A DNA stretch of 63,865 nucleotides, filler included, from Limisphaerales bacterium (GCA_044225505.1; 3 parts of 3 records of this genome joined end to end with filler, not necessarily neighbours in it), one strand, 5' to 3'; shown: positions 1-63,865, counted from the whole stretch's first letter. Numbers and translations are program-made. The notes: generated by a model from the letters alone, not told the origin.

Positions 1-2
1 GC

Positions 3-3000
3 TTGCGGGTCGAGTCTTTCCAAGACCAAGATCATCCTGCGGCATTTATCGGTTTGATGACCGACCAACATGTCGGCGACTTTGGGGACGGACTCGTCTG
101 CGTGCTGTCCGTGGCGGGCGGTGCCTTGGTCGCCTATGCGGGGATCGAAAGCTTCGACCAGAGCTTTTCGGGCGGCGGCATCCCGCTGCAGGTGAAAACG
201 GATTACCTTGTCGTGGGACGATACCGAGCGTCGGGTCGCCAGTTCGCCGTCGAGATCTACGGCGGCAATGGATTCACCAACCTGGTCGGCTTCTCTACGA
301 CAACATTGCCGGCTGGACAAACTCTAAACTTAAACCGCCTCGGGCTGCAGAACGCGGGCGCGCGGGATCTGGATTCGACCGGGGGCTCCTTCACATTGAC
401 CGTCGATGACCTTTTCGCGCCGGCCAACAATCCGCGCACGGTCTCAATTTCCGACAGCACCGTGACGGAGGGAGATAGTGGAAGCACCAATCTCGTCTTC
501 AAGGTCGACGTCGCACCGGCGAGCAGCTTGCCGATCTCGGTCAACTTCACCACGGTCCCAAACACGGCCACGGCCGGTGTGGATTACCTCACGCAATCCG
601 GAACGCTTATGTTTCCGCCGGGGGCAACCTCGGCCACAATCACCGTTCCGGTCATCGGCGATTTGCTGTATGAGGGAACGGAGACATTCGAAATCCAACT
701 CGGCGGAGCGCTGGACGCCACCATAGTTCGCGGGGACGCCACTGGGCAAATCCTGGATAATGATCCAAGGCCTTTTCTCGCTGTTTCAGACCCAGTTGTA
801 CTCGAGGGCGACGTGGGATCAACGAACCTCGATTTTGAAATGACACTCTCCAGCCCCAGTGGACAACCCGTCCAAGTCGCTTACGAGACCACACCAGGAA
901 CCGCGACGGAGGTCCAGGATTACATCGGCGTCTTGGGAACGTTGACCTTTCAGCCGGGAGAAACGAGCAAACACATCCTGGTTCCCGTCCAGTCCGACAC
1001 GAGACAAGAACCGGATGAAACGGTGTTTCTCACGTTGAGCCCTTCGCCCAGTGCGGAGATTAGTAAACCCCGCGGAGTCGGAACGATCTATGATGACGAC
1101 TTGGAACGTCGGTTGTCGATTAACGACATCTCAGTTCAGGAAGGGAACACCGGCGAGACCGCGGCGGTCTTCACAGTTAGTGTTACGCGAGCAAGCACTG
1201 TCCCGATCTCCGTAGCTTACGCCTTGAGCAGCGGCACTGCCGTGGTAGGCGTCGATGTCCGCGCGGGCTCGGGAGTGGTTACTATCCCCGCGGGCCAGTT
1301 GAGCACTCCTGTCTCGGTCTCAGTCATTGGTGATTTCTCTCCGGAACTCGACGAGACGTTCTTCATCAACCTGAGTAACCCGGTCAACGCCACGATAGCA
1401 AAGGCAATCGGGACGGGAACGGTCCGGAACGATGACGCCTTTCCGGACTTGTCGGTCGAGGATTTCGCAGTTGTGGAAGGAGACGCAGGCACCCAGGTTG
1501 CCCTGATACCAGTTCAGCTCTCCTTCCCCGTGGAAGGTGTCGTTACGCTGCGATACTCAAGTTCCGATGGGACGGCGAGCGGCGGTGCAGATTATCTCCC
1601 TCAAAGCGGCACGCTCATCTTTGCGGCCGGGACGACGCAACAGACAATCTCTATCCCGGTCATCGGCGATACCGTCCACGAGGCCGACGAGACTTTTGCG
1701 ATCAGCTTAACCAGCCCGACTCTTGCGAAAATTAACCGGGGCCGGGCGACCGTAACGATCCTGGACAACGACAAACCGCCGCTCGTTACAGTCGATGACG
1801 TGGATGTGCGTGAGGGGAATGCCGGAGTGACGAACGCCGTCTTCACCCTTCGGCTCTCCGCTCCCAGTGGTCAATCCGCACGCGTTTCCTACGGGACGGC
1901 CGATGGCACCGCTCGGGCTGGCGCCGATTATGTGGCCCAGTTTGGAACCGTCACGTTCGAGCCGGGCACGATCGTGCAAACCGTCAAAGTCCCTGTGGTC
2001 GGCGAATCCATCTACGAGCCTGACGAACTTTTTGTCCTCAACCTCTCCAATCCGGAGAACCTCACCATCGGCACCGCGCAGGCGCAAGGGACGATCTTGA
2101 ATGACGACGAACCGCCGTCGCTCACGATCAACGATGTCGAACTAACGGAAACGGCTGGAGGTGCGGTCGCGACGTTCACGGTGACACTTTCGAAGGCGTC
2201 TCCCGAAGCTTCCGTCTCGGTGAATTACGCAACGGCGGATGGGTCCGCCATCGCCGGTTTAGACTACCAGGCGGTGAGTGGCACGCTCGTTTTTGCGCCC
2301 AGCGCTATCGAAACCAAACTCAAGGTGCCTGTCTTGGACGATTCGCTCAGCGAAAACGACGAAACCTTCTTCGTCAACCTGAGCGGACCGCGCAATGCGG
2401 TTCTCGCGAGCAACCAGGGCGGCGCCACGGTGCATGACAACGACTTGTTCCCGGTGCTGTCGGTCCGCGACGGTCGCGTGGTCGAAGGCGATTCCGGGAC
2501 GGCCACTTTGGTCTTCCCCGTGGAACTCGACCGACCGAGCGGCGCCACCGTCTCGGCCCGATTCACAGTTCGGGACGGCACGGCCACGGTCGCGTCGCGC
2601 GACTATACAACGACCGCGGGAGAAATCCTTTTCAATCCGAACAGCACCAACGCAAGCTTGACGGTCGTCGTTAATGGAGATCTTGAGGTCGAACCGGACG
2701 AAACCATTACCGTGGAACTTGCCGGTTTAGCGAATGCAACTCCTGGACGGCTTTCCGCGGTCGGAACGATCCTCGATGATGATACGCGCCGGTTGGCTGT
2801 CTCCGACACTGCCGTCAAAGAAGGAGTCGCCGGGACGAGCACGAACCTGGTGTTCACCATTGGCCTTAATAAACCTGCTCAGGAACGAATCTCGGTCCAT
2901 TACGCAACCACGGACGGAACCGCGACGGCCAACGACGACTATCTCCCTGCCGAGGGAGATCTAACGTTCGAGCCTGGGGTAACGACCCAGCTCGTGTCCG

Positions 3001-5126
3001 TCACGGTCGTGGGCGATGACGTGTTCGAACCCAATGAAACGGTGCTGCTGAACCTCACGAATCCGCAGCAAGCCGCCCTCGCCGATCCGCAAGGCATCGG
3101 CACGATTCAGACCGATGAGGATGCTCTCGTGATCGTGGGGGCGGGGATGACCGTCGACAGCGAGGATTGCACGCCAGGCAACGGTGCAATCGATCCAGGG
3201 GAAACGGTCACGGTGCGTTTCGCTCTGGCGAATATCGGCACATTGTCTTCCGCTCAGGTATCCGGCGGGTTGCTCGCAGGCCCCGGCATCACACCAATTA
3301 ACGCGCCGCAAAACTTTGGGATCCTGGCACCGCAAGGCGTTCCAGTGGAGCGGACGTTTACTTTCAAAGCCGACGGGGAATGCGGCCAGTCTCTCGTAGC
3401 CGTCTTGCAGATCAAAAACGGCGGAACCAACTATGGCACAGTTACCTACCCGTTCGTTTTGGGAACGAACATCGCCGGCCAGGCGGTATGCTGTCAGAGC
3501 GCTGATGTGGCTATCCGAGTCGTCGATAAGCCAGACGTGGTCGTGGTCGGTCGTGAAATCACCTACCACCTCGAAGTGACGAATTCCGGCCCCAAGGCGG
3601 CCACGTTTGTGACGCTCACCAACACCTGGCGTAGCAACATTCGGTTCATCCGGGCCTCGGCGTCGCAGGGATTGTGCACCAACCAAGATCAAGCGGTGCT
3701 ATGCGAACTTGGAGCGATCGTTCCAGGAGGAGTGGTCACGGTTGAAATCGTGATTGCGCCTTTGGACGCCTCCGACTTGATCGGCGTCTTCTATGTTAAG
3801 AGCCCGGAACACGATCCCAACCCTCGCAATAATACGGCTACCCCTGTGATCCGGGTCAGCTCGCCGCTCGGGCTTTCCATCAGCAACCCGCGCGTGACGG
3901 AAGGCGACACAGGATCGACCAACCTGCTCTTTACCGTTTGGCTGAACCCCCCAGGTGGACGAGACGTTACGGTCGATTATGCGACGGCAGACGGCTCGGC
4001 GCGTGCGGGCGAGGATTATACGCCAGTCAGCGGAACGGTGACTGTTCTTGCGAAGACAGCGTCGGCAACGATCGCTGTTCCTATCATCGGCGATACTATC
4101 ATAGAATCGGACGAGTCTCTCACCGTGGCGCTCACTAATCCTGTCGGGGCGGCGCTCGCCGCCGAACAGACCGTCGGCACAGGGACGATCGTGGACAACG
4201 ACCTGCCCTTGCTGAGCGTTGCGGATGTCAGCGTCATCGAACCAGCGTCCGAGACCACTGGGCGAGCCGTCTTTACCTTGAGTCTTTCAGCTGCTCAGGC
4301 TCGGCCAGTGACGGTAACCTACGCCACAGCGGACGGCTCAGCCCGCTCGCCTGAGGACTATGCCACTGCTTCCGGCACCGTAACGTTCGATCCGGGAGCA
4401 ACGGCGGCTGGTATCTCTGTGAGTTTGTTTCCGGATACCCTCGAGGAAGGAGACGAGAATTTCTTTCTAAATCTGACACAGCCAGTGGGAGTAAAACTCC
4501 AAAAGGCACGCGCTCAGGCAACAATTGTCGATAATAACCCGGCGTCGCTGCCGGAGATTCGTCTGAATGGAATCGCTGTGGCAGAAGGGAAAGCACGCAC
4601 CAGCACGAACGCGGCTTTCAAAGTGACGCTCTCGCGTCCCAGTCCGCAAGTCGTCGAGGTGGACTACACCACTGTCAATGGCACGGCGTTGGGCGGCAGC
4701 GACTTTGTCATCGGTAGTGGCCGGATTGTCTTTGAATCTGGCGAGACCAATGGCGTCATTAATGTCTCGGTCAATGGCGACGAGGTGCCCGAACCGACGG
4801 AGAACTTCTTTGTGCGTTTGACCAATCCGGTGAATGCGACGCTCGCGACCGCACAAGCCGAAGGAGTGATTCTGAACGACGATTACCTGCCGCAGCTCTC
4901 GGCAGCTGGTACCCGGCTACTGCTGGAGAACTGTCAACCGGCCAATCTGGCGGTTGATCCCCTGGAGACGGTCACGGTACCTGCCTTTCCGGTTCCGCAT
5001 GTTTGGGGTTTGCGGCCAGCATTACACCGCCGAACTGGAGTTGCGCGAGGGCGGAGTCGTAGTGGGTGTGCTGCCCTACGAATTTACTTTGGGAGTCGCG
5101 GCCAATGGTCAATACGTTTGCTGTAG
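3..5126 (+). CDS. Giant secreted Calx-beta repeat protein, 5' part (start lies upstream of window; continues in another frame at ~4981)
   Basis: 11 Calx-beta repeats (xSIxDxxVxEG...T.DGTA.AG.DY....GTL.F.PG...V.GD...E.DETF...L), one 4-Cys Ig-like module (EDC..GNG.IDPGETVTV...CG...CC) and a DUF11-like domain (ADVAI..VDKPD...ITY.LEVTNSGP). Homology stops at DPLETVTV (~4979); the remainder of this frame is not protein-like. Confidence 0.85.
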   Translation: MRVESFQDQDHPAAFIGLMTDQHVGDFGDGLVCVLSVAGGALVAYAGIESFDQSFSGGGIPLQVKTDYLVVGRYRASGRQFAVEIYGGNGFTNLVGFSTTTLPAGQTLNLNRLGLQNAGARDLDSTGGSFTLTVDDLFAPANNPRTVSISDSTVTEGDSGSTNLVFKVDVAPASSLPISVNFTTVPNTATAGVDYLTQSGTLMFPPGATSATITVPVIGDLLYEGTETFEIQLGGALDATIVRGDATGQILDNDPRPFLAVSDPVVLEGDVGSTNLDFEMTLSSPSGQPVQVAYETTPGTATEVQDYIGVLGTLTFQPGETSKHILVPVQSDTRQEPDETVFLTLSPSPSAEISKPRGVGTIYDDDLERRLSINDISVQEGNTGETAAVFTVSVTRASTVPISVAYALSSGTAVVGVDVRAGSGVVTIPAGQLSTPVSVSVIGDFSPELDETFFINLSNPVNATIAKAIGTGTVRNDDAFPDLSVEDFAVVEGDAGTQVALIPVQLSFPVEGVVTLRYSSSDGTASGGADYLPQSGTLIFAAGTTQQTISIPVIGDTVHEADETFAISLTSPTLAKINRGRATVTILDNDKPPLVTVDDVDVREGNAGVTNAVFTLRLSAPSGQSARVSYGTADGTARAGADYVAQFGTVTFEPGTIVQTVKVPVVGESIYEPDELFVLNLSNPENLTIGTAQAQGTILNDDEPPSLTINDVELTETAGGAVATFTVTLSKASPEASVSVNYATADGSAIAGLDYQAVSGTLVFAPSAIETKLKVPVLDDSLSENDETFFVNLSGPRNAVLASNQGGATVHDNDLFPVLSVRDGRVVEGDSGTATLVFPVELDRPSGATVSARFTVRDGTATVASRDYTTTAGEILFNPNSTNASLTVVVNGDLEVEPDETITVELAGLANATPGRLSAVGTILDDDTRRLAVSDTAVKEGVAGTSTNLVFTIGLNKPAQERISVHYATTDGTATANDDYLPAEGDLTFEPGVTTQLVSVTVVGDDVFEPNETVLLNLTNPQQAALADPQGIGTIQTDEDALVIVGAGMTVDSEDCTPGNGAIDPGETVTVRFALANIGTLSSAQVSGGLLAGPGITPINAPQNFGILAPQGVPVERTFTFKADGECGQSLVAVLQIKNGGTNYGTVTYPFVLGTNIAGQAVCCQSADVAIRVVDKPDVVVVGREITYHLEVTNSGPKAATFVTLTNTWRSNIRFIRASASQGLCTNQDQAVLCELGAIVPGGVVTVEIVIAPLDASDLIGVFYVKSPEHDPNPRNNTATPVIRVSSPLGLSISNPRVTEGDTGSTNLLFTVWLNPPGGRDVTVDYATADGSARAGEDYTPVSGTVTVLAKTASATIAVPIIGDTIIESDESLTVALTNPVGAALAAEQTVGTGTIVDNDLPLLSVADVSVIEPASETTGRAVFTLSLSAAQARPVTVTYATADGSARSPEDYATASGTVTFDPGATAAGISVSLFPDTLEEGDENFFLNLTQPVGVKLQKARAQATIVDNNPASLPEIRLNGIAVAEGKARTSTNAAFKVTLSRPSPQVVEVDYTTVNGTALGGSDFVIGSGRIVFESGETNGVINVSVNGDEVPEPTENFFVRLTNPVNATLATAQAEGVILNDDYLPQLSAAGTRLLLENCQPANLAVDPLETVTVPAFPVPHVWGLRPALHRRTGVARGRSRSGCAALRIYFGSRGQWSIRLL

Positions 5127-8100
5127 CAGCGCTGATCTGGCTGTCACCGTTTTCGCAAGCCCTGATCCGGCCACTATTTCAAGTCCCCTGACCTACACCA
5201 TCGCGGTGACGAACCAAGGACCCTCAGTCGCCAGGGGTGTGACGTTGACCAACCGATTGAATGTCCCTGCACCCTGGCTCTCGACCAGTTCAGGCAATCT
5301 GGATTGCATTGTGACATCGAACGAAATGGTCTGCGCGCTACCAGATATTCCGCCCGGTCAAAGCTTGTCGCTAACAAATGCGATCATCCCCAATGCTCTC
5401 GGCACGCTCGTTGATATCGTCCAGGTGGGTGCGCGGGAAAGCGATCCGACACCTTCGAACAACCGCGCCATTGCTGCTGTGGCGGTGCTGCCGCCGGTCG
5501 GACTTTCCATCGAAGACGCGCAAAGCGTCGAAGGGAATCAAGATCATCCGATGTCATTTCCGATTCGCCTCTACCCGTCGCGGACGTCGAGCGTCACGGT
5601 CGATGTCGACTTCATCGACGGCACGGCCAAGGCCGGATTGGATTATGTCAGCGCGAGCACTCGCGTGACTTTTCTTCCTGATGTGTCCACAACGAATGTC
5701 ACGGTGTTGATCAAAGGGGATCGTGGGGATGAACCGGACGAAACGTTCTTTGCGGTCTTGCGCAATCCGAACGGCGCGCCGATCGCGATCGGGCAGGCTC
5801 GAGGAACCATCCTCGACGATGATCTGCCGGTCGTCAGCATTGACGATACCGCCGTCAACGTCGGCACCAACGCAACCGCGATTGCCCGGCTGACGGTCAG
5901 CTTGTCTTCCGTTTCCGATCAAGATGTCCTTGTCGACTATCAAACGAGTAATGGAACCGCCGTCGCTGGCACAGACTATGAAGCGCAGAATGGCATTGTT
6001 CGAATTCCCGCGGGAAGCTTAGCGGCGGTTATTCCCCTGCCGATCGCTGGCAATACGGCGGATGAACGCGAGGAACACTTCTTTGTCACCTTGAGCAATC
6101 CATCCAACGCGACCTTGGGAGCGAGCGAGGCCGTCGTGACGATTACCGACGAAGCCCCAGTCGATTTGACCATCTCCAATGCCACGGTCTCAGAAGGGAA
6201 CGTCGGGAATTCTCTCGCTACGTTCACCGTGACTCTCCGAGCAAAGCTTCAGCACATGGTTACGGTTGAATATTTCACGAGCGACGGCTCCGCGACTGCC
6301 GGCAGTGATTACCTGGCCTCGGCTGGGGCACTCCAATTTTTGCCGAATGAGACGGAACACACCGTCGCGATTTCGGTGTTGGGCGACACCATCGCCGAGG
6401 GTAATGAAACTTTCTTCCTGACATTGACCAATGCAGTCAACGGCGTGCTTCGCAACGCTCGTGGGTTGGGTACAATCGTGGACGACGATCCGGTTCCTTG
6501 CCTTTCGCTCGGAGACGTTACCGTCGTGGAGGGTGACTCGGGAACGCGCCAAGCCCTCGTCTCCCTGCGACTAAGCGCGCCCAGTAGTCATCCGGTGACC
6601 GTCGATGTGCTTGTGCCATCTTGCCGCTCCCTGCCCAATCCCTACTTCGAAAAGGTGACCGTGCCGCCCGGCGAAATGGAGAAAACAGTGTCGTTGACCA
6701 TTCTTGGTGATGCTGTCCACGAGGCGAATGACATCTGTGGGATCCTGCTAACCAACGCACTCCAGGCGACCATCTGTCGCGGACAAGGCTTGCTCACCGT
6801 CGTGGATGATGACCCGCTACCGGGGTTAGAAGTCAGTGATGCTAGTGTCACGGAAGGTAACAGTGGCACCTCCCAGTTGACGTTCACGGTCAATTTGGTG
6901 GGGAAGACGAGCGACTCTGTAACGGTCCGCTTTGCGACCCAGGATGGGACAGCGACCGGTGGCACGGATTTCGTCGCCGTATCGGGGACCCTGACCTTTG
7001 CGCCCGGAGTCAGTTCGACCAACCTCAGCGTGGTGATCAACGGCGATGTCGAGGTAGAGCCGGATGAGACCTTCGCATTGGTCTTGTCAAATCCGGCTAA
7101 TGCGACGCTTTTCAAGGCGCAGGGAACAGCAATGATTCGAAACGACGACCTTGCGCCGCAAACGGACTGTCCGTCCGTAGTCGTGTTGGGAACGCCGGGC
7201 AATCTGACTTGCTTCGAGCCGTTTTCTCCCATTGTGCTTACGGCGACGCCGAACGAAGGCATCGACAAAGTCGTTCGCATGGAGTTCTATTCCGGCTCGT
7301 CGCTGCTTGGCGTGGATACCAGCAGCCCGTTCGAGATTACCTGGGAAGGTGCTCCCGTGGGCGACTACTGCATCAGTGCGAAAGCGGTCTGTCTCTCAGG
7401 CGCCACGGTCAATTCAGAAGCGACATGCATTGGCGTTACCGATAGCGGTGCGGCTATCGCCATCGTTCGCAATTTTGATGATCCTGAGATCGGGCGCTTG
7501 CGAGATTTTCTGTTGGAGATGGGATACTGCGCCCGAGTATTTGACCAACAAGGTCTGACGGCGGAAGCGCTCGCGACGTTTCGCCTGGTGATTTGGGATG
7601 ATCTTGGCGAGGACGGTCTGCTGGACTCAACGGTAACGGTGCTGGGCGAGGTATTTAACGGCGGCACTCCAATCTATCTGATCGGAGATCGGTTGTTGGG
7701 TGCTTTGACGAAACTGAATTCCGCCAACCGTGTTACTTGGGCGAACCTGCTTCATCTAACGTCGCTGGGGCGTTCGGCCAGTCCCGGAGTAATTGCCTTT
7801 TCCGAATTGACTCAGGATCGACAGCCGAGCTCGATCTTGAGCGGGCGATTCGCTGAGATCTCCAACTTCGAATACAGCAATGCGATCGATTTGGGCAAAT
7901 CCACAGCGGATGCCACGCCTTTGGCCTTCGGCGCGGGTGGGGACCTGATGGTCCAGTTCCCGACCGCGGACGTTTCGGACTTTGGCGAGGCACGTTCTGT
8001 AAGCCAAAGTTTCCGGGTTCGAACGGCTGGAGGGGAGGAGTCTTTGTCAGGTCGAAAGGCGCTTTTTCAAAACAGCGTTTGTTGGCTGTTGCGTTGTTCG

Positions 8101-8709
8101 TACTGTCCTCTGGTCTATCTTTCTTTAGCGAATGTGGGAGTGCCAGCCAGTGTGAACGTCGGAGAAGAGTTCACTTACGATTTGGTCCTAGGAAACAACG
8201 GGGAATGCATCGCGTCGGCGACGATCGTGACCAATCGGCTTCCAGCCGGTCTCGGGTTGGTCGGCACGGCGTTCAATCAAGGGATCAGCACCGAGTATAA
8301 TCCACGTGACCGGACCCTGATCTGGCGCGTTGGCAGCGTAGTTAGTGGGACTGAAAACAACGCCATTCTTTCGGTGGCGGTCAAAGCGTTGCAACCTGGC
8401 CTGTTCAAGAACACAGCCTGCGGAGTCGCGAATTACGAGCGGTTCAGCGAATCAAATTGCACCGAGTTTGACCTTCAGATCGAAGGGACAGCTCCGGTGG
8501 ATCCTCCCGCCCTGGTTGTATTACAGACGGGGCTGGGCCAATACCAGTTGCAGGTTACCGGCCAAGCTGGACAGAGCTATTCATTGGAATCGTCCACGGA
8601 CCTTTCGCATTGGCTGCAATGGACCAATGCCCCCGGCCCTCTCTTTTACCTCACTCTGCCCGAAGCCGGGAAGTCGACCGGGCCAGCGCGGTTTTTTCGA
8701 GCTCGATAA
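4954..8709 (+). CDS. Giant Calx-beta repeat protein, 3' part (same gene as 3..5126, coding from ~4981)
   Basis: Begins mid-domain (LPFRFRMFGVCG...VCC). Then DUF11-like, 5 more Calx-beta repeats, a bacterial Ig-like domain, a GATase/ThuA-like alpha/beta domain (IAIVRN...FRLVIWDDLG), DUF11-like, and a C-terminal ...YSLESSTDLSHW...RFFRAR domain. Confidence 0.85.
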   Translation: MIPWRRSRYLPFRFRMFGVCGQHYTAELELREGGVVVGVLPYEFTLGVAANGQYVCCSSADLAVTVFASPDPATISSPLTYTIAVTNQGPSVARGVTLTNRLNVPAPWLSTSSGNLDCIVTSNEMVCALPDIPPGQSLSLTNAIIPNALGTLVDIVQVGARESDPTPSNNRAIAAVAVLPPVGLSIEDAQSVEGNQDHPMSFPIRLYPSRTSSVTVDVDFIDGTAKAGLDYVSASTRVTFLPDVSTTNVTVLIKGDRGDEPDETFFAVLRNPNGAPIAIGQARGTILDDDLPVVSIDDTAVNVGTNATAIARLTVSLSSVSDQDVLVDYQTSNGTAVAGTDYEAQNGIVRIPAGSLAAVIPLPIAGNTADEREEHFFVTLSNPSNATLGASEAVVTITDEAPVDLTISNATVSEGNVGNSLATFTVTLRAKLQHMVTVEYFTSDGSATAGSDYLASAGALQFLPNETEHTVAISVLGDTIAEGNETFFLTLTNAVNGVLRNARGLGTIVDDDPVPCLSLGDVTVVEGDSGTRQALVSLRLSAPSSHPVTVDVLVPSCRSLPNPYFEKVTVPPGEMEKTVSLTILGDAVHEANDICGILLTNALQATICRGQGLLTVVDDDPLPGLEVSDASVTEGNSGTSQLTFTVNLVGKTSDSVTVRFATQDGTATGGTDFVAVSGTLTFAPGVSSTNLSVVINGDVEVEPDETFALVLSNPANATLFKAQGTAMIRNDDLAPQTDCPSVVVLGTPGNLTCFEPFSPIVLTATPNEGIDKVVRMEFYSGSSLLGVDTSSPFEITWEGAPVGDYCISAKAVCLSGATVNSEATCIGVTDSGAAIAIVRNFDDPEIGRLRDFLLEMGYCARVFDQQGLTAEALATFRLVIWDDLGEDGLLDSTVTVLGEVFNGGTPIYLIGDRLLGALTKLNSANRVTWANLLHLTSLGRSASPGVIAFSELTQDRQPSSILSGRFAEISNFEYSNAIDLGKSTADATPLAFGAGGDLMVQFPTADVSDFGEARSVSQSFRVRTAGGEESLSGRKALFQNSVCWLLRCSYCPLVYLSLANVGVPASVNVGEEFTYDLVLGNNGECIASATIVTNRLPAGLGLVGTAFNQGISTEYNPRDRTLIWRVGSVVSGTENNAILSVAVKALQPGLFKNTACGVANYERFSESNCTEFDLQIEGTAPVDPPALVVLQTGLGQYQLQVTGQAGQSYSLESSTDLSHWLQWTNAPGPLFYLTLPEAGKSTGPARFFRAR

Positions 8710-8747
8710 AGCCACTGTCGAATTGACCGAGCTCAGCTGGACCAGCT

Positions 8748-9158
8748 TTACGGGCGAACCTCGTCACCAATGCGAGCATCGCCCGCGGTAATATCGGCGG
8801 CGATGATGTTATTGCGGGATTGAGCGGAAATCTTCACTTCGCCGACCTTTTGTCCGTCCCGGTAGACGCTGAGAGATTGGTCTGGTTGAGGCACTGGGTT
8901 GAAGGCGAAATCGATGACTACGAAACGGAGGTTTGGATTCACCGACGCAATTTTCCCGCTCGGTTCGTTCAGAGCGGTCGCTTTCCGAGCGGCGGTTCCG
9001 GTCTCGCGTGAGGAGGCTGACTTTGTTCGACTCGATTCCTTCTCCGCGCTCTTCTTCACGACGGTTTCGCTGCCGGCATTGGCCGGGTCCGAGGGCTTGG
9101 CGTGTTTGCAGCCAACGAGCAAACCACTGCCTAACAAGAGAACCAGAATGACGCGCAT
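8748..9158 (-). CDS. Small lipoprotein with C-terminal beta-rich domain
   Basis: Signal peptide with lipobox LLVG-C (MRVILVLLLGSGLLVGC), low-complexity linker, then GKIASVN...FVVIDF...LSVYRDGQKVGEVKI...IGDEVR. Confidence 0.8.
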   Translation of the reverse strand: MRVILVLLLGSGLLVGCKHAKPSDPANAGSETVVKKSAEKESSRTKSASSRETGTAARKATALNEPSGKIASVNPNLRFVVIDFAFNPVPQPDQSLSVYRDGQKVGEVKISAQSRNNIIAADITAGDARIGDEVRP

Positions 9159-9319
9159 GGAACAGGTTCTACTGCAAGGGCTGCGCAGCCGTCAATCGGC
9201 AAACGGCGATGGAGCCAGGTTCATTCGTCTATTCATGCACAACCAGAGCGACTTAGGACTCGGTTGCTCATTGCGCAAGCCGGTGTCATGGTGAAGGCTT
9301 GACGATACGGCCACCTGCT

Positions 9320-12304
9320 ATGCCGCGCTTATTAATGGATACGTCCGGATGTGTGCTGAGCACCTTAGCTCTGGTGCTAACCTTATCGGCCCACGGAGCC
9401 GAGTCCGTTCCACCTGCGGGCGAAGGGGAGTTTCTCTCCGAGATTCGCCAACTGACGTTGGAGGGAAAAAGGAGTGGCGAAGGTTACTTCTCGCCCGATG
9501 GGAAGTCTCTCGTTTTTCAAAGCGAACGGGACGATGCGAACCCTTTTTACCAAATTTACCTTCTCAGTTTTGAATCGGGTGACATTACCCGCGTGTCCCC
9601 AGGACTGGGCAAGACTACTTGCGCTTATTTCCGCCCGGGCGCCCAGGAAATACTGTTTGCGTCGACGCACCTCGATCCACAGGCTTCGGTGAAGCAGACG
9701 GCCGAAGCGGATTTTCGCGCGTCGGGCAAGCAGCGGCGCTACGCTTGGGATTACGACGAACAAATGGACTTGTTCAGTGCGGCTCCGGACGGGAGTGCCG
9801 TCAAGCGCCTCACAGACGCGCCAGGCTACGATGCCGAAGGGTCCTATTCACCGGATGGACAGAAGATCGTCTTTACGTCACTGCGACATGCGTACCCGTC
9901 GGAGAAACTTTCGCCGGAGGATCAGAAGAGGCTGCAGCTAGATCCAGCCCATTTTGCCGAGATCTATCTCATGAACGCGGATGGCACCGGACAGAAACGT
10001 TTGACCTGGACGCCCGGCTACGATGGGGGGCCGTTCTTCTCCCCGGATGGACAGCGCATCGTCTGGCGGCGGTTCGAAACCAATGGCGTCGTAGCAGACA
10101 TCTTTACCATGAAGCGGGATGGCACAGACGTGCAGCAGGTGACCCATTTTAAGTGTATGTCTTGGGCGCCGTTCTATCATCCGTCCGGGGACTACATCCT
10201 ATTTACAGCTAACAAACTGGGATTCAGCAATTTCGAGCTCTTCGTGGTCGATCCGGCAGGTCGGCATGAACCCGTCCAAATTACTTATCGCGATGGTTTT
10301 GATGGTTTGCCGACCTTTTCGCCGGACGGGGAACAGATTTGTTGGACGGCTAGTCGTTCTCCGGACGGGCGCTCCCAACTTTTCTTGGCCGATTGGAACC
10401 ATCGCGCCGTCCTGGCCAGACTTCGATCGGCTCCGACGCGGACGCCGACCACTTCGGAAGGCTCAGCATTGGACGCTACCGCCGCCTCGCGCGCCAAGAC
10501 CGTAAGCCCAGGCTTGGTCCTTTCTCCGGAGATCAACGCCCAGGAAGTTCGAGCGGAAGTGGAATTCCTGGCGTCCGAAGCCACGGAAGGCCGCATGACC
10601 GGGAGCAAAGGGGCGCGTTTGGCAGCGACCTTCGTTGCTGAACAACTTGAGAAAGCGGGCGTGGAACCGTTTCCCGATTGGGGGGGCTACTTCCAGGAGT
10701 TCGAGTTCAATGCGGGTGTGAAGGTGTTGACGAATGAGAATCGATTGACCGTCATCGCAAATGCAGGCGCAGCGCCGGTCTCCTTCGAACCCGAAAAAGA
10801 CTTTCGCCCACTCTCATTTACCGCGAACGGCGAAGTTGAAGGTCCTCTGGTGTTTGCGGGTTACGGACTCTCGATTCCGGGCGCAGGCGCCGACGGTTAT
10901 GATTCCTACGCTGGGTTGGATGCGACCAATAAGGTGGTCATGGTCCTCCGGTACGTGCCCGAGAAAGTCAGTCCGCAACGCCGCCAGGAACTCAATCGTT
11001 ACGCAGGGCTGCGTTACAAAGCGATGTTAGCTCGAGAACATGGTGCCAAAGCCATCCTCATCGTCACAGGTCCGAATTCCCCGGGTGCTGGCGAACTCGC
11101 GACGTTGTCGTCGGACAGTAGTTTGGCTGCCTCTGGAATTGTGGCGGTTTCGATTACGGGGCAGGTAGCGGACAAGTTGCTGCAAAGTTCAGGCAAGTCA
11201 CTGGCGGCACGGCAAACCGCGCTGGATGACGAGAATCCGCACGCCGAAAAGCTAACGGCGGTGGAAGGCGTGCGTCTCCAGATTGCTTCAGCAGTAGAGC
11301 ATCTGCGGCATGCAGACCGCAATGTGAGCGGTCTGATTCGTCCGCACAACGCGGACGGCGTTCAGGAATTCATTTTGGTTGGAGCCCATTATGACCATCT
11401 CGGACTGGGCGAAGCGGGCGCAATGTTGAGAGCGGGAGAAGCAGGTCAAATCCATGCGGGCGCTGACGATAATGCGTCGGGAGTTAGCGCGGCGCTTGAG
11501 CTGGCTGGGGCATTGGCCGAGGAGCGACGTAAGAATCCAAGAGCGTTCCAACATGGCGTTATCTTTGGGCTCTGGTCCGGGGAGGAACTTGGAATCATTG
11601 GCTCGTCCTATTTTGCCGATCATCCGCCCGTGCCGTTGTCGAACATCGTAGCCTACGTGAATTTTGACATGATTGGACGCCTGCGCACGAATCGCTTGAC
11701 GCTTCAAGGCGTCGGGTCGTCCGCTCAGTGGAAGCGGTTGATTGAGAAACGAAACATTGTCGCTGGCTTTGATCTAAGCTTGCAGGAGGACCCGTATCTT
11801 CCCACCGACGTAACAGCGTTCTACCCAAAACAGGTCCCTGTCCTGAATTTTTTTACGGGAAGTCACGAAGACTACCATCGCCCGTCCGATCGACCTGACA
11901 AAATCAACTACGAGGGCATGGCTCGAATTATCAAGTTCGCTCATTCGTTGGTGCGCGACTTGGTGTCCACCACCAATCGCTTGGACTACGCGAAAGTTCA
12001 GAGCAGTGGAGGAGCAACCGCTGGCCAGCGCGAAATGCTTCGGGTGTATTTGGGCACCATTCCAGACTACACCACAGAAACAATCGGCGTGAAACTTACC
12101 GGGGTGCGCGCGGGTAGCCCCGCGGAACGCGCCGGTCTGCAAGCGGGAGACACCATTGTGGAATTCGCTGGCCAGCAAATCAAGAATGTCTACGACTACA
12201 CCTATGCTCTGGATGCTGTTCGAATCGGGCAGGTGACCGACGTGATCATCCTCCGCGCTGGAGAGCGCAAAGCCCTTCAGGTCACGCCCGAAGCTCGCAA
12301 ATAG
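9320..12304 (+). CDS. Secreted M28-family aminopeptidase with TolB-like (PD40) propeller, PA and PDZ domains
   Basis: Signal peptide; repeated FSPDG/YSPDG; PA domain (GPLVFAGYG); M28 motifs GAHYDHLG, GADDNASG, SGEELG, NFDMIG, DYHRPSD; C-terminal PDZ (YLGTIPD...GSPAERAGLQAGD). Start codon uncertain (9299/9320/9335). Confidence 0.92.
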   Translation: MPRLLMDTSGCVLSTLALVLTLSAHGAESVPPAGEGEFLSEIRQLTLEGKRSGEGYFSPDGKSLVFQSERDDANPFYQIYLLSFESGDITRVSPGLGKTTCAYFRPGAQEILFASTHLDPQASVKQTAEADFRASGKQRRYAWDYDEQMDLFSAAPDGSAVKRLTDAPGYDAEGSYSPDGQKIVFTSLRHAYPSEKLSPEDQKRLQLDPAHFAEIYLMNADGTGQKRLTWTPGYDGGPFFSPDGQRIVWRRFETNGVVADIFTMKRDGTDVQQVTHFKCMSWAPFYHPSGDYILFTANKLGFSNFELFVVDPAGRHEPVQITYRDGFDGLPTFSPDGEQICWTASRSPDGRSQLFLADWNHRAVLARLRSAPTRTPTTSEGSALDATAASRAKTVSPGLVLSPEINAQEVRAEVEFLASEATEGRMTGSKGARLAATFVAEQLEKAGVEPFPDWGGYFQEFEFNAGVKVLTNENRLTVIANAGAAPVSFEPEKDFRPLSFTANGEVEGPLVFAGYGLSIPGAGADGYDSYAGLDATNKVVMVLRYVPEKVSPQRRQELNRYAGLRYKAMLAREHGAKAILIVTGPNSPGAGELATLSSDSSLAASGIVAVSITGQVADKLLQSSGKSLAARQTALDDENPHAEKLTAVEGVRLQIASAVEHLRHADRNVSGLIRPHNADGVQEFILVGAHYDHLGLGEAGAMLRAGEAGQIHAGADDNASGVSAALELAGALAEERRKNPRAFQHGVIFGLWSGEELGIIGSSYFADHPPVPLSNIVAYVNFDMIGRLRTNRLTLQGVGSSAQWKRLIEKRNIVAGFDLSLQEDPYLPTDVTAFYPKQVPVLNFFTGSHEDYHRPSDRPDKINYEGMARIIKFAHSLVRDLVSTTNRLDYAKVQSSGGATAGQREMLRVYLGTIPDYTTETIGVKLTGVRAGSPAERAGLQAGDTIVEFAGQQIKNVYDYTYALDAVRIGQVTDVIILRAGERKALQVTPEARK

Positions 12305-12338
12305 CCTGCCGGAACTTCGTTGCGCCTGGGCGCGTCCA

Positions 12339-13427
12339 CTATCGCGCCTGCTGCGCGCGATAGAATCTTCGAGAGGTGTGACCGGCAGGGTCGTTGAATT
12401 CAATTAGGCCATCGGCACTGACGAGCGTTTGGACAGGTTCCCAGCGGACCAGATCGGATGTCGCCTCGAGCGTGAACGGCTTACCCACCGGAGCCATCAG
12501 GGTGATCGTGAATCCTCCGGTGCCTGACGGCTTCGGTGGGCTCAACCAAACCACGTCGCCCATGCTGATCTGCAAGACGATCATGCCCAAATCGCCGTTG
12601 AAGCCGTCGACGGCGATTTGATAGCTCGTTCGGGCGCTGGCCCGGAAGCTAACCCGGCTGGTCGGCTGGTTGGTGCTGATGTCGTCGTTCTGGGCGACGA
12701 GGACCAAGTTAGTAAGGACGGCTCCTGTATATACACCCAGCAATGTATCGAAGCTGCTTCCTTCGGTCTCGATTACCGTCAGGCCGTCTGTCGGTGCGGT
12801 CCAGGTCCACCAGACGGAAGCGCCTCCGAGTTCGTTACCGTGGTTCGGTTCCCCAGATTCTTTGGTGGCGAAGCAATTTGCGCTGCCCGTCTGGACTGTT
12901 GCGCCAGCAAGGCTTAGTCGATTGGTGAACCCGTCATTGATCGCTCGAGTCAGAGTTTGGGGGAGGAACATCACGGCAAGCTGAACCTGGCCTGTGGCCC
13001 CGTTGTACCCGTCCACCGCGATCTTATAGACGGTGTCGCGAATGACATTAAAACTAACGGCGCTGGTCCCTTTGCTTCCATTATCGTCATTGGCTACAAC
13101 CGAGTTGAGTGTGGAGAACGACGAGCCTGTATAGACGGCGAGTAACGTGTCGAAAGAGCTGCCGCCTGTGGACAGGGTGGCACTTCCCGTATCGGGCGCG
13201 GACCAGGTCCACCAGATCGACCGCCCGCCCAGGTTGGCGGCGTGGTTGGGCTCTCCGATCTCCTTGGTTGATTCCAGATTACTTCCCGTGACAGTTAAAT
13301 TCGTGCCCACCAAGAGGGTGGCATTGTTGAGATTATCGTTGATCGGAGCGGCGGCGGCCATTCTGCCGAGCAGGCTCGCGAGGAGACACATCCATGCGAG
13401 GGAGGTGCGTGAGTTCAAGAAAGGCAT
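12339..13427 (-). CDS. Secreted protein with two PPC-like beta-sandwich repeats and C-terminal RFYR domain
   Basis: Signal peptide from ATG 13427; two copies of ND.F.N...TKE.GEPNH...GG.S[IV]WWTW.AP..G...T.GSSFDTLL.VYTG...Y.IAVDG[YF]NG; ends FTLEATSDLVRW...RRFYRAQQAR. The ORF extension to 13709 overlaps the next gene and is probably not translated. Confidence 0.85.
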   Translation of the reverse strand: MPFLNSRTSLAWMCLLASLLGRMAAAAPINDNLNNATLLVGTNLTVTGSNLESTKEIGEPNHAANLGGRSIWWTWSAPDTGSATLSTGGSSFDTLLAVYTGSSFSTLNSVVANDDNGSKGTSAVSFNVIRDTVYKIAVDGYNGATGQVQLAVMFLPQTLTRAINDGFTNRLSLAGATVQTGSANCFATKESGEPNHGNELGGASVWWTWTAPTDGLTVIETEGSSFDTLLGVYTGAVLTNLVLVAQNDDISTNQPTSRVSFRASARTSYQIAVDGFNGDLGMIVLQISMGDVVWLSPPKPSGTGGFTITLMAPVGKPFTLEATSDLVRWEPVQTLVSADGLIEFNDPAGHTSRRFYRAQQAR

Positions 13428-13521
13428 GGAACTCCAGTAGGCATTCGCCACACCCGGCTTAGCCGAAAGCTCACTACTGACGGACGACGGAGCATTCGGG
13501 CGCGTTGAGCTCCACGAAATG

Positions 13522-14148
13522 TCACAACCTCGGCGTTTTGTGAAAATGACGAAGAAGGTACCAGGCGGCCATGGCCAGCAGGAAAACAGCTCCAACGGTG
13601 ACGACGGCCGCGAAGATTCGCAGGAACTGAGCTTGGCGCCGGACGCGCTCACTCTCGGCTTGCTGCGTCGTCTTGAAGACCGCGAGCTCTTGCTCCAAGG
13701 AAATTCCACCGGGGTTTTCCTCGCGGATTTGCAGGATCAACCAACGAGATCCGCAGCCTTCCGAAAGCATCGCAGGCAGCCGTTGCATTTCCTTGGCGGT
13801 TGCTGCTTGAAATCCAGTCTCCAACCAAAACATCGATGCGTCCGGCCCGATCCAGAGCCAGACCAACCCTTGGTTTCGTGCGACGGCTTGGATTCGATCC
13901 CAAAAGCGCGGTCGCAATTCCTCCGCCAGCTCCGAGGTCTGGTAGACCTCGCTGTGAATCCGGGCATGTTTCTCGTGAATCTGCAGCGCAATGGCTCCCA
14001 GGAGTTCTCCCGACGGAGTCTCGACCACTTGAAATTCCGTAAACTTCTTTTCGAGCTCCGCGACCGGTAGCTTAGCGTGCTGCCACAAGCGCCGCAGCAA
14101 AACGAGATCGTCGAGGGTAGCGCGACGAACTTGAGTGTTGGTAGTCAT
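13522..14148 (-). CDS. GNAT-fold-like protein with C-terminal transmembrane helix
   Basis: N-terminal VRRATLDDL..L..L, FQVVE...GELLGAIAL and ARNQGLVWLW...FWLETGF resemble GNAT strands; hydrophobic C-terminus IFAAVVTVGAVFLLAMAAWYLL. Confidence 0.55.
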   Translation of the reverse strand: MTTNTQVRRATLDDLVLLRRLWQHAKLPVAELEKKFTEFQVVETPSGELLGAIALQIHEKHARIHSEVYQTSELAEELRPRFWDRIQAVARNQGLVWLWIGPDASMFWLETGFQAATAKEMQRLPAMLSEGCGSRWLILQIREENPGGISLEQELAVFKTTQQAESERVRRQAQFLRIFAAVVTVGAVFLLAMAAWYLLRHFHKTPRL

Positions 14149-14190
14149 GCAATGGACCGCTGACCAGGTGGGGCCGAACCGACCCCAGCT

Positions 14191-15681
14191 TTAAACGAGC
14201 AACGATTTGACGACGTGACCGTGAACATCCGTCAGACGACGGTTAACTCCATTATGGTAAAACGTGAGGCGCTCGTGATCAATGCCCAACAAATGTAGAA
14301 TCGTTGCGTGAAAGTCATAAATGCTCACCGGATTTTCACTGGCGAAATAACCGACCTCATCGGTCGTTCCGTAACTGATCCCTCGTTTCAGCCCGGCACC
14401 GGCCAGAAAACAAGTGAACGCGTCTGGGTGATGATCGCGACCTGGCGCCCCGATGCCTTGGGTCGCTGGACTCCGTCCAAACTCTGTGCTCCAGATGAAG
14501 AGCGTGTCCTCCAACATGCCGCGTTGTTTTAAGTCTTGAATCAATCCGGCCACTGGTTTGTCCATGCTAACTGCCTGGGTGTCATGGTTTTCTTTCAGGT
14601 TTTCGTGGCCGTCCCAGTTGATTCGCGGGCTCCCAAAGGCGCCCCCATGAAACACCTGCACAAATCGGACGCCCCGTTCGAGCAGGCGCCGAGCCAAGAG
14701 GCAGTTCTTGCCAAAGCTGCGAGTCCCCTCAGCGTCCAGTCCATAAAGGCGTTGTGTCGCTGGACTCTCGCCCTGGATCTCCACGGCCTCGGGCACGCTG
14801 AGTTGCATCTTAGCGGCCAATTCGTAGGAGCGTAGTCGTGCCGCAAAGGCGCTGTCTCCCGGGTATGCTTCCGCGTAATCCTGATTGATCTGGTGGAGTA
14901 GTTGCATCCCGGCCTCGCGGCTACGCGTGCGCACGTGCGCTGGCGTTGCCAGATCCGCAATCGCTTGATCGCCTTTGGTGCGAAACGTGACGCCTTGATG
15001 GCTGGCCGGGAGGAAGCCCGCGGTCCAGTTGATCGAACCTCCTGCAGGCAAACCTCGCGGATCGGGTAGCACCACGAACGCGGGCAGATTCTCGTTCTCG
15101 GTTCCCAAGCCGTAGCTAAGCCAAGCGCCCATGCAGGGAAACCCGTTCATCGTGAAACCGGTATTCATCTGAAAGGTGGCCGGCGTATGATTATTACTCT
15201 TGGCAACCATCGAATGGATAAAGGCCAGGTCATCGACGCAACCGGCCAAGTGAGGCAGCAAACTGCTGACCCAATGCCCGCTTTGACCTTGCTGCTTGAA
15301 CTCGTAAGGGCTTTGCATGACCAGCCCTGGCTGCCCAAAAAACCCCTTATTCTCACCCTTTCCTTCCAACGCCTTCCCATGGAAGCGCTTTAGCTCCGGT
15401 TTGTAGTCGAACGTGTCCAGGTGACTGACTCCTCCCGCGCAAAAGACTTGCACCACCCGCTTCGCCTTGGCCGGGAAATGAGGAGGTCGCACCAATCCGG
15501 TTTCCGAGCGATTGGCCTGCGACTCGCGCTGCATTAGCCAACTCAACGCCAACGCGCCTATCCCCCCGGCCGATGCGGACAGGAAATGGCGACGGTCCAG
15601 CAAGGGTGGTCCTGAGATGGCCTTGGGGTTCGGAACTGAGGGGATGGATCCCTGCATTCGAGAGTGCGGTTTATCGGACAT
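14191..15681 (-). CDS. DUF1501 family protein (Tat-exported)
   Basis: Twin-arginine RRHFL; HFPAKAKRV, GGVSHLDTFDYKP, LARRLLERGVRFVQ, WDGH, EFGRSP, GRDHHP, RRLTDVHG typical of PVC DUF1501 proteins. Confidence 0.93.
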   Translation of the reverse strand: MSDKPHSRMQGSIPSVPNPKAISGPPLLDRRHFLSASAGGIGALALSWLMQRESQANRSETGLVRPPHFPAKAKRVVQVFCAGGVSHLDTFDYKPELKRFHGKALEGKGENKGFFGQPGLVMQSPYEFKQQGQSGHWVSSLLPHLAGCVDDLAFIHSMVAKSNNHTPATFQMNTGFTMNGFPCMGAWLSYGLGTENENLPAFVVLPDPRGLPAGGSINWTAGFLPASHQGVTFRTKGDQAIADLATPAHVRTRSREAGMQLLHQINQDYAEAYPGDSAFAARLRSYELAAKMQLSVPEAVEIQGESPATQRLYGLDAEGTRSFGKNCLLARRLLERGVRFVQVFHGGAFGSPRINWDGHENLKENHDTQAVSMDKPVAGLIQDLKQRGMLEDTLFIWSTEFGRSPATQGIGAPGRDHHPDAFTCFLAGAGLKRGISYGTTDEVGYFASENPVSIYDFHATILHLLGIDHERLTFYHNGVNRRLTDVHGHVVKSLLV

Positions 15682-18067
15682 AGAGGAATTCCGTGGCGTT
15701 TAGCAGAGCCCAACAAACGTTGCGGAGCCCCGTTTCCTCAGCGACTGGGAGCGCGCGGCTCAATTCTCGTGCGCTCGGTTCTCTTCCAAAAGAACGGAGA
15801 TACGCTTGCACGATCGCCCCTCTCAGGTCGCCCTCTGTTTCCCTGGAAACCCGATCCGCCAGTGCATCGGCCTGGCGTTGCACGAAGCTATTGTTCATCA
15901 AGCTCAAAGCTTGCAGGGGCGTGGTAGTGACTCCGCGCCTCGGGGCTTTCACCGACGGGTCCGGGCAATCCAACGCGTCGAGCATGGGATCTTTGCCGGA
16001 GTTGACGTTCATTCGATAGACCGTCCGTCGATTAAACTCCGGGCCCAACTTGTCTTTTGGCAGGTAAAATGTGGCGTTAAAGGTTTCTGTGTCGAATGGG
16101 CGAAAGCTCGGCCCATGCTGCGTGAGATTGATCTGGCCACTCACGTAGAGCATGGCGTCTCGCACCGATTCCGCTTCCAGGCGCCGCGGCGTGAACCGCC
16201 AGAGCAAGCGGTTCTCCGCATCCTGACGGGCGGCCTGTTCGTCAAACGTGGCTGCTTGACGGTAGGCTGCCGAACAGACCACCAGCCGGTGGAGCGCCTT
16301 TAAGCTCCATTGTTCCGTCATCAATCGGTCCGCCAGCCAATCCAGCAATTCCGGGTGGCTTACGCCCGAGCCACTCGCACCGAAGTCGTTCGGCGTGGCG
16401 ACCAGACCCTGGCCAAAGTGATACTGCCAAACCCGGTTCGCGATCACCCGGCCAGTCAACGGATTTCGCTCGTCGGTCAGCCATTGCGCAAAGCGGCGGC
16501 GACGCTCAGCCTCGGGCGCGTCGGGGGCCAAGCGGAAATCGCTATCTAACTCGGTGATGGCGGAGAGCGCGCCCGGCCGAACTTCCTCTAATGGAGTTCG
16601 GACATTGCCGCGTTTCAGCCGGCGGGTGGGTTCGGGCTGCTGCCGCACTCCGGTGTAGGAAAGCGGGAAGCTCACGGTTTCTTTCAGCCGATGACGATCG
16701 CGTTCGATTTCCTCCTGACATTGTGCCCATTCGTCCTTCGCCTCGCCTGAGAGCCCGCCTAGGGATTCCTGCCACGCTCGAGACTCCAGAAGTGCGGCCC
16801 GTTCCTCGGCCCCAGCGATCTCTGCCCGAAGGCGGCTTGCCTCGCGTTCCGCGCGCGCCTTCATCTCTGCCGTGGCGATCTCCCGTTCTCCGTGGCGCAC
16901 GCCTTCAAAGACCGACTTAACCCGGTAATAATCTTCTTGCGGGATTGGATCGAACTTGTGGGCGTGGCAACGCGCGCAGTTTACGGTCAGGCCCAGGAAG
17001 GTTTGACAGACAACGCTCACCAGGTCCTCGAGTTCCTCTTCGCGAGTCACCCGGCGCTCCGTCAGATTCGCTTGGCTGCTCCCAGCCTGATCCCACGGAC
17101 CGCAGACCAACAAGCTAGTCGCCACCATGCCCTCCGTGGTCAACGGCGTCAGGACATCACCGGCAATCTGCTCGCGGACAAACTGGTTGTAGGGGAGATC
17201 GCGGTTAAAGCTGGCAATGACGTAATCGCGATAGTGCCACGCGTTGGCTCGCATATGATCATACTCAAATCCTTGGCTTTCCGTGTAACGGGCGAGGTCT
17301 AACCAGTGCCGCCCCCAACGCTCTCCGTACTGCGGCGAAGCGAGCAATCGTTCCACGGCTCGCTCATAGGCCTCTGGATGGGTGTCCTCGAGAAACGCTG
17401 AGAGTTCGTCCGGGGTTGGCGGCAATCCGACCAGGTCAAACGTGACTCGTCGCAGGAGCGTGGGACGGTCCACCTCTAGCGCTGGATGTAACCCGCGCTG
17501 TTCAAGGGCGGCAAGGACGAAGCGATCGATCGCGTTTCGACCCCACGACCGATCTTGCACGACGGGCAGCGGGCCCTTCGTTAATGGTTGAAGACACCAC
17601 AGCCGGTTCTCGGGCAGTGTTGCCGGCGGCTTGGCTTGCGCCGTATCAGGCCACGCCCCGCCCTGGTCAATCCAGGCACGCAGCAGACCCACTTGGGCTG
17701 CTGTCAATCGTTCCCCGTTCGGCGGCATCACAGAATCCGCGTCCAGCCCTGCCACGCGTTGGATCAATCGGCTCGCGGCGCTCTTTCCGACTTCGAACAT
17801 GGGGCCTGATTCACCTCCCGCCAGAGCGGCTGCTTTCTCGTCCAGGCGCAGTCCGTTCTTCTGTTTTTCGGGGCCATGACAACTGGTGCAACGCGACGCG
17901 AAGATCGGTTGAATATCCCTCATGAAGTCGACGCGCTCGGTCGACGCAGGTGGCAAGTCCGTTACACTTGGCTCCGCTGCGTGGGGAGCTGACAGGACGA
18001 TCCCGGAAACCGCCAGCCAAAGTGCCACCGCGGCGCAGAACCCGGACATTTTTTCCAATGAGACCAT
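15671..18067 (-). CDS. Planctomycete-type cytochrome c / DUF1549 / DUF1553 (PSD1) protein
   Basis: CxxCH motifs CTSCH and CARCH; RRVTFDLVGLPPT, YGERWGRHWLD, NRVWQYHFGQGLV, HPELLDWLA, TTPLQAL; overlaps the DUF1501 gene (canonical pair). Start uncertain (up to 18136). Confidence 0.93.
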   Translation of the reverse strand: MVSLEKMSGFCAAVALWLAVSGIVLSAPHAAEPSVTDLPPASTERVDFMRDIQPIFASRCTSCHGPEKQKNGLRLDEKAAALAGGESGPMFEVGKSAASRLIQRVAGLDADSVMPPNGERLTAAQVGLLRAWIDQGGAWPDTAQAKPPATLPENRLWCLQPLTKGPLPVVQDRSWGRNAIDRFVLAALEQRGLHPALEVDRPTLLRRVTFDLVGLPPTPDELSAFLEDTHPEAYERAVERLLASPQYGERWGRHWLDLARYTESQGFEYDHMRANAWHYRDYVIASFNRDLPYNQFVREQIAGDVLTPLTTEGMVATSLLVCGPWDQAGSSQANLTERRVTREEELEDLVSVVCQTFLGLTVNCARCHAHKFDPIPQEDYYRVKSVFEGVRHGEREIATAEMKARAEREASRLRAEIAGAEERAALLESRAWQESLGGLSGEAKDEWAQCQEEIERDRHRLKETVSFPLSYTGVRQQPEPTRRLKRGNVRTPLEEVRPGALSAITELDSDFRLAPDAPEAERRRRFAQWLTDERNPLTGRVIANRVWQYHFGQGLVATPNDFGASGSGVSHPELLDWLADRLMTEQWSLKALHRLVVCSAAYRQAATFDEQAARQDAENRLLWRFTPRRLEAESVRDAMLYVSGQINLTQHGPSFRPFDTETFNATFYLPKDKLGPEFNRRTVYRMNVNSGKDPMLDALDCPDPSVKAPRRGVTTTPLQALSLMNNSFVQRQADALADRVSRETEGDLRGAIVQAYLRSFGREPSARELSRALPVAEETGLRNVCWALLNATEFLYVR

Positions 18068-18284
18068 GAGCGATACCTCGGAACGGGCTTTCGCGAATCT
18101 AGCTTGAGAGCGAATGTGAAACAAGCTTCGGAACATCTCGCTTTGGGCAACCTGAAAGTCTGATCCAGGATTTGGGCTCAGCTACCGTCGCCAGGCTCAG
18201 CTGCGCGACGAAGGCGTGCGGGTCGGCCCGGAAAAGCTAACCCCCGCCGCGAATCAAGTTTGAGGAGTGTTCCTTGCGGGCCTG

Positions 18285-18299
18285 TGATATACTCCGGGC
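18285..18299 (+). promoter_or_regulatory. Extended -10 promoter, likely leaderless transcript
   Basis: TG-a-TATACT (18285-18293) followed by 6 nt and the ATG at 18300; no Shine-Dalgarno sequence. Confidence 0.55.
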
Positions 18300-18584
18300 A
18301 TGGACCGAGGTCCTGACCCTACAGTGCGCCGCGCGGGCTTGATTTTCCTGGCGTGCGCGATGGTGATGCTCCTTCTCGGACAAACGGTGCTGGAACCTTA
18401 CCTGGGACGCCGGCTCCTGTTCGTGATCTATTGGTTGGTCTGTTTTGGATTCACGGCCCTGGCCATGCTCACCGCGCTGGTGGACGTTTGGGTCGTCCGC
18501 AGTCGCGCGCGCGAACGACAGACCGATCTGATCAAAGGCGCCGTGCAGAGCGATCGGGCGCGCGTCTCAGACGAAGAAGGCTGA
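18300..18584 (+). CDS. Small two-helix membrane protein
   Basis: Two hydrophobic segments (LIFLACAMVMLLLG; LLFVIYWLVCFGFTALAMLTALV), charged tail, adjacent promoter. Confidence 0.75.
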   Translation: MDRGPDPTVRRAGLIFLACAMVMLLLGQTVLEPYLGRRLLFVIYWLVCFGFTALAMLTALVDVWVVRSRARERQTDLIKGAVQSDRARVSDEEG

Positions 18585-18630
18585 CGCGGGCGGCAGGCTT
18601 CCAGCGTGCCATGACGTCGTTCAAACCGAG

Positions 18631-19653
18631 TCAGTCGTTATTCAAAACGTCGATCATCTGACGCAAGCGACCGTAGCTTTTTCGGTCGAAGCCAAAAGCA
18701 ATTCGTGGAAGATCCACGAAGTCTTCGTGTTCTCGCTCCTCGGGCAGCGGTTCGATAATGCGGATCTTATCGCCAAGGATGATATCGGCAAACTCCCGGT
18801 TCAGGCTCTCAATCGCCGAACTGGACGGCGCATACTTCAACCGAATAACGAACTGGTCGCGCACGAACCGGGTGGAATGGAAATTCCGGTAAAAGCGCGT
18901 GATCCATCGCACCGCTTGATCCGTGTCATCGGTAATCTGATAGAGGTGCAGATCCTCCGGTGAAATCAGGTTGTTCTCGAGCAAATGCTCGCGGACATTT
19001 TGATCCCAAACCCTCCAGTAGCTCCCTCCGGGACGATCGATCAGCACCAGCGGCATCAGTTGGCTCTTCCCCGTTTGCATCAACGTAAGCGCTTCGTACC
19101 CCTCGTCCATTGTTCCGAAGCCGCCAGGAAAAAGCGCGATCGCGTCCGAGTGTCGGATGAAAATCAATTTCCGCGTAAAGAAATACTTGAAGGTAATCAG
19201 CTTTTTATCCTTCAACATGATGGCATTCGCGCTCTGCTCCCAAGGCAAGCGGATGTTGACGCCGAAACTCCTCTCGGCCCCGGCCCCTTCATGACCCGCG
19301 GACATAATTCCCGGACCCGCTCCCGTGATCACCATGAAATTCTCTGCAGCCATCTTCCGAGCGAAATCAATGGCTTGGCGATATTCAATCTTGTTGGGCG
19401 CGGTCCGCGCCGAGCCGAAGATCGTGACTTTGCGATACTGCGCGAAGGGGGCAAACAGCTTGAACGAGTAACGGAGCTCCCGGACCGCCGTCTGGATCAC
19501 TCGAACGTCGCCCCGATGCTCGACATCCTTGAGCAGTTTCAGCGCGTTTTCGACGATGTCCTCCACCAAATCTGCGTTATGCCCACCGCCCTTATAAGAG
19601 ATGAGCTCTTGAATCCGCCGCTTCAACTCTGGGTCCACCGGAGGTTTTTCCAT
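18631..19653 (-). CDS. LOG family (TIGR00730-like Rossmann fold) nucleotide phosphoribohydrolase
   Basis: VTIFGSAR, ITGAGPGIM, FKYFFTRK and the PGGFGTMDE signature; start set at ATG 19653 next to a promoter. Confidence 0.92.
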   Translation of the reverse strand: MEKPPVDPELKRRIQELISYKGGGHNADLVEDIVENALKLLKDVEHRGDVRVIQTAVRELRYSFKLFAPFAQYRKVTIFGSARTAPNKIEYRQAIDFARKMAAENFMVITGAGPGIMSAGHEGAGAERSFGVNIRLPWEQSANAIMLKDKKLITFKYFFTRKLIFIRHSDAIALFPGGFGTMDEGYEALTLMQTGKSQLMPLVLIDRPGGSYWRVWDQNVREHLLENNLISPEDLHLYQITDDTDQAVRWITRFYRNFHSTRFVRDQFVIRLKYAPSSSAIESLNREFADIILGDKIRIIEPLPEEREHEDFVDLPRIAFGFDRKSYGRLRQMIDVLNND

Positions 19654-19664
19654 GTCTGACGGGC

Positions 19665-19693
19665 AAACTACCGACCGAACGCGCCAAATGCAA
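19665..19693 (-). promoter_or_regulatory. Sigma70-type promoter of the LOG gene
   Basis: Minus strand TTGCAT-N17-TAGTTT ending 11 nt before ATG 19653. Confidence 0.5.
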
Positions 19694-19811
19694 TCGTCTG
19701 CGGCAGAGGCGCTGCCGCGGTCAACAATCGACCCTGCCCCAGTCCGCGGCGCCGTCTCTCGCACTAAACTGACGTCCAGCTCATCCCAAACACATACCCA
19801 ACGCACCCAAA

Positions 19812-19864
19812 CGTGCGGTTAGCGTGCGGTTAGCGTGCGGTTAGCGTGCGGTTAGCGTGCGGTT
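19812..19864. repeat. 11-bp tandem repeat (CGTGCGGTTAG) x4 plus a 9-nt partial copy
   Basis: Read directly; units start at 19812, 19823, 19834, 19845, 19856. Confidence 0.95.
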
Positions 19865-19913
19865 GTGGCGAGAGTTGGGTTTAGCACCGGCGCCATGACG
19901 GAGGGTGCTTCCC

Positions 19914-19933
19914 CTATTCACAACTTATTCACA
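19914..19933 (+). promoter_or_regulatory. Tandem DnaA-box-like pair
   Basis: CTATTCACA (19914-19922) and TTATTCACA (19925-19933; fits TTWTNCACA), 11 bp apart. Confidence 0.5.
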
Positions 19934-20223
19934 CTGAACGTTCTCTGCGAGGAACGGCAGCGCTCGGCGCGAACAAGACGCTGGGGTATTAGCCCCCCCA
20001 GGTCCTATAAGTTATTAATGGTTAGTGTTTTAAACGGACACCGGAGGGCATTGGGATCAGAGGATTGCGCATATTCACCCGATTTCCGGACCGCCGAAGC
20101 TATCGGGATTCGTGCCCAGCAACGGTCAGCTTGAAGAACGGTTGGGTCCCAAGGCAAACCGGCTCTGAACGCTGGAAACCTGCGACGGCCAGTCGGGAAA
20201 CTCGAGATTAAAGAAAAAGCCTT

Positions 20224-20252
20224 TTGCTTCTGCGGCAGTAGACCGCTATGTT
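20224..20252 (+). promoter_or_regulatory. Sigma70-type promoter of lepA
   Basis: TTGCTT-N17-TATGTT ending 14 nt before the lepA ATG. Confidence 0.5.
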
Positions 20253-20266
20253 CTCCGACTTGGTTC

Positions 20267-22057
20267 ATGGACGCAGCGCACATACGTAATTTCAGTATCA
20301 TTGCACATATCGATCACGGGAAGACGACGCTTTCCGATCGATTGTTGCATCGTACGGGCACGATCTCGACTCGGGAAATGGAGGATCAGCTGCTCGATTC
20401 CATGGATTTGGAACGGGAGCGTGGAATTACGATCAAGGCGCACCCGGTCACGATGCTATATCAAGCCAAGAACGGGGAGACGTATGAGCTGAACCTCATT
20501 GATACGCCTGGACACGTCGATTTTTCGTATGAGGTTTCGCGAAGCTTGAGCGCGTGCGAAGGCGCTCTCTTGATTATCGATGCGGCCCAAGGGGTTGAAG
20601 CTCAAACCGTCGCCAACGTCCACCTGGCGATGAAGCAGAATCTTGAGATCATTCCCGTGATCAACAAGATCGATTTGCCGCACGCGAATGTCGCCCTGAC
20701 CAAGACGCAATTGGAGGAAATCCTGGCGATTCCAGCGGACTCTGCCGTGCTGGCTAGCGCGAAAGAAGGGATTGGTATCGACGAAATCCTGGAAGCGATT
20801 GTCGCGCGGATTCCTGCTCCCAAACCCACGGGTGCCAAATCGCTCCAGGCCCTGGGCTTCGACTCTTACTTTGATACGTATAAAGGCGTGGTCACCCATG
20901 TCCGCGTCTTTAATGGGGAGTTGCGCGCTGGGATTCATGTCAAATTGCTCCACTCCGGGAAGAACGTTGAAGTTAAGGAAGTGGGAAGTTTTAATCCCAA
21001 ACCTTACGTTCGCGAGAAACTCGAGGTGGGCGAGACGGGCTATATCACCGCGAACATCAAAAGTCCTCTCGACGTGAAGATGGGGGATACGCTCACGGAT
21101 GCGCGAGTGCCTTCGCCACCTTTGCCTGGATTCCAAGAGATCCATCCCATGGTATTCAGCGGGATCTACCCGATCAATACGGCGGATTATGAGCATCTCA
21201 AAGCGAACCTGGCCAAACTCCAGCTTAACGATTCGGCTTTCGTGTTCGCGCCGGAAAGCTCCGTCGCCCTCGGATTTGGGTTTCGCTGCGGCTTTCTTGG
21301 TCTATTGCATCTGGAGATCGTGCAGGAGCGCTTGCGTCGGGAGTACGGGATGGACATTATCGCCACGTATCCCAGCGTCATTTATCGCGTGACGATGACC
21401 AGCGGTGAAATGAAAGAGATCGATAATCCGGCTTACTTGCCCGAGCCCAATTACATCTTGAAGATCGAAGAGCCGATGGTGAAATCATTCGTCATCTGCC
21501 CCAACGAGTACATTGGCGACATGATGGCCCTGACTTCCGAGAAGCGGGGGACGGTCGATCACACCGAGACACTGGATTCCCGCCGGGTGATGCTTACTGG
21601 CCGAGTGCCTCTCAACGAAATCCTGATTGATTTTCATGATCGGATTAAGAGTTTGACCCGCGGTTACGGGTCGATGGACTACGAGCATGACGGCTACACG
21701 GAGTCGGACATGGTCAAGCTCGATATGTTGGTGAACGGCGAGGCGGTCGATGCGTTTTCGTGCATTGTGCACCGGGACAAAGCAGAATTCCGCGGCCGGG
21801 CGCTGGCGGCAAAATTGAAGGAAGTGATCCCACGCCAGCAGTACGCGGTGGCCATTCAAGCGGCTATCGGCGGCAAAGTGGTGGCGCGTGAAACGGTAGG
21901 ATCTCTGCGGAAAGACGTCACGGCAAAGTGCTACGGCGGCGATATCTCCCGTAAACGAAAACTCCTGGAGAAGCAAAAAGAAGGGAAAAAGCGCATGAAA
22001 GCGTTTGGCTCTGTCCAGATCCCTCAGGAAGCTTTTATCGAAGTGCTCAAAGCTTGA
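20267..22057 (+). CDS. lepA: Translation elongation factor 4 (LepA)
   Basis: [50 protein letters not shown]-terminal [31 protein letters not shown]. Confidence 0.99.
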
Positions 22058-22147
22058 ACGGATGACCGACCCGTTTTCCATCCCCGCGCGCGTCACCACC
22101 GCAATTCCAAACCGGCCTGCTCGGGAGCCACTTCAGAGCGCCCTTTT

Positions 22148-23320
22148 ATGACGCTTCGCTGGCTCTTTTCCCGCACGGTGCGCCAGGCGAACGACCTTTG
22201 CCATCGGGTCGAAAAGATCCTCAACTCCCAACGCGATATTCTGCAGCCTCAGGCCATCGCGGCCGTGCAGACCTCCATTCAGGAATTACGCGCGGCGACT
22301 GGGACGGCCGATGCGAGCACGCTGGAGAGTCGGGCGAGTCAGCTGGAGAAAATTGCCAACAAATGGCTCCAGCCATATCCGAATGCCAATATTCGCGAGA
22401 ATATCGACGTCATCCTGGTGGCGCTGGTAGTTGCGTTGGGAATTCGGACGTTCTTTCTGCAGCCGATGGCCATTCCGACCGGCTCGATGCAGCCGACCCT
22501 CTTTGGCATTACTCAACAGAATCTCAAGCAAGATCCTAAATCCCAGCTTCCTCCCCTGCTCAATCGCACCTTTGATGCCTTGGCTCGAGGCATCTGGTAC
22601 TACCAAATCACGGCCGACGAAGATGGCGCGTTTGAGCGAGTCGAGCCTCCCACGAGGACTTTTGGCTTCGTCAAGACACAGAACGTAATTGTGGGTGGCC
22701 GGCCTTACCCGATTTACTTTCCCCCAGACGAATTCGAGCGCCGGGCTGGATTGCTGCCCAATCAAAAGTTTCAGAAAGGCGAAGACATCGTAAAGCTGAA
22801 AGTGATCAGCGGAGACCGTCTCTTCGTGGACCGGTTCACGTATAACTTCCGCCGACCCGCGCGCGGGGATATTGTGATTTTTGCCTCGCATGGACTCCCT
22901 GATTTAACGCCGGATACGCATTATATCAAACGTCTGATCGGGCTCGGGGGGGAGAAGGTCCGAGTCCTGAATAACCGGCACATCGCGATCAATGGCCGGG
23001 AACTCGATGCGGCCACGCCGCACTTTGAAAATCTCTATAGCTTCACCGGGCCTCCGCAGGAGGATCATTACTCTGGCCACGTTAACACTTTCTCCGCCCA
23101 GCAATCCGGCCGACCCGAGCGGCCTGTCATCACACCGTTGTTCCCCGACGAACGCGCGGAGTTCAATGTTCCGCCGCATCATTATTTCGTTTGCGGCGAT
23201 AACACCATGAACAGCTACGACTCCAGATACTGGGGATCGTTCCCGGACGATCACGTCGTCGGCCGGTTCTCGTTCGTCTTTTGGCCGATCTCTTCCCGCT
23301 TTGGATGGGCGGTGCGATAA
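22148..23320 (+). CDS. lepB: Signal peptidase I
   Basis: TM helix, catalytic Ser box IPTGSMQPTL, GDRLFVDR, RGDIVIF, catalytic Lys YIKRLIG, GDNTMNSYDSRYWG; directly follows lepA. Confidence 0.95.
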   Translation: MTLRWLFSRTVRQANDLCHRVEKILNSQRDILQPQAIAAVQTSIQELRAATGTADASTLESRASQLEKIANKWLQPYPNANIRENIDVILVALVVALGIRTFFLQPMAIPTGSMQPTLFGITQQNLKQDPKSQLPPLLNRTFDALARGIWYYQITADEDGAFERVEPPTRTFGFVKTQNVIVGGRPYPIYFPPDEFERRAGLLPNQKFQKGEDIVKLKVISGDRLFVDRFTYNFRRPARGDIVIFASHGLPDLTPDTHYIKRLIGLGGEKVRVLNNRHIAINGRELDAATPHFENLYSFTGPPQEDHYSGHVNTFSAQQSGRPERPVITPLFPDERAEFNVPPHHYFVCGDNTMNSYDSRYWGSFPDDHVVGRFSFVFWPISSRFGWAVR

Positions 23321-24497
23321 TGAGTCAAACTCTTGACAAACAGCACGGGGCTGGGCCTGGTGGCTCACCAAGGACTTTTCTGCTGCGGACTGATCTCCAC
23401 GCCAGGTCCAACGCCTGGTGAATGAATGAACGGGACCAACTGGCTCCATGCGCTGCGGCGCCATCCGCGACGCCGATCGGCAGGTTGCGAAGACTCTGGA
23501 CGGCGATGCCAGCGCGGTGAGTCAGGCGGCAGCTCACCTGGAAGGTCGCTAACGAACGGTTGCTCCCCTACCTCCTGCATCTGCGCCTTGCGAGAGAATA
23601 TCAGCAACGGCTGTGGCGGTCACGGTCATCTTTGGATTCACCACCTTCTTTCTCCAGCTCACGAAGATTCCGACGAATTCGCTCGTTCCGACTCTCTACG
23701 GGATTACCTCGCAAGACCTGAGGAACGATCCGAATTTCAAAATGCCCAGTCGACTCAGTCGATTCGTGCAGTACTGGGTGCATGGCGTGTCGTATTTCCT
23801 GGCACGGCGGAAACCGATGGTCAATTGAAGAACTGCGACCGCCGCAGCTCTTCGTTCTTTCCCTTCGTAAAGAAGCAACTCCAATATTGAGGCGCTGCAT
23901 ATCGATCTGGTTCTACCGGAGAGACTGGAAGATCGCGTCCGCTTCGACAAAGCCTACCGCGCTGGCGAGGACATCATTCGTCTGCGAGTGGTCGCGGGCG
24001 ATCACTTGCTCGTCGATCGCCTGAGCTACAACTTCCGCCGTCCGCAGCGGGGCGAGATCTTCGTTTTCAAAACCAAGGGGATTGGCGGCCTTCCCGAGGG
24101 GCAACTCTATATCAAGCGACTTGTGGCCTTGGGTGTCGAACGGGTGCGCATTGGGAATGATCAGCACCTGATCATCGATGGCAAGCGGCTCGATGCTACC
24201 ACCCCGCACTTCGAGAATGTTTATACCTTTCCCTCGACTCCACAAGAGAACCATTACTTCGGGCACGTCAATGGAGTGGTGGCAGATCGGTTTGGTCGGT
24301 GGGGCCTCGCCCCGCTCTTCAAAGACGAGACCTGCGAACACCAGGTGGCAGCCCACCATTACTTGGCGATGGGTGATAACACCATGAACAGCTCGGATTC
24401 GAGAACCTGGGGTGATGTTCCCCAAGAAAACGTGATTGGGAAATGCTGGTTTGTATATTGGCCCATCACCGAGCGATTTGGTTGGGGGACGCGCTAG
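23320..24497 (+). pseudogene. Second, tandem signal peptidase I paralogue, multiply frameshifted in its 5' half (pseudogene or sequencing errors)
   Basis: ATG overlaps the lepB stop (TAATG). Fragments in changing frames align colinearly with lepB: VQRLVNE, ERDQLAP, VANERLLPY, LRENI, TFFLQLTKIPTNSLVPTLYGIT, AETDGQL, FVKKQ. From ~23915 one clean frame: GEDIIRLRVVAGDHLLVDR...YIKRLV...GDNTMNSSDSRTWG. Confidence 0.85.
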
Positions 24498-24749
24498 AGG
24501 CGTTTCCGAGGTCGCTCCGGGTTGGGTCTTGAGCGTCTCCTTCCCCTCCAGATACAGGCTTCCTTCTGCTCCGCTGCCGCTACGAGGCTCCTCGCTAATC
24601 ACACGGAGTCTGCCACTTAGCTGAGATCCCAGTTTGATAGCTCTCGCACAAGCGGCTTGACCCCTAGCCGACTCCAAATTCAGCGGTTTGGGCATTCAAC
24701 AGAGCGCCTGACCCGGCAAAAAGTTCGCACTTCTGCGCCACGAAATGGC

Positions 24750-24765
24750 AGGCATCCCGCTTGCT
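24750..24765 (+). promoter_or_regulatory. Candidate sigma54 (-24/-12) promoter
   Basis: AGGCATCCCGCTTGCT has GG-N10-GC spacing and resembles TGGCAC-N5-TTGCW; ~200 nt upstream of the large secreted protein gene. Confidence 0.5.
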
Positions 24766-24968
24766 ATGTAAGACGACAATGGCCGTCCAAGTTCCGCTCT
24801 TGACAGGAGTTCCTGCTGCCGTACCGGCGTTGTGCCGGACTCACGGTTGGGGCAGAAACGCCTTGCTGGAGCCAGTTTACCGTCGGTTCAAGTGCCTGCT
24901 GCTGGAGAACTTTTTTCTTGCATGGGGACTGGAAAATCCGTAATTCTAGGGCCAGATGCACAAAAAAT

Positions 24969-26581
24969 ATGTCCCAGCTCCGAGAGATACATATGAATAG
25001 TTACCCCCAAAAATCCGTCGTCGCCCGACCTAAAAACGTTTCCCAGGGTGGTGGTAGTGTGCACCACCTGCTGGGGCTCATGCTCCTGATAATTTGTGCA
25101 GTAGGAATGTCCCTAAAGGCTACTGCCGCCAATTTTACCGCGAATAACGAAGGCAAAGACTTCGCGCTGATTGGCGAAAGCTGCCTTCCTGCCAACGGTT
25201 ACTTTGATCCCGGCGAAACCAACACGGTCGTCTTCGGCATCAAGAACACCAGCGGCGCCGAGCAGAAAAACGTCAAAGTCACCATCCTCGAACAGACGGG
25301 TGTCACGTTCGCCAGTGGTGAAGTGACTGTTGGAACAGTCGCTAAAGACGCCGTGTTCACCGTGACTTTTACGTTTCGGTCCAGCGGAGCTTGTGGAAGT
25401 TCCCTGACCCCGACGTTGCATGTCACGTCTGACGCTGGCGCGCAGGATATCACCTTCATCTCCTTCCAATTGGGGGCGACAGTCAAAACACCGTATCCGG
25501 GCAGCAACGGCGCCGCGATCACGGTGAATGACTTCAATACGGATAGCGCCAAACTCGGTCGCGCCACGCCGTATCCGTCCACCATCAACATCTCGGGCGT
25601 GCCGAAAGCTGACACCGGTGAAACCGTGGACCGTGTCTCTGTCACCCTGAACAACGTGACCCACACCTGGAGCCAAGATCTCCAAGTGCTGTTGGTCGGG
25701 CCGAATGGTAAGTCTGTTGTTCTGATGGCAAACGCCGGTGGCGCCTCGGACATCACTGCCGCCATCAACAACGTGACATTGACCTTCGACGACACCGCTG
25801 CCAATCAATTGCCTCCAGCGGGGCAAATCGTCTCGGGCACGTTCAAGTCCTCCAATTTCGGTGCTGGCTCCTTCCCGGATGTCGGCGGCGCCAATTCTGG
25901 ATCGCTGGCTGCGTTCAACGGTATGGCCGATCCGAACGGCGCGTGGAAGCTGTACGTCATTGACGATTCAACTCTCAATCAAGGTGCAGTCGCGGGTGGT
26001 TGGTCGCTGAGCATTCAGACAACCAAAGTGGTTTGCTGCGGAGCTGGTCAACTCTTCCCGTTTGTCAGCCGTATCGGCGAAGCAACTGTCGCAGAAGATC
26101 TTAACGGTGGCGAGAATGTCCAAATCGCTGCTCCCACCGTGAGTGACCTCGATGACTCCGATGCCAGCAAGCTCTCGGTTACTGCGATCTCCTTGGATCA
26201 AAGCAAAGTGACTGACGCAAACCTCATCGTCGAAGGTTCCGGCAACAACCGCACTGTTAAAGTCAAAAAGCTTGTCGCCAACGCTTTCGGCAACGTTCAA
26301 ATCAACGTCCTTGTCACCGATCCTCAAGGGCATACCAGCGTTTCTTCCTTCAACCTGAAGATCAATGCGATCAATGATCCTCCGACGATCTCCAAAGTCC
26401 TGGGCCAGAAACTGACTCAAGGCAGTTCAACAGGGCCCCTAAGTTTCACTCTAGGTGATGTTGAAACGCTGCCGGAGAACATCCTGGTATTGGCCACCTC
26501 TAGCAACGCGGACGCAGTTCCTCCTGAAAACATCATCATCTCGGGTTCTGGAGCAAATCGCACCGTCAACGTGCTTCCAAG
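24969..26581 (+). CDS. Large secreted protein (4-Cys Ig-like module with nested proprotein-convertase P-domain, cadherin-like repeats); truncated by contig end
   Basis: Signal peptide (LLGLMLLIICAVGMSLKATA); ESCLPANGYFDPGET module; P-domain (PYPSTINISG, VTHTWSQDLQVLLVGPNG, NGAWKLYVIDD...GWSL); Ig repeats (NDPPTIS...GSGANRTV). Start 24969 or 24993. Confidence 0.85.
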
Positions 26582-26681
26582 NNNNNNNNNNNNNNNNNNN
26601 NNNNNNNNNNNNNNNNNNNNNNNNNTTAATTAATTAANNNNNNNNNNNNNNNNNNNNNNNNNNNNNNNNNNNNNNNNNNNN
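26582..26681. other. Artificial contig linker
   Basis: N-run, TTAATTAATTAA (26626-26637; stops in all six frames), N-run. Confidence 0.97.
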
Positions 26682-26682
26682 T

Positions 26683-28317
26683 GGGACTTTCCAGGTCGCA
26701 GAATTATCTGGCGGCCCTTCAGCCAATAGGCTCGATGCTTCCGCCTTCTCCGGAACTGTGACTTTGTACGGCGCTGAGGGCAACGATACCCTCCTCGGAA
26801 CGAACGGAGATGATGTCCTCGTGGGCGGTTCCGGCGACGATACGATGCAAGGTGGACTAGGGAGCGATCGCTACGAGTTTGACACAGACACTCTGATTTA
26901 TGACTCGAGCTTACCCGTCAGCGTGGGAGATATCGTCGATGATTCGGGTGGAATCGACACTCTCGATTTTTCCACGACTACCAATTTGGGAATCACCATC
27001 AACCTGGCCTTGATCGGAAAGCAGACGGTGAATTCGAACTTGCTCGTGACGCTCCGAGACAACAATGGGAATGGCCGGGCGGACGAAGTCGAGAACATCA
27101 GCGGATCGCAACAAGATGACAGTTTGATCGGAAATGCGGTAAGCAACGTCATTGACGGCCAAGAGGGCAATGACAATGTCACCGGCGGCGCAGGTTCCGA
27201 TGTCCTGTCGGGTGGGTCTGGTGCCGATGGTCGAGGTGTCGCGTATTCCGATCGACTGACCGAACTTCTGGACGCGGCTAGCATTACGCTCTCCGATTTG
27301 GCGCTGGCTCCGGAGGGTGATGTTCTGAGCGGATTCGAGACGGCGACCTTGACTGGAGGTGCTGGAGCCAATCGCATTGATGCATCGGCGTTCTCGGGAA
27401 CGGTAACCCTCCGCGGCGGCGGCGGTGGCGACACCCTGATTGGTAGCGCTGGGAACGACACGCTCGTTGGCGACGCTGGCAACGACCTCCTCCAAGGTCG
27501 AGGGGGGGATGACACCTACGCTTTCGACACCGACTCGGCTCTCGGCGCAGACCGCATTGAAGAAGAGACCGGTGGGGGCACCGACACTCTCGATTTTTCC
27601 GAGACTACGGCTTTCGCGGTGGTCGTGAATCTTGAAACAGCCTTGGGAACGGCCCAAACCGTTAACGGTAATCTGACGTTGACCTTTGTAGATTTAGATG
27701 GCGATGGCGAAGGAAGTGCCTTGGAACGGGCTGTCGGCGGTGCACTGAACGATCAATTAACGGGGAACGCATTGGCGAACACGTTAGACGGCGGAACGGG
27801 AAATGACACTCTCACCGGTGGAGAAGGCAACGATCTCCTCGTTGGAGGCCGTGGCGACGATACCTACGTGTTCGTGGTGACTGCGCTCGCCAACCTGGGA
27901 ACCGACACGCTTCTGGAAGATGTTGGGACTGGCGGCGTCGATACGCTCGACTTCGCAGGTTCGGTTTTAGGTATCGACATCGATCTCGGAGAAGGAGCTT
28001 CTCAGTCGATCGTGACTGGAAAGCTCAGCCTGGAATTGCTGCGGTGTGCCGCGTTCGAAACGCTCCTGGGCACGAGCCAAGCCGACTCCATCACGGCCAA
28101 TAGCGTTAGCACTCGGCTAGACGGACGCGGCGGAGATGACACGTTCAATATAAAGCTCCCGTTGCTCCAAACCGCCACAGCCCTCGGCGGCGGCGGGAGT
28201 GACCTTTTGAATTTCCTATCGAATGGAGCACTGGCCACGGACCTCAGCGGCACGATCCGTGCCCTTGGATATCCACCTTTAAGTTACAGCGGCTTTGAAA
28301 CCGTGAAGATCACATGA
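26683..28317 (+). CDS. Haemolysin-type Ca2+-binding (RTX nonapeptide) repeat protein, C-terminal part
   Basis: Frame open from the contig edge; many GGxGxDxLx repeats (GGSGDDTMQ, GGAGSDVLS, GGTGNDTLT, GGRGDDTYV) and repeated GGxDTLDFS blocks. Confidence 0.9.
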   Translation, partial: GTFQVAELSGGPSANRLDASAFSGTVTLYGAEGNDTLLGTNGDDVLVGGSGDDTMQGGLGSDRYEFDTDTLIYDSSLPVSVGDIVDDSGGIDTLDFSTTTNLGITINLALIGKQTVNSNLLVTLRDNNGNGRADEVENISGSQQDDSLIGNAVSNVIDGQEGNDNVTGGAGSDVLSGGSGADGRGVAYSDRLTELLDAASITLSDLALAPEGDVLSGFETATLTGGAGANRIDASAFSGTVTLRGGGGGDTLIGSAGNDTLVGDAGNDLLQGRGGDDTYAFDTDSALGADRIEEETGGGTDTLDFSETTAFAVVVNLETALGTAQTVNGNLTLTFVDLDGDGEGSALERAVGGALNDQLTGNALANTLDGGTGNDTLTGGEGNDLLVGGRGDDTYVFVVTALANLGTDTLLEDVGTGGVDTLDFAGSVLGIDIDLGEGASQSIVTGKLSLELLRCAAFETLLGTSQADSITANSVSTRLDGRGGDDTFNIKLPLLQTATALGGGGSDLLNFLSNGALATDLSGTIRALGYPPLSYSGFETVKIT

Positions 28318-31300
28318 ACCCGCGATCTATGGCACAAAGACGGCCGAATTCGGGAATCGGATTGACGCGGAATCCAGAGTGGAAGCGCGGCGCTTTCGAA
28401 TTGGTAGGAACCACTCCGAAACGCCCTCACAGACGCCAACCCATCGGAGATTACCGTTACTTTTTTCTTCTCCTGCTTTTCCTATGCACGGAGAGTGTTG
28501 GTTGGGCACAAAGAGCGCCTGTTCTCTCGGATATTCCCGACCAAGTCATTGACGAGGATGCCAGTGTTGGACCCATTCCGATCCGCATCGCCGATCCGGA
28601 TACCCCATTGACCTCTTTGACCTTCCGACGAGAATCGAGCGATCCCAATCTAGTTCCAGTCGCCAACATCGTGGTCTCTGGCAGCGGGACCAATCGCGCT
28701 ATCCGTGTGACGCCGCGCCCGAACGCATTCGGTCAAACGACGATCACACTGAGCGTGAGCGACGGGCAATTGTCCGCAACCGATACATTCAAAGTTCTCG
28801 TCCGCCCCGTGAACGATCTTCCGTTGATCTCGCGGGTGAGAGACCAAACGGTGGCCCGAAACGCAACCACAGGTCCTTTAAACTTCGGGGTGTTTGACCT
28901 GGAGACGGAGCCCACTCAGTTAAAAGTCACCGCGGTCGCTGACAACGTGACTTTGGTTCCAGCGTCGGCTATCACACTGGGCGGTGCCGGAACAAATCGT
29001 ACCGTGAACATCTCGCCTGCGTCAAATCAGGCAGGCTCTACTACGGTGACATTGGCAGTGACGGACGCCGACGGCGGCAAGTCGACTTCCAGTTTCCTCC
29101 TGACGGTGTCCAGTAATGGCGTCGCTCCGCAAATCACGCGGCAACCTGCCGGCGTCGTCCTAGCGGAAGGCGAGGCGTTGAGTCTTAGCGTTGTTGCTAC
29201 TGGCGACGCGCCTCTCCGCTACCAGTGGCGATTCAATGGCCAACCGATTTCAGGAGCCACTTCCGCGGAGTTCATTGTAGCGAAAGTCGTCCGCACGGGC
29301 GCTGGATCTTTCGATGTTGTGGTCAGCAATGAGTTCGGATCCACGACCAGCAGCGCTGCCAGTGTAGAAGTGAACACCTACGATTTTGGCGACGCACCAT
29401 CTCCGTACCCCACGTTGAAGCCCGACGGAGCGGCCCATCGTGTCCAGGCGGGCTTTGGGCTCGGGACGCCGCCGGACGGTGAGGGCGATGGTCTTCCAGA
29501 GGCCGCGGCCAAGGGCGACGACAATAGTGGAACGTCGGATGAGAACGGAGTGGTGCTCCCGCTCGAACTAACGATAGGAAGGGCGAATCAGGTCCAAGTG
29601 CGCTTTACGGACACCTTTCATGCAACCCCGTCGGGCATTTTGGTCGTCTGGCTCGACCTGAATGCCAACGGATCGTGGGACGATGCCGGAGAGCGATTTG
29701 GCCCGTTCCAGCTGCAGAACGCGGGCACAAATACCATCAGCCTGGCGATACCAGCGGGACTCGTTCCGGGATCAAGTTTCGCCAGATTCCGCCTGACTTC
29801 CGATGGTGCAGCGCAAAGCCCACGCGGCCGCCGTGAGGATCCCGGAGAAGTTGAAGACCATTCCATGACGCTCAAGAATTCCGGCACTGGCCCGGGCGAG
29901 GGCGGCGCGACCCTGGATTTCGGAGACGCCCCGGACAGTTATCAGACCACCTTAGCGTCTGATGGCGCCCGCCACACGCGGGTCGCGGGATTTAACTTAG
30001 GCCGTCTCATTGACGTCGAAACGAACGCGGTGCCCCCGCTGAATGGGTTTGGTGACAATTCGTCACCTGCGGCCGCCAATGATGAGGATGGTATCACGTT
30101 CTTAAGCGCCGTTAACCCCGGGTTTTCCCTGCAACTTCGTGCCGTCACGACTATTACGAACGGAACCGGCAAGCTTGACGCGTGGGTAGATTGGAACCAA
30201 AACGGCTCGTTTGCCGATGTTGGCGACCGGATTTACACCGGCGTTACGGTGACAAATGGCACCAACACCCTTCCGGCAGTCGCGGTGCCTGCCAATGCGT
30301 CGGTCGGTTCGACATTCGCGCGCTTCCGATTGAGCCGGGGCGGGCTCAATACCTGGTTCGGCTTGGCGCAGGATGGTGAAGTCGAAGATTATACGCTGCA
30401 AGTGCGTCGCAATACGGAGGTTCAGCTGGACTTCGGGGATGCCCCTCAAGGCCCGAACGGTGGTTACCCTACAACCCTCGCACGCAACGGAGCTCGGCAC
30501 CAGTTAAACCAATCGATTCATCTGGGACAATTGATCGATCTCGAACCGGATGGGCAGCCTAACGTGACTGCTAGCGGCGACGATACAAGCGGGGCCGCAG
30601 ATGAGGATGGCGTGTTTTTCCCATCGCCACTCGTCCCGGGGGCGACGAATGTTGTCCAAGTCGAGGTGGTCTCACCCCCAGGGATGATCGTTCACCTTGA
30701 CGCCTTCATTGACTTCAATCGCGACGGGGATTGGGCCGACGCTGGCGAAAAAGTGTTTAATGCGTTGCCGTTAGCCAATGGAAGTCACACGTTGGCGTTT
30801 GCGGTGCCAGCGACGGCGAGCGCGGGGCTAACCTTTGCCCGCTTTCGCTTGAGCCAACAAGGCGGCCTCAGCTTTGACGGCGACGGTGGGGTCGGTGAGG
30901 TGGAGGATCTAAGGCTTACCATCGAGAAAGCTCAAGAGACAGGCACCTGCGACCTCAGCTGCCAGGGAACTGACTTTTGGGTGGCATTTCCAGGGAACTA
31001 TGCCCCGGACCCGGCCAACCCGGTGACCCCTGTGCTCGCCGTGGTTGGCCCAATCAACAGCGTGATTACCGTAGAAAATCTGGCTGTTGCGACGACCACT
31101 CGATTTACGAACGTGACGGGAACCCTCCGCATCTCGCTCAACAAAGCGACCGATCTGGGAGATTTGAATGACGCTGTCGCGCGCAAAGGTGTGCACGTCA
31201 CCGTTACACAACCGAGCACGCTCTATGGTTTGAGCAAGGTCACTTACACCAGCGATGGGTATCTGGCGCTTCCCAGTGAGACCCTTGGGACCGAGCATGT

Positions 31301-32948
31301 CATGGCCGCATTTGGCAATGTGCACGCCGGTATTCCGGAACTCAACGGGACTCAGTTTGCGATGGTAGCGACGGAGACCAACACGACGGTCACCGTCATC
31401 CCATCGATAACAACCGGTGCCAGGACCGCCCGGATGCCTTACTCCATTGTCTTGACCAACCGGGGGGATTGTTACCAATTGCGCAACACAGGAGATGCTC
31501 CGAGTGATCTTACTGGGACAGTGCTACTCTCAGACAAGCCGATCGCCGCCTACGCCGGACATCACATTGCGAACGTTGCTTCCGCTGATCCGTTCTTCGC
31601 TGATTATCTCGTCGAGTCCATGCCACCCGTAAACCGGTGGGGGTCCGAATTCTATACAACACCCCTGACTACTCGTTCAGGCGGCGACACCTATCGTATC
31701 GTCGCGGCGCGCGACAATACCGCCGTGACCCTCAATAGTGCCGCGCCTATTCTCCTCAACCGCGGAGATTACCATCAGACCTTGCTGACGGGCGCCTCCC
31801 GCATCGTTGCCGATAAGCCAGTCTTTGTTGCCCAGTTCGCCCATAGCTCCGACGTCGACGGCGTCACAAATTCTGATCCCTTTATGGTGACAGTCCCCGC
31901 GCGACCGCACTGGAGTGCTGTGCAGTCATTCACCACGCCTGGGGTTGGATTTGCGAGTCACTATGTGAATGTGGTCGTTTCCAAATCGGCTTCGGCCTCC
32001 TTGCGAATGGATGGCGCGCCGTTCGCCAGTTTCAGTTCGGCGATTCAAGGGGGCGACTACGTGTTTGCCACCAGCTCTGTAACGACGGGAACCCACGCCA
32101 TCACGTGCAACGAGCCTGTCGGTGTGATTGTCTATGGCTGGAATGAATATGAAAGCTACGGCTGGCCAGGATGCTTGTTTTTTGGCGACACCACACCGCC
32201 TATTCTGCATTGCCGAACGAACGAAGTCGTGGTGACAGCGGGTCGAGACAGTGATAAGGAGCCTTGCCGCGCGCGGGTAGGGGACTACCGGCAATTAGTG
32301 CAGGCGACGGACAACTGTGAGCTGCCCGATCAGGTGGTAGTCGAACAAGTTCCCGCTCCCGGCACGTTTTTGCCAGTGGGTCAGCATCAAATCAAGCTGA
32401 GCGTGACCGACAAAGCGGGTAACGTGGGGACTTGCTACCTGGGTTTCACCGTCGACGATCCAAATCCTGACGGCCCACTTAGTTTAGATTGCCCAGCGGA
32501 CATGTTAGTGCGGTGTACTGACGCTGAAGGAGCTATCGTCAAGTATGCCGTCACCGCGTTGCGTGGATGTACGCCTCTAACCGAAGGACTCGTTTGCGAA
32601 CCGCCTCCCGGAACTCATTTCCCGCGCGGAACCAACCTTGTCACTTGCACTCTCACAGCTCCAGGACAGCAACCGCTCCGTTGCTCGTTTCGCGTTATTG
32701 TCTCATGTCGCCCAGCCGTTAACCGCACGGTAAAGATTAATCCGCCCACAGCGGATCCCTCGGTGCCGAACGGTGGTAAACAAGTAGTCATCGAATTCGA
32801 GCCAGACTCCAATATCGTGTTGGAGGTCGCGGATTCCGTCATTGGGCCCTGGACGGAGTTACCAAACATTCCCTCGCGATACCAAATCAAGATCGCGCAG
32901 GAACGTGGCAAATTCTTCCGACTGAAAGAGAAGACGTCGGTGCCGTGA
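28314..32948 (+). CDS. Large secreted multidomain adhesin-like protein (2 cadherin-like, Ig, 3 GEVED, IgGFc-binding N-terminal-like, 2 HYR-like, C-terminal FFR domain)
   Basis: ATGA overlap with the RTX gene; signal peptide ending VGWA; APQITRQP...YQW Ig; three DFGDAP...ARFRL...GEVED repeats; GTDFWVAFPGN...YESYGWPG domain; DTTPPILHC/HYR-like domains; ends VLEVADSVIGPW...KFFRLK. Confidence 0.88.
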   Translation: MNPRSMAQRRPNSGIGLTRNPEWKRGAFELVGTTPKRPHRRQPIGDYRYFFLLLLFLCTESVGWAQRAPVLSDIPDQVIDEDASVGPIPIRIADPDTPLTSLTFRRESSDPNLVPVANIVVSGSGTNRAIRVTPRPNAFGQTTITLSVSDGQLSATDTFKVLVRPVNDLPLISRVRDQTVARNATTGPLNFGVFDLETEPTQLKVTAVADNVTLVPASAITLGGAGTNRTVNISPASNQAGSTTVTLAVTDADGGKSTSSFLLTVSSNGVAPQITRQPAGVVLAEGEALSLSVVATGDAPLRYQWRFNGQPISGATSAEFIVAKVVRTGAGSFDVVVSNEFGSTTSSAASVEVNTYDFGDAPSPYPTLKPDGAAHRVQAGFGLGTPPDGEGDGLPEAAAKGDDNSGTSDENGVVLPLELTIGRANQVQVRFTDTFHATPSGILVVWLDLNANGSWDDAGERFGPFQLQNAGTNTISLAIPAGLVPGSSFARFRLTSDGAAQSPRGRREDPGEVEDHSMTLKNSGTGPGEGGATLDFGDAPDSYQTTLASDGARHTRVAGFNLGRLIDVETNAVPPLNGFGDNSSPAAANDEDGITFLSAVNPGFSLQLRAVTTITNGTGKLDAWVDWNQNGSFADVGDRIYTGVTVTNGTNTLPAVAVPANASVGSTFARFRLSRGGLNTWFGLAQDGEVEDYTLQVRRNTEVQLDFGDAPQGPNGGYPTTLARNGARHQLNQSIHLGQLIDLEPDGQPNVTASGDDTSGAADEDGVFFPSPLVPGATNVVQVEVVSPPGMIVHLDAFIDFNRDGDWADAGEKVFNALPLANGSHTLAFAVPATASAGLTFARFRLSQQGGLSFDGDGGVGEVEDLRLTIEKAQETGTCDLSCQGTDFWVAFPGNYAPDPANPVTPVLAVVGPINSVITVENLAVATTTRFTNVTGTLRISLNKATDLGDLNDAVARKGVHVTVTQPSTLYGLSKVTYTSDGYLALPSETLGTEHVMAAFGNVHAGIPELNGTQFAMVATETNTTVTVIPSITTGARTARMPYSIVLTNRGDCYQLRNTGDAPSDLTGTVLLSDKPIAAYAGHHIANVASADPFFADYLVESMPPVNRWGSEFYTTPLTTRSGGDTYRIVAARDNTAVTLNSAAPILLNRGDYHQTLLTGASRIVADKPVFVAQFAHSSDVDGVTNSDPFMVTVPARPHWSAVQSFTTPGVGFASHYVNVVVSKSASASLRMDGAPFASFSSAIQGGDYVFATSSVTTGTHAITCNEPVGVIVYGWNEYESYGWPGCLFFGDTTPPILHCRTNEVVVTAGRDSDKEPCRARVGDYRQLVQATDNCELPDQVVVEQVPAPGTFLPVGQHQIKLSVTDKAGNVGTCYLGFTVDDPNPDGPLSLDCPADMLVRCTDAEGAIVKYAVTALRGCTPLTEGLVCEPPPGTHFPRGTNLVTCTLTAPGQQPLRCSFRVIVSCRPAVNRTVKINPPTADPSVPNGGKQVVIEFEPDSNIVLEVADSVIGPWTELPNIPSRYQIKIAQERGKFFRLKEKTSVP

Positions 32949-33048
32949 GACCATCCCGGTGCACCTCGTTTACCGTGGAGCTGGAAATCAAGATAGCAGC
33001 TTGAAAAGGCACTGGACTTGCCCCAGGGTCTTTAGCAACACTCACCCT

Positions 33049-33552
33049 ATGGACCAGGCTGTCATCTCCGAAATCGAACGACAAGCAACCCACGAGCTGT
33101 TTGCTTCCCAGAGCTATCTCGCACTCGCTTATTGGAGTGATGTCCGCCAGTATTCGGGCTTTGCCGAATTCTTCCACCTCCAAGTTCAGGAAGAGCGTGA
33201 GCACGCGGACAAGTTCCTTAAATTCCTTGCCGACCGAGACGTGGTGCCGGTCATTGGACAAATCGCAGCGCCCCGGACGTCGTTCAATAATCTGATCGAG
33301 GCCGCCAAACTGGTCTACGACCTGGAACGAGCGAACACGGCTGGAATCCATAAAGCCTACGAAGCAGCGTTGGCGGCCAAGGATTACGCCGCGCAAGTGA
33401 TGCTGCACTGGTTTATCAACGAGCAAGTCGAAGAAGAAGCATGGTCCGATAAGATGCTCGTCAAAGTGCAGGAAGCCACCTGCCCGGGTGCCCTGCAAAT
33501 GCTCGACCGCCATATTTTGAAGGAGTTGCGCAAGAAGTCAGATACTCCTTGA
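33049..33552 (+). CDS. ftnA: Non-haem ferritin
   Basis: Ferroxidase residues HELFASQSYL, QEEREHA, LE, WFINEQVEEE; ~167 aa. Confidence 0.92.
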   Translation: MDQAVISEIERQATHELFASQSYLALAYWSDVRQYSGFAEFFHLQVQEEREHADKFLKFLADRDVVPVIGQIAAPRTSFNNLIEAAKLVYDLERANTAGIHKAYEAALAAKDYAAQVMLHWFINEQVEEEAWSDKMLVKVQEATCPGALQMLDRHILKELRKKSDTP

Positions 33553-33637
33553 TCCGCGGTCGGATGGTCCAAGCTGGCCCCCGAAGGAAACCCGGTGATT
33601 TGCCCAGGACGCTTTCCGCATCGCGTTCAACCCCCTC

Positions 33638-34240
33638 ATGAGTTCAATCTATGAATGGGAAGCTCGTTACCAACGAGCGGAGACTCCTTGGGACAAAGGG
33701 GAAGCTTCGCCAGGGTTGGTCGATTTCCTTGCGGCACACCAGGAGTTACCGCGCGGAACCGTCTGTGTCCCAGGCTGCGGCGTAGGCCATGACGCTAGGC
33801 GTTGGGCTGCGGTGGGGTTTGACACGTTGGGATGCGACCTGGCGCCGTCAGCGATTCGTTTGGCTCAGGAGCGGAGTGCAGGGCTCAATCTGCCACTTAA
33901 CTTCCAACAAGGTGACTTTCTGACCGATACTCCTCCGCAGAAGTTCGACTGGTTATTTGAGCACACCTTGTTCTGCGCAATCAACCCTCAGTCTCGCGAC
34001 GATTACGTCCGCGCCGCGGTCCGTTGGCTCAAACCCGACGGACAGTTCCTGGCTGTCTATTATCTCATCCCCGACACTGACGGCCCGCCCTTTGGCACGA
34101 CTCGAGACGAGATTCTCACCCGCTTTTCACCTCACTTCGATCTTGTTGAACAGTGGGTGCCGCGATCGTATCCGAATCGCGAAGGATTGGAGTGGATGGT
34201 GTGGTGGAAGGGCCGCGTTGCGAAACCTGGTGTCGCCTGA
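33638..34240 (+). CDS. Thiopurine/thiol S-methyltransferase (TPMT-like)
   Basis: WEARY....PWDKG, VPGCGVGHD (SAM motif I), GDF, FEHTLFCAI, GPPFG. Confidence 0.9.
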   Translation: MSSIYEWEARYQRAETPWDKGEASPGLVDFLAAHQELPRGTVCVPGCGVGHDARRWAAVGFDTLGCDLAPSAIRLAQERSAGLNLPLNFQQGDFLTDTPPQKFDWLFEHTLFCAINPQSRDDYVRAAVRWLKPDGQFLAVYYLIPDTDGPPFGTTRDEILTRFSPHFDLVEQWVPRSYPNREGLEWMVWWKGRVAKPGVA

Positions 34241-34334
34241 TTGACTTTCAAAAGGGCGCCGAAGAGTTCGACGCCACTGCCGAAACCGTCGAGGGAGCCC
34301 CCGCACCGTCCATTGCTCGACGCTTACCCAGCGG

Positions 34335-35939
34335 TTATTGGTCCAGGATTCGGAATTGCAGATAAAGATCCGTCTCGGCGAAGCTTTTCCGGAATGATCC
34401 CCACGCCGCATCACTCATCGCGTCCGGTTTGGGTTTCGGATGCGGATCATCGACGCGCATCAACCGGTGACCAGTCTTTTCCTCCAAGCGCCGCAGCAGG
34501 GGTTCAAAGGGCATTTTGTCCCACCCCTTGACGACGGCCATCGCGTGGTCGACCGGGATCATCGCCACGAGTTCGGGATGATTCATGAGCTCCAACCCCT
34601 TTAATTCGGTGCCCAGCCCACGAACCGTGGCGTTGTGGCTGCCGTGATGCCCAACCTTGTAAAGCACCGTGCGATTTAGCAAATCGCCGATGCGAATCTC
34701 TTGCTTGTGACCGTTCGAATCGGTCGTTTGCCAACGGTATTGATCCCAGGAAAGCCAATTGCCGACCTGCGCGTCGGCTGCAAAAAGGAGGACCTTGCCC
34801 GTCGAGACGAGCTCGATCGCCAGGACCAGGCTGGTGTTGTTCGTGTAGCTATCCAACTTCAAGGCCAGGTCGCCCGCAAGGCCGAGCCAGTCATCGTCAA
34901 TGCGCCGCCAAGCGGAGCGGTGTCCGGGGGGTTGCCCCTGCGCGGTTTGCTTCTTCACCAACGGCTTGGCGCGATGCTCGAAGCCGTAATTGTCTCGGAA
35001 AAAGGGAATCGTTTTCGCTTCGGACGTCGGAACCTGCAGCATGGAATCAAACGGAAAACTAAGCCTTTGCACGTCCTGCTCCGCTTCTGATGATTGGGCC
35101 GGATCCTGCAAGGCACTGAGAAACGCCGTCCGTTGCGTGAGTGCTGAACGTTCCGTGTAAACTTCCTTGCCCGATTTGGTCGGGTTAATGCGCCGCAATT
35201 CCTTCTCATCGTGCGGCGGTCCCAGGATATAGATCCGCACGGCGTTGGCCAATGACTCCCCCTGGCTCCCAGGCAAGGGCAGGGGACCGGTCCCAGGGAG
35301 ATGGTATTGGGGAGTTGTTTGGCCGAGCTTGGCGGCCGCTTGCATCGCTGCCCGAGTGTCACTGGCGCTCGCGGCATGCGCAAAGTTGGGAGACAGACCA
35401 AAGAAGCCGAGCAGATTCGCAATGTGTTCCACCGAACGGCTGTCGACGGCCCGCGCCACCGCGTTTCTTAATAACCCAAGTTCCTTATCAAAGTTCTGGC
35501 GAAGCTTCTGGGCTAAGGCGTCCTTCGGATCTTCGGTCCAGGCAAACCAGACTTGTTCGATCTGCAGGGATTTAAAAGCCGCGCTGGCTTGCAGAAACCC
35601 AGACACGTGGTCCCAGTGTTCGTGGGTGACGACGAGCAAATGGAGTGTCCCACCGGTGGCATCATGGACATCTCGGACCACGCGATCCATCGTTGTGCTG
35701 GCGTCTTGTGTGCCGAGAATCACGCCACAATCAATCAACAGGTAGTACGGAGCGTTGGGGTCCTGCGTGGCGAAGGCCACGAGGAAGCAGTCGCCCAGAC
35801 CCTGACGGTACATGCGCACCTCCGTCGATTTCGGCGGCGGTACGAGCCGCCTTGACGGCGAATCAGCGCGATCCTTTGCCATCTCCGGACGATTCGTGGT
35901 CGTCTCTGACTTGCGGATGTTCGAATCAGATCTGGCCAT
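34335..35939 (-). CDS. ComEC/Rec2-like MBL-fold metallo-hydrolase with large insertions
   Basis: RMYRQGLGDCFL, LIDCG, THEHWDH (HxHxDH), NNTSLVL, LLFAADAQ, YKVGHHGSHNAT; SD GAGGA 8 nt before ATG 35939, which lies 4 nt after the upstream stop; no signal peptide. Confidence 0.9.
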   Translation of the reverse strand: MARSDSNIRKSETTTNRPEMAKDRADSPSRRLVPPPKSTEVRMYRQGLGDCFLVAFATQDPNAPYYLLIDCGVILGTQDASTTMDRVVRDVHDATGGTLHLLVVTHEHWDHVSGFLQASAAFKSLQIEQVWFAWTEDPKDALAQKLRQNFDKELGLLRNAVARAVDSRSVEHIANLLGFFGLSPNFAHAASASDTRAAMQAAAKLGQTTPQYHLPGTGPLPLPGSQGESLANAVRIYILGPPHDEKELRRINPTKSGKEVYTERSALTQRTAFLSALQDPAQSSEAEQDVQRLSFPFDSMLQVPTSEAKTIPFFRDNYGFEHRAKPLVKKQTAQGQPPGHRSAWRRIDDDWLGLAGDLALKLDSYTNNTSLVLAIELVSTGKVLLFAADAQVGNWLSWDQYRWQTTDSNGHKQEIRIGDLLNRTVLYKVGHHGSHNATVRGLGTELKGLELMNHPELVAMIPVDHAMAVVKGWDKMPFEPLLRRLEEKTGHRLMRVDDPHPKPKPDAMSDAAWGSFRKSFAETDLYLQFRILDQ

Positions 35940-35943
35940 GAGT

Positions 35944-37911
35944 TTAGTCCTCGGAATGCTCGCCACGGTGCAGCATGGCAAACGGTTCGCCGCCATCGGC
36001 CTTCGCCATGCGTCCGAAGTAGAGGGCTCGCAGCGAGGTATCCGTGTCGCCTTTCAGGAATCGCCGTTGACGGTCTAGGCGCTGATCATTCGTGACCCGC
36101 TTCGAGATACAGTAGCGGACGCGCGATGTCTCGAGATCAATGATCATCGTAAATCCTCCCCGGAAGGCAAAGTCGCGTTTTGGCGGGTTCTTGATTTTGC
36201 CGCTGTCGACCGCAGCTTGCACTGCCGGATCGAAGTATCCGTTCCGGTGTTGGGTAACTTCCAGGATGAGATCCGCAAGGGATTCGCCGTCTGGACTGAC
36301 GCGTCGTGCGGGTCGCAACGAATGCACCTCGAACTTAGCGCCAGGCCGGCTCAAGTCGAGCCCCATGAGCGCTTGCGACCCATGCCCAGTGTTTTCCACA
36401 AGCCAGTCGTGCAGTCGAGCCCGCTTCGCTTTCAAACCCTCGAAAATCTCCTCGGAGCGAGTGGAGAGGTCCCACCCTTGAACCATTTTGCCAGCCTCTT
36501 CGACCATTGGCCGAAAGTGGTTCTCGAATTCGTCGTCGTTCGGAGGCGACCAGCGCAGGCTTTCCACGGAGATCGTGCGCACATCGGGCGGGTGAATCCC
36601 GCGGCGCCGAAACGCTTCTACAAAGGCGATGCGATAGCCTTTGTCGTCGTCGGGAACGAGATCATAATCGGCCGTGATTAACGCCCTTAAATACTCACCA
36701 AACGTCAGATCGACAGGTGGGCAATAGTCCAGCGCGCGAATGCACATGTGCAACACGTGCCTGGCAGATTTGGCTGCCTCCAGCGCGAGGCGTTTCACAA
36801 GGTCGGGATGCAATTGCCCTTCGGGCAGCAAGCCAGTGCCGTTGGTCGCAATCCGCAGCAAATCCGCCGACCGCGTGCGGTAGATCGTGGTAAACGCGTC
36901 AAAAACCGCTCCCACGAGAATGGCTCCGCGATCGTGCGGTTCGAATATTCGTTCAAGACTGGTTGGATCCGGTTTGGCCGGTTCCCAAGTTCCTTTCGCA
37001 TTTGGGCTTCCCAAGGCGTCTCGCAACGCGCGGTGCATCCCCGACGCTTTGCCGAACTGCTGCGCCAACTGCGCCAGAAGGTTTTCCGTGGCGAGATTGC
37101 CTCGGGTCCGAGCGACCTGGTGACGCAGGACTTCCGGAAATGAAAAGTGCTGGAACAGCGCAATGATATCCGCAAACGCCTCATGGAACGCCAACACGTC
37201 GGGATTTGTCGGCTCGTTATAGCGCGGATGCAACCCGTCCAAGAGCGCGTGTGTCGTCTCGTGAGCAATAATATCGTGCGAAAGGCAGGTAAACACGATC
37301 CCGCCTGACGGCTGAGACTCTGGGTCCGCCGCACTGGCCGGGAAATAGCCGAACAACAGCGCTTTCTTTTCCGGACTGTAATAGGCATTAGCTTCGCGGA
37401 GGGCATGAGGATAGATCCGCAATCGCTTGACGAACCGCTCGCCCGCTTTTCCGTCCTGACGTTCCCAGCGCGATGCCCAGAATGCGGTCCGGCCCAACGC
37501 GAGTTCGAAATTGCGGATGGTCGTCATGGCCACGGCGTAGACCATCTGCTGGTGAAACTGCGGGTTCCCTTCGGATGGGGCCAAGCCGTCCTGGGCCAAG
37601 AGGTAGGGCTGGTTCAGATCCACCGGCAGATAAAAGCAATCGCTCGCCGGATCGAAATCGATCACTTCGACATACTCTCCAATCGGTCCAGGCTGAAGCG
37701 TGTCCTCGCCCGTCGCCGGATCGTACTCCCACGGAACCTGCAATGTGACCAAGTTTACCAGCGAGGTCTCAAGCTGAACCGAGAGGCTTGGGTCGAACGC
37801 ATAGGAACGCAAGCGCCGAAACTTGGGCCTGGGAACGGGCACGGCCTTGGGCTTGGGCTTGGCTGCAGGTTGGCCGGCCGAGGGGCGGCGAGATGAGACC
37901 GTGCGCTTCAT
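35944..37911 (-). CDS. Cytoplasmic thermolysin-like (M4/gluzincin) metalloprotease
   Basis: NAYY, DIIAHETTH (HExxH), third ligand HEAFAD (cf. thermolysin NEAISD), EPH..G (cf. VH..SG); no signal peptide; start at MKRTVSS. Confidence 0.85.
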   Translation of the reverse strand: MKRTVSSRRPSAGQPAAKPKPKAVPVPRPKFRRLRSYAFDPSLSVQLETSLVNLVTLQVPWEYDPATGEDTLQPGPIGEYVEVIDFDPASDCFYLPVDLNQPYLLAQDGLAPSEGNPQFHQQMVYAVAMTTIRNFELALGRTAFWASRWERQDGKAGERFVKRLRIYPHALREANAYYSPEKKALLFGYFPASAADPESQPSGGIVFTCLSHDIIAHETTHALLDGLHPRYNEPTNPDVLAFHEAFADIIALFQHFSFPEVLRHQVARTRGNLATENLLAQLAQQFGKASGMHRALRDALGSPNAKGTWEPAKPDPTSLERIFEPHDRGAILVGAVFDAFTTIYRTRSADLLRIATNGTGLLPEGQLHPDLVKRLALEAAKSARHVLHMCIRALDYCPPVDLTFGEYLRALITADYDLVPDDDKGYRIAFVEAFRRRGIHPPDVRTISVESLRWSPPNDDEFENHFRPMVEEAGKMVQGWDLSTRSEEIFEGLKAKRARLHDWLVENTGHGSQALMGLDLSRPGAKFEVHSLRPARRVSPDGESLADLILEVTQHRNGYFDPAVQAAVDSGKIKNPPKRDFAFRGGFTMIIDLETSRVRYCISKRVTNDQRLDRQRRFLKGDTDTSLRALYFGRMAKADGGEPFAMLHRGEHSED

Positions 37912-37934
37912 GGAACGTATCCGGTTTGAAAGAG

Positions 37935-39113
37935 CTAAATGCCTCCGGGACAAGGGAATACCGGCTGTTGATCGACCTTGATGCCGTAAGCGTTCAAGGC
38001 TGCCACACAATGTTTGCGCAACGCCGCGTCACAAATCGCGTATCCCCAGTTCATCAACCGATCCTGCCGCTCGGCATCCAGGCGCTTGAGGCGGGTTGGA
38101 GTCTCTGCGAGATCCAGGGTTCGCTCAAGCGGGCAAGGCAATGCCGTCGGCAGGTCGTAATCGTCAATCTGCGAACGAATTCCCCAATATGCCCCGTCAT
38201 GTTCGGTCGGAGCGTTCTTAAAGCCATCGATTAGTTGCCGCTTGCGCAAGCTTCGCACCTGATTATCGATCAGATTTAGCACCCGATACGAATGACGCCC
38301 CCAATCGTGCTTAGGCTCTTCCTCCGCCGAAAGCTTTCCGCCGCCATCACTGACCAACACCGTGCGATACCGTTTCCAAGCGGTTTCCAGCCCCAGGTTA
38401 TCGTAGACCCCACCGTCACTCAGAACGATGTTCGTGGTGAACGGCTCCTTTTGCAGCGGACAATCTCGGTCAGGCAGAAAGTCGGCGTGTTGCAATTTGA
38501 GCCGCGCGGGCGATAGGACCGGTGGGAAGGCGGATGAAGCGGTCACGGCCAGCGATAACCGAATCGTCGGGTTCGGAACTCTGCCTACCAGGTAATCGGC
38601 CATGAATGGTTTGGAAAACCGCCACAGCGCTCCGGATTGCACATTCGTAGCGTTGATCACAAACCTCGGACCTTCGCTGTCGCTGGGAAGATCCTGCAAT
38701 GTGGCCTCTCCAAACAACGTTTCTTCGTAGGCGCGCTGGACTTTCTCGCTGATTGTTCCTGGGGTAAAAATCCCCGTGATAATCGCTTCGGCATCAATTG
38801 TCGTTCCCGCCATCGCTCGCACCGGCGTTATCACCCTTTCCGTGAGATTCGTAGCCCTTCCAGCGGCATCCCAAACCAGTTCCTTCCAATGCAAACCGAG
38901 AACGCCAGCAGTGATCGACCCCCCGGAAACACTCGAGACCCGGGCGAGCTTGGACAATGCCCCCGCTTCGTTGAGTCGAAGCAATGTCCCTAGATGAAAG
39001 ACCATTGCGCGATAGCCGCCGCCCGAGAGACAGAGTGCGACCCCCGCTTCGGGATCTCGAGGAGCTTCTAGATCAGGCGGGATCAGGGTGACTGGAGAAG
39101 CGGCCGTGTTCAT
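37935..39113 (-). CDS. Patatin-like phospholipase
   Basis: LCLSGGGYRA (oxyanion loop), SVSGG nucleophile elbow, ASSAFP, SDGGVYDNLG; start at MNTAASP. Confidence 0.92.
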   Translation of the reverse strand: MNTAASPVTLIPPDLEAPRDPEAGVALCLSGGGYRAMVFHLGTLLRLNEAGALSKLARVSSVSGGSITAGVLGLHWKELVWDAAGRATNLTERVITPVRAMAGTTIDAEAIITGIFTPGTISEKVQRAYEETLFGEATLQDLPSDSEGPRFVINATNVQSGALWRFSKPFMADYLVGRVPNPTIRLSLAVTASSAFPPVLSPARLKLQHADFLPDRDCPLQKEPFTTNIVLSDGGVYDNLGLETAWKRYRTVLVSDGGGKLSAEEEPKHDWGRHSYRVLNLIDNQVRSLRKRQLIDGFKNAPTEHDGAYWGIRSQIDDYDLPTALPCPLERTLDLAETPTRLKRLDAERQDRLMNWGYAICDAALRKHCVAALNAYGIKVDQQPVFPCPGGI

Positions 39114-39254
39114 AAATCGATGCGTTAATAGGTTATTTATCCTACGTTCCATCAAGGCATACGGGTTGCCAATGCCTGATCTTTCAGACAATTGCAGAAA
39201 AGAGCGAGCGCTAAGAATTTCGAGGCCGATCCGCTCCAAATCCGTCCTGCCGCC

Positions 39255-39370
39255 GATCAGCGTTCGATCAGCGTTCGATCAGGTCTCGATCAGCGTTCGA
39301 TGAAGTTTTGATCAGGTATGGCCAGATCTTGTTCTGGCTTTGATCCGCTCAAGGTGAGGCCTCGGTGACA
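39255..39370. repeat. Helically phased 11-bp direct repeat array (consensus GATCAGCGTTC)
   Basis: Units at 39255, 39266, 39277, 39288, 39299, 39310 (GATCAGCGTTC x2, GATCAGGTCTC, GATCAGCGTTC, GATGAAGTTTT, GATCAGGTATG), with degenerate continuation at 39342 (GATCC), 39353 and 39364 (GGTGA). Confidence 0.9.
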
Positions 39371-39520
39371 CCTTCACCGACCTTTAATCGGCAGCCACTC
39401 ATTAACGTCACTTCATTGTAACCACACCGATTTCCACACGTCTAATGATCGCACGCACAGCGGCAATGATGCTGCCCGCGCGTGAAAAGAAGGTTAACCC
39501 GCAGTAAAAAGCGAATCCAT

Positions 39521-40114
39521 ATGGCATTCATCAAGCCAAATCCACTCCTCAAAGAGATTCACGGCAAAATCGGCAACCTCTACATCTCCCGCGCGGGGGA
39601 TGAACTGGTTCTCAAAAAGGTCCCGGAACGACACCCGCCCAAACCACCTAGCCCAGCTCAGGAAGTCGTGCGTAAAAGGCTCATGCTAGCCTCAGAATAC
39701 TGGCGGATGGTTCAAACCCAGCCGGAAGAAAAAGCAGTTTACGTAACAGCAGCAAAACTGGCGCGCCGCCGGGCCATTGATTTAGCCAAAGCGGACTATT
39801 TACACGCACCGGCCATCACCGACATCGATTGCGCGGCTTATAGCGGCAAGGTCGGAGATATCCTCTGGATACGGGCCGAGGACGATTTTGAAGTGAAGAG
39901 AGTGCAGGTGCGCGTGTTGAGATTAGATGGTAGCTCGATCGAGTCTGGAGACGCGATTCTGGACGTAGATCGGCAAGCCTGGCGGTATATGGGCACGGTT
40001 CTGGTAGACGCTGGGGTAACGGTCACGATTGAAGCGGCGGCATTCGATCGACCCGGGAATCGAGGGACAAAGCGAGTTGATCATGCCTGCGGAGAGCGGA
40101 ACATGGCTCCGTGA
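39521..40114 (+). CDS. Hypothetical protein: basic N-terminal GKIG/helical region plus C-terminal Ig-like domain
   Basis: MAFIKPNPLLKEIHGKIGNLY...P...PSPAQ..VRKRL..A N-terminus (reminiscent of Bacteroidota DUF6266-type proteins); C-terminal AEDDFEVKRVQV...IE.G.A...W.Y...AFDRPGN beta-sandwich. Confidence 0.8.
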   Translation: MAFIKPNPLLKEIHGKIGNLYISRAGDELVLKKVPERHPPKPPSPAQEVVRKRLMLASEYWRMVQTQPEEKAVYVTAAKLARRRAIDLAKADYLHAPAITDIDCAAYSGKVGDILWIRAEDDFEVKRVQVRVLRLDGSSIESGDAILDVDRQAWRYMGTVLVDAGVTVTIEAAAFDRPGNRGTKRVDHACGERNMAP

Positions 40115-40149
40115 TCGGTCACATCCTTCCGTTCGATCGCAGTCCCGTC

Positions 40150-41091
40150 TCAAGCGAGCGGCGATGGAGCCCCGGCGCTCGCCGCTCTCGTTGCTACGGA
40201 TCCGCGAAGCCGATCGTCCACCGACTCGTCGTTGGACCTCGGGGAGCGCAGGCGTTCGTCGAGGAACGCCCGAATCTCCGGGGCAAGCTCCCGGTGGAAC
40301 TGGATTCGGTCGAAACCCGCTGGATCCGTGGCGGGACGGAAGTTGGGTTGCCGCATCGACTCCGGAAACGGGCTCAGAAAAGAGAAGTGTCCAGCGTTGG
40401 GGATGATCCGGCAGGTGACTTGAGATGGGTCAGCAACACCACGGATCACCAGATCCGCATGCCAACGGGGCGTGATCCCATCCTTCTCCCCAATCAACAT
40501 CAGAATTGGGATCGTAACGGAGCGCAGAGAATCCGCGGCCGAAAACCACGGAGTTGCCGGAGCGAGGAGGACGAGCGCGCGGAGGCGTGGCTCGCACACG
40601 GTTGGGGCAGGGTGTCCGTCGAGAGTGGGCACGCCCCCCGCCGCCGCAAGGGCGGTATAACCGCCTAACGAATGACCGATCGCCGTGACGACATCTCGCT
40701 GAATGTGCGGCCCTAGCTCCGGGTGAGCGTAGAGGGCATCGACCGCTGCACGCAGGTGCTTCGGTCGATTGACGAGATTAACAACCGTGTTTTCCAAGCG
40801 ATTGTCGTCTCGATTGTTCCCGGGGTGTTGCACCGCGGCGACGATGTAGCCGTGCTGGGCCAAGTGACAGCCCAACTCACGAAACAGCAGATGAGAACTC
40901 CCCGAACCGTGCGAAATGATCGCCAGTGGAAATCGTCCGTCGGCGACGGCGGCCTCTGGGCTGACTTCCATCCGGTAGGGACCGAACGAGGTAAGTACCG
41001 CCGGGGTTTCCGTGGGATAGAGAACGATCGCCGGGAACGGCACCTCCGCCGCCGCGTCGTAAATATTCAATAATCGGCTGCCCGCGAACAC
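40150..41091 (-). CDS. Alpha/beta hydrolase (predicted dienelactone hydrolase / PAF-AH-like)
   Basis: FPLAIISHGSG, GYIVAAVQHPG, GHSLGG nucleophile, GEKD, NAGHFSF. GTG 41091 preferred because ATG 41166 leaves only 29 bp to the divergent gene. Confidence 0.88.
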   Translation of the reverse strand: MFAGSRLLNIYDAAAEVPFPAIVLYPTETPAVLTSFGPYRMEVSPEAAVADGRFPLAIISHGSGSSHLLFRELGCHLAQHGYIVAAVQHPGNNRDDNRLENTVVNLVNRPKHLRAAVDALYAHPELGPHIQRDVVTAIGHSLGGYTALAAAGGVPTLDGHPAPTVCEPRLRALVLLAPATPWFSAADSLRSVTIPILMLIGEKDGITPRWHADLVIRGVADPSQVTCRIIPNAGHFSFLSPFPESMRQPNFRPATDPAGFDRIQFHRELAPEIRAFLDERLRSPRSNDESVDDRLRGSVATRAASAGAPSPLA

Positions 41092-41195
41092 ACGCTGAGT
41101 GTCGAGCCTTCCCAGTCTGTGGCAAGCTGTTTTACAGTGCAAATCCGACTTTTCGTGCTGCGTCATTGGGCTATGCTCGAGGCACTCGAAGGCTT

Positions 41196-42617
41196 ATGAA
41201 ATCGTATACGACTTATCGCAACTTGCCGGCCTTAGCAGGGCTCTGCTCAATGGAGGCAGCCGCTCAGCCAGGCCTTTCCGTGGAAGATTGCGTCGCGCGG
41301 CTCAAGCGAACTCATTATGCATTCAAACGCTTGCATCAAGTGTTGACGGCGCGCATTACCGCGGAGCCCATTTACGAGTTAAAATCAGCGTTTAGCTTGC
41401 ATGCGCATTTGTGTGCGGAACATGCGACCGGATTGCGCAAACGCGTTGGGGAGATGCGAGAGCCTCCGTTAGGCCTCGAGCAAGTGCCGGAGAGTCACTT
41501 GGAAATCTTCTTTGATGAGGTCCTGGGCGCATCCAAAACCGAAGAACTGCTCTTGGGGATTTATGAGAAAGCGCTGCCAGCGTTGCGTGAAGCAATTGAG
41601 CGGCACAAGACGGAGACCAACCCATTGGCAGACGCACCTTCCGTGCGGCTATGCCGGTTCGCTTTGCTCGAGGTGGACGACATGCTGGAATTTGGCCGGG
41701 AAGCGATAGCCTCGCTCGTATCTTCCTCAGATCGGGCCACGGCCAAGCCGTGGTTGGAAACCCTCGATGCTTGCCTGGCGGCGGCCGGTGGAATGGACGG
41801 GACGCGGCCGCGTGTGGCACAGACGGTCGAGCGCCGTTACTCGGCGAAGCCCTTCGTTTACGACGGTCGCCCGCGCCGCGATGCTCGTTTTCCGGACCCC
41901 TACAATATGGGAGTCAACGCGGAGGTATTCTTGTATGACCCAGCGTTCCCTCCCCAACCCAAGACGTTGATGATGTTTTATAAACGACTGCGGGAAATTG
42001 ATGTCCCGGAAATGATGGCCAGTATCATTGTCGAGAGTGAAGGCAAACCGTGGGATTATTACCGCGACATGACTCGCCAACTTTGGGATGAGGCACGCCA
42101 TGCCATGATGGGTGAAGTCGGATTTGCCCAACTGGGAGTGGATTGGCGAAAGGTCATGGTGAATTTCACCTGGTCCCTAGCCCTGAATACCCAGCTGAAA
42201 CCGATCGAACGCCACGCGGTCCTTTACTTCATTGAACAAGGTTTAATGCCCAAGAACGGCAAGCGCTTTGAATGGGAGGTCGGAGTGGCTTCGGGCAATC
42301 CTTTGGCCGCCCTCTTTCAGGATTATGATTGGGCGGACGAAGTGCTGCATGCCCGGATTGGCCGGGATTGGTACCTGAAGGAGTTCAACGACCCGCGAGC
42401 AGCCGTCGAATACGGCGACCAGTGTTGGTCCAAGGTCCTGATGAATTGGAACAAGTGGAAAGAGGACGGCTTAACGGAGCATCGGAATTGGTGGCCAGAA
42501 GTGTATCGAGAAGCCTGCGTCGTATGGGGCGTGCCACCGGATCCGACGGTCGAGTCCTACGCGACCACCTATGAGTCCGTGCGCGCCGATTTGAAAACGA
42601 TTTCTGCGTCCGCTTAG
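41196..42617 (+). CDS. Ferritin-like diiron-carboxylate protein (DUF455-like, two helical-bundle halves)
   Basis: Metal-ligand pattern REIDVPE...WDEARHA...IEQG...ADEVLHA in the C-half; CAEHA in the N-half; appears all-helical. Confidence 0.7.
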   Translation: MKSYTTYRNLPALAGLCSMEAAAQPGLSVEDCVARLKRTHYAFKRLHQVLTARITAEPIYELKSAFSLHAHLCAEHATGLRKRVGEMREPPLGLEQVPESHLEIFFDEVLGASKTEELLLGIYEKALPALREAIERHKTETNPLADAPSVRLCRFALLEVDDMLEFGREAIASLVSSSDRATAKPWLETLDACLAAAGGMDGTRPRVAQTVERRYSAKPFVYDGRPRRDARFPDPYNMGVNAEVFLYDPAFPPQPKTLMMFYKRLREIDVPEMMASIIVESEGKPWDYYRDMTRQLWDEARHAMMGEVGFAQLGVDWRKVMVNFTWSLALNTQLKPIERHAVLYFIEQGLMPKNGKRFEWEVGVASGNPLAALFQDYDWADEVLHARIGRDWYLKEFNDPRAAVEYGDQCWSKVLMNWNKWKEDGLTEHRNWWPEVYREACVVWGVPPDPTVESYATTYESVRADLKTISASA

Positions 42618-42630
42618 CGATCCACGTTAT

Positions 42631-42660
42631 GAATCTGTCAACGGGACGGTTGACAGATTC
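42631..42660. other. Perfect 12-bp inverted repeat (hairpin or dimeric regulator site)
   Basis: GAATCTGTCAAC-gggacg-GTTGACAGATTC, 13 nt after the stop at 42617; no U-tract. Confidence 0.7.
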
Positions 42661-42998
42661 GATGGGAAATGATGGCAGCACGGCTCACCGCATCTAACCG
42701 TCAGCCGTGAAGCCGATCCTAGCGCGAGGTTTGGGGTGATCCATGGAAAGATCTGCCTGTCGGCCTCACGCACCGTGGCCTGTCACCAGCCAGATTCGCG
42801 TCACCGGTGTTGTAGGGTCGCCCGCTACGCTCGCTTGCTGCTCTCGGGTGTTGACAGTATGGTCTGATCGATAGACCTGGGAGGTCTCGCCTTTTCATCC
42901 TAGCGCCACGCTTGACCGTGGCCGCTGGTGCTCTGGGAAGCCAACCGGGCCTCACTTTTTAGCATCAGGGAATCAGAGATAAGGAGGTAGTAAATCGT

Positions 42999-43913
42999 AT
43001 GTCAAACCACGGCACAGTTGGTAAGTGGAGTCCAAACCGGTTAGCCAGAGGGTTGGGCTGGTTCAGTATCGGGTTGGGGCTGGCAGAGGTTATAGCGCCT
43101 CGACAGTTAGGGCGATTGATCGGAATCCGCAAGGAGCACCGATTCTTAATGCGCGTTTTAGGACTGCGCGAAATCACAAGTGGGATCGGACTTCTAACCC
43201 AACGCCGGCCTGCTGGCTGGGTTTGGTCTCGGGTTGGAGGAGATGCCATGGATTTGGCGCTGCTCGGCGCCTCGATGTCCGCTAGCTCACCTCCCATGGG
43301 CCGCTTAGCCGTTACGACGGCCGCCGTTGCGGGCGTGACGGCAGTGGATCTCCTCTGCGGCCAGGAACTCAGCCGTGCCCCCAAAGCGGGCGGAAGTGGA
43401 GCAGTCCATTACGAAACGAGCATCACGATCAATCGAAGCGTGGACGAGCTCTATGCGTATTGGCGGAACTTCGAGAATTTGCCAAAGTTCATGTCCCACT
43501 TAATCGCTGTCCAGGTCACAGATCCCACCCATTCGCACTGGGTCGCCAAGGGACCTGCAGGCACCCAGATAGAGTGGGATGCGGAGATCATTTCGGACAT
43601 GCCTGGTCAGGTGATCGCATGGAAGTCTCTGGAAGGAGCTGACGTCGACAATGCCGGATCCGTTCGTTTTGAACGCGCGACGGGAGGGCGGGGGACTGTG
43701 GTGCGCGTGAACATGCAATATCGCACGATGGCGGGCACCGTGGGAGCCATGTTTGCCAAAGTGCTCGGGCAGGCGCCGGAAAAACAAATCAAAGTCGACT
43801 TGCTTCGTTTTAAACAGGTCGTCGAAACAGGGGAAGTGGCGAAAACAGAAGGCCAATCGGCCGGACGACCAAGTAGCACCTCCAGAAAATACGACGACCT
43901 CCTGCGCCACTAA
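42999..43913 (+). CDS. SRPBCC (polyketide cyclase/dehydrase-like) protein with N-terminal membrane region
   Basis: [26 protein letters not shown]-terminus; [47 protein letters not shown]. Confidence 0.9.
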
Positions 43914-43944
43914 ATCGGAGGACCACTCAACGAAAGAGAAATCG

Positions 43945-45114
43945 ATGAAAGCTATATGCTGGCACGGGAAAACTGAGATTCGCGTGGAGGAAGTCCCGGA
44001 TCCGAAGATTCTGAATCCACGGGATGCGATCGTGAAGATCAGCTCAACGGCGATTTGTGGGTCAGACTTGCATCTTTACAATGGTTTCGTCCCGACCATG
44101 GAAAAAGGGGACATCCTCGGCCATGAGTTTATGGGTGAAATTGTGGAAGTCGGGAACGCCGTGAAGAACTTAAAAGCGGGCGATCGCGTGGTCGTGCCTT
44201 TCCCCATCGCGTGCGGAAACTGCTTCTTTTGCCAGAAAGGGTTGACCTCATGCTGCGAGAATTCAAATCCCAACGCGCCGTTGGCCGAAAAGATGTGGGG
44301 ACATTCCCCGGCCGGGTTATTCGGGTATTCTCATTTGCTGGGTGGGTACGCGGGCGGCCAGGCGGAATATGCGCGAGTCCCGTTCGCGGATGTGGGCCCC
44401 ATCAAGATCGAGAACGGCTTTACCGATGAACAAGTGCTTTTTCTCTCGGACATTTTTCCGACCGGTTACATGGCAGCCGAAGCCTGCGATATTCAACCTG
44501 GGGACACGATCGCGGTTTGGGGCTGCGGACCGGTCGGCCTGTTTGCGATCAAAAGCGCGTTCCTCTTGGGTGCGGAACGCGTAATCGCCATTGATCGAGT
44601 TCCTGAGCGACTGCGGATGGCCCGGGAAGAAGGTCAAGCGGAGACCATCAATTACCAGGAATGCGACGTTTATGAAAGCCTGATGGACAAGACAGGCGGG
44701 CGCGGTCCGGACGCGTGCATTGACGCAGTCGGACTGGAATCGCATGGGTTCGGAATCGAGTATGCCTACGATCGCGCCAAGCAAGCGATGATGTTAGAAT
44801 CGGACCGCCCAATTGCGCTTCGCGAGGCGATTATGGCTTGTCGGAACGGTGGAACGATTTCTGTACCTGGCGTCTACGGAGGTTTGATCGACAAAGTCCC
44901 GTTCGGGTCCGTCATGAACCGGTCACTCACCATTAAAACGGGTCAAACTCACGTGCATCGCTATCTCAAGCCATTGTTGGAACGGGTGAAAAAAGGCGAG
45001 ATCGATCCTAGTTTTGTCGTGACTCATCGCATGCGTTTAGAGGATGCGCCGCAGGGATATGACATGTTCTGCGGGAAGCACGACGAATGTATCAAAATCG
45101 TGCTTAAACCGTAA
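43945..45114 (+). CDS. Zinc-dependent alcohol dehydrogenase (formaldehyde-dehydrogenase-like MDR family)
   Basis: ICGSDLH, GHEFMG, structural Zn CGNCFFC...[16 protein letters not shown]; follows the SRPBCC gene. Confidence 0.93.
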
Positions 45115-45372
45115 CATATAGCTTCAGGAACGCTGCATCGCGGCGGGATGTCGAGGATTCGCATTCGTCAAACGCCGCCGGCGATAGCAGCGGTCGTATT
45201 CCAGTCCCAGGACTAGACTGCGTCGTAAGAACGGCCGGAGTTGCGGCTTTTTGTGCAGGGTGAGCAGTTTCGAGGGCAGGACAGCTTCGATTGGCGCTGT
45301 GTCGAGGGCAAACGGATTCCAACCTCGCCTGTTTTGGATCTGGCAAGACAGCTGCTCCCAGCCGCTCGCGTC

Positions 45373-46767
45373 ATGAAGCGCATCGCTATTCTGACCGCGG
45401 GCGGCGACACACCAGCGCTGAACGCAACGATTCATGGGGCGGTCGTCCGCGCTTGCCAACTGCGCGTCGAAGTGATCGGCCTGATCAAAGGGTTCAACAG
45501 TCTGTTTAACCCTCGCACGCCCCACGTTCACCTCAACCCGTTGTTCCAAGAGATCCCGGAGCTCGATCCCACCAAAGGCGGAACCTTGATCGGCTCTTCC
45601 CGCGATTTCGTCGACCCGAGTGACCATGCTCGACTCGACGAAATCGTCGATCGCCTCAAACGGTTGGGAGTTGAGGGACTAATCTGCGTGGGCGGAGATG
45701 GAACTCTAAATGGGCTGCAGCCCTTGGCCGAACGGCTCCCAACGGTGCTGTCGCCAAAAACGATCGATAATGATTTGGGCCTCAATTATGCCAGCGAACC
45801 GGACGAATTTGTCAGGGCGAACGATGCTAGCGCCAAGCCAGGTTACCGTTACAAAAGGATGGAGTCCCGCGCCGTCTTTGATCTCGAGCACATTATCAAC
45901 TATGTGACCCCGGGCTACGCCACCGCGGTGTTTGTCTCGGCGCAAGGCGTGGAAAGGATTCGCACCACGGCTGAGAGCCACCGTCGCATCGCGATTATCG
46001 AAGTCATGGGCCGCCACTCGGGATACATCGCCTTGGGCACCGCTTACGGGCGACCGGATATCATTCTTGTTCCAGAACACCCCCTGGATTTGGAGCGATT
46101 GGTTCAGCGTGTAAAACACATCTACGACCTGCAGAAGAACGTGGTCATCGTTTGCGGAGAGGGTATCGTTGACGACCAAGGCCACGAATTAGGGGCCGAA
46201 AGCAAGACAACGGATCCCGCAGGCAATATCCAGCTTACCGGCGCAGCCGAGGCGCTCCGTTCGAAGCTCATTCAGATGATCGGCGATAAATACTTCCAGC
46301 TGTATCGCCGCGGTGAATCCGCACGCGAGGCCATTTTCACGCGCAAAGTCGGACACACACAGAGAGGAGGGCGCCCCATTTTATTCGATCGATTTTATGC
46401 AGCACTCCTCGGCGCCGAGGCGGTGGAATTACTCTTGGAAGGACGCAACAATGCCGTCTCGATTCTGCAATACAATCTAACGAAGGGATTTCACGTCCAG
46501 GGTTATGATGCCAACCGGTTCAGAGATCGGTGGGGCCTGATCCATGCGCGCTCCATGCATCCGGATCTCTACGATCCCAAGTTAATGAAACCATCTCGCT
46601 TAGGAATCGACTACTTAACGCCAATCTTTACGGACGCCATTGGCGAGGACGACATGGAACATATGCGCCAAACTCTGTTTTCTTCAGGGAATTTGAAACA
46701 GCCGTATCACTCGATCAATACCGACGTCAACAAGCGGATCCGCTACGTCAGCGCAAAAGAAGACTAA
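45373..46767 (+). CDS. pfkA: 6-phosphofructokinase (PfkA superfamily)
   Basis: ILTAGGDTPALN, GGTLIGSSR, GGDGT, PKTIDND, EVMGRHSG, GHTQRGG. Confidence 0.88.
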   Translation: MKRIAILTAGGDTPALNATIHGAVVRACQLRVEVIGLIKGFNSLFNPRTPHVHLNPLFQEIPELDPTKGGTLIGSSRDFVDPSDHARLDEIVDRLKRLGVEGLICVGGDGTLNGLQPLAERLPTVLSPKTIDNDLGLNYASEPDEFVRANDASAKPGYRYKRMESRAVFDLEHIINYVTPGYATAVFVSAQGVERIRTTAESHRRIAIIEVMGRHSGYIALGTAYGRPDIILVPEHPLDLERLVQRVKHIYDLQKNVVIVCGEGIVDDQGHELGAESKTTDPAGNIQLTGAAEALRSKLIQMIGDKYFQLYRRGESAREAIFTRKVGHTQRGGRPILFDRFYAALLGAEAVELLLEGRNNAVSILQYNLTKGFHVQGYDANRFRDRWGLIHARSMHPDLYDPKLMKPSRLGIDYLTPIFTDAIGEDDMEHMRQTLFSSGNLKQPYHSINTDVNKRIRYVSAKED

Positions 46768-47367
46768 CTGGTTTCTCTCCCTTTGCTGAGCTGGCCCGAG
46801 GAAGAAAATCGAAGCGGCTTCTCAGCGGTTCGGTTCCTAGCAATTCCGGGAACGTTCTGTCCACAATTCGTGGGCATTTAGCCTAAGCGCCTATTCGACA
46901 ACGTTTTGAAGACCTCCGACCGCCTCGACGAGAGCAAATTGCTCTTGGATTGGTGGCTTTCACCCAGCGTGTTTAACCGTGTGTCGGCGCGAACGTTCAA
47001 ATGACTCCGCAGTTCAAACTTTCGTAGCAGGGGGATGTCGGTTGATTCTCGTTCCTAAACGCTCCCAGAAGGGCAGGAATCCAATCGGAACCGCATCCCA
47101 AAAAAGTGCTTATACCGCGCTGAATCTGTTTGAGCACTGTTTAGACCGGATAAAGCGCGGACCCGACCCGTTCTGATCGACGAAACCGGCCCATTCCTGG
47201 GCCAGGTGACTTTTCGTCACCATCGGCCTGGGATGGGGTCTCATGCCCGTGCGATCGTTCGATTCTACCCAAGTTTTTGAACCCAGTTTGGATAAAATGA
47301 GATGGCTAAGAGCGTCTTAACGAGGGACAATTTTTGCCTTCGCGTCGGAGATCCGATCGTAAGGGGC

Positions 47368-48688
47368 CTACCGGCTCAGGATTTCCGTCACTTCCGGATA
47401 AAACGGCGACGGGCCTTCCAGAAGTAAATCGTTCTCGCCTTGAAGGAACTTGTTGAAGGTAGAGATCGCGTAGGCCAACAGAACCTGGGAAAGGCGGCGG
47501 GCAGAATTGCCACCATCAAAAAGAGGCATGACACTCATGTTGCGATGGACCGAGCCTTCGATATGCAACCAATACGCTGGACCTGTCGCGAGATTGAACA
47601 GCTCAAATCCATCAACGAATTCACCGGTGATTACCAAGAGCGGTTTGGCAATCCCGACCCCGAGGAGATCTTCCACCATCGAAATCAGACCTGGATCCAG
47701 CAGAACCCCAGCTTTAACGCGACTGTCCTCCAGACATGCCTGCGCGGCACACACACCGCCAATCGACCAACCGCACATGCCAATGCGATTCAGGTCAATT
47801 CGACCGCGCAGCATATCGTCGGTCTCATTAAGCGCTGCTAGGTGGTCTAATATCAATCTCGTATCGCGGTATCGGAATTCATAAGTAAGCGGAGAATCCA
47901 TTGCCAGCGTCCCTTGGGCAGGGCTGCCGTCCGGCAGTTGGGTGTAGGGACAGTCTTCGTGATCGGCACTCAAGACAATGAAGCCGTAGCTCGCCAGTTC
48001 GGCGGCGAGGATCGAGTTGTCACGCCGAAACCCGCCACCGCCGCAAGAATAGATCACCACCGGGTAGGCCATACGGTCCGCTGCGAGGGAAAGATCTTTA
48101 AAGACGTCGTTGTGAATCAGCGCCGCATAGGCACCAAACCGCGATGACAATTCCGAATCGAGTATCCGCTCTGGCAATCGTCCGGGTTCACGCGTTCCAG
48201 GATACCAAAACGTAACGACGAACGAATTGTTCGTCTCAATGCCATATCGGTTTGAGAGCGAAGCGTCTGTGAAAACCCGGTCGAATGTTCCAACCGCGTA
48301 CGGGCCTGTGGGCGGAGGAGAGATCGCAAAGAGGTTTGTCGCTGGTGTCCGATAGAATCGGCCGGGCGCAGCGCCACGATCCGCATATACCACTCGATTG
48401 GTATCCGCGTTGGTCTGAACAAGCGTGGTTAGCAGGCGCCAGTCATGAAGGTTGGTTGAGATCTCGATGGGATAAAGATCTAGATAAAGGCTTGAAGTCC
48501 TTGGACACGCCGCCCGACAACGAGAGGACGACTCCCTGAACAGGATCAACGGTAACGGAGTCAAACTGATGGGGGAGAAGTCCAGACGTGTCCAGTGTCG
48601 GCGTGACGGCCCGGATTTGGACCGAGAATACAACCAGCGCGAGGAAACAAATGCTTGCTTTGGCCGAGCAGTATCGGAACAGGCCCAT
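47368..48688 (-). CDS. Secreted PAF-acetylhydrolase-like alpha/beta hydrolase with N-terminal RFYR domain; one frameshift at ~48487
   Basis: The signal peptide is in ORF 48443..48688. Removing one base from the A-run 48486-48488 joins ...SKDFKP to YLDLYPIEISTNLHDW...RFYR. Then PPTGPYAVG, FWYP, YPVVIYS, GWSIGG nucleophile, GSVH. Confidence 0.8.
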
Positions 48689-48788
48689 AGATTCATCCGC
48701 CGAGCGGCGCAGGCGAACCTTTTTCCGGCTTACATCAGCCGAAATGCCGCAACGGTTTCAGAGAGGCAGATCGCGAATTGGCGAGGAG

Positions 48789-49622
48789 TTATTTTTTCCG
48801 GGTCGAACGTTCCATTAACCAGAGCGCATCCTGGTTGTTCTTCGAAGGTTGGTTTAGCGGCAAGAGAGCCCCTTTCTTCAGGACGGGCATCGTGCGTGGG
48901 TCTTTCCACTTATGCACTTCAGCATGTCCATCCGCAAACGATAGACCGGCGGCACCGTTGTGGTAACTTGCAGGATAATCAACAATCGTCCATGAGTTTG
49001 GCGCATCGGGATACCCAGTCATTCCGACGACAAGTTCCGCGTCGTTGATTCCGTCTTCGCGTTCGTCCATCAGCACCCAGGTCATAGACGGACCAGGGTC
49101 GTTGAACTCGGTGGCCTTTTTGTAAACGCGGTAGCCCGATCCAAAGTTCGCGACATCGGTCGAATTTAACCAGGCGTTCATCGACATACTTCTTACCCGG
49201 TTCAAGGTTTGGCTGCCTTTCTTTACGGTGCTGCGATCGGCTGGACATCGCCACATCGACGGATTGTTAGCGCCATAGGGCCAGAGGACGCTCTTGACAA
49301 TGTCTTTGTTGATATCCCAGTTGCTCGCGTTGCCACCACTGAAATCCAGCGAACCGTGCACCCATTCGGCCGCATCCCCAGGGTTGTACGAATAAGGCAG
49401 GTTTTCCTGGCTATCGTCGAGGTAAAGCCGCCAAGCCAACATCATCTGCCGGTTATTGTTCATGCACATGATGCCTTGCGCTTTCGTCTTCGACTTACTC
49501 AGCGCCGGCAAGAGCATTCCGGCCAAGATCGCAATGATCGCGATGACGACCAGGAGTTCGATAAGAGTAAACCCAAACGGCCGCCGTTCGACACGAGGCA
49601 AAGAACTTGAATGGCAACGCAT
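48789..49622 (-). CDS. Prepilin-type N-terminal cleavage/methylation protein with H-X9-DG motif (DUF1559-like pseudopilin)
   Basis: GFTLIELLVVIAIIAILAGMLLPAL, C.NN.RQ, CPAD, YHNGAAGLSFADGH. Confidence 0.93.
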   Translation of the reverse strand: MRCHSSSLPRVERRPFGFTLIELLVVIAIIAILAGMLLPALSKSKTKAQGIMCMNNNRQMMLAWRLYLDDSQENLPYSYNPGDAAEWVHGSLDFSGGNASNWDINKDIVKSVLWPYGANNPSMWRCPADRSTVKKGSQTLNRVRSMSMNAWLNSTDVANFGSGYRVYKKATEFNDPGPSMTWVLMDEREDGINDAELVVGMTGYPDAPNSWTIVDYPASYHNGAAGLSFADGHAEVHKWKDPRTMPVLKKGALLPLNQPSKNNQDALWLMERSTRKK

Positions 49623-49837
49623 AAGTAATACAAATCAACGCACCAGCACTTTTATTATTGTCGTTTTCTAGAAACAACGCAATCGCGAAAGAGTTACACG
49701 TCTGTGACTTCGCAGGAGAGCCCAACCTTGTTAACGGGCGCTGTTTGATCGACGAGCGTAAAGATCGTTCCCAGAATGTCTGCAACCGCCGCGTCAATCA
49801 TGACCAAATGGATCATGAGAAAATGACGCTCGCTGCC

Positions 49838-51091
49838 CTAAAACTGATCGACCGCAACGACGCGAACAATCTCCTCCAACGGTGTTTGACCTTCTGCAAC
49901 TCGACGCATCCCGTTGTGCCACAGGGTCTGCATGCCTTGTTGCACAGCCACATCTTGAAGCGCGCGCGTCGGGAGTTTCTGAAGGACGGCCTCCCGAAAC
50001 GTCTCGTCAACCACCAGCAGTTCGCACAGCGCGGTGCGACCCGCAAAACCGGTGTTTAAGCACTCTTTGCAGCCTGCCCCGCGACGGAAGGTAGCCTGCT
50101 CTGCAAGGTCCGCGGGGAGCAACCTTACTAAGCTCGGCTCTGGAGCATACGGCTCGCAGCAGTAGGGGCAATTCTTGCGAATCAATCGAAGCCCCATAAT
50201 TCCAATGACGCTGGAGGCAAGGAGAAACGGTTCAAGCTCCATATTGACCAAGCGAGCAAAGACTCCAGCGGTCGTCCCGGTATGGATAGTACTAATCACA
50301 AGGTGCCCTGTCAGACCTGCTTGGACGGCAATTGCGGCGGTTTCGGCATCCCGGATTTCGCCGATCATAATGACTTGCGGATCTTGACGCATGAGAGAAC
50401 GAAGCGCGCGAGGATAAGTGAATTCCTTGGCCGGGTTGATCTGAGCCTGGCTGATCATGGGAAGGTTGAACTCCACAGGATCCTCCACCGTGCTCACACT
50501 GATGGTCGGACCTGAATGTTCAACGATGTATTGGAGGGCCGCGTAGATCGCCGTGGTCTTGCCAGAGCCGGTCGGCCCCGTGAAAAGCAGCAAACCGCCT
50601 GGACGCGAAAGCAACTTCGTGAGGTCCCGGAGATTCGCCTCCTCCAGCCCGAGTCGGGTAAGATCAAAGGTGCGGTTTCGCGGGTCAAAAATACGGATGA
50701 CAATCTTCTCCCCTCGGACGGTCGGGAAAACAGAAATGCGCAATTCGACGCTCCCAAAGTCCGGACTGGCCGGAGCATGCCCCTCCTGTGGCAGATCATT
50801 CTGATAGCTGATGAGATTCGCCATGACCTTGATGCGGCCTGATAACTTGTCCATCAAATCCAGCGGCAGGTGCACGAGCTCCGTTAGCACTCCCAGTAAT
50901 CGAATACGCACCACGATTGAGCTTTCCCAAGGTTCGATATGAATGTCACTCGCTCCGGCCGCGACGGCATCCTGGATCAAATGGTTCACCAGCGTCGCAG
51001 TCTCGAGTGACTGGCCAGATGGCAAAGACTGGAGGTAAGTAGTGGATTGGCTCACACTTGCAGCGGTTAGAGTAATGATGAACGTAGGCAT
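49838..51091 (-). CDS. GspE/PilB-family secretion ATPase (lacking the long N-terminal domain)
   Basis: ASDIHIEP, Walker A GPTGSGKT, TVEDPVE, MRQDP.VIMIGEIRD, TGHLVISTIH, Zn motif CPYC...CKEC. Start uncertain. Confidence 0.92.
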   Translation of the reverse strand: MPTFIITLTAASVSQSTTYLQSLPSGQSLETATLVNHLIQDAVAAGASDIHIEPWESSIVVRIRLLGVLTELVHLPLDLMDKLSGRIKVMANLISYQNDLPQEGHAPASPDFGSVELRISVFPTVRGEKIVIRIFDPRNRTFDLTRLGLEEANLRDLTKLLSRPGGLLLFTGPTGSGKTTAIYAALQYIVEHSGPTISVSTVEDPVEFNLPMISQAQINPAKEFTYPRALRSLMRQDPQVIMIGEIRDAETAAIAVQAGLTGHLVISTIHTGTTAGVFARLVNMELEPFLLASSVIGIMGLRLIRKNCPYCCEPYAPEPSLVRLLPADLAEQATFRRGAGCKECLNTGFAGRTALCELLVVDETFREAVLQKLPTRALQDVAVQQGMQTLWHNGMRRVAEGQTPLEEIVRVVAVDQF

Positions 51092-51228
51092 CTAACCGAC
51101 CTGATCCCCGTTTGTCCAGATGTTCCCAGTCTTCTCAGTCCGGCCGAAACTCGGTCGGCACAGTCGGACCAAACCCGGAAGTTGCTCAAGATCGATAACT
51201 TGTGCTAGGTAACGGTGTGGTTGTTGCC

Positions 51229-52071
51229 ATGTCGCCGAAGGAAAAGGTCTTAGTCCGGCAAGGCTGGATTGGTTTAGGCCTCATTGGCCTGTTCTGGCCA
51301 TTGAATTGGCTGCTCGCAGAATCAACCTTCCGGACGGCCTATCTCTTCTTTCCGCTCTGGCTTGGATACATTCTGGCCGTCGACGGGTTAGTAGCGGTTC
51401 GGACGGGGAGTTCGATGCTAAATCGCCTGCGCGGTCAGTTTCTCTGGCTGTTCGTTGCCTCAGCGCCGGCCTGGTGGCTCTTTGAAGCCATCAACTCCCG
51501 GACCAAGAATTGGGAATACATTGGTGGCCAGGCGTTTTCTGGGCTGCAGTACGCCATTCTGAGTTCAATCTCGTTCTCGACGGTGATGCCAGCCGTATTT
51601 GAATCTGCGGAGCTGGTGCGCACTTTCCGCTGGATCAACCGGTTCGCAAGCGGGCCTAGACTCCACCCGTCGTTACCCATGTCCCTGGGATTGCTCGTCG
51701 CGGGGTGCATCATGCTGGCTCTCACATTGCTCTGGCCACGATATTTCTACCCGTTCGTCTGGGGTGCAGTATTTCTCATACTTGAACCGCTCAACGTCGC
51801 TTTGCAGCGGGAAACGTTTTTTGGATGGTTGCAGAAAGGCGATTGGAGACCGGTCGTCGCTCTTTCTTTGGGAGCTTTGTTATGCGGATTTTTCTGGGAG
51901 ATGTGGAACTATTATTCGTTCCCTAAATGGGTCTACCACACGCCGGGCGCTGAATTTTGGCACATCTTTGAGATGCCACTTTTGGGGTATCTTGGCTATC
52001 TGCCGTTTGCATGGGAATTGTTCGCGTTGCGTAACTTTGTTTGGCAGAAAGCGCCCCCGTTGCGCCTGTGA
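51229..52071 (+). CDS. Multi-pass membrane protein of unknown function
   Basis: About 8 hydrophobic segments with internally repeated WWLFEAIN..NWEY / FFWEMWN..KWVY and FEMPLLGYLGYLPF. Confidence 0.8.
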   Translation: MSPKEKVLVRQGWIGLGLIGLFWPLNWLLAESTFRTAYLFFPLWLGYILAVDGLVAVRTGSSMLNRLRGQFLWLFVASAPAWWLFEAINSRTKNWEYIGGQAFSGLQYAILSSISFSTVMPAVFESAELVRTFRWINRFASGPRLHPSLPMSLGLLVAGCIMLALTLLWPRYFYPFVWGAVFLILEPLNVALQRETFFGWLQKGDWRPVVALSLGALLCGFFWEMWNYYSFPKWVYHTPGAEFWHIFEMPLLGYLGYLPFAWELFALRNFVWQKAPPLRL

Positions 52072-52076
52072 CGCGG

Positions 52077-52433
52077 CTAGACTTGGTTCGGCACGACAAA
52101 CGGAGCGCGATATTCCCGCTGGAGGTAGGCATTGGCCGTCCCGCCAGTCTCCCCGACGAATCGGTCGGAATTCGAGTCGTACTGCACCCACGGGCCAAGC
52201 ACCGCCGGAGTTTGACTTAGCTCGACTCCGTTTGCTCGAAGGTGTTCGCGACACCGCTCATAGGCCTCGACCCATTCGGCGCGCGCTCGGATCGATTCAA
52301 GAATCGCCTCGGGGCTGCTCTGCGCGCCAAGTCGGTGAGAAATGTTCGCCATATGACAGCAACTGGCCGAATGGTGTCCTTGAGTGCCGTTGGCATGAAG
52401 GCTGTCAGCTTTCCGGGTTCGGACCGCGTTTAG
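52077..52433 (-). CDS. Gfo/Idh/MocA-family oxidoreductase, C-terminal fragment (cut by contig end)
   Basis: Frame open from the contig edge: LNAVRTRK...GHHSASCCHMANISHRLG...D...RF...ANAYLQREYRAPFVVP. Confidence 0.75.
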   Translation of the reverse strand, partial: LNAVRTRKADSLHANGTQGHHSASCCHMANISHRLGAQSSPEAILESIRARAEWVEAYERCREHLRANGVELSQTPAVLGPWVQYDSNSDRFVGETGGTANAYLQREYRAPFVVPNQV

Positions 52434-52533
52434 NNNNNNNNNNNNNNNNNNNNNNNNNNNNNNNNNNNNNNNNNNNNTTAATTAATTAANNNNNNNNNNN
52501 NNNNNNNNNNNNNNNNNNNNNNNNNNNNNNNNN
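52434..52533. other. Artificial contig linker
   Basis: N-run, TTAATTAATTAA (52478-52489), N-run; same design as the first linker. Confidence 0.97.
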
Positions 52534-52535
52534 AA

Positions 52536-52862
52536 TCCGTCCGATTGGCGATTTTCACGGTTGGAGTTGGCTTGGGATTGGCCCTTCTGTTCGCCTATTT
52601 GACGACTTACGCGCCGATGGGGCTTGGACGGTTCGCAGGCCTTTCCCTGGTCTTGGCGGGTGGTATCAGCAACTTGCTCGACCGGATTCTGCGCCAAGGT
52701 TTGGTGACCGACTTTGTGACTATTCAGTTGGGGCCTTTCCGGACGGGCGTGTTTAACCTTGCAGACGTGCTCATTCTAACGGGTGTCGGCGTGATGATTA
52801 GCACGATGTTGCGCCTAACTCGCTCTCACAGCGCGATTCCGCCTTCCACCGGGTCGCATTAA
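52536..52862 (+). CDS. lspA: Lipoprotein signal peptidase II, C-terminal fragment
   Basis: LAGGISNLLDR, VTDF, VFNLAD catalytic motifs; frame open from the contig edge. Confidence 0.88.
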   Translation, partial: SVRLAIFTVGVGLGLALLFAYLTTYAPMGLGRFAGLSLVLAGGISNLLDRILRQGLVTDFVTIQLGPFRTGVFNLADVLILTGVGVMISTMLRLTRSHSAIPPSTGSH

Positions 52863-52986
52863 GTCGCGATTGTCAGCTTGCGGAACGATTCTATCCCGGA
52901 CCCGAACGCTTCAAATCGGTCCGCGGCAGGATTCTAAGACGCGCCTTCACTTGACTTTGCCCAGGCCCTGATGCCTTTTTTGGGAC

Positions 52987-55092
52987 ATGTTCACCCTCAA
53001 ACGAGCTGGGTTGGAGCGGGAGGCAAGGCTACGCCTCGTCTGTGGAGCCGCTTTCCTGATCTTGACCGTCCTCCCTCACGCGATCGGTGCCCCTGCGCTG
53101 CGCCCGATGGAAATCGACGATCTTTTTCGCTCGCGTCGACTTGCGGACCCTCAAGTCTCGCCCAATGGACGGTGGGTGGCCTACACGGTCACCGAGATCG
53201 ATAAGACCGAGAACCGCAGCGCTAGCGATATTTGGATCATTCCGACCTCTGGGGGCGAACCGAGGCGATTGACCAATTCGCCCAAGCACGATCGGCACCC
53301 GCGCTGGTCGCCGGACGGTCAATGGATTGCCTTTGAATCCAATCGGTCCGGTGAATTCCAAATCTACCTGATTCGCCCGGATGGCGGTGAGGCGGTCGCG
53401 ATTACCTCGGTCTCGACAGAAGCGCAGCAAGCGATCTGGTCCCCGGATGGACGGCAGATTGCCTTCGTTTCCGCGGTTTTCCCGGAGTTTTCCTCCAAAC
53501 CGTTTTCCGAGAGCGATCTGGCGAACAAAAAGAAGTCCGAGGAACGTGACAAGAGCAAGGTCAAGGCGCGCGTCATGACCTCGCTGCTTTATCGGCATTG
53601 GGATAGTTGGGTGGATGGAAAACGCCAACATTTGTTCGTCATGCCTGTCCATGCGGGTGCTGCATCTGGAGATCCTCGAGACGTCACGCCGGGCGATCGC
53701 GACGCTGTTCCTAACTCAACCACTTTCTCCGCTGGAGATGACTTTGATTTCTCTCCCGACGGAGAATGGCTCGCTTATACAGCCACGCCTCAGCCCTCAC
53801 GAGAGGAAGCGTGGAGCACCAACCACGACATTTATGAAGTCCATCTGAAATCAGGCGAACGCCGACAGGTGACTCGAAATCTGGCCGCTGACGGATTTCC
53901 GCGTTATTCGCCAGACGGCCAATACCTGGCCTACCGAGGGCAAACACGGCCTGGATTCGAATCCGATCGTTGGCAGCTCATGCGCATCGATCGGGCGTCT
54001 GGTGAGTCGCGCAGTTTAACCGCCGATTTTGATAGTTCGGTCGATTCGTTCGTGTGGGCCTCGGACAGTCGTTCGCTCTTCCTGGAAGCGGAAGAACGCG
54101 GGCGCAAACCGCTCTGGTTTGTTTCAGTCGATGGCGGCCAGGTGCAGCGCATTTTCGAAGAGGCTACCAATGCGGATATTTCAGTCGTTCCCAGGGAGGG
54201 GCAGTTGATCTTTACACATCAATCCATGTCTCGACCCGCTGAACTGGCGCGTGTGCGGATCGATGGCAGCGACTTCCACGTGTTGACGAAAGCCAATGAT
54301 TCTTTGTTTGCCGACCTCCGAATGTCCAAGCCCGAGTCCGTCTGGTTTGACGGGGCGGCCGGCGCCAAGGTGCAGATGTGGATCGTCAAACCGCCTCAGT
54401 TTGAGAGCGGGAAGAAGTATCCGTTGGTGTTCTGGGTGCATGGCGGTCCGCAAGGCGCGTTTCTTGATTCCTGGTCGTATCGTTGGAACCCTCAGTTATG
54501 GGCGGCGCAAGGATATGTGTTGGCTTTGCCCAACCCGCGCGGGAGTACTGGGTTTGGACAACGGTTCACGGACGAGATCAGCCAGGATTGGGCCGGCAAG
54601 GTTTATGAAGATCTTATGAACGGCCTGGCTTACCTGGGACAGCAATCATTCGTCGATACGAACCGGATGGCGGCGGCGGGGGCATCCTATGGCGGATACA
54701 TGATGAACTGGTTTCAAGGGCACACCGACGTCTTCAAAACTCTCATCACGCATTGCGGGGTCTACAACTTCTGGAACATGTATGGTGCTACCGAGGAGGT
54801 TTGGTTCGATGAATGGGAACATGGGATTCCCTGGCAGAAGGAAGATTTCGACAAGTTCTCCCCACATCGATTTGCGGCCAAGTTCAAAACCCCGCACCTC
54901 ATCATCCATAACGAACTCGATTTTCGCATCCCGGTCACCGAAGGAATGAATCTCTTCACCACGCTTCAAAGGAAAGGCATTCCTTCCAAGTTTCTCTATT
55001 TCCCTGATGAAGGTCATTGGGTGTTGAAACCGCAGAACAGCGAGCTCTGGCACCGGACGATCTTCGACTGGCTGCAGCAGTTTCTGCAGTGA
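52987..55092 (+). CDS. S9 family serine peptidase (dipeptidyl/acylaminoacyl peptidase)
   Basis: Signal-like N-terminus, WSPDG propeller repeats, KYPLVFWVHGGP, NPRGSTGFG, GASYGG, ELDFRIP, DEGHWV. Confidence 0.94.
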   Translation: MFTLKRAGLEREARLRLVCGAAFLILTVLPHAIGAPALRPMEIDDLFRSRRLADPQVSPNGRWVAYTVTEIDKTENRSASDIWIIPTSGGEPRRLTNSPKHDRHPRWSPDGQWIAFESNRSGEFQIYLIRPDGGEAVAITSVSTEAQQAIWSPDGRQIAFVSAVFPEFSSKPFSESDLANKKKSEERDKSKVKARVMTSLLYRHWDSWVDGKRQHLFVMPVHAGAASGDPRDVTPGDRDAVPNSTTFSAGDDFDFSPDGEWLAYTATPQPSREEAWSTNHDIYEVHLKSGERRQVTRNLAADGFPRYSPDGQYLAYRGQTRPGFESDRWQLMRIDRASGESRSLTADFDSSVDSFVWASDSRSLFLEAEERGRKPLWFVSVDGGQVQRIFEEATNADISVVPREGQLIFTHQSMSRPAELARVRIDGSDFHVLTKANDSLFADLRMSKPESVWFDGAAGAKVQMWIVKPPQFESGKKYPLVFWVHGGPQGAFLDSWSYRWNPQLWAAQGYVLALPNPRGSTGFGQRFTDEISQDWAGKVYEDLMNGLAYLGQQSFVDTNRMAAAGASYGGYMMNWFQGHTDVFKTLITHCGVYNFWNMYGATEEVWFDEWEHGIPWQKEDFDKFSPHRFAAKFKTPHLIIHNELDFRIPVTEGMNLFTTLQRKGIPSKFLYFPDEGHWVLKPQNSELWHRTIFDWLQQFLQ

Positions 55093-55193
55093 GGTCGTAT
55101 TTGGCTGGCGGCGTTCGAATAATCGGCGATTGACCCTGGAGCGCCGCGCTGCCGCCCTTGGAACATTGAACGCCAGCTTGGTTCGTAACCTTC

Positions 55194-56759
55194 TCAAGGC
55201 CCCGTTTGCAGCCGGTAAAACTGCTCAGCCCCGCTGAGTGGTGTCGGCAATTCAATTTCAATTTTTCCACCGGTTCCAGCCCGTTCGGAACCTGGCAGAG
55301 GTGCCCAACCGGTGCTCGACCAGTCATGCCGAGACAGCACGAGATAGTTTTGGCCGGCGACGGAATTGAATTGCAGCCGGTACGGTCCGGAGGGATTGGC
55401 CGGAGGCAATATCTCGAGGGCCAGACTTGGACTTCCGGGCACGACCGAAACATTGTCCAGACCGATGTATTGCCCTCCGACGCTAGTCGTTCCGGTAATG
55501 GTGAGGGGCACTTCGCTGGAGGCGGCGACAAAACTCATGCTGAACGTTTGCCACTGGTTACCGGTGCCCGATGGGGTGAAGGTAAATGATTCACTGGTTG
55601 AGCCCGCGTCGATCGTGACCGTGACAGGGCCGCGGTAAACGGGGCTGTCCTCATCCGTTCCCAAGGCCAGGGCGACTTCGTAAGATTGTCCGGGAGTCGT
55701 CGCTATTGTCTGCGTCACGCCGCCGAACGGCGGACTATCATGGTACCCTGTGAGATCGAGAAACAGCTCGCCGTAGGGCGTAGTGGGCCCGAAGGAATTC
55801 TGATTGATGCCCCAAATGAGTTCTCCACCCGTTGTGGTCCATCCTGGGATTTCCGTCGAGCCTAGGGGTAGCGACATGACGCCATTGCCATCCGGAAGGA
55901 ATGAAAGAGAGCAACCGATCTCGAAACTGCCGTTCACCACCAACTCCTTCGCCAAGGCTGGTGTCTCGGAGTTGTCTGGCACGACCGACACGTTGTCCAA
56001 TCCCAAATAGACACCACCGGAGAGTGTTCCCGCAATCACGATGTCTGTGGTGTCGGCGTCCGCGGTAAATGGGAGGCTGAATGTCTGCCATTGATCACCT
56101 CCGTTCTTGTTCGGGACAAGAGTGAACAGGGTCGCGACAGAACCGGCGCAAACGGAAATCGTTTTGCGTCCGGCTGCGCCCGGAAAAACGGCATTCGATC
56201 CGAGGGCCAGGGAAAGGCGATACCTGCGTCCGGGCGCCGTTTGGATCGTCTGGTACAGGGCTGCATGCGGCCCGGCGTAGCCGGTTAAGTCGAGGAACTG
56301 CTGCCCGAACGGCGTGGTCACGCCGAAGGTGTTTGTATTATCAATCCAAGCGGCTTCATTACGAGTGATCGTCCAACCGGGAATCGCGGCAGATCCGACC
56401 GGAAGCGCCATCGCTCCGTTAGCATCGCGAACGAAGGTTAAGTCGGTGTCTTCGAAGCTTCCGTTCACGATTAATTCCCCCGTCCGGGGAGCGCTTGCGG
56501 CGGACGCATTGCGAAACTCGCCCGTCATGACAAACGCGCCTCCGCTCATCGCGCTACCAGAGGCAACAGCGAACGAGCCGCTCAGTTCGAAATCTCCGTT
56601 CGCGCTCGGATCGCTCATCGTTTCAAAGCCGATCGGCTCGAGCGCGAACTCTTGTGCAGACGCGCTCAAAAGCCAGCCGGTGAGCACCCCGGATGCGAGC
56701 GCGACCCTGCGGACCCATCGAACCAGGGGATTTTGGAGAAGAGAGTGGTTCTCGGTCAT
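55194..56759 (-). CDS. Secreted protein: short Gly-rich N-terminal module, two DUF642/choice-of-anchor-C-like beta-sandwiches, C-terminal QFYR domain
   Basis: Signal peptide ending SASA; two copies of EL.VNGSFE...IPGWT...FLDLTGY...QTI.T.PG..Y...WQTFS..F.A...GLDNVSV. Alternative start 56873 overlaps the upstream stop (ATGA). Confidence 0.85.
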   Translation of the reverse strand: MTENHSLLQNPLVRWVRRVALASGVLTGWLLSASAQEFALEPIGFETMSDPSANGDFELSGSFAVASGSAMSGGAFVMTGEFRNASAASAPRTGELIVNGSFEDTDLTFVRDANGAMALPVGSAAIPGWTITRNEAAWIDNTNTFGVTTPFGQQFLDLTGYAGPHAALYQTIQTAPGRRYRLSLALGSNAVFPGAAGRKTISVCAGSVATLFTLVPNKNGGDQWQTFSLPFTADADTTDIVIAGTLSGGVYLGLDNVSVVPDNSETPALAKELVVNGSFEIGCSLSFLPDGNGVMSLPLGSTEIPGWTTTGGELIWGINQNSFGPTTPYGELFLDLTGYHDSPPFGGVTQTIATTPGQSYEVALALGTDEDSPVYRGPVTVTIDAGSTSESFTFTPSGTGNQWQTFSMSFVAASSEVPLTITGTTSVGGQYIGLDNVSVVPGSPSLALEILPPANPSGPYRLQFNSVAGQNYLVLSRHDWSSTGWAPLPGSERAGTGGKIEIELPTPLSGAEQFYRLQTGP

Positions 56760-56869
56760 TCCTGTCGCGCGCGTCGACGTTTTCGAGTCTCTGCGAGTGC
56801 GCGCGTGGTCGCGAGTCCGTGGCGGGTCCAAAAAGGGCTGATCCAGGTCTGGTAGAAATCTTGAAGTTC

Positions 56870-58324
56870 TCATGGTCCAAGTCGCGCCATGCCTTCGGGA
56901 GCGTCGAGGCGAATGCGCTTTGTGATCCGTCCTTTCCAATTCTGTCGGCCCGGCCGCAACCGAAGATAGCTGCCGTCCGCCGCACGATCGAGTGCGCTCT
57001 GAAATCCGGGTACCGGCGAGTCGTAGGCGCCGTATCCCGCGCCAGGACTTTCGAGGCCTGGCGTCACCCAGAGGCCATCAGACGAAAGTCCAGGCCAGGT
57101 AAAGCCGCCTTTGCTGAGCAGGGCGTTGATCTGTCCAGCCAACACCTGGGCGTAGTCCGGGTTGCCAAAGTCCGTTCGGTTTAACGCCAAGTAAAAGACG
57201 ATGCCGTCGCTGCGCTGTTGGAGCCAGGTATTGCAACCGTCGAGTCGCCCGGAGTGGGCGTAGTTCTGCATGGGCTGCGCAGTGGTGATGGGCTGGCCAA
57301 TGTCCCCGTTTTGATACCACACGTGAAAGGCATTGGCGAAGCGAACCATGGCGGCGGCCGACGCCACCACGCCTCCGTGAGCGAGCATTCCTTCAATAAA
57401 AAACCCTCCGTCCGGCATCGGCACCGATTCGATGGGCGGATTGTTATCGAACACATTTTCCCCGTTGTTGCTCGCGACATAGCCTGGCTCCCGCGGATGG
57501 CGGTCCGCGGCGAATGTCCGAGCCGGCGCAAATTCCGTCGCTGGAATCCCACGCGCCGGGCTCATGATTTTCTGTTGGACGTACCCGAGATAACCTCCGG
57601 GCGCGAAGGCTTGGAGCAATTCACCCAGCACCATGTAACCGTAATTGGAGTAAGCGTCCGTTCCCGCGGGATTGTTCAAGTTGCTGACGGTGCCCGGGGT
57701 CCATTGCAGCGATTGGCCCAACATGTAGCTCATGACATCGCGGTTGGACGGCGGACTATTGATTTTGAGCGCAGCTGCAACCGTACGCGACTTGAACATC
57801 ACGTCCCCGGGAGGATCGGTGTTGCGGTCGAACCCGCCCTGGTGGAGCAGCAAATGATTGATCGTGACATCGGCGTGACGGGAGTCGCCCAAGGCCGGTT
57901 TCGGCGTCACGCTGAGAAATCCGTTCAAGCCGACCACCAGATTGGCAAACACGCGACTATTCAATCCGTCGGTGCCGAAACCTCCTTCGGCCGCGAACTG
58001 GCGTATCGCTGCGGCCGTGATCGGCTTGACCGTGCTGGCCGTTCGCATCATGGCGTTCTCCGGCAAGGCCACGCCTGGATTGCCGCCGTTGGGAGGTCTC
58101 AACCAGCCAAACGCCCGGAGATACTCGATGCGACCGGCTCGACTGATCCCTAGCACTCCAGCAGTGATGCCATTGGACGTCATGGAGCCCGTCATGAGGT
58201 TGTCAAAGGCGGTCATGCCTGGCACGGGCCGCCCACGGACTGGGAGTTGAGCCCTCGAGCCCGGGGTCGAAATGCCGAGCAGCGTTGCCGCCATCAATAG
58301 CTGTTGTATCCAGCGCCTGTTCAT
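56870..58324 (-). CDS. Secreted serine hydrolase (beta-lactamase/PBP-like family)
   Basis: SD GGAGGA; signal peptide; SxxK (ASTVKP), LLLHQGG, YSNYGY, HSG; small extra C-terminal domain. Confidence 0.9.
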   Translation of the reverse strand: MNRRWIQQLLMAATLLGISTPGSRAQLPVRGRPVPGMTAFDNLMTGSMTSNGITAGVLGISRAGRIEYLRAFGWLRPPNGGNPGVALPENAMMRTASTVKPITAAAIRQFAAEGGFGTDGLNSRVFANLVVGLNGFLSVTPKPALGDSRHADVTINHLLLHQGGFDRNTDPPGDVMFKSRTVAAALKINSPPSNRDVMSYMLGQSLQWTPGTVSNLNNPAGTDAYSNYGYMVLGELLQAFAPGGYLGYVQQKIMSPARGIPATEFAPARTFAADRHPREPGYVASNNGENVFDNNPPIESVPMPDGGFFIEGMLAHGGVVASAAAMVRFANAFHVWYQNGDIGQPITTAQPMQNYAHSGRLDGCNTWLQQRSDGIVFYLALNRTDFGNPDYAQVLAGQINALLSKGGFTWPGLSSDGLWVTPGLESPGAGYGAYDSPVPGFQSALDRAADGSYLRLRPGRQNWKGRITKRIRLDAPEGMARLGP

Positions 58325-58458
58325 ACCTATCGTCCTCCAGTTGCACTGCCTCCAAACGCGTCGATGATCATGGGCTTAACGAGTCTTGCGGACGTTGTGC
58401 CCGAGAGCGCCAGCAAGCCTGGCACCGCCATGACATCGCCGCCTTTCATGGTCTTCAG

Positions 58459-59838
58459 CTATTGCAAGGTCACCAACACCAGCACCATGCCTTGCCCTGC
58501 ATCCAGCGCGCTCATGGCTTTTCCCAGGATGGCCCCTTGCGCGCGGTCATGGTCTGTCGCCTTCATGGCGTGTCCCGCTCGGTCGCTGGTGGTCAGCAGG
58601 TCCCCCGGTTCGATTGCCCCGTGGGTGGCATCCGCCCGCACGTAGACCCGCCCGGTCAACGCCACGTTTTCTCCCGGCTCCAACGCGCCCTCTTGCCGGA
58701 GGCTGATGCCCGGCTGAATCCCGTTGGCCCCGCTGACAATTCCAGCGACGCGTTTGTCGTAAGCGCGCGTGCTGACTTTCAGGCGTCCGGGATGCTCCGC
58801 ATCAATCACCACCACGGAGCCTTTCTCCACTGTGGCATCACTGAGCGGAAAGGGTTCCGCCAGGTCCGCTCCTCCCGCAATCTCCAGCGTGCGCACTCGT
58901 GCGTTCCCGGCTGTGTAAGTGTCCCCGTTCGGCTGCACGGCGAAGGCGATCTCCGAGGCCCCGCTCCGCGCCACGTAGAATTGATCGCCGTTGAATCCGC
59001 GCGAAGTGCCGATATCCCACTGGCCATGGGCATTTCTAAAGGACACTTTCGCCCAGGCATTGATCCCGCCACCGCACTCGATGAGATGGGTCAGCGACTC
59101 CGCCTCATACAGATGAAGTTTGGCCTGTGGTTCAATGCCTAATCCCAAACCGCCGCCCGTGGAGAGTTGCAGTTCCAGGCGCGGCGTTCCCAAACGATCG
59201 ATGTAAAAGACGTCGTTGTTAAAGGCGCGCGACGTCCCGATGTCCCACTCGCCATTCAGGTTTTTGAAACCGACTTTCGCCCAGGCATTGGTCCCGCCGC
59301 CCGTCTCGATCAGGTGCGTCAGCGAGTCGGGCTGCCAGTAGAGATGAAGCAACGCCTGGGGATTGTCCGTGCCGATCCCCACGCTCCCGCTGGGGGTCGA
59401 CTGCAGAAAGCTTGTCGCTGGCAACCCGTTTAATTGCGCCGCATTCAAGCTCTGGATAGCGTAGGGGACCGGCGCGATCGATTGCCGCGGCGCCAGCACC
59501 ACGTAGGGATCGGCACTCCCGGCGCGTTTCACGCCCACTTCCAGGTATCGGGGCGATCCATCAAACGCGGCGGCGCCGAAGTCCAGGGTGACGGAGAATT
59601 CCCCGTTCGCGACCGCCACGGCTGGATCCGAAATCGTTTCCCCTTGCTGCGTCCCGGTATCGACGTCCGGTGTGTCGAAAAGCTTAAACTCCATTTCGAA
59701 CGTCGCGGCAGCTGGATTCCCGCCGTCGGCCAGTCGGCCTTTGTAAACCAACTTGCTCTCTTGGGCCAGCGCCTTGGCGCCTGAGAAAACCAGCAGGAAG
59801 AGTGCAAGCAAGAGCAAGAAATACCTTGGCGTCTTCAT
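58459..59838 (-). CDS. Secreted tail-fibre-like protein with C-terminal intramolecular-chaperone/autoproteolytic (peptidase G2-like) domain
   Basis: Sec signal; N-domain VYKGRL..GG.PA...F.MEFKLFD...NGEFSVTLDFG...YLEVGV...PRQ....PYA; two ~63-aa repeats starting VGIGT.NP/LGLGIEP; C-domain GGADLAEPF...VAGIVS...VAL.GRV.V...GDLLTTS...GHAMK...GKAM...VLVTLQ. Confidence 0.75.
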   Translation of the reverse strand: MKTPRYFLLLLALFLLVFSGAKALAQESKLVYKGRLADGGNPAAATFEMEFKLFDTPDVDTGTQQGETISDPAVAVANGEFSVTLDFGAAAFDGSPRYLEVGVKRAGSADPYVVLAPRQSIAPVPYAIQSLNAAQLNGLPATSFLQSTPSGSVGIGTDNPQALLHLYWQPDSLTHLIETGGGTNAWAKVGFKNLNGEWDIGTSRAFNNDVFYIDRLGTPRLELQLSTGGGLGLGIEPQAKLHLYEAESLTHLIECGGGINAWAKVSFRNAHGQWDIGTSRGFNGDQFYVARSGASEIAFAVQPNGDTYTAGNARVRTLEIAGGADLAEPFPLSDATVEKGSVVVIDAEHPGRLKVSTRAYDKRVAGIVSGANGIQPGISLRQEGALEPGENVALTGRVYVRADATHGAIEPGDLLTTSDRAGHAMKATDHDRAQGAILGKAMSALDAGQGMVLVLVTLQ

Positions 59839-59959
59839 AGTCAGGAATTGGCAAAATGATGCTTCACTAATGGACTTAAGAAACGCCGCCGCGATATTAC
59901 AGAGTTTTTTGAACTCCGTCGGGCGACCGGTTTGGTGGAGGCGCCCCCCCGGGCGCTGT

Positions 59960-60976
59960 TTAGGGGCTGTGGGTGTAAACGTCGCCGGTCGACGTTAAAA
60001 CCCAGCGACGGGCCTGCCCCACAGATACCATCTGGCAGAGAGCTCCGGCGTTACTGTCCAGCTCCCTGAGCCAGGAGCGTCCGCCGTCGCGAGTCGAGAA
60101 AATCCCGCCCATGTCGACGCAATAGCCCGTGTCCGCGTCCTGGAATTGGATGTCACGGACCCAGTTGCCAGGCCAGCGGCCAGCGGCGGACCAGGTCTTG
60201 CCACCGTCCGTGGTGCGCAAGAGCGGTGAGGTCTCATCGGATCGCGAACTAATGGTGGTCGTATTTCCGACCCATCCGTGGGTCGCGTTAACAAAGAACA
60301 CGGTCGTCACCATGGCGATGTTCGTGGTCGGTACCGTGACGAATTGGGATTCCCAACTCCGGCCGCCATTGGTCGTTTTGAGCAGCGTGTGATCGACACC
60401 GAGCACCCAGCCCGTCTTCGCATCCACGAAGCACATCGATATCAGAGCGCCGGGCGCGAGATGCTCCTGGGCCGTCCAGGTCCGTCCGCTGTCGAGCGTG
60501 TGGAACAGGCCACCGTAATTATGCGCGATCCAACCTTCCTGGGCGTTAACGAAATGCATAGCCACGCAGGTTGGGCGCGTGGGTCCGTATTCGGGAAGCA
60601 GATCTGCCTTCCAGGACTTTCCGCCATCGACGGTGCTCAGAACGGTCCGGCCTTCTCCCACCGCCCATCCGATTTTCGCAGTTACAAACTGCACACAGGT
60701 CAATCGGTTGGTGAATGGGCTCGCTTGCAGGTCCCAGGTCAATCCGGCGTCGCGGGTGTGCCGAATCCTGCCTGAGCTGCCAACCATCCAGCCGTGCGTG
60801 GCGTCCGGGAACGAGAGGCTGGCGTACCTAGCGTCGGGATCACGGCCGGAATAAGCTAAAACCCAGGAACCTCTTTGACCCGGGGTGGGAGGAGGCTCCG
60901 CTGCTTGAAGTCCGTGAAAGCCAGAGAGGAGTCCAATCCCTAAGATTGAGGCGGAGAAGGCGGATAACAGTCGCAT
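59960..60976 (-). CDS. YCF48-like / BNR-repeat beta-propeller protein
   Basis: Signal peptide; repeated F.....GW..G..G....T.DGG.[TS]W. Confidence 0.9.
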   Translation of the reverse strand: MRLLSAFSASILGIGLLSGFHGLQAAEPPPTPGQRGSWVLAYSGRDPDARYASLSFPDATHGWMVGSSGRIRHTRDAGLTWDLQASPFTNRLTCVQFVTAKIGWAVGEGRTVLSTVDGGKSWKADLLPEYGPTRPTCVAMHFVNAQEGWIAHNYGGLFHTLDSGRTWTAQEHLAPGALISMCFVDAKTGWVLGVDHTLLKTTNGGRSWESQFVTVPTTNIAMVTTVFFVNATHGWVGNTTTISSRSDETSPLLRTTDGGKTWSAAGRWPGNWVRDIQFQDADTGYCVDMGGIFSTRDGGRSWLRELDSNAGALCQMVSVGQARRWVLTSTGDVYTHSP

Positions 60977-61041
60977 ACTAATGGATTAGACGGCAATCAG
61001 GACGCGCTGCTCGATCGAGCGGGCAATGGCGTTCTCGACCT

Positions 61042-61071
61042 TAATCGTGATCGTGCTCTTGCTCTTACTCC
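61042..61071. repeat. Degenerate hexamer tandem repeat
   Basis: TAATCG TGATCG TGCTCT TGCTCT TACTCC in intergenic DNA. Confidence 0.5.
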
Positions 61072-61465
61072 TTCGTTCGTCCGCAGGCTTGGTTGACGCT
61101 TTGGCGAGAGTGTAAGATGCCTCGCCAGGAAAACTGATTTGCGAAGACGTGCCGTGGCACACGCAGAATTGCCGCTACCCATCACGCCCATGTCAGGATC
61201 AAGGCCCGAAACGCCGAAAGCTCCGCGCATTTGTCATAGAAATCTGAGGTTTCGTAAGGTGTGGTTAGTTTGCACCGAGGAATGTTATGGGGCGCCCCTC
61301 CCTGGAGAACCGGCGGCAATCCAGGAATAGCGCATTAAGTTTCCATGTTCTTCTTCCGATAAATAGCTCGGCGGTACTTGGTTGAATGGCGCCTGTCGTC
61401 TTCGAATCCTCGCTTCGCGAGGGTTGTTCACAGCAGGAACTGCGAGCGTAGTTCCTTCAATCGCA

Positions 61466-63865
61466 ATGGAATCTGAAGAATCGCGTTTGCCAAACCGGAT
61501 AGCCTTTCTCTTTTACGTCTGGCTTTGGCTTTCGATTTTGTCCGCGGGTGTGGCCAAAGCAGCTCCTGATGTCCAAGTCAGGAGTTTCCATGAATTCCAG
61601 GAACTTGGGAAAGCCAAGACGCCGCAAAAGCTTTGGCCAGTTCTGTTTGATGGCGTTGTTCTCTGCTACGATCTCGGCTGGGGACAACTCTATATCCACG
61701 ACGGTAACGAAACAGCCTACCTTAATCCTCGGCTTTTCCAGAGTCCATTCGAAGTTGGACAACGCATTCAAATCTCGGGCCGGGCCTTCATCTCGGAAGA
61801 AGGTCCCACTTTAACGAACCTGGCCGTCACTGTGGTCAGCAGAGGTGCGTTACCCAATGCGAAACCACTTCGCTTGTCGCAATTGGGAACAGATTGGAGT
61901 CAATGGATCGAAACTGAGGGACAGGTTCGTGTCGCGGAAGCCAGCCGCGAACGTTTGGCCCTGGTCATTCAGGACCAAGGTCAGAACTGCCTCGTTTATG
62001 TGATGGGACCTGCAAAGACCAACGACCTCGCGCGGTTCCTCGATGCACGGGTAAGAGTGCGTGGAATTAACGCCAGCAAGGTGGTAAAAGGCAAACTTGA
62101 GGCAGCATCGGTCTTTGTGCCCGGAATGAGCGAGGTGACCATTCTAGCACCGCCCTCGATAGATCCTTGGCAACTGCCGTTAACATCTGTCGACGACCTC
62201 CTGCACAAAGAATTCGGCGGTTGGACCAATAGACCGGTCCGTATCAAGGGATTGATCACCGCTTATCAACCCGGTGAATACGCTTTGATTAAAGACTCCA
62301 CAGGCGTTCTCAAGGCGCAGGTGATTCAAGTGAACGAAGCGCATGTGGGGCAGCGCGTGAATGCGTGGGGCTTTCTCGCCGGTTCCCCTGAACCGATCCT
62401 TAAAGACGCCTACTTCGAAGTTGTGGTCGCTTCTGAAGCAGGAGGCATGGCGGCAGCTGAATTGAAGGTGCCCTCCTTAACGATCAACCACTCCAATGTG
62501 CTCACTTGTGTGTCGGAGATCATGAAACTCAGGGCGCAAGCATCGGCGAATATCCCCGTGCGGCTTACCGGGGTCATGACCTACGCTGACCCTGGTTGGC
62601 GGGTGGCATTCTTTCAGGATGAAACCCGGGGGATTTTTGTGGACCTTAAACAGTCAGACGTGCTCTCCGGACAATGGGTAGAACTTAGTGCGCAAACCGA
62701 TCCCGGAGGCTTCGCTCCTCAGCTCATTAACGCCACTGCCCGCATTCTCGGCCAAACGAATCTCCCAGTGCCGGTCGTGGCGGCCTTGGACGAGTTTTCC
62801 GACGGCCATTTGGATGCGCAGTGGGTGCAGGTGGACGGGGTTGTGCGCCGGGTAACCAAACAGGATGGCCGCGTGCGGATGGAATTAACGACTCCAAAGG
62901 GACGGTTCAACGTGCTCCTGTTGGATTTCACTGACCGTCCCGCACCTTCGCACTTGCTCGATGCACTGGTGAGTGTCCGGGGGGCGTGCGGGGCGCTAGT
63001 CAATGCGCGAGGCCAACTCACTGGTATCACCTTGCATGTCCCGAGCCTTGAACAGATCAAGTCTCTGGAAGCGCCACCATCGGATCCATTCGAGGTGGCC
63101 GCAACTCCAGTAATAGAAGTGACCCGATTCAACCCGGATCGCCTTGCTGGGCGGCGAGTTAAGGTAACTGGAGTTGTAACGCATTCGCTTCAAGGCCAGG
63201 GCCATGGCTTTTGGGTGCAGGACCGTTCGGGAGGCATTCGAGTTCATTCCACGCAAACAAATGAGCTTAAACCTGGGGATGCGGTCGAGGTGCTTGGATT
63301 TCCGGCCATGGGAGATTTCTCTCCCAGGATCGAAGAGGCTGCTTACCGTAAAACAGGAAGCGCACCTCTGCCGACTCCATTGGAAACGACGGCCGAACAA
63401 CTCCTACTCCACGGGACTAACGACGCCACGGTTGTCCAGATCCAAGCCCGGCTGCTCCAGGGGGTCGCACGAGCAATTCGCCCCAAATTGGTTCTGCAAA
63501 ACGGCGCCACAATTTTTTCGGCCAGCATGGCAAATCAGGCTCCAGACGATGAGCTCTACACGCTCCAAGCTGGAACTCTCCTCCGCATCACCGGCATTTG
63601 TCAGCTACAAGGCGGGGAAAGCCACGAACCAGAGTCTTTTCGCCTTTTACTGTCGCGCTCGAAGGATATTGTTCTGTTGGAGGCACCTTCCTGGTGGACG
63701 CCACGGCGTGCTTTGACTTTGGTCGGAGGAATGTCGCTCGTCATAGCGGCATCGGCAGCCTGGGTGAGCGTTCTGCGGAGCCAAGTCAAGCACCGCACAC
63801 GCAAACTGAGTGAGGAGATCGAGGAGCGAAAAGCAGCCGAGGAGGCCCTGAAAAACGCGCAACGA
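61466..63865 (+). CDS. Sensor histidine kinase-like protein, N-terminal part (runs off the window; absent from the supplied ORF track)
   Basis: Both ends translated by hand fall in the same frame (800 codons, no stop at the window edge): signal/TM MESEE...FLFYVWLWLSILSAGVAKA, repeated modules (DGVVLCYD..WGQLYIHD; QWIETEGQVR), then WWTPRR-TM helix-LRSQV..RTRKLSEEIEERKAAEEAL signalling coiled coil. The kinase core is not in the window. Confidence 0.8.
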   Translation, partial: MESEESRLPNRIAFLFYVWLWLSILSAGVAKAAPDVQVRSFHEFQELGKAKTPQKLWPVLFDGVVLCYDLGWGQLYIHDGNETAYLNPRLFQSPFEVGQRIQISGRAFISEEGPTLTNLAVTVVSRGALPNAKPLRLSQLGTDWSQWIETEGQVRVAEASRERLALVIQDQGQNCLVYVMGPAKTNDLARFLDARVRVRGINASKVVKGKLEAASVFVPGMSEVTILAPPSIDPWQLPLTSVDDLLHKEFGGWTNRPVRIKGLITAYQPGEYALIKDSTGVLKAQVIQVNEAHVGQRVNAWGFLAGSPEPILKDAYFEVVVASEAGGMAAAELKVPSLTINHSNVLTCVSEIMKLRAQASANIPVRLTGVMTYADPGWRVAFFQDETRGIFVDLKQSDVLSGQWVELSAQTDPGGFAPQLINATARILGQTNLPVPVVAALDEFSDGHLDAQWVQVDGVVRRVTKQDGRVRMELTTPKGRFNVLLLDFTDRPAPSHLLDALVSVRGACGALVNARGQLTGITLHVPSLEQIKSLEAPPSDPFEVAATPVIEVTRFNPDRLAGRRVKVTGVVTHSLQGQGHGFWVQDRSGGIRVHSTQTNELKPGDAVEVLGFPAMGDFSPRIEEAAYRKTGSAPLPTPLETTAEQLLLHGTNDATVVQIQARLLQGVARAIRPKLVLQNGATIFSASMANQAPDDELYTLQAGTLLRITGICQLQGGESHEPESFRLLLSRSKDIVLLEAPSWWTPRRALTLVGGMSLVIAASAAWVSVLRSQVKHRTRKLSEEIEERKAAEEALKNAQR

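Follow-up and report, generated by a model that had tools for sequence, protein, structure and literature searches.

Three adjacent genes in a Limisphaerales bacterium encode a patatin-like phospholipase, a thermolysin-like metalloprotease, and an MBL-fold hydrolase. The question they raise is whether they form a protease-activated defense or cell death system, as the original prediction proposed, and which of them belong to its core.

Gene layout and encoded proteins

The window, meaning the whole 63,865-nucleotide stretch of DNA that was analyzed, consists of joined contigs with runs of N between 26582 and 52533, and the cassette lies entirely within one contig. Reading the ORFs of the window, we found three co-oriented genes on the minus strand in the order patatin (P0001), protease (P0002), and MBL hydrolase (P0003). 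With the starts used, the patatin gene (39113..37935) encodes 392 aa and stops at TAG (37937-37935), the protease gene (37911..35944) runs from an ATG at 37911 to a TAA at 35946-35944 and encodes 655 aa, and the MBL gene (35939..34335) starts with an ATG at 35939 and encodes 534 aa. The patatin and protease genes are spaced by 23 bp. At the protease-MBL junction (35940..35952, minus strand), direct reading of the sequence gives GAGGA (35952-35948) within the final protease codons, followed by the TAA and a 4-bp spacer. The predicted gene order, the 23-bp and 4-bp gaps, and the placement of the MBL SD inside the last protease codons were thus borne out at the same coordinates, as were the intact catalytic motifs quoted for the three proteins, all of which we located and found invariant or nearly so in relatives. 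The prediction had also held that the proteins lack signal peptides, that the surrounding genes are unrelated, and that no STAND or cyclase sensor is present, and here too we agree. A crude hydropathy scan showed no signal-like or membrane-like stretch in any of the three proteins; the sole 19-residue window above 1.6 was a core beta-strand of the MBL. The neighbors are unrelated to the cassette: three of them encode a ferritin-like protein, a TPMT-type methyltransferase, and an alpha/beta hydrolase, and two more are ORFs with no family assignment. An ORF and Pfam check found no STAND NTPase, trypsin-like protease, or cyclase at the window locus. No defense island surrounds the cassette in the window, where PADLOC matched 1 of the 34 other ORFs, a generic methyltransferase.

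The protease gene, core gene 1, encodes a thermolysin-like (M4/M36-fold) zinc metalloprotease that is predicted to be cytoplasmic. Its model (pLDDT 78.5, pTM 0.84) matched the M36 structure 7qp3 (Z 13.7), LasB (1ezm; Z 12.9), and thermolysin (Z 12.4), and Foldseek gave M36/M4 a probability of 1.0. The catalytic domain covers residues 28 to 450 (36562..37830, minus strand), the VIA alignment ranges running from 28-32 to 440-450. It carries HETTH at residues 217 to 221 (37249-37263) and HEAFAD at residues 243 to 248 (Glu244 codon, 37180-37182), and H217, E218, H221, E244, and D248 were invariant in 30 aligned sequences. By analogy with the thermolysin family, we take E244 to be the third zinc ligand. 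Sequence searches were far less telling: P0002 matched no Pfam family at E ≤ 0.1, no PADLOC or NCBIfam model, and no PDB sequence. None of the 30 aligned members matched the Peptidase_M4 profile at E ≤ 1; among 14 long relatives, 4 matched it at E ≤ 0.01, 3 of them at or above the 22.4-bit cutoff.

The protease fold begins at residue 28, the N terminus is not hydrophobic in the crude scan, and Pfam showed no FTP or PepSY propeptide in P0002 or, at E ≤ 1, in the 30 members. Beyond the thermolysin-like fold lie about 205 residues (451 to 655), fewer than the roughly 280 aa of extra C-terminal sequence first estimated. Most of them form a confidently modeled extra domain (residues 451 to 623; 36043..36561, minus strand), made of a helical linker and a four-stranded beta/alpha unit, which is a candidate regulatory or sensor domain. 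A wide fold search with this domain returned weak matches (Z about 5; IraD, PI3K, and IMPase-like), and the ESM Atlas returned unnamed clusters only, with scores of 0.78 to 0.83. Distant subfamilies lack the domain or have it replaced, their matches ending near residue 440 to 460. The possibility that it is a relocated FTP/PepSY prodomain found no Pfam support in the 30 members at E ≤ 1. The C-terminal tail (residues 624 to 655; 35947..36042, minus strand), which ends in EPFAxLH, is conserved yet unmodeled (pLDDT 29 to 44); in the 30-sequence alignment H648 was invariant and E642, P643, F644, A645, and L647 were at least 90% conserved. P0002 therefore resembles the secreted thermolysin (M4) and fungalysin (M36) zymogens in its fold (Z 12 to 14 over residues 28 to 450), its HExxH, and its downstream Glu in ExxxD. 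It differs from them in having no signal-like N terminus, no N-terminal FTP/PepSY propeptide, and no Peptidase_M4 match, and in being about 205 residues longer at the C terminus, with a conserved tail, in looking intracellular, and in always being paired with an MBL.

The MBL gene (34335..35939, minus strand), core gene 2, encodes a ComEC-type MBL-fold hydrolase, a putative gated nuclease. Its metal motifs are THEHWDH at residues 105 to 111 (HxHxDH, 35607-35624), NNTS at 367 to 370 (34830-34841), and HHGS at 431 to 434 (34638-34649), and H106, H108, D110, H111, N367, N368, D389, H431, and H432 were invariant in 39 sequences. Structurally, P0003 came closest to the C-terminal MBL nuclease domain of ComEC (9ic4), with Z 22.7, 23% identity, and an alignment of 257 of 266 residues over model residues 36 to 534 (Foldseek E 9.6e-9). 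Unlike ComEC, it is soluble and stands alone, lacks the competence channel and the OB domain, and has insertions totaling about 240 residues. The second-best fold match was the phosphorylcholine esterase Pce (2bib; Z 20.1), and because Pce nearly equals ComEC in this respect, the protein may instead be a nonnuclease phosphodiesterase. The inserted residues, partly of low confidence in the model, lie between HxHxDH and the Asn/Ser motif, which is the topological place of the gating loops described in the accessible text of PMC12799240 and the bioRxiv work. Insertion I (residues 141 to 203; 35331..35519, minus strand), between motif II and NNTS, consists of helices and a variable loop at 181 to 193 (pLDDT 62 at 181 to 190), and its columns vary among the 39 sequences. 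Insertion II (residues 245 to 345; 34905..35207, minus strand) is a low-confidence, length-variable candidate gating or cleavage segment (pLDDT 49 to 75 over 251 to 350) in which P296, F297, and Y318 are invariant. On inspection of the alignment, we saw no KSS or IS(G)N-like cleavage motif in either insertion.

Likeness to the MBLs of known defense systems was limited to about 85 to 110 N-terminal residues. PADLOC matched residues 38 to 149 only (LmuA-MBL, 1.1e-13; RTasMBL, 1.8e-7; Avs1a, 7.1e-5), and the NCBIfam Avs1a model NF041809 matched residues 43 to 132 only, with 32 bits against a cutoff of 420. Homology to a full-length defense MBL was rejected, since hhalign against L037 aligned just 83 N-terminal columns.

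The third gene (37935..39113, minus strand) encodes a patatin-like phospholipase (Pfam Patatin, PF01734; E 5.5e-17, 63 bits against a cutoff of 27.7). Its motifs are GGGYR at residues 31 to 35 (39009-39023), SVSGG at 61 to 65 (38919-38933), which is the nucleophile elbow, and DGG at 233 to 235 (38409-38417). All were kept in the 19 aligned cassette-linked patatins, with an elbow of the form S/T-x-S-G-G.

Conservation and spread of the protease-MBL pair

Across loci from 80 different species, an MBL gene lay directly downstream of the protease gene on the same strand in 76, the other 4 being contig ends. The reverse search gave the same answer: each of 25 plasmid records with a P0003-like MBL had the protease upstream, within 200 bp in 22 and at about 1.56 kb in 3. 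Even a protease subfamily only 41% identical retains an MBL. Distances among the proteases correlated with those among the MBLs (Mantel r = 0.76, reached by none of 999 permutations), a value to which shared species history could add. The grouping of protease and MBL is far beyond chance, and the strict order, the abutting or overlapping junctions, and the correlated divergence indicate a specific partnership. Mean identity across phyla was 56% for the protease and 38% for the MBL; such conservation of the protease is unusually high for an immune protein. We found no other recurrent neighbor of the protease across the related loci.

The patatin behaves differently. A P0001-like patatin was present at 18 of the 80 related loci and absent from 62, with 13 of the 80 lacking enough upstream sequence to score, and its presence is scattered on the protease tree, needing 15 gains or losses. 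Members of its family also occur in other settings: on a plasmid of Sinorhizobium meliloti, one with 61% identity lies beside an S8 peptidase and a ComEC-like MBL, and on a plasmid of S. americanum, another adjoins a caspase. The patatin is a labile, optional accessory, and the conserved unit is the protease-MBL pair. Of the originally predicted three-gene unit, the constant protease-MBL association stood and the patatin's membership did not.

We counted 5,430 representatives of the protease family at 50% identity (E ≤ 0.001), 1,741 of them at E ≤ 1e-30, and at least 579 species genomes that carry it. Its occurrence is patchy: the protease tree intermixes phyla, and only 5 of 41 related genomes had the protease. 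A same-genus copy, 57% identical, was on a different contig from the TPMT neighbor. The flanking TPMT protein was 65 to 68% identical in relatives, in which the alpha/beta hydrolase was not found; no insertion point could be defined from synteny because the relatives are too divergent. Plasmid records matching the protease numbered 72, of which 40 were conjugative. The three plasmid loci that we inspected, taken from the top matches and not drawn at random, were all defense islands: one has a complete Hachiman HamA/B/C near the pair, another an LmuB-like ATPase abutting the protease together with E1-E2/JAB and WYL, and the third a ThsA-like SIR2 and an IetA-like ATPase. Among immediate neighbors, 13 of 102 matched PADLOC at E ≤ 1e-8, against a baseline of 1 of 34 window ORFs that is too small for significance; about 9 of the 13 were judged credible, the remaining 4 being generic (trypsin, methyltransferase, helicase, and cyclase). 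Defense genes surround the pair at the three chosen plasmid loci and not in the window, where housekeeping genes flank it, as they do at most chromosomal loci. Lipases recur near the pair, namely, the patatin, another patatin type (loci L066 and L067), and Tle1/DUF2235 (locus L073 and M. extorquens). Two search patterns run against the viral contigs of IMG/VR did not turn up the pair, and among 50,697 phage records just 2 matched, weakly or in part; one of these is an "UNVERIFIED" 9.5-kb metagenomic contig with a short protease variant and an MBL.

Fusions among relatives of the protease add to this picture. Among 38 hand-picked homologues with N-terminal extensions, 25 carried S8, 1 nSTAND1, 1 TPR-S, and 1 Amidase_2; further fusions involved an AAA_16 STAND and pYEATS, and one relative (P0357) has a GDPD phosphodiesterase domain at its C terminus. 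STAND fusions occurred only in rare relatives (P0174 and P0271). Domains of the nSTAND1, TPR-S, and pYEATS types are linked to immune-type systems. Homologues of about 1,130 aa were considered as protease-MBL fusions and rejected; they are tandem protease duplications, and the duplicated forms include a second, catalytically dead copy (HQxxH). No specific link was found between the S8 domain of the S8-M4 fusions and the S. meliloti S8 peptidase, the two having only 23% identity (E 2e-4), a generic likeness.

Comparison with known protease-activated MBLs

MBLs associated with trypsin, caspase, and S8 proteases have been described as DNases that are made as zymogens and switched on by two cuts (Tuck et al., Science 2025, PMC12799240; Evans et al., 10.1101/2025.11.14.688446), and as far as the text available from these two sources extends, every characterized protease-adjacent ComEC-like MBL is a zymogen. 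The trypsin-type modules named there and in 10.1101/2025.09.03.673762 include HamMAB, Avs1a/Avs1b, Avs2-MBL, and Lamassu- and DRT-linked forms. As the accessible parts of these sources present them, the trypsin-MBL modules share with our cassette a ComEC-like MBL beside a coevolving protease, insertions between HxHxDH and the Asn/Ser motif, an MBL N terminus that matches their PADLOC models, and a mobile, defense island-linked distribution. They differ in several respects. Instead of a serine protease, the partner here is a zinc enzyme of the thermolysin fold, and its MBL gene lies downstream, where theirs lies upstream. Most loci here are without a separate or fused sensor (STAND, HamAB, LmuB, or RT). 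The MBLs here are about 470 to 535 aa long, against about 320 to 390 in those modules, and are alike over only about 100 residues. Neither of their cleavage motifs, KSS and IS(G)N, was seen in our MBL.

The caspase-nuclease system Canu (KaeCanABC), so far as PMC12799240 describes it in its accessible part, is similar in that a nuclease gene lies downstream of a nontrypsin protease gene, the protease has no fused classical sensor, and the nuclease is predicted to be gated by two disordered insertions. It differs in its cysteine protease, where ours is a zinc enzyme, and in CanB, which complexes with the protease; our cassette has no conserved third gene. Closest in layout are the S8 "Clade 3" MBLs of 10.1101/2025.11.14.688446, judged from its available portion: the S. 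meliloti plasmid locus (M270) has the same three-gene arrangement, with a ComEC-like MBL downstream of an S8 peptidase, as the MBL here follows the protease, and a patatin of a family 61% identical. The protease class is swapped, and the MBLs are distantly related (E 4e-4). As for CBASS, our patatin resembles CapV and other patatin defense effectors in its intact motifs and could plausibly be a death effector, whereas the cassette has no cyclase or nucleotide-sensing domain, the elbow is S/T-x-S-G-G instead of G-x-S-x-G, and the PADLOC phospholipase-effector model scored only 13 bits (E 0.0094).

The cassette thus agrees with the gated MBLs in having a ComEC-like fold with intact metal motifs and an adjacent, coevolving protease. 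The protease itself is of the M4/M36 fold and not of a trypsin, caspase, or S8 class, S8 appearing only as a fusion in some relatives. For AVAST type 1, the Avs1a score was 32 against 420 bits, and neither a STAND nor a trypsin-like protease is at the window locus; for CBASS, no cyclase is in the locus. We likewise could not assign the cassette to a named system. The main texts of PMC12799240, 10.1101/2025.11.14.688446, and 10.1101/2025.09.03.673762 do not mention a metalloprotease or patatin partner of an MBL; PMC13069673 and 10.1101/2025.09.30.679545 do not mention a metallopeptidase, nor does the latter mention a metalloprotease. A metalloprotease-MBL pair was not found in the literature searched or in the supplementary tables of PMC12799240, whose Fig. 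S2 ("other diverse protease families"), outside that coverage, may show one. The published trypsin, caspase, and S8 analogues add to the plausibility of the mechanism proposed below, and they also lessen the categorical novelty of the finding. The idea of a metalloprotease counterpart of the Avs1-type protease-nuclease pair fared well on the strict, co-inherited pairing, the ComEC-like MBL with its insertions and defense-MBL-like N terminus, the patchy plasmid-borne spread, and the conflict-type fusions; it fared less well in that the unit has two genes and the window has no defense island.

Proposed mechanism and alternatives

The gene structure, the folds with their intact motifs, the pairing seen from both sides, the co-inheritance, the mobility, and the defense-type fusions and neighbors make it probable, in our view, that the cassette is an undescribed metalloprotease variant of the protease-activated pro-nuclease modules, most likely an anti-phage conflict system of the abortive-infection type. 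From the same features we infer, for the cassette, latency, cleavage, DNase and lipase activities, a trigger, and a phage phenotype. The thermolysin-fold protease would be kept inactive in the cytoplasm, and the ComEC-like MBL would be produced in latent form. The protease's own C-terminal extra domain may sense infection or a stress related to it; in relatives, that task may fall to a fused module (S8, STAND, TPR-S, or pYEATS) or to a second copy of the protease that is catalytically dead. The activated protease would then cut the long MBL insertions between HxHxDH and NNTS, unmasking a metal-dependent DNase that would destroy cellular and viral DNA. Where the patatin is present, as here, the phospholipase may be a second death effector, licensed by the same protease or acting in parallel. 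More tentatively, and with doubts of our own, we suggest a minimal two-protein immune module in which the protease itself is the pathogen sensor, held latent by its C-terminal domain and EPFAxLH tail, with the dead HQxxH copy serving as a decoy or receptor in the duplicated forms; the released protease would license the DNase and the phospholipase by cleavage. If that is true, the family would bring a fourth protease class, and the first metalloprotease, into prokaryotic protease-zymogen immune logic, and the S8-M4 fusions would be true two-step protease cascades.

The cassette could also be a conflict or defense system without zymogen logic. The MBL would then not be cut by the protease, and either the three enzymes would act side by side as effectors or the protease would break down proteins of the phage or the host. 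In keeping with this, the active sites of protease, MBL, and patatin are all intact, the MBL insertions showed no cleavage motif, and the patatin comes and goes freely, as expected of an independent effector. We give this reading a small chance of being right, given the specific partnership indicated by gene order, junctions, and correlated divergence, the insertion of about 240 residues where gating loops lie, and the zymogen nature of the characterized protease-adjacent ComEC-like MBLs covered in the accessible text of PMC12799240 and 10.1101/2025.11.14.688446. Less probable still, the module may be mobile and selfish or stress-related, with no part to play against phages, and act in plasmid addiction, in programmed death, or in interbacterial competition while happening to travel with defense islands. 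Against this, neither a small antitoxin-like partner nor a domain for secretion or delivery was recurrent, and the nSTAND1, TPR-S, and pYEATS fusions and Hachiman/LmuB-like neighbors are typical of anti-phage systems. In its favor, the pair is frequent on large, often conjugative plasmids, has many chromosomal copies among housekeeping genes, includes a highly conserved protease, and, as far as the two patterns could show, is missing from the viral contigs in IMG/VR.

The closeness of the Pce and ComEC fold matches (Z 20.1 versus 22.7), the GDPD domain of P0357, and the lipases nearby (patatins and Tle1/DUF2235) would fit a metabolic or envelope-turnover operon, in which the patatin frees fatty acids, the MBL is a Pce-like phosphodiesterase acting on head groups or teichoic-type polymers, and the peptidase serves intracellular processing. 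We regard this as quite improbable: the patatin is missing from most loci (62 of 80, with 13 of the 80 unscorable upstream), the pair is missing from most close relatives, no link to lipid or envelope genes was seen, and the three proteins look cytoplasmic. Chance adjacency of three genes with unrelated functions is scarcely credible. It is refuted for the pair by the co-occurrence in 76 of 80 and 25 of 25 cases, and nothing speaks for it there; for the patatin, only its absence from most loci does, against its having repeatedly and independently joined the pair and other protease-MBL loci.

In 2025, the licensing of pro-nucleases by partner proteases of the trypsin, caspase, and subtilisin types became established as an immune logic that recurs, as set out in the available parts of PMC12799240 and 10.1101/2025.11.14.688446. 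If our preferred reading of a metalloprotease-activated pro-nuclease is right, this family would extend that logic to zinc metalloproteases, and because most loci are without a separate sensor, it would be the simplest form of it yet. How a cytoplasmic thermolysin-like enzyme stays silent, and what triggers sensing, then becomes a tractable question, and natural experiments on effector and regulator swapping are at hand in the lability of the patatin, the duplications with a dead copy, and the fusions of S8 to M4. Confirmation would add a widespread soil- and plasmid-borne system to defense-annotation tools.

Organization of the cassette in the window

The cassette comprises three consecutive minus-strand open reading frames, which with their most plausible starts encode a patatin (P0001; 39113..37935, 392 aa), a protease (P0002; 37911..35944, 655 aa) and a hydrolase with the metallo-beta-lactamase (MBL) fold (P0003; 35939..34335, 534 aa). 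They are separated by gaps of 23 bp and then 4 bp, and the last codons of the protease contain GAGGA. All lie on one contig, and the arrangement is as originally predicted. Each of the catalytic motifs cited in the original prediction was found in the corresponding protein, and a crude hydropathy scan of the trio detected no signal-like segment, as had been claimed, and no membrane-like segment either.

The surrounding genes are unrelated to the cassette, as had been described; they encode a ferritin-like protein, a TPMT-type methyltransferase, an alpha/beta hydrolase and large secreted proteins with repeats. The only PADLOC match among the 34 other open reading frames of the window was a generic methyltransferase. 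The window joins three or more draft-genome contigs and contains 176 N's; runs of N lie between 26582 and 52533, one of them at 26582-26681. Genes to the left of 26682 are not necessarily neighbors of the cassette. An RTX-repeat protein and then a 1,544-aa protein with GEVED, HYR, Ig-like and IgGFc-binding domains are encoded at 26758-32948, upstream of the ferritin-like gene. On the other side, two overlapping plus-strand open reading frames (210 and 185 aa; 39482-40668) adjoin the cassette and matched no Pfam family. An 11-bp tandem repeat resembling CGATCAGCGTT, with about six copies that each include GATC, occupies 39243-39317, 130 to 200 bp upstream of the patatin start, and a promoter-like hexamer pair lies at 39444-39415 on the minus strand. 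Judged by their sequence, the repeat and hexamers could be an operator or iteron of the cassette.

The protease had no match in Pfam, PADLOC, NCBIfam or the PDB sequences. In its structural model (pLDDT 78.5, pTM 0.84), residues 28-450 matched the M36 protease fungalysin (Z 13.7), LasB (Z 12.9) and thermolysin (Z 12.4), and Foldseek concurred. H217, E218, H221 and E244 were invariant among its relatives. The window protease shares the M4/M36 fold but lacks M4 profile membership and secretion features, and no propeptide is present. An extra domain at residues 451-623 gave best matches to known folds of only Z ~5, and the last 30 residues include a near-invariant EPFAxLH within an unmodelled stretch. 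In distant subfamilies, the catalytic domain is retained, as is pairing with the MBL, and a different C-terminal part takes the place of this one.

Pfam returned Lactamase_B matches to the MBL hydrolase, all of them below threshold. Its model (pLDDT 81.8) came closest in fold to the nuclease domain of ComEC (Z 22.7; the 257 aligned residues span positions 36-534), with the phosphorylcholine esterase Pce (Z 20.1) second. Insertions totaling ~240 residues, at 141-203 and 245-345, separate the HxHxDH and NNTS motifs; they are partly of low confidence and partly variable in length. The N-terminal 85 to 110 residues matched the PADLOC models LmuA-MBL (1.1e-13), RTasMBL and Avs1a, and the same part aligned with a bona fide defense-type MBL neighboring a cassette.

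The protease-MBL pair and its partners

The protease family is large and unannotated. At least 8,000 clusters at 90% identity were scored, with 45 to 67% identity across phyla, and at 50% identity there were 5,430 representatives with E ≤ 0.001, 1,741 of which had E ≤ 1e-30. At least 579 species genomes carry a member. We looked across the 80 best loci and found a P0003-like MBL directly downstream of the protease on the same strand in 76; in the other four (L002, L044, L045 and L065), the available sequence stops inside or just after the protease. Apart from the MBL, no neighbor family recurred across the 80 loci. In the reverse search, every one of the 25 plasmid records that carry a P0003-like MBL encoded the protease on the same strand upstream of it, within 200 bp in 22 and at ~1.56 kb in 3. 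Across 74 loci, protease distances were correlated with those of the MBL (r = 0.76, a value reached in 0 of 999 permutations, part of which may be due to common species history). Because the pairing holds in both directions, no other neighbor recurs and the distances are correlated, we regard the two-gene cassette as the unit.

The three-gene block originally proposed thus stands for the protease and MBL but not for the patatin, which is an accessory to the two-gene cassette. Its family assignment was confirmed by Pfam (63 bits against a cutoff of 27.7), yet a P0001-like patatin was found in only 18 of the 80 loci; in 13 of the 80, the upstream DNA was too short for scoring. Its usual place was upstream of the pair, with two cases downstream and one on the opposite strand. 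Its presence on the protease tree requires 15 changes, at least 13 of them forced by supported branches; shuffled labels (mean, 16.2 changes) are just as clustered. The catalytic motifs were kept in 19 of 19 patatin sequences.

Members of the patatin family accompany other protease modules as well. On the Sinorhizobium meliloti M270 plasmid accessoryB (L089, 6055-10322), a patatin 61% identical to P0001 is followed by an S8 peptidase gene and then by a ComEC-like MBL that matches P0003 at E 4e-4, and transposases of the IS5, IS30 and ISNCY types flank this segment. The layout is that of the window cassette with the protease class swapped. Another copy of the patatin family adjoins a caspase gene. 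In some loci, a ~680-aa patatin of a different type, divergently oriented, or Tle1/DUF2235-type phospholipases adjoin the pair (L066, 5838-7871; L067, 1276-3345; L073, 4969-5475; L086, 4600-5817), and several kinds of lipase effector seem to have been recruited.

Among 38 hand-picked homologs with N-terminal extensions, 25 carried an S8 protease domain and one each carried nSTAND1, TPR-S and Amidase_2; 10 had no family match, and P0260 had only a sub-threshold match to DUF7379. One S8-M4 fusion, in which an S8 domain precedes a relative of the window protease, further carries a GDPD phosphodiesterase domain at its C terminus. P0174 combines an AAA_16 STAND module with two protease copies, and P0108 carries pYEATS. 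The partners in the rare fusions (P0174, P0271, P0252, P0254, P0108 and P0357) are STAND modules (AAA_16/NPHP3_N and nSTAND1), TPR-S, Amidase_2, pYEATS and GDPD. The fused relatives, S8 fusions included, point to conflict systems.

Tandem duplications of the protease are common, with 2,371 longer matches, and about one-fifth of the family are double proteases of this kind (for example, at L029, L035, L036, L038 and L051). Two active-site helices could be scored in 102 of the 120 tandem proteases listed (P0124-P0243). The C-terminal copy, next to the MBL gene, keeps its catalytic Glu in all 102, and both copies do so in 71. In the remaining 31, the N-terminal copy has Gln (24 proteins), Ser (4) or Asp, Val or Asn in its place, the motif mostly reading HQxxH. 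Such a Glu-less first copy resembles a pseudo-enzyme regulator or receptor.

Distribution and genomic context

The distribution of the protease is patchy. It is present in 5 of 41 related genomes, and the same-genus copy, only 57% identical, does not share a contig with the TPMT homolog. Phyla are intermixed on the protease tree. There were 72 matching plasmid records, 40 of them conjugative.

All three plasmid loci that we inspected, which were chosen from the top matches, lie in defense islands. On Agrobacterium pAtH25_79a, patatin, protease and MBL directly precede a complete Hachiman system (HamA, 4e-145; HamB, E 0; HamC, 4e-105). The pair on a Hymenobacter volaticus plasmid has an LmuB-like ATPase, E1-E2/JAB, WYL and another MBL nearby, and on Methylorubrum extorquens CM4 pCMU01, an S8-M4 fusion and its MBL are surrounded by genes for a DUF2235 lipase, ThsA-like SIR2 proteins and an IetA-like ATPase. 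At the H. volaticus locus (L087, 5583-11330), the LmuB-like SMC ATPase (PADLOC, 3.9e-24) stops 16 bp before the pair, and a Lamassu-like sensor may have recruited the protease-MBL module there. Around chromosomal loci the signal is weak: 13 of 102 immediate neighbors had PADLOC matches at E ≤ 1e-8, about 9 of which we judged credible, and Pfam identified mostly housekeeping genes.

Three loci have a second, short defense-type MBL (PADLOC PDC-M48B/LmuA-MBL) within a few genes of the cassette (L037, 11506-12480; L041, 11669-12322; L087, 16401-17558). Related caspase (Peptidase_C14) genes are found beside the pair on the same strand in two unrelated phyla (L019, 5785-7833; L077, 7101-8357). L097 (MT836994.1, "UNVERIFIED Bacteriophage sp.") is a 9.5-kb metagenomic contig of high GC content whose labeled phage origin is doubtful; it encodes a variant of the protease that differs in its C-terminal part and is followed by the MBL.

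A candidate protease-gated nuclease

Published work shows that ComEC-like MBLs adjacent to trypsin-like, caspase and S8 proteases are latent DNases: loops obstruct the active site, and two site-specific cuts in these loops unlock the enzyme (PMC12799240; 10.1101/2025.11.14.688446; 10.1101/2025.09.03.673762). The cassette would work like these pro-nuclease modules but differs from them in protease class, and its MBL is recognizably homologous to theirs over only part of its length. It is neither Avs1 nor CBASS. The texts and literature searches covered here yielded no account of a metalloprotease-MBL pair; one may be drawn in Fig. S2 of Tuck et al. or in the preprint supplements.

The most economical reading of the cassette anatomy, and probably the correct one, is the published protease-MBL logic with a zinc protease instead. 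That the proteins are parallel effectors without any zymogen logic is unlikely, and a selfish or stress module with no link to phages is slightly less likely still. An operon for lipid or phosphodiester turnover is improbable. Chance adjacency has a negligible probability.

Under the favored zinc protease version of the published logic, a cytoplasmic thermolysin-like protease would be held latent until triggered; candidates for keeping it silent are its C-terminal domain, its tail and, in tandem forms, the inactive duplicate. Once triggered, it would cut the MBL insertions and so release the DNase, and the patatin, where present, would be a second, membrane-directed effector.
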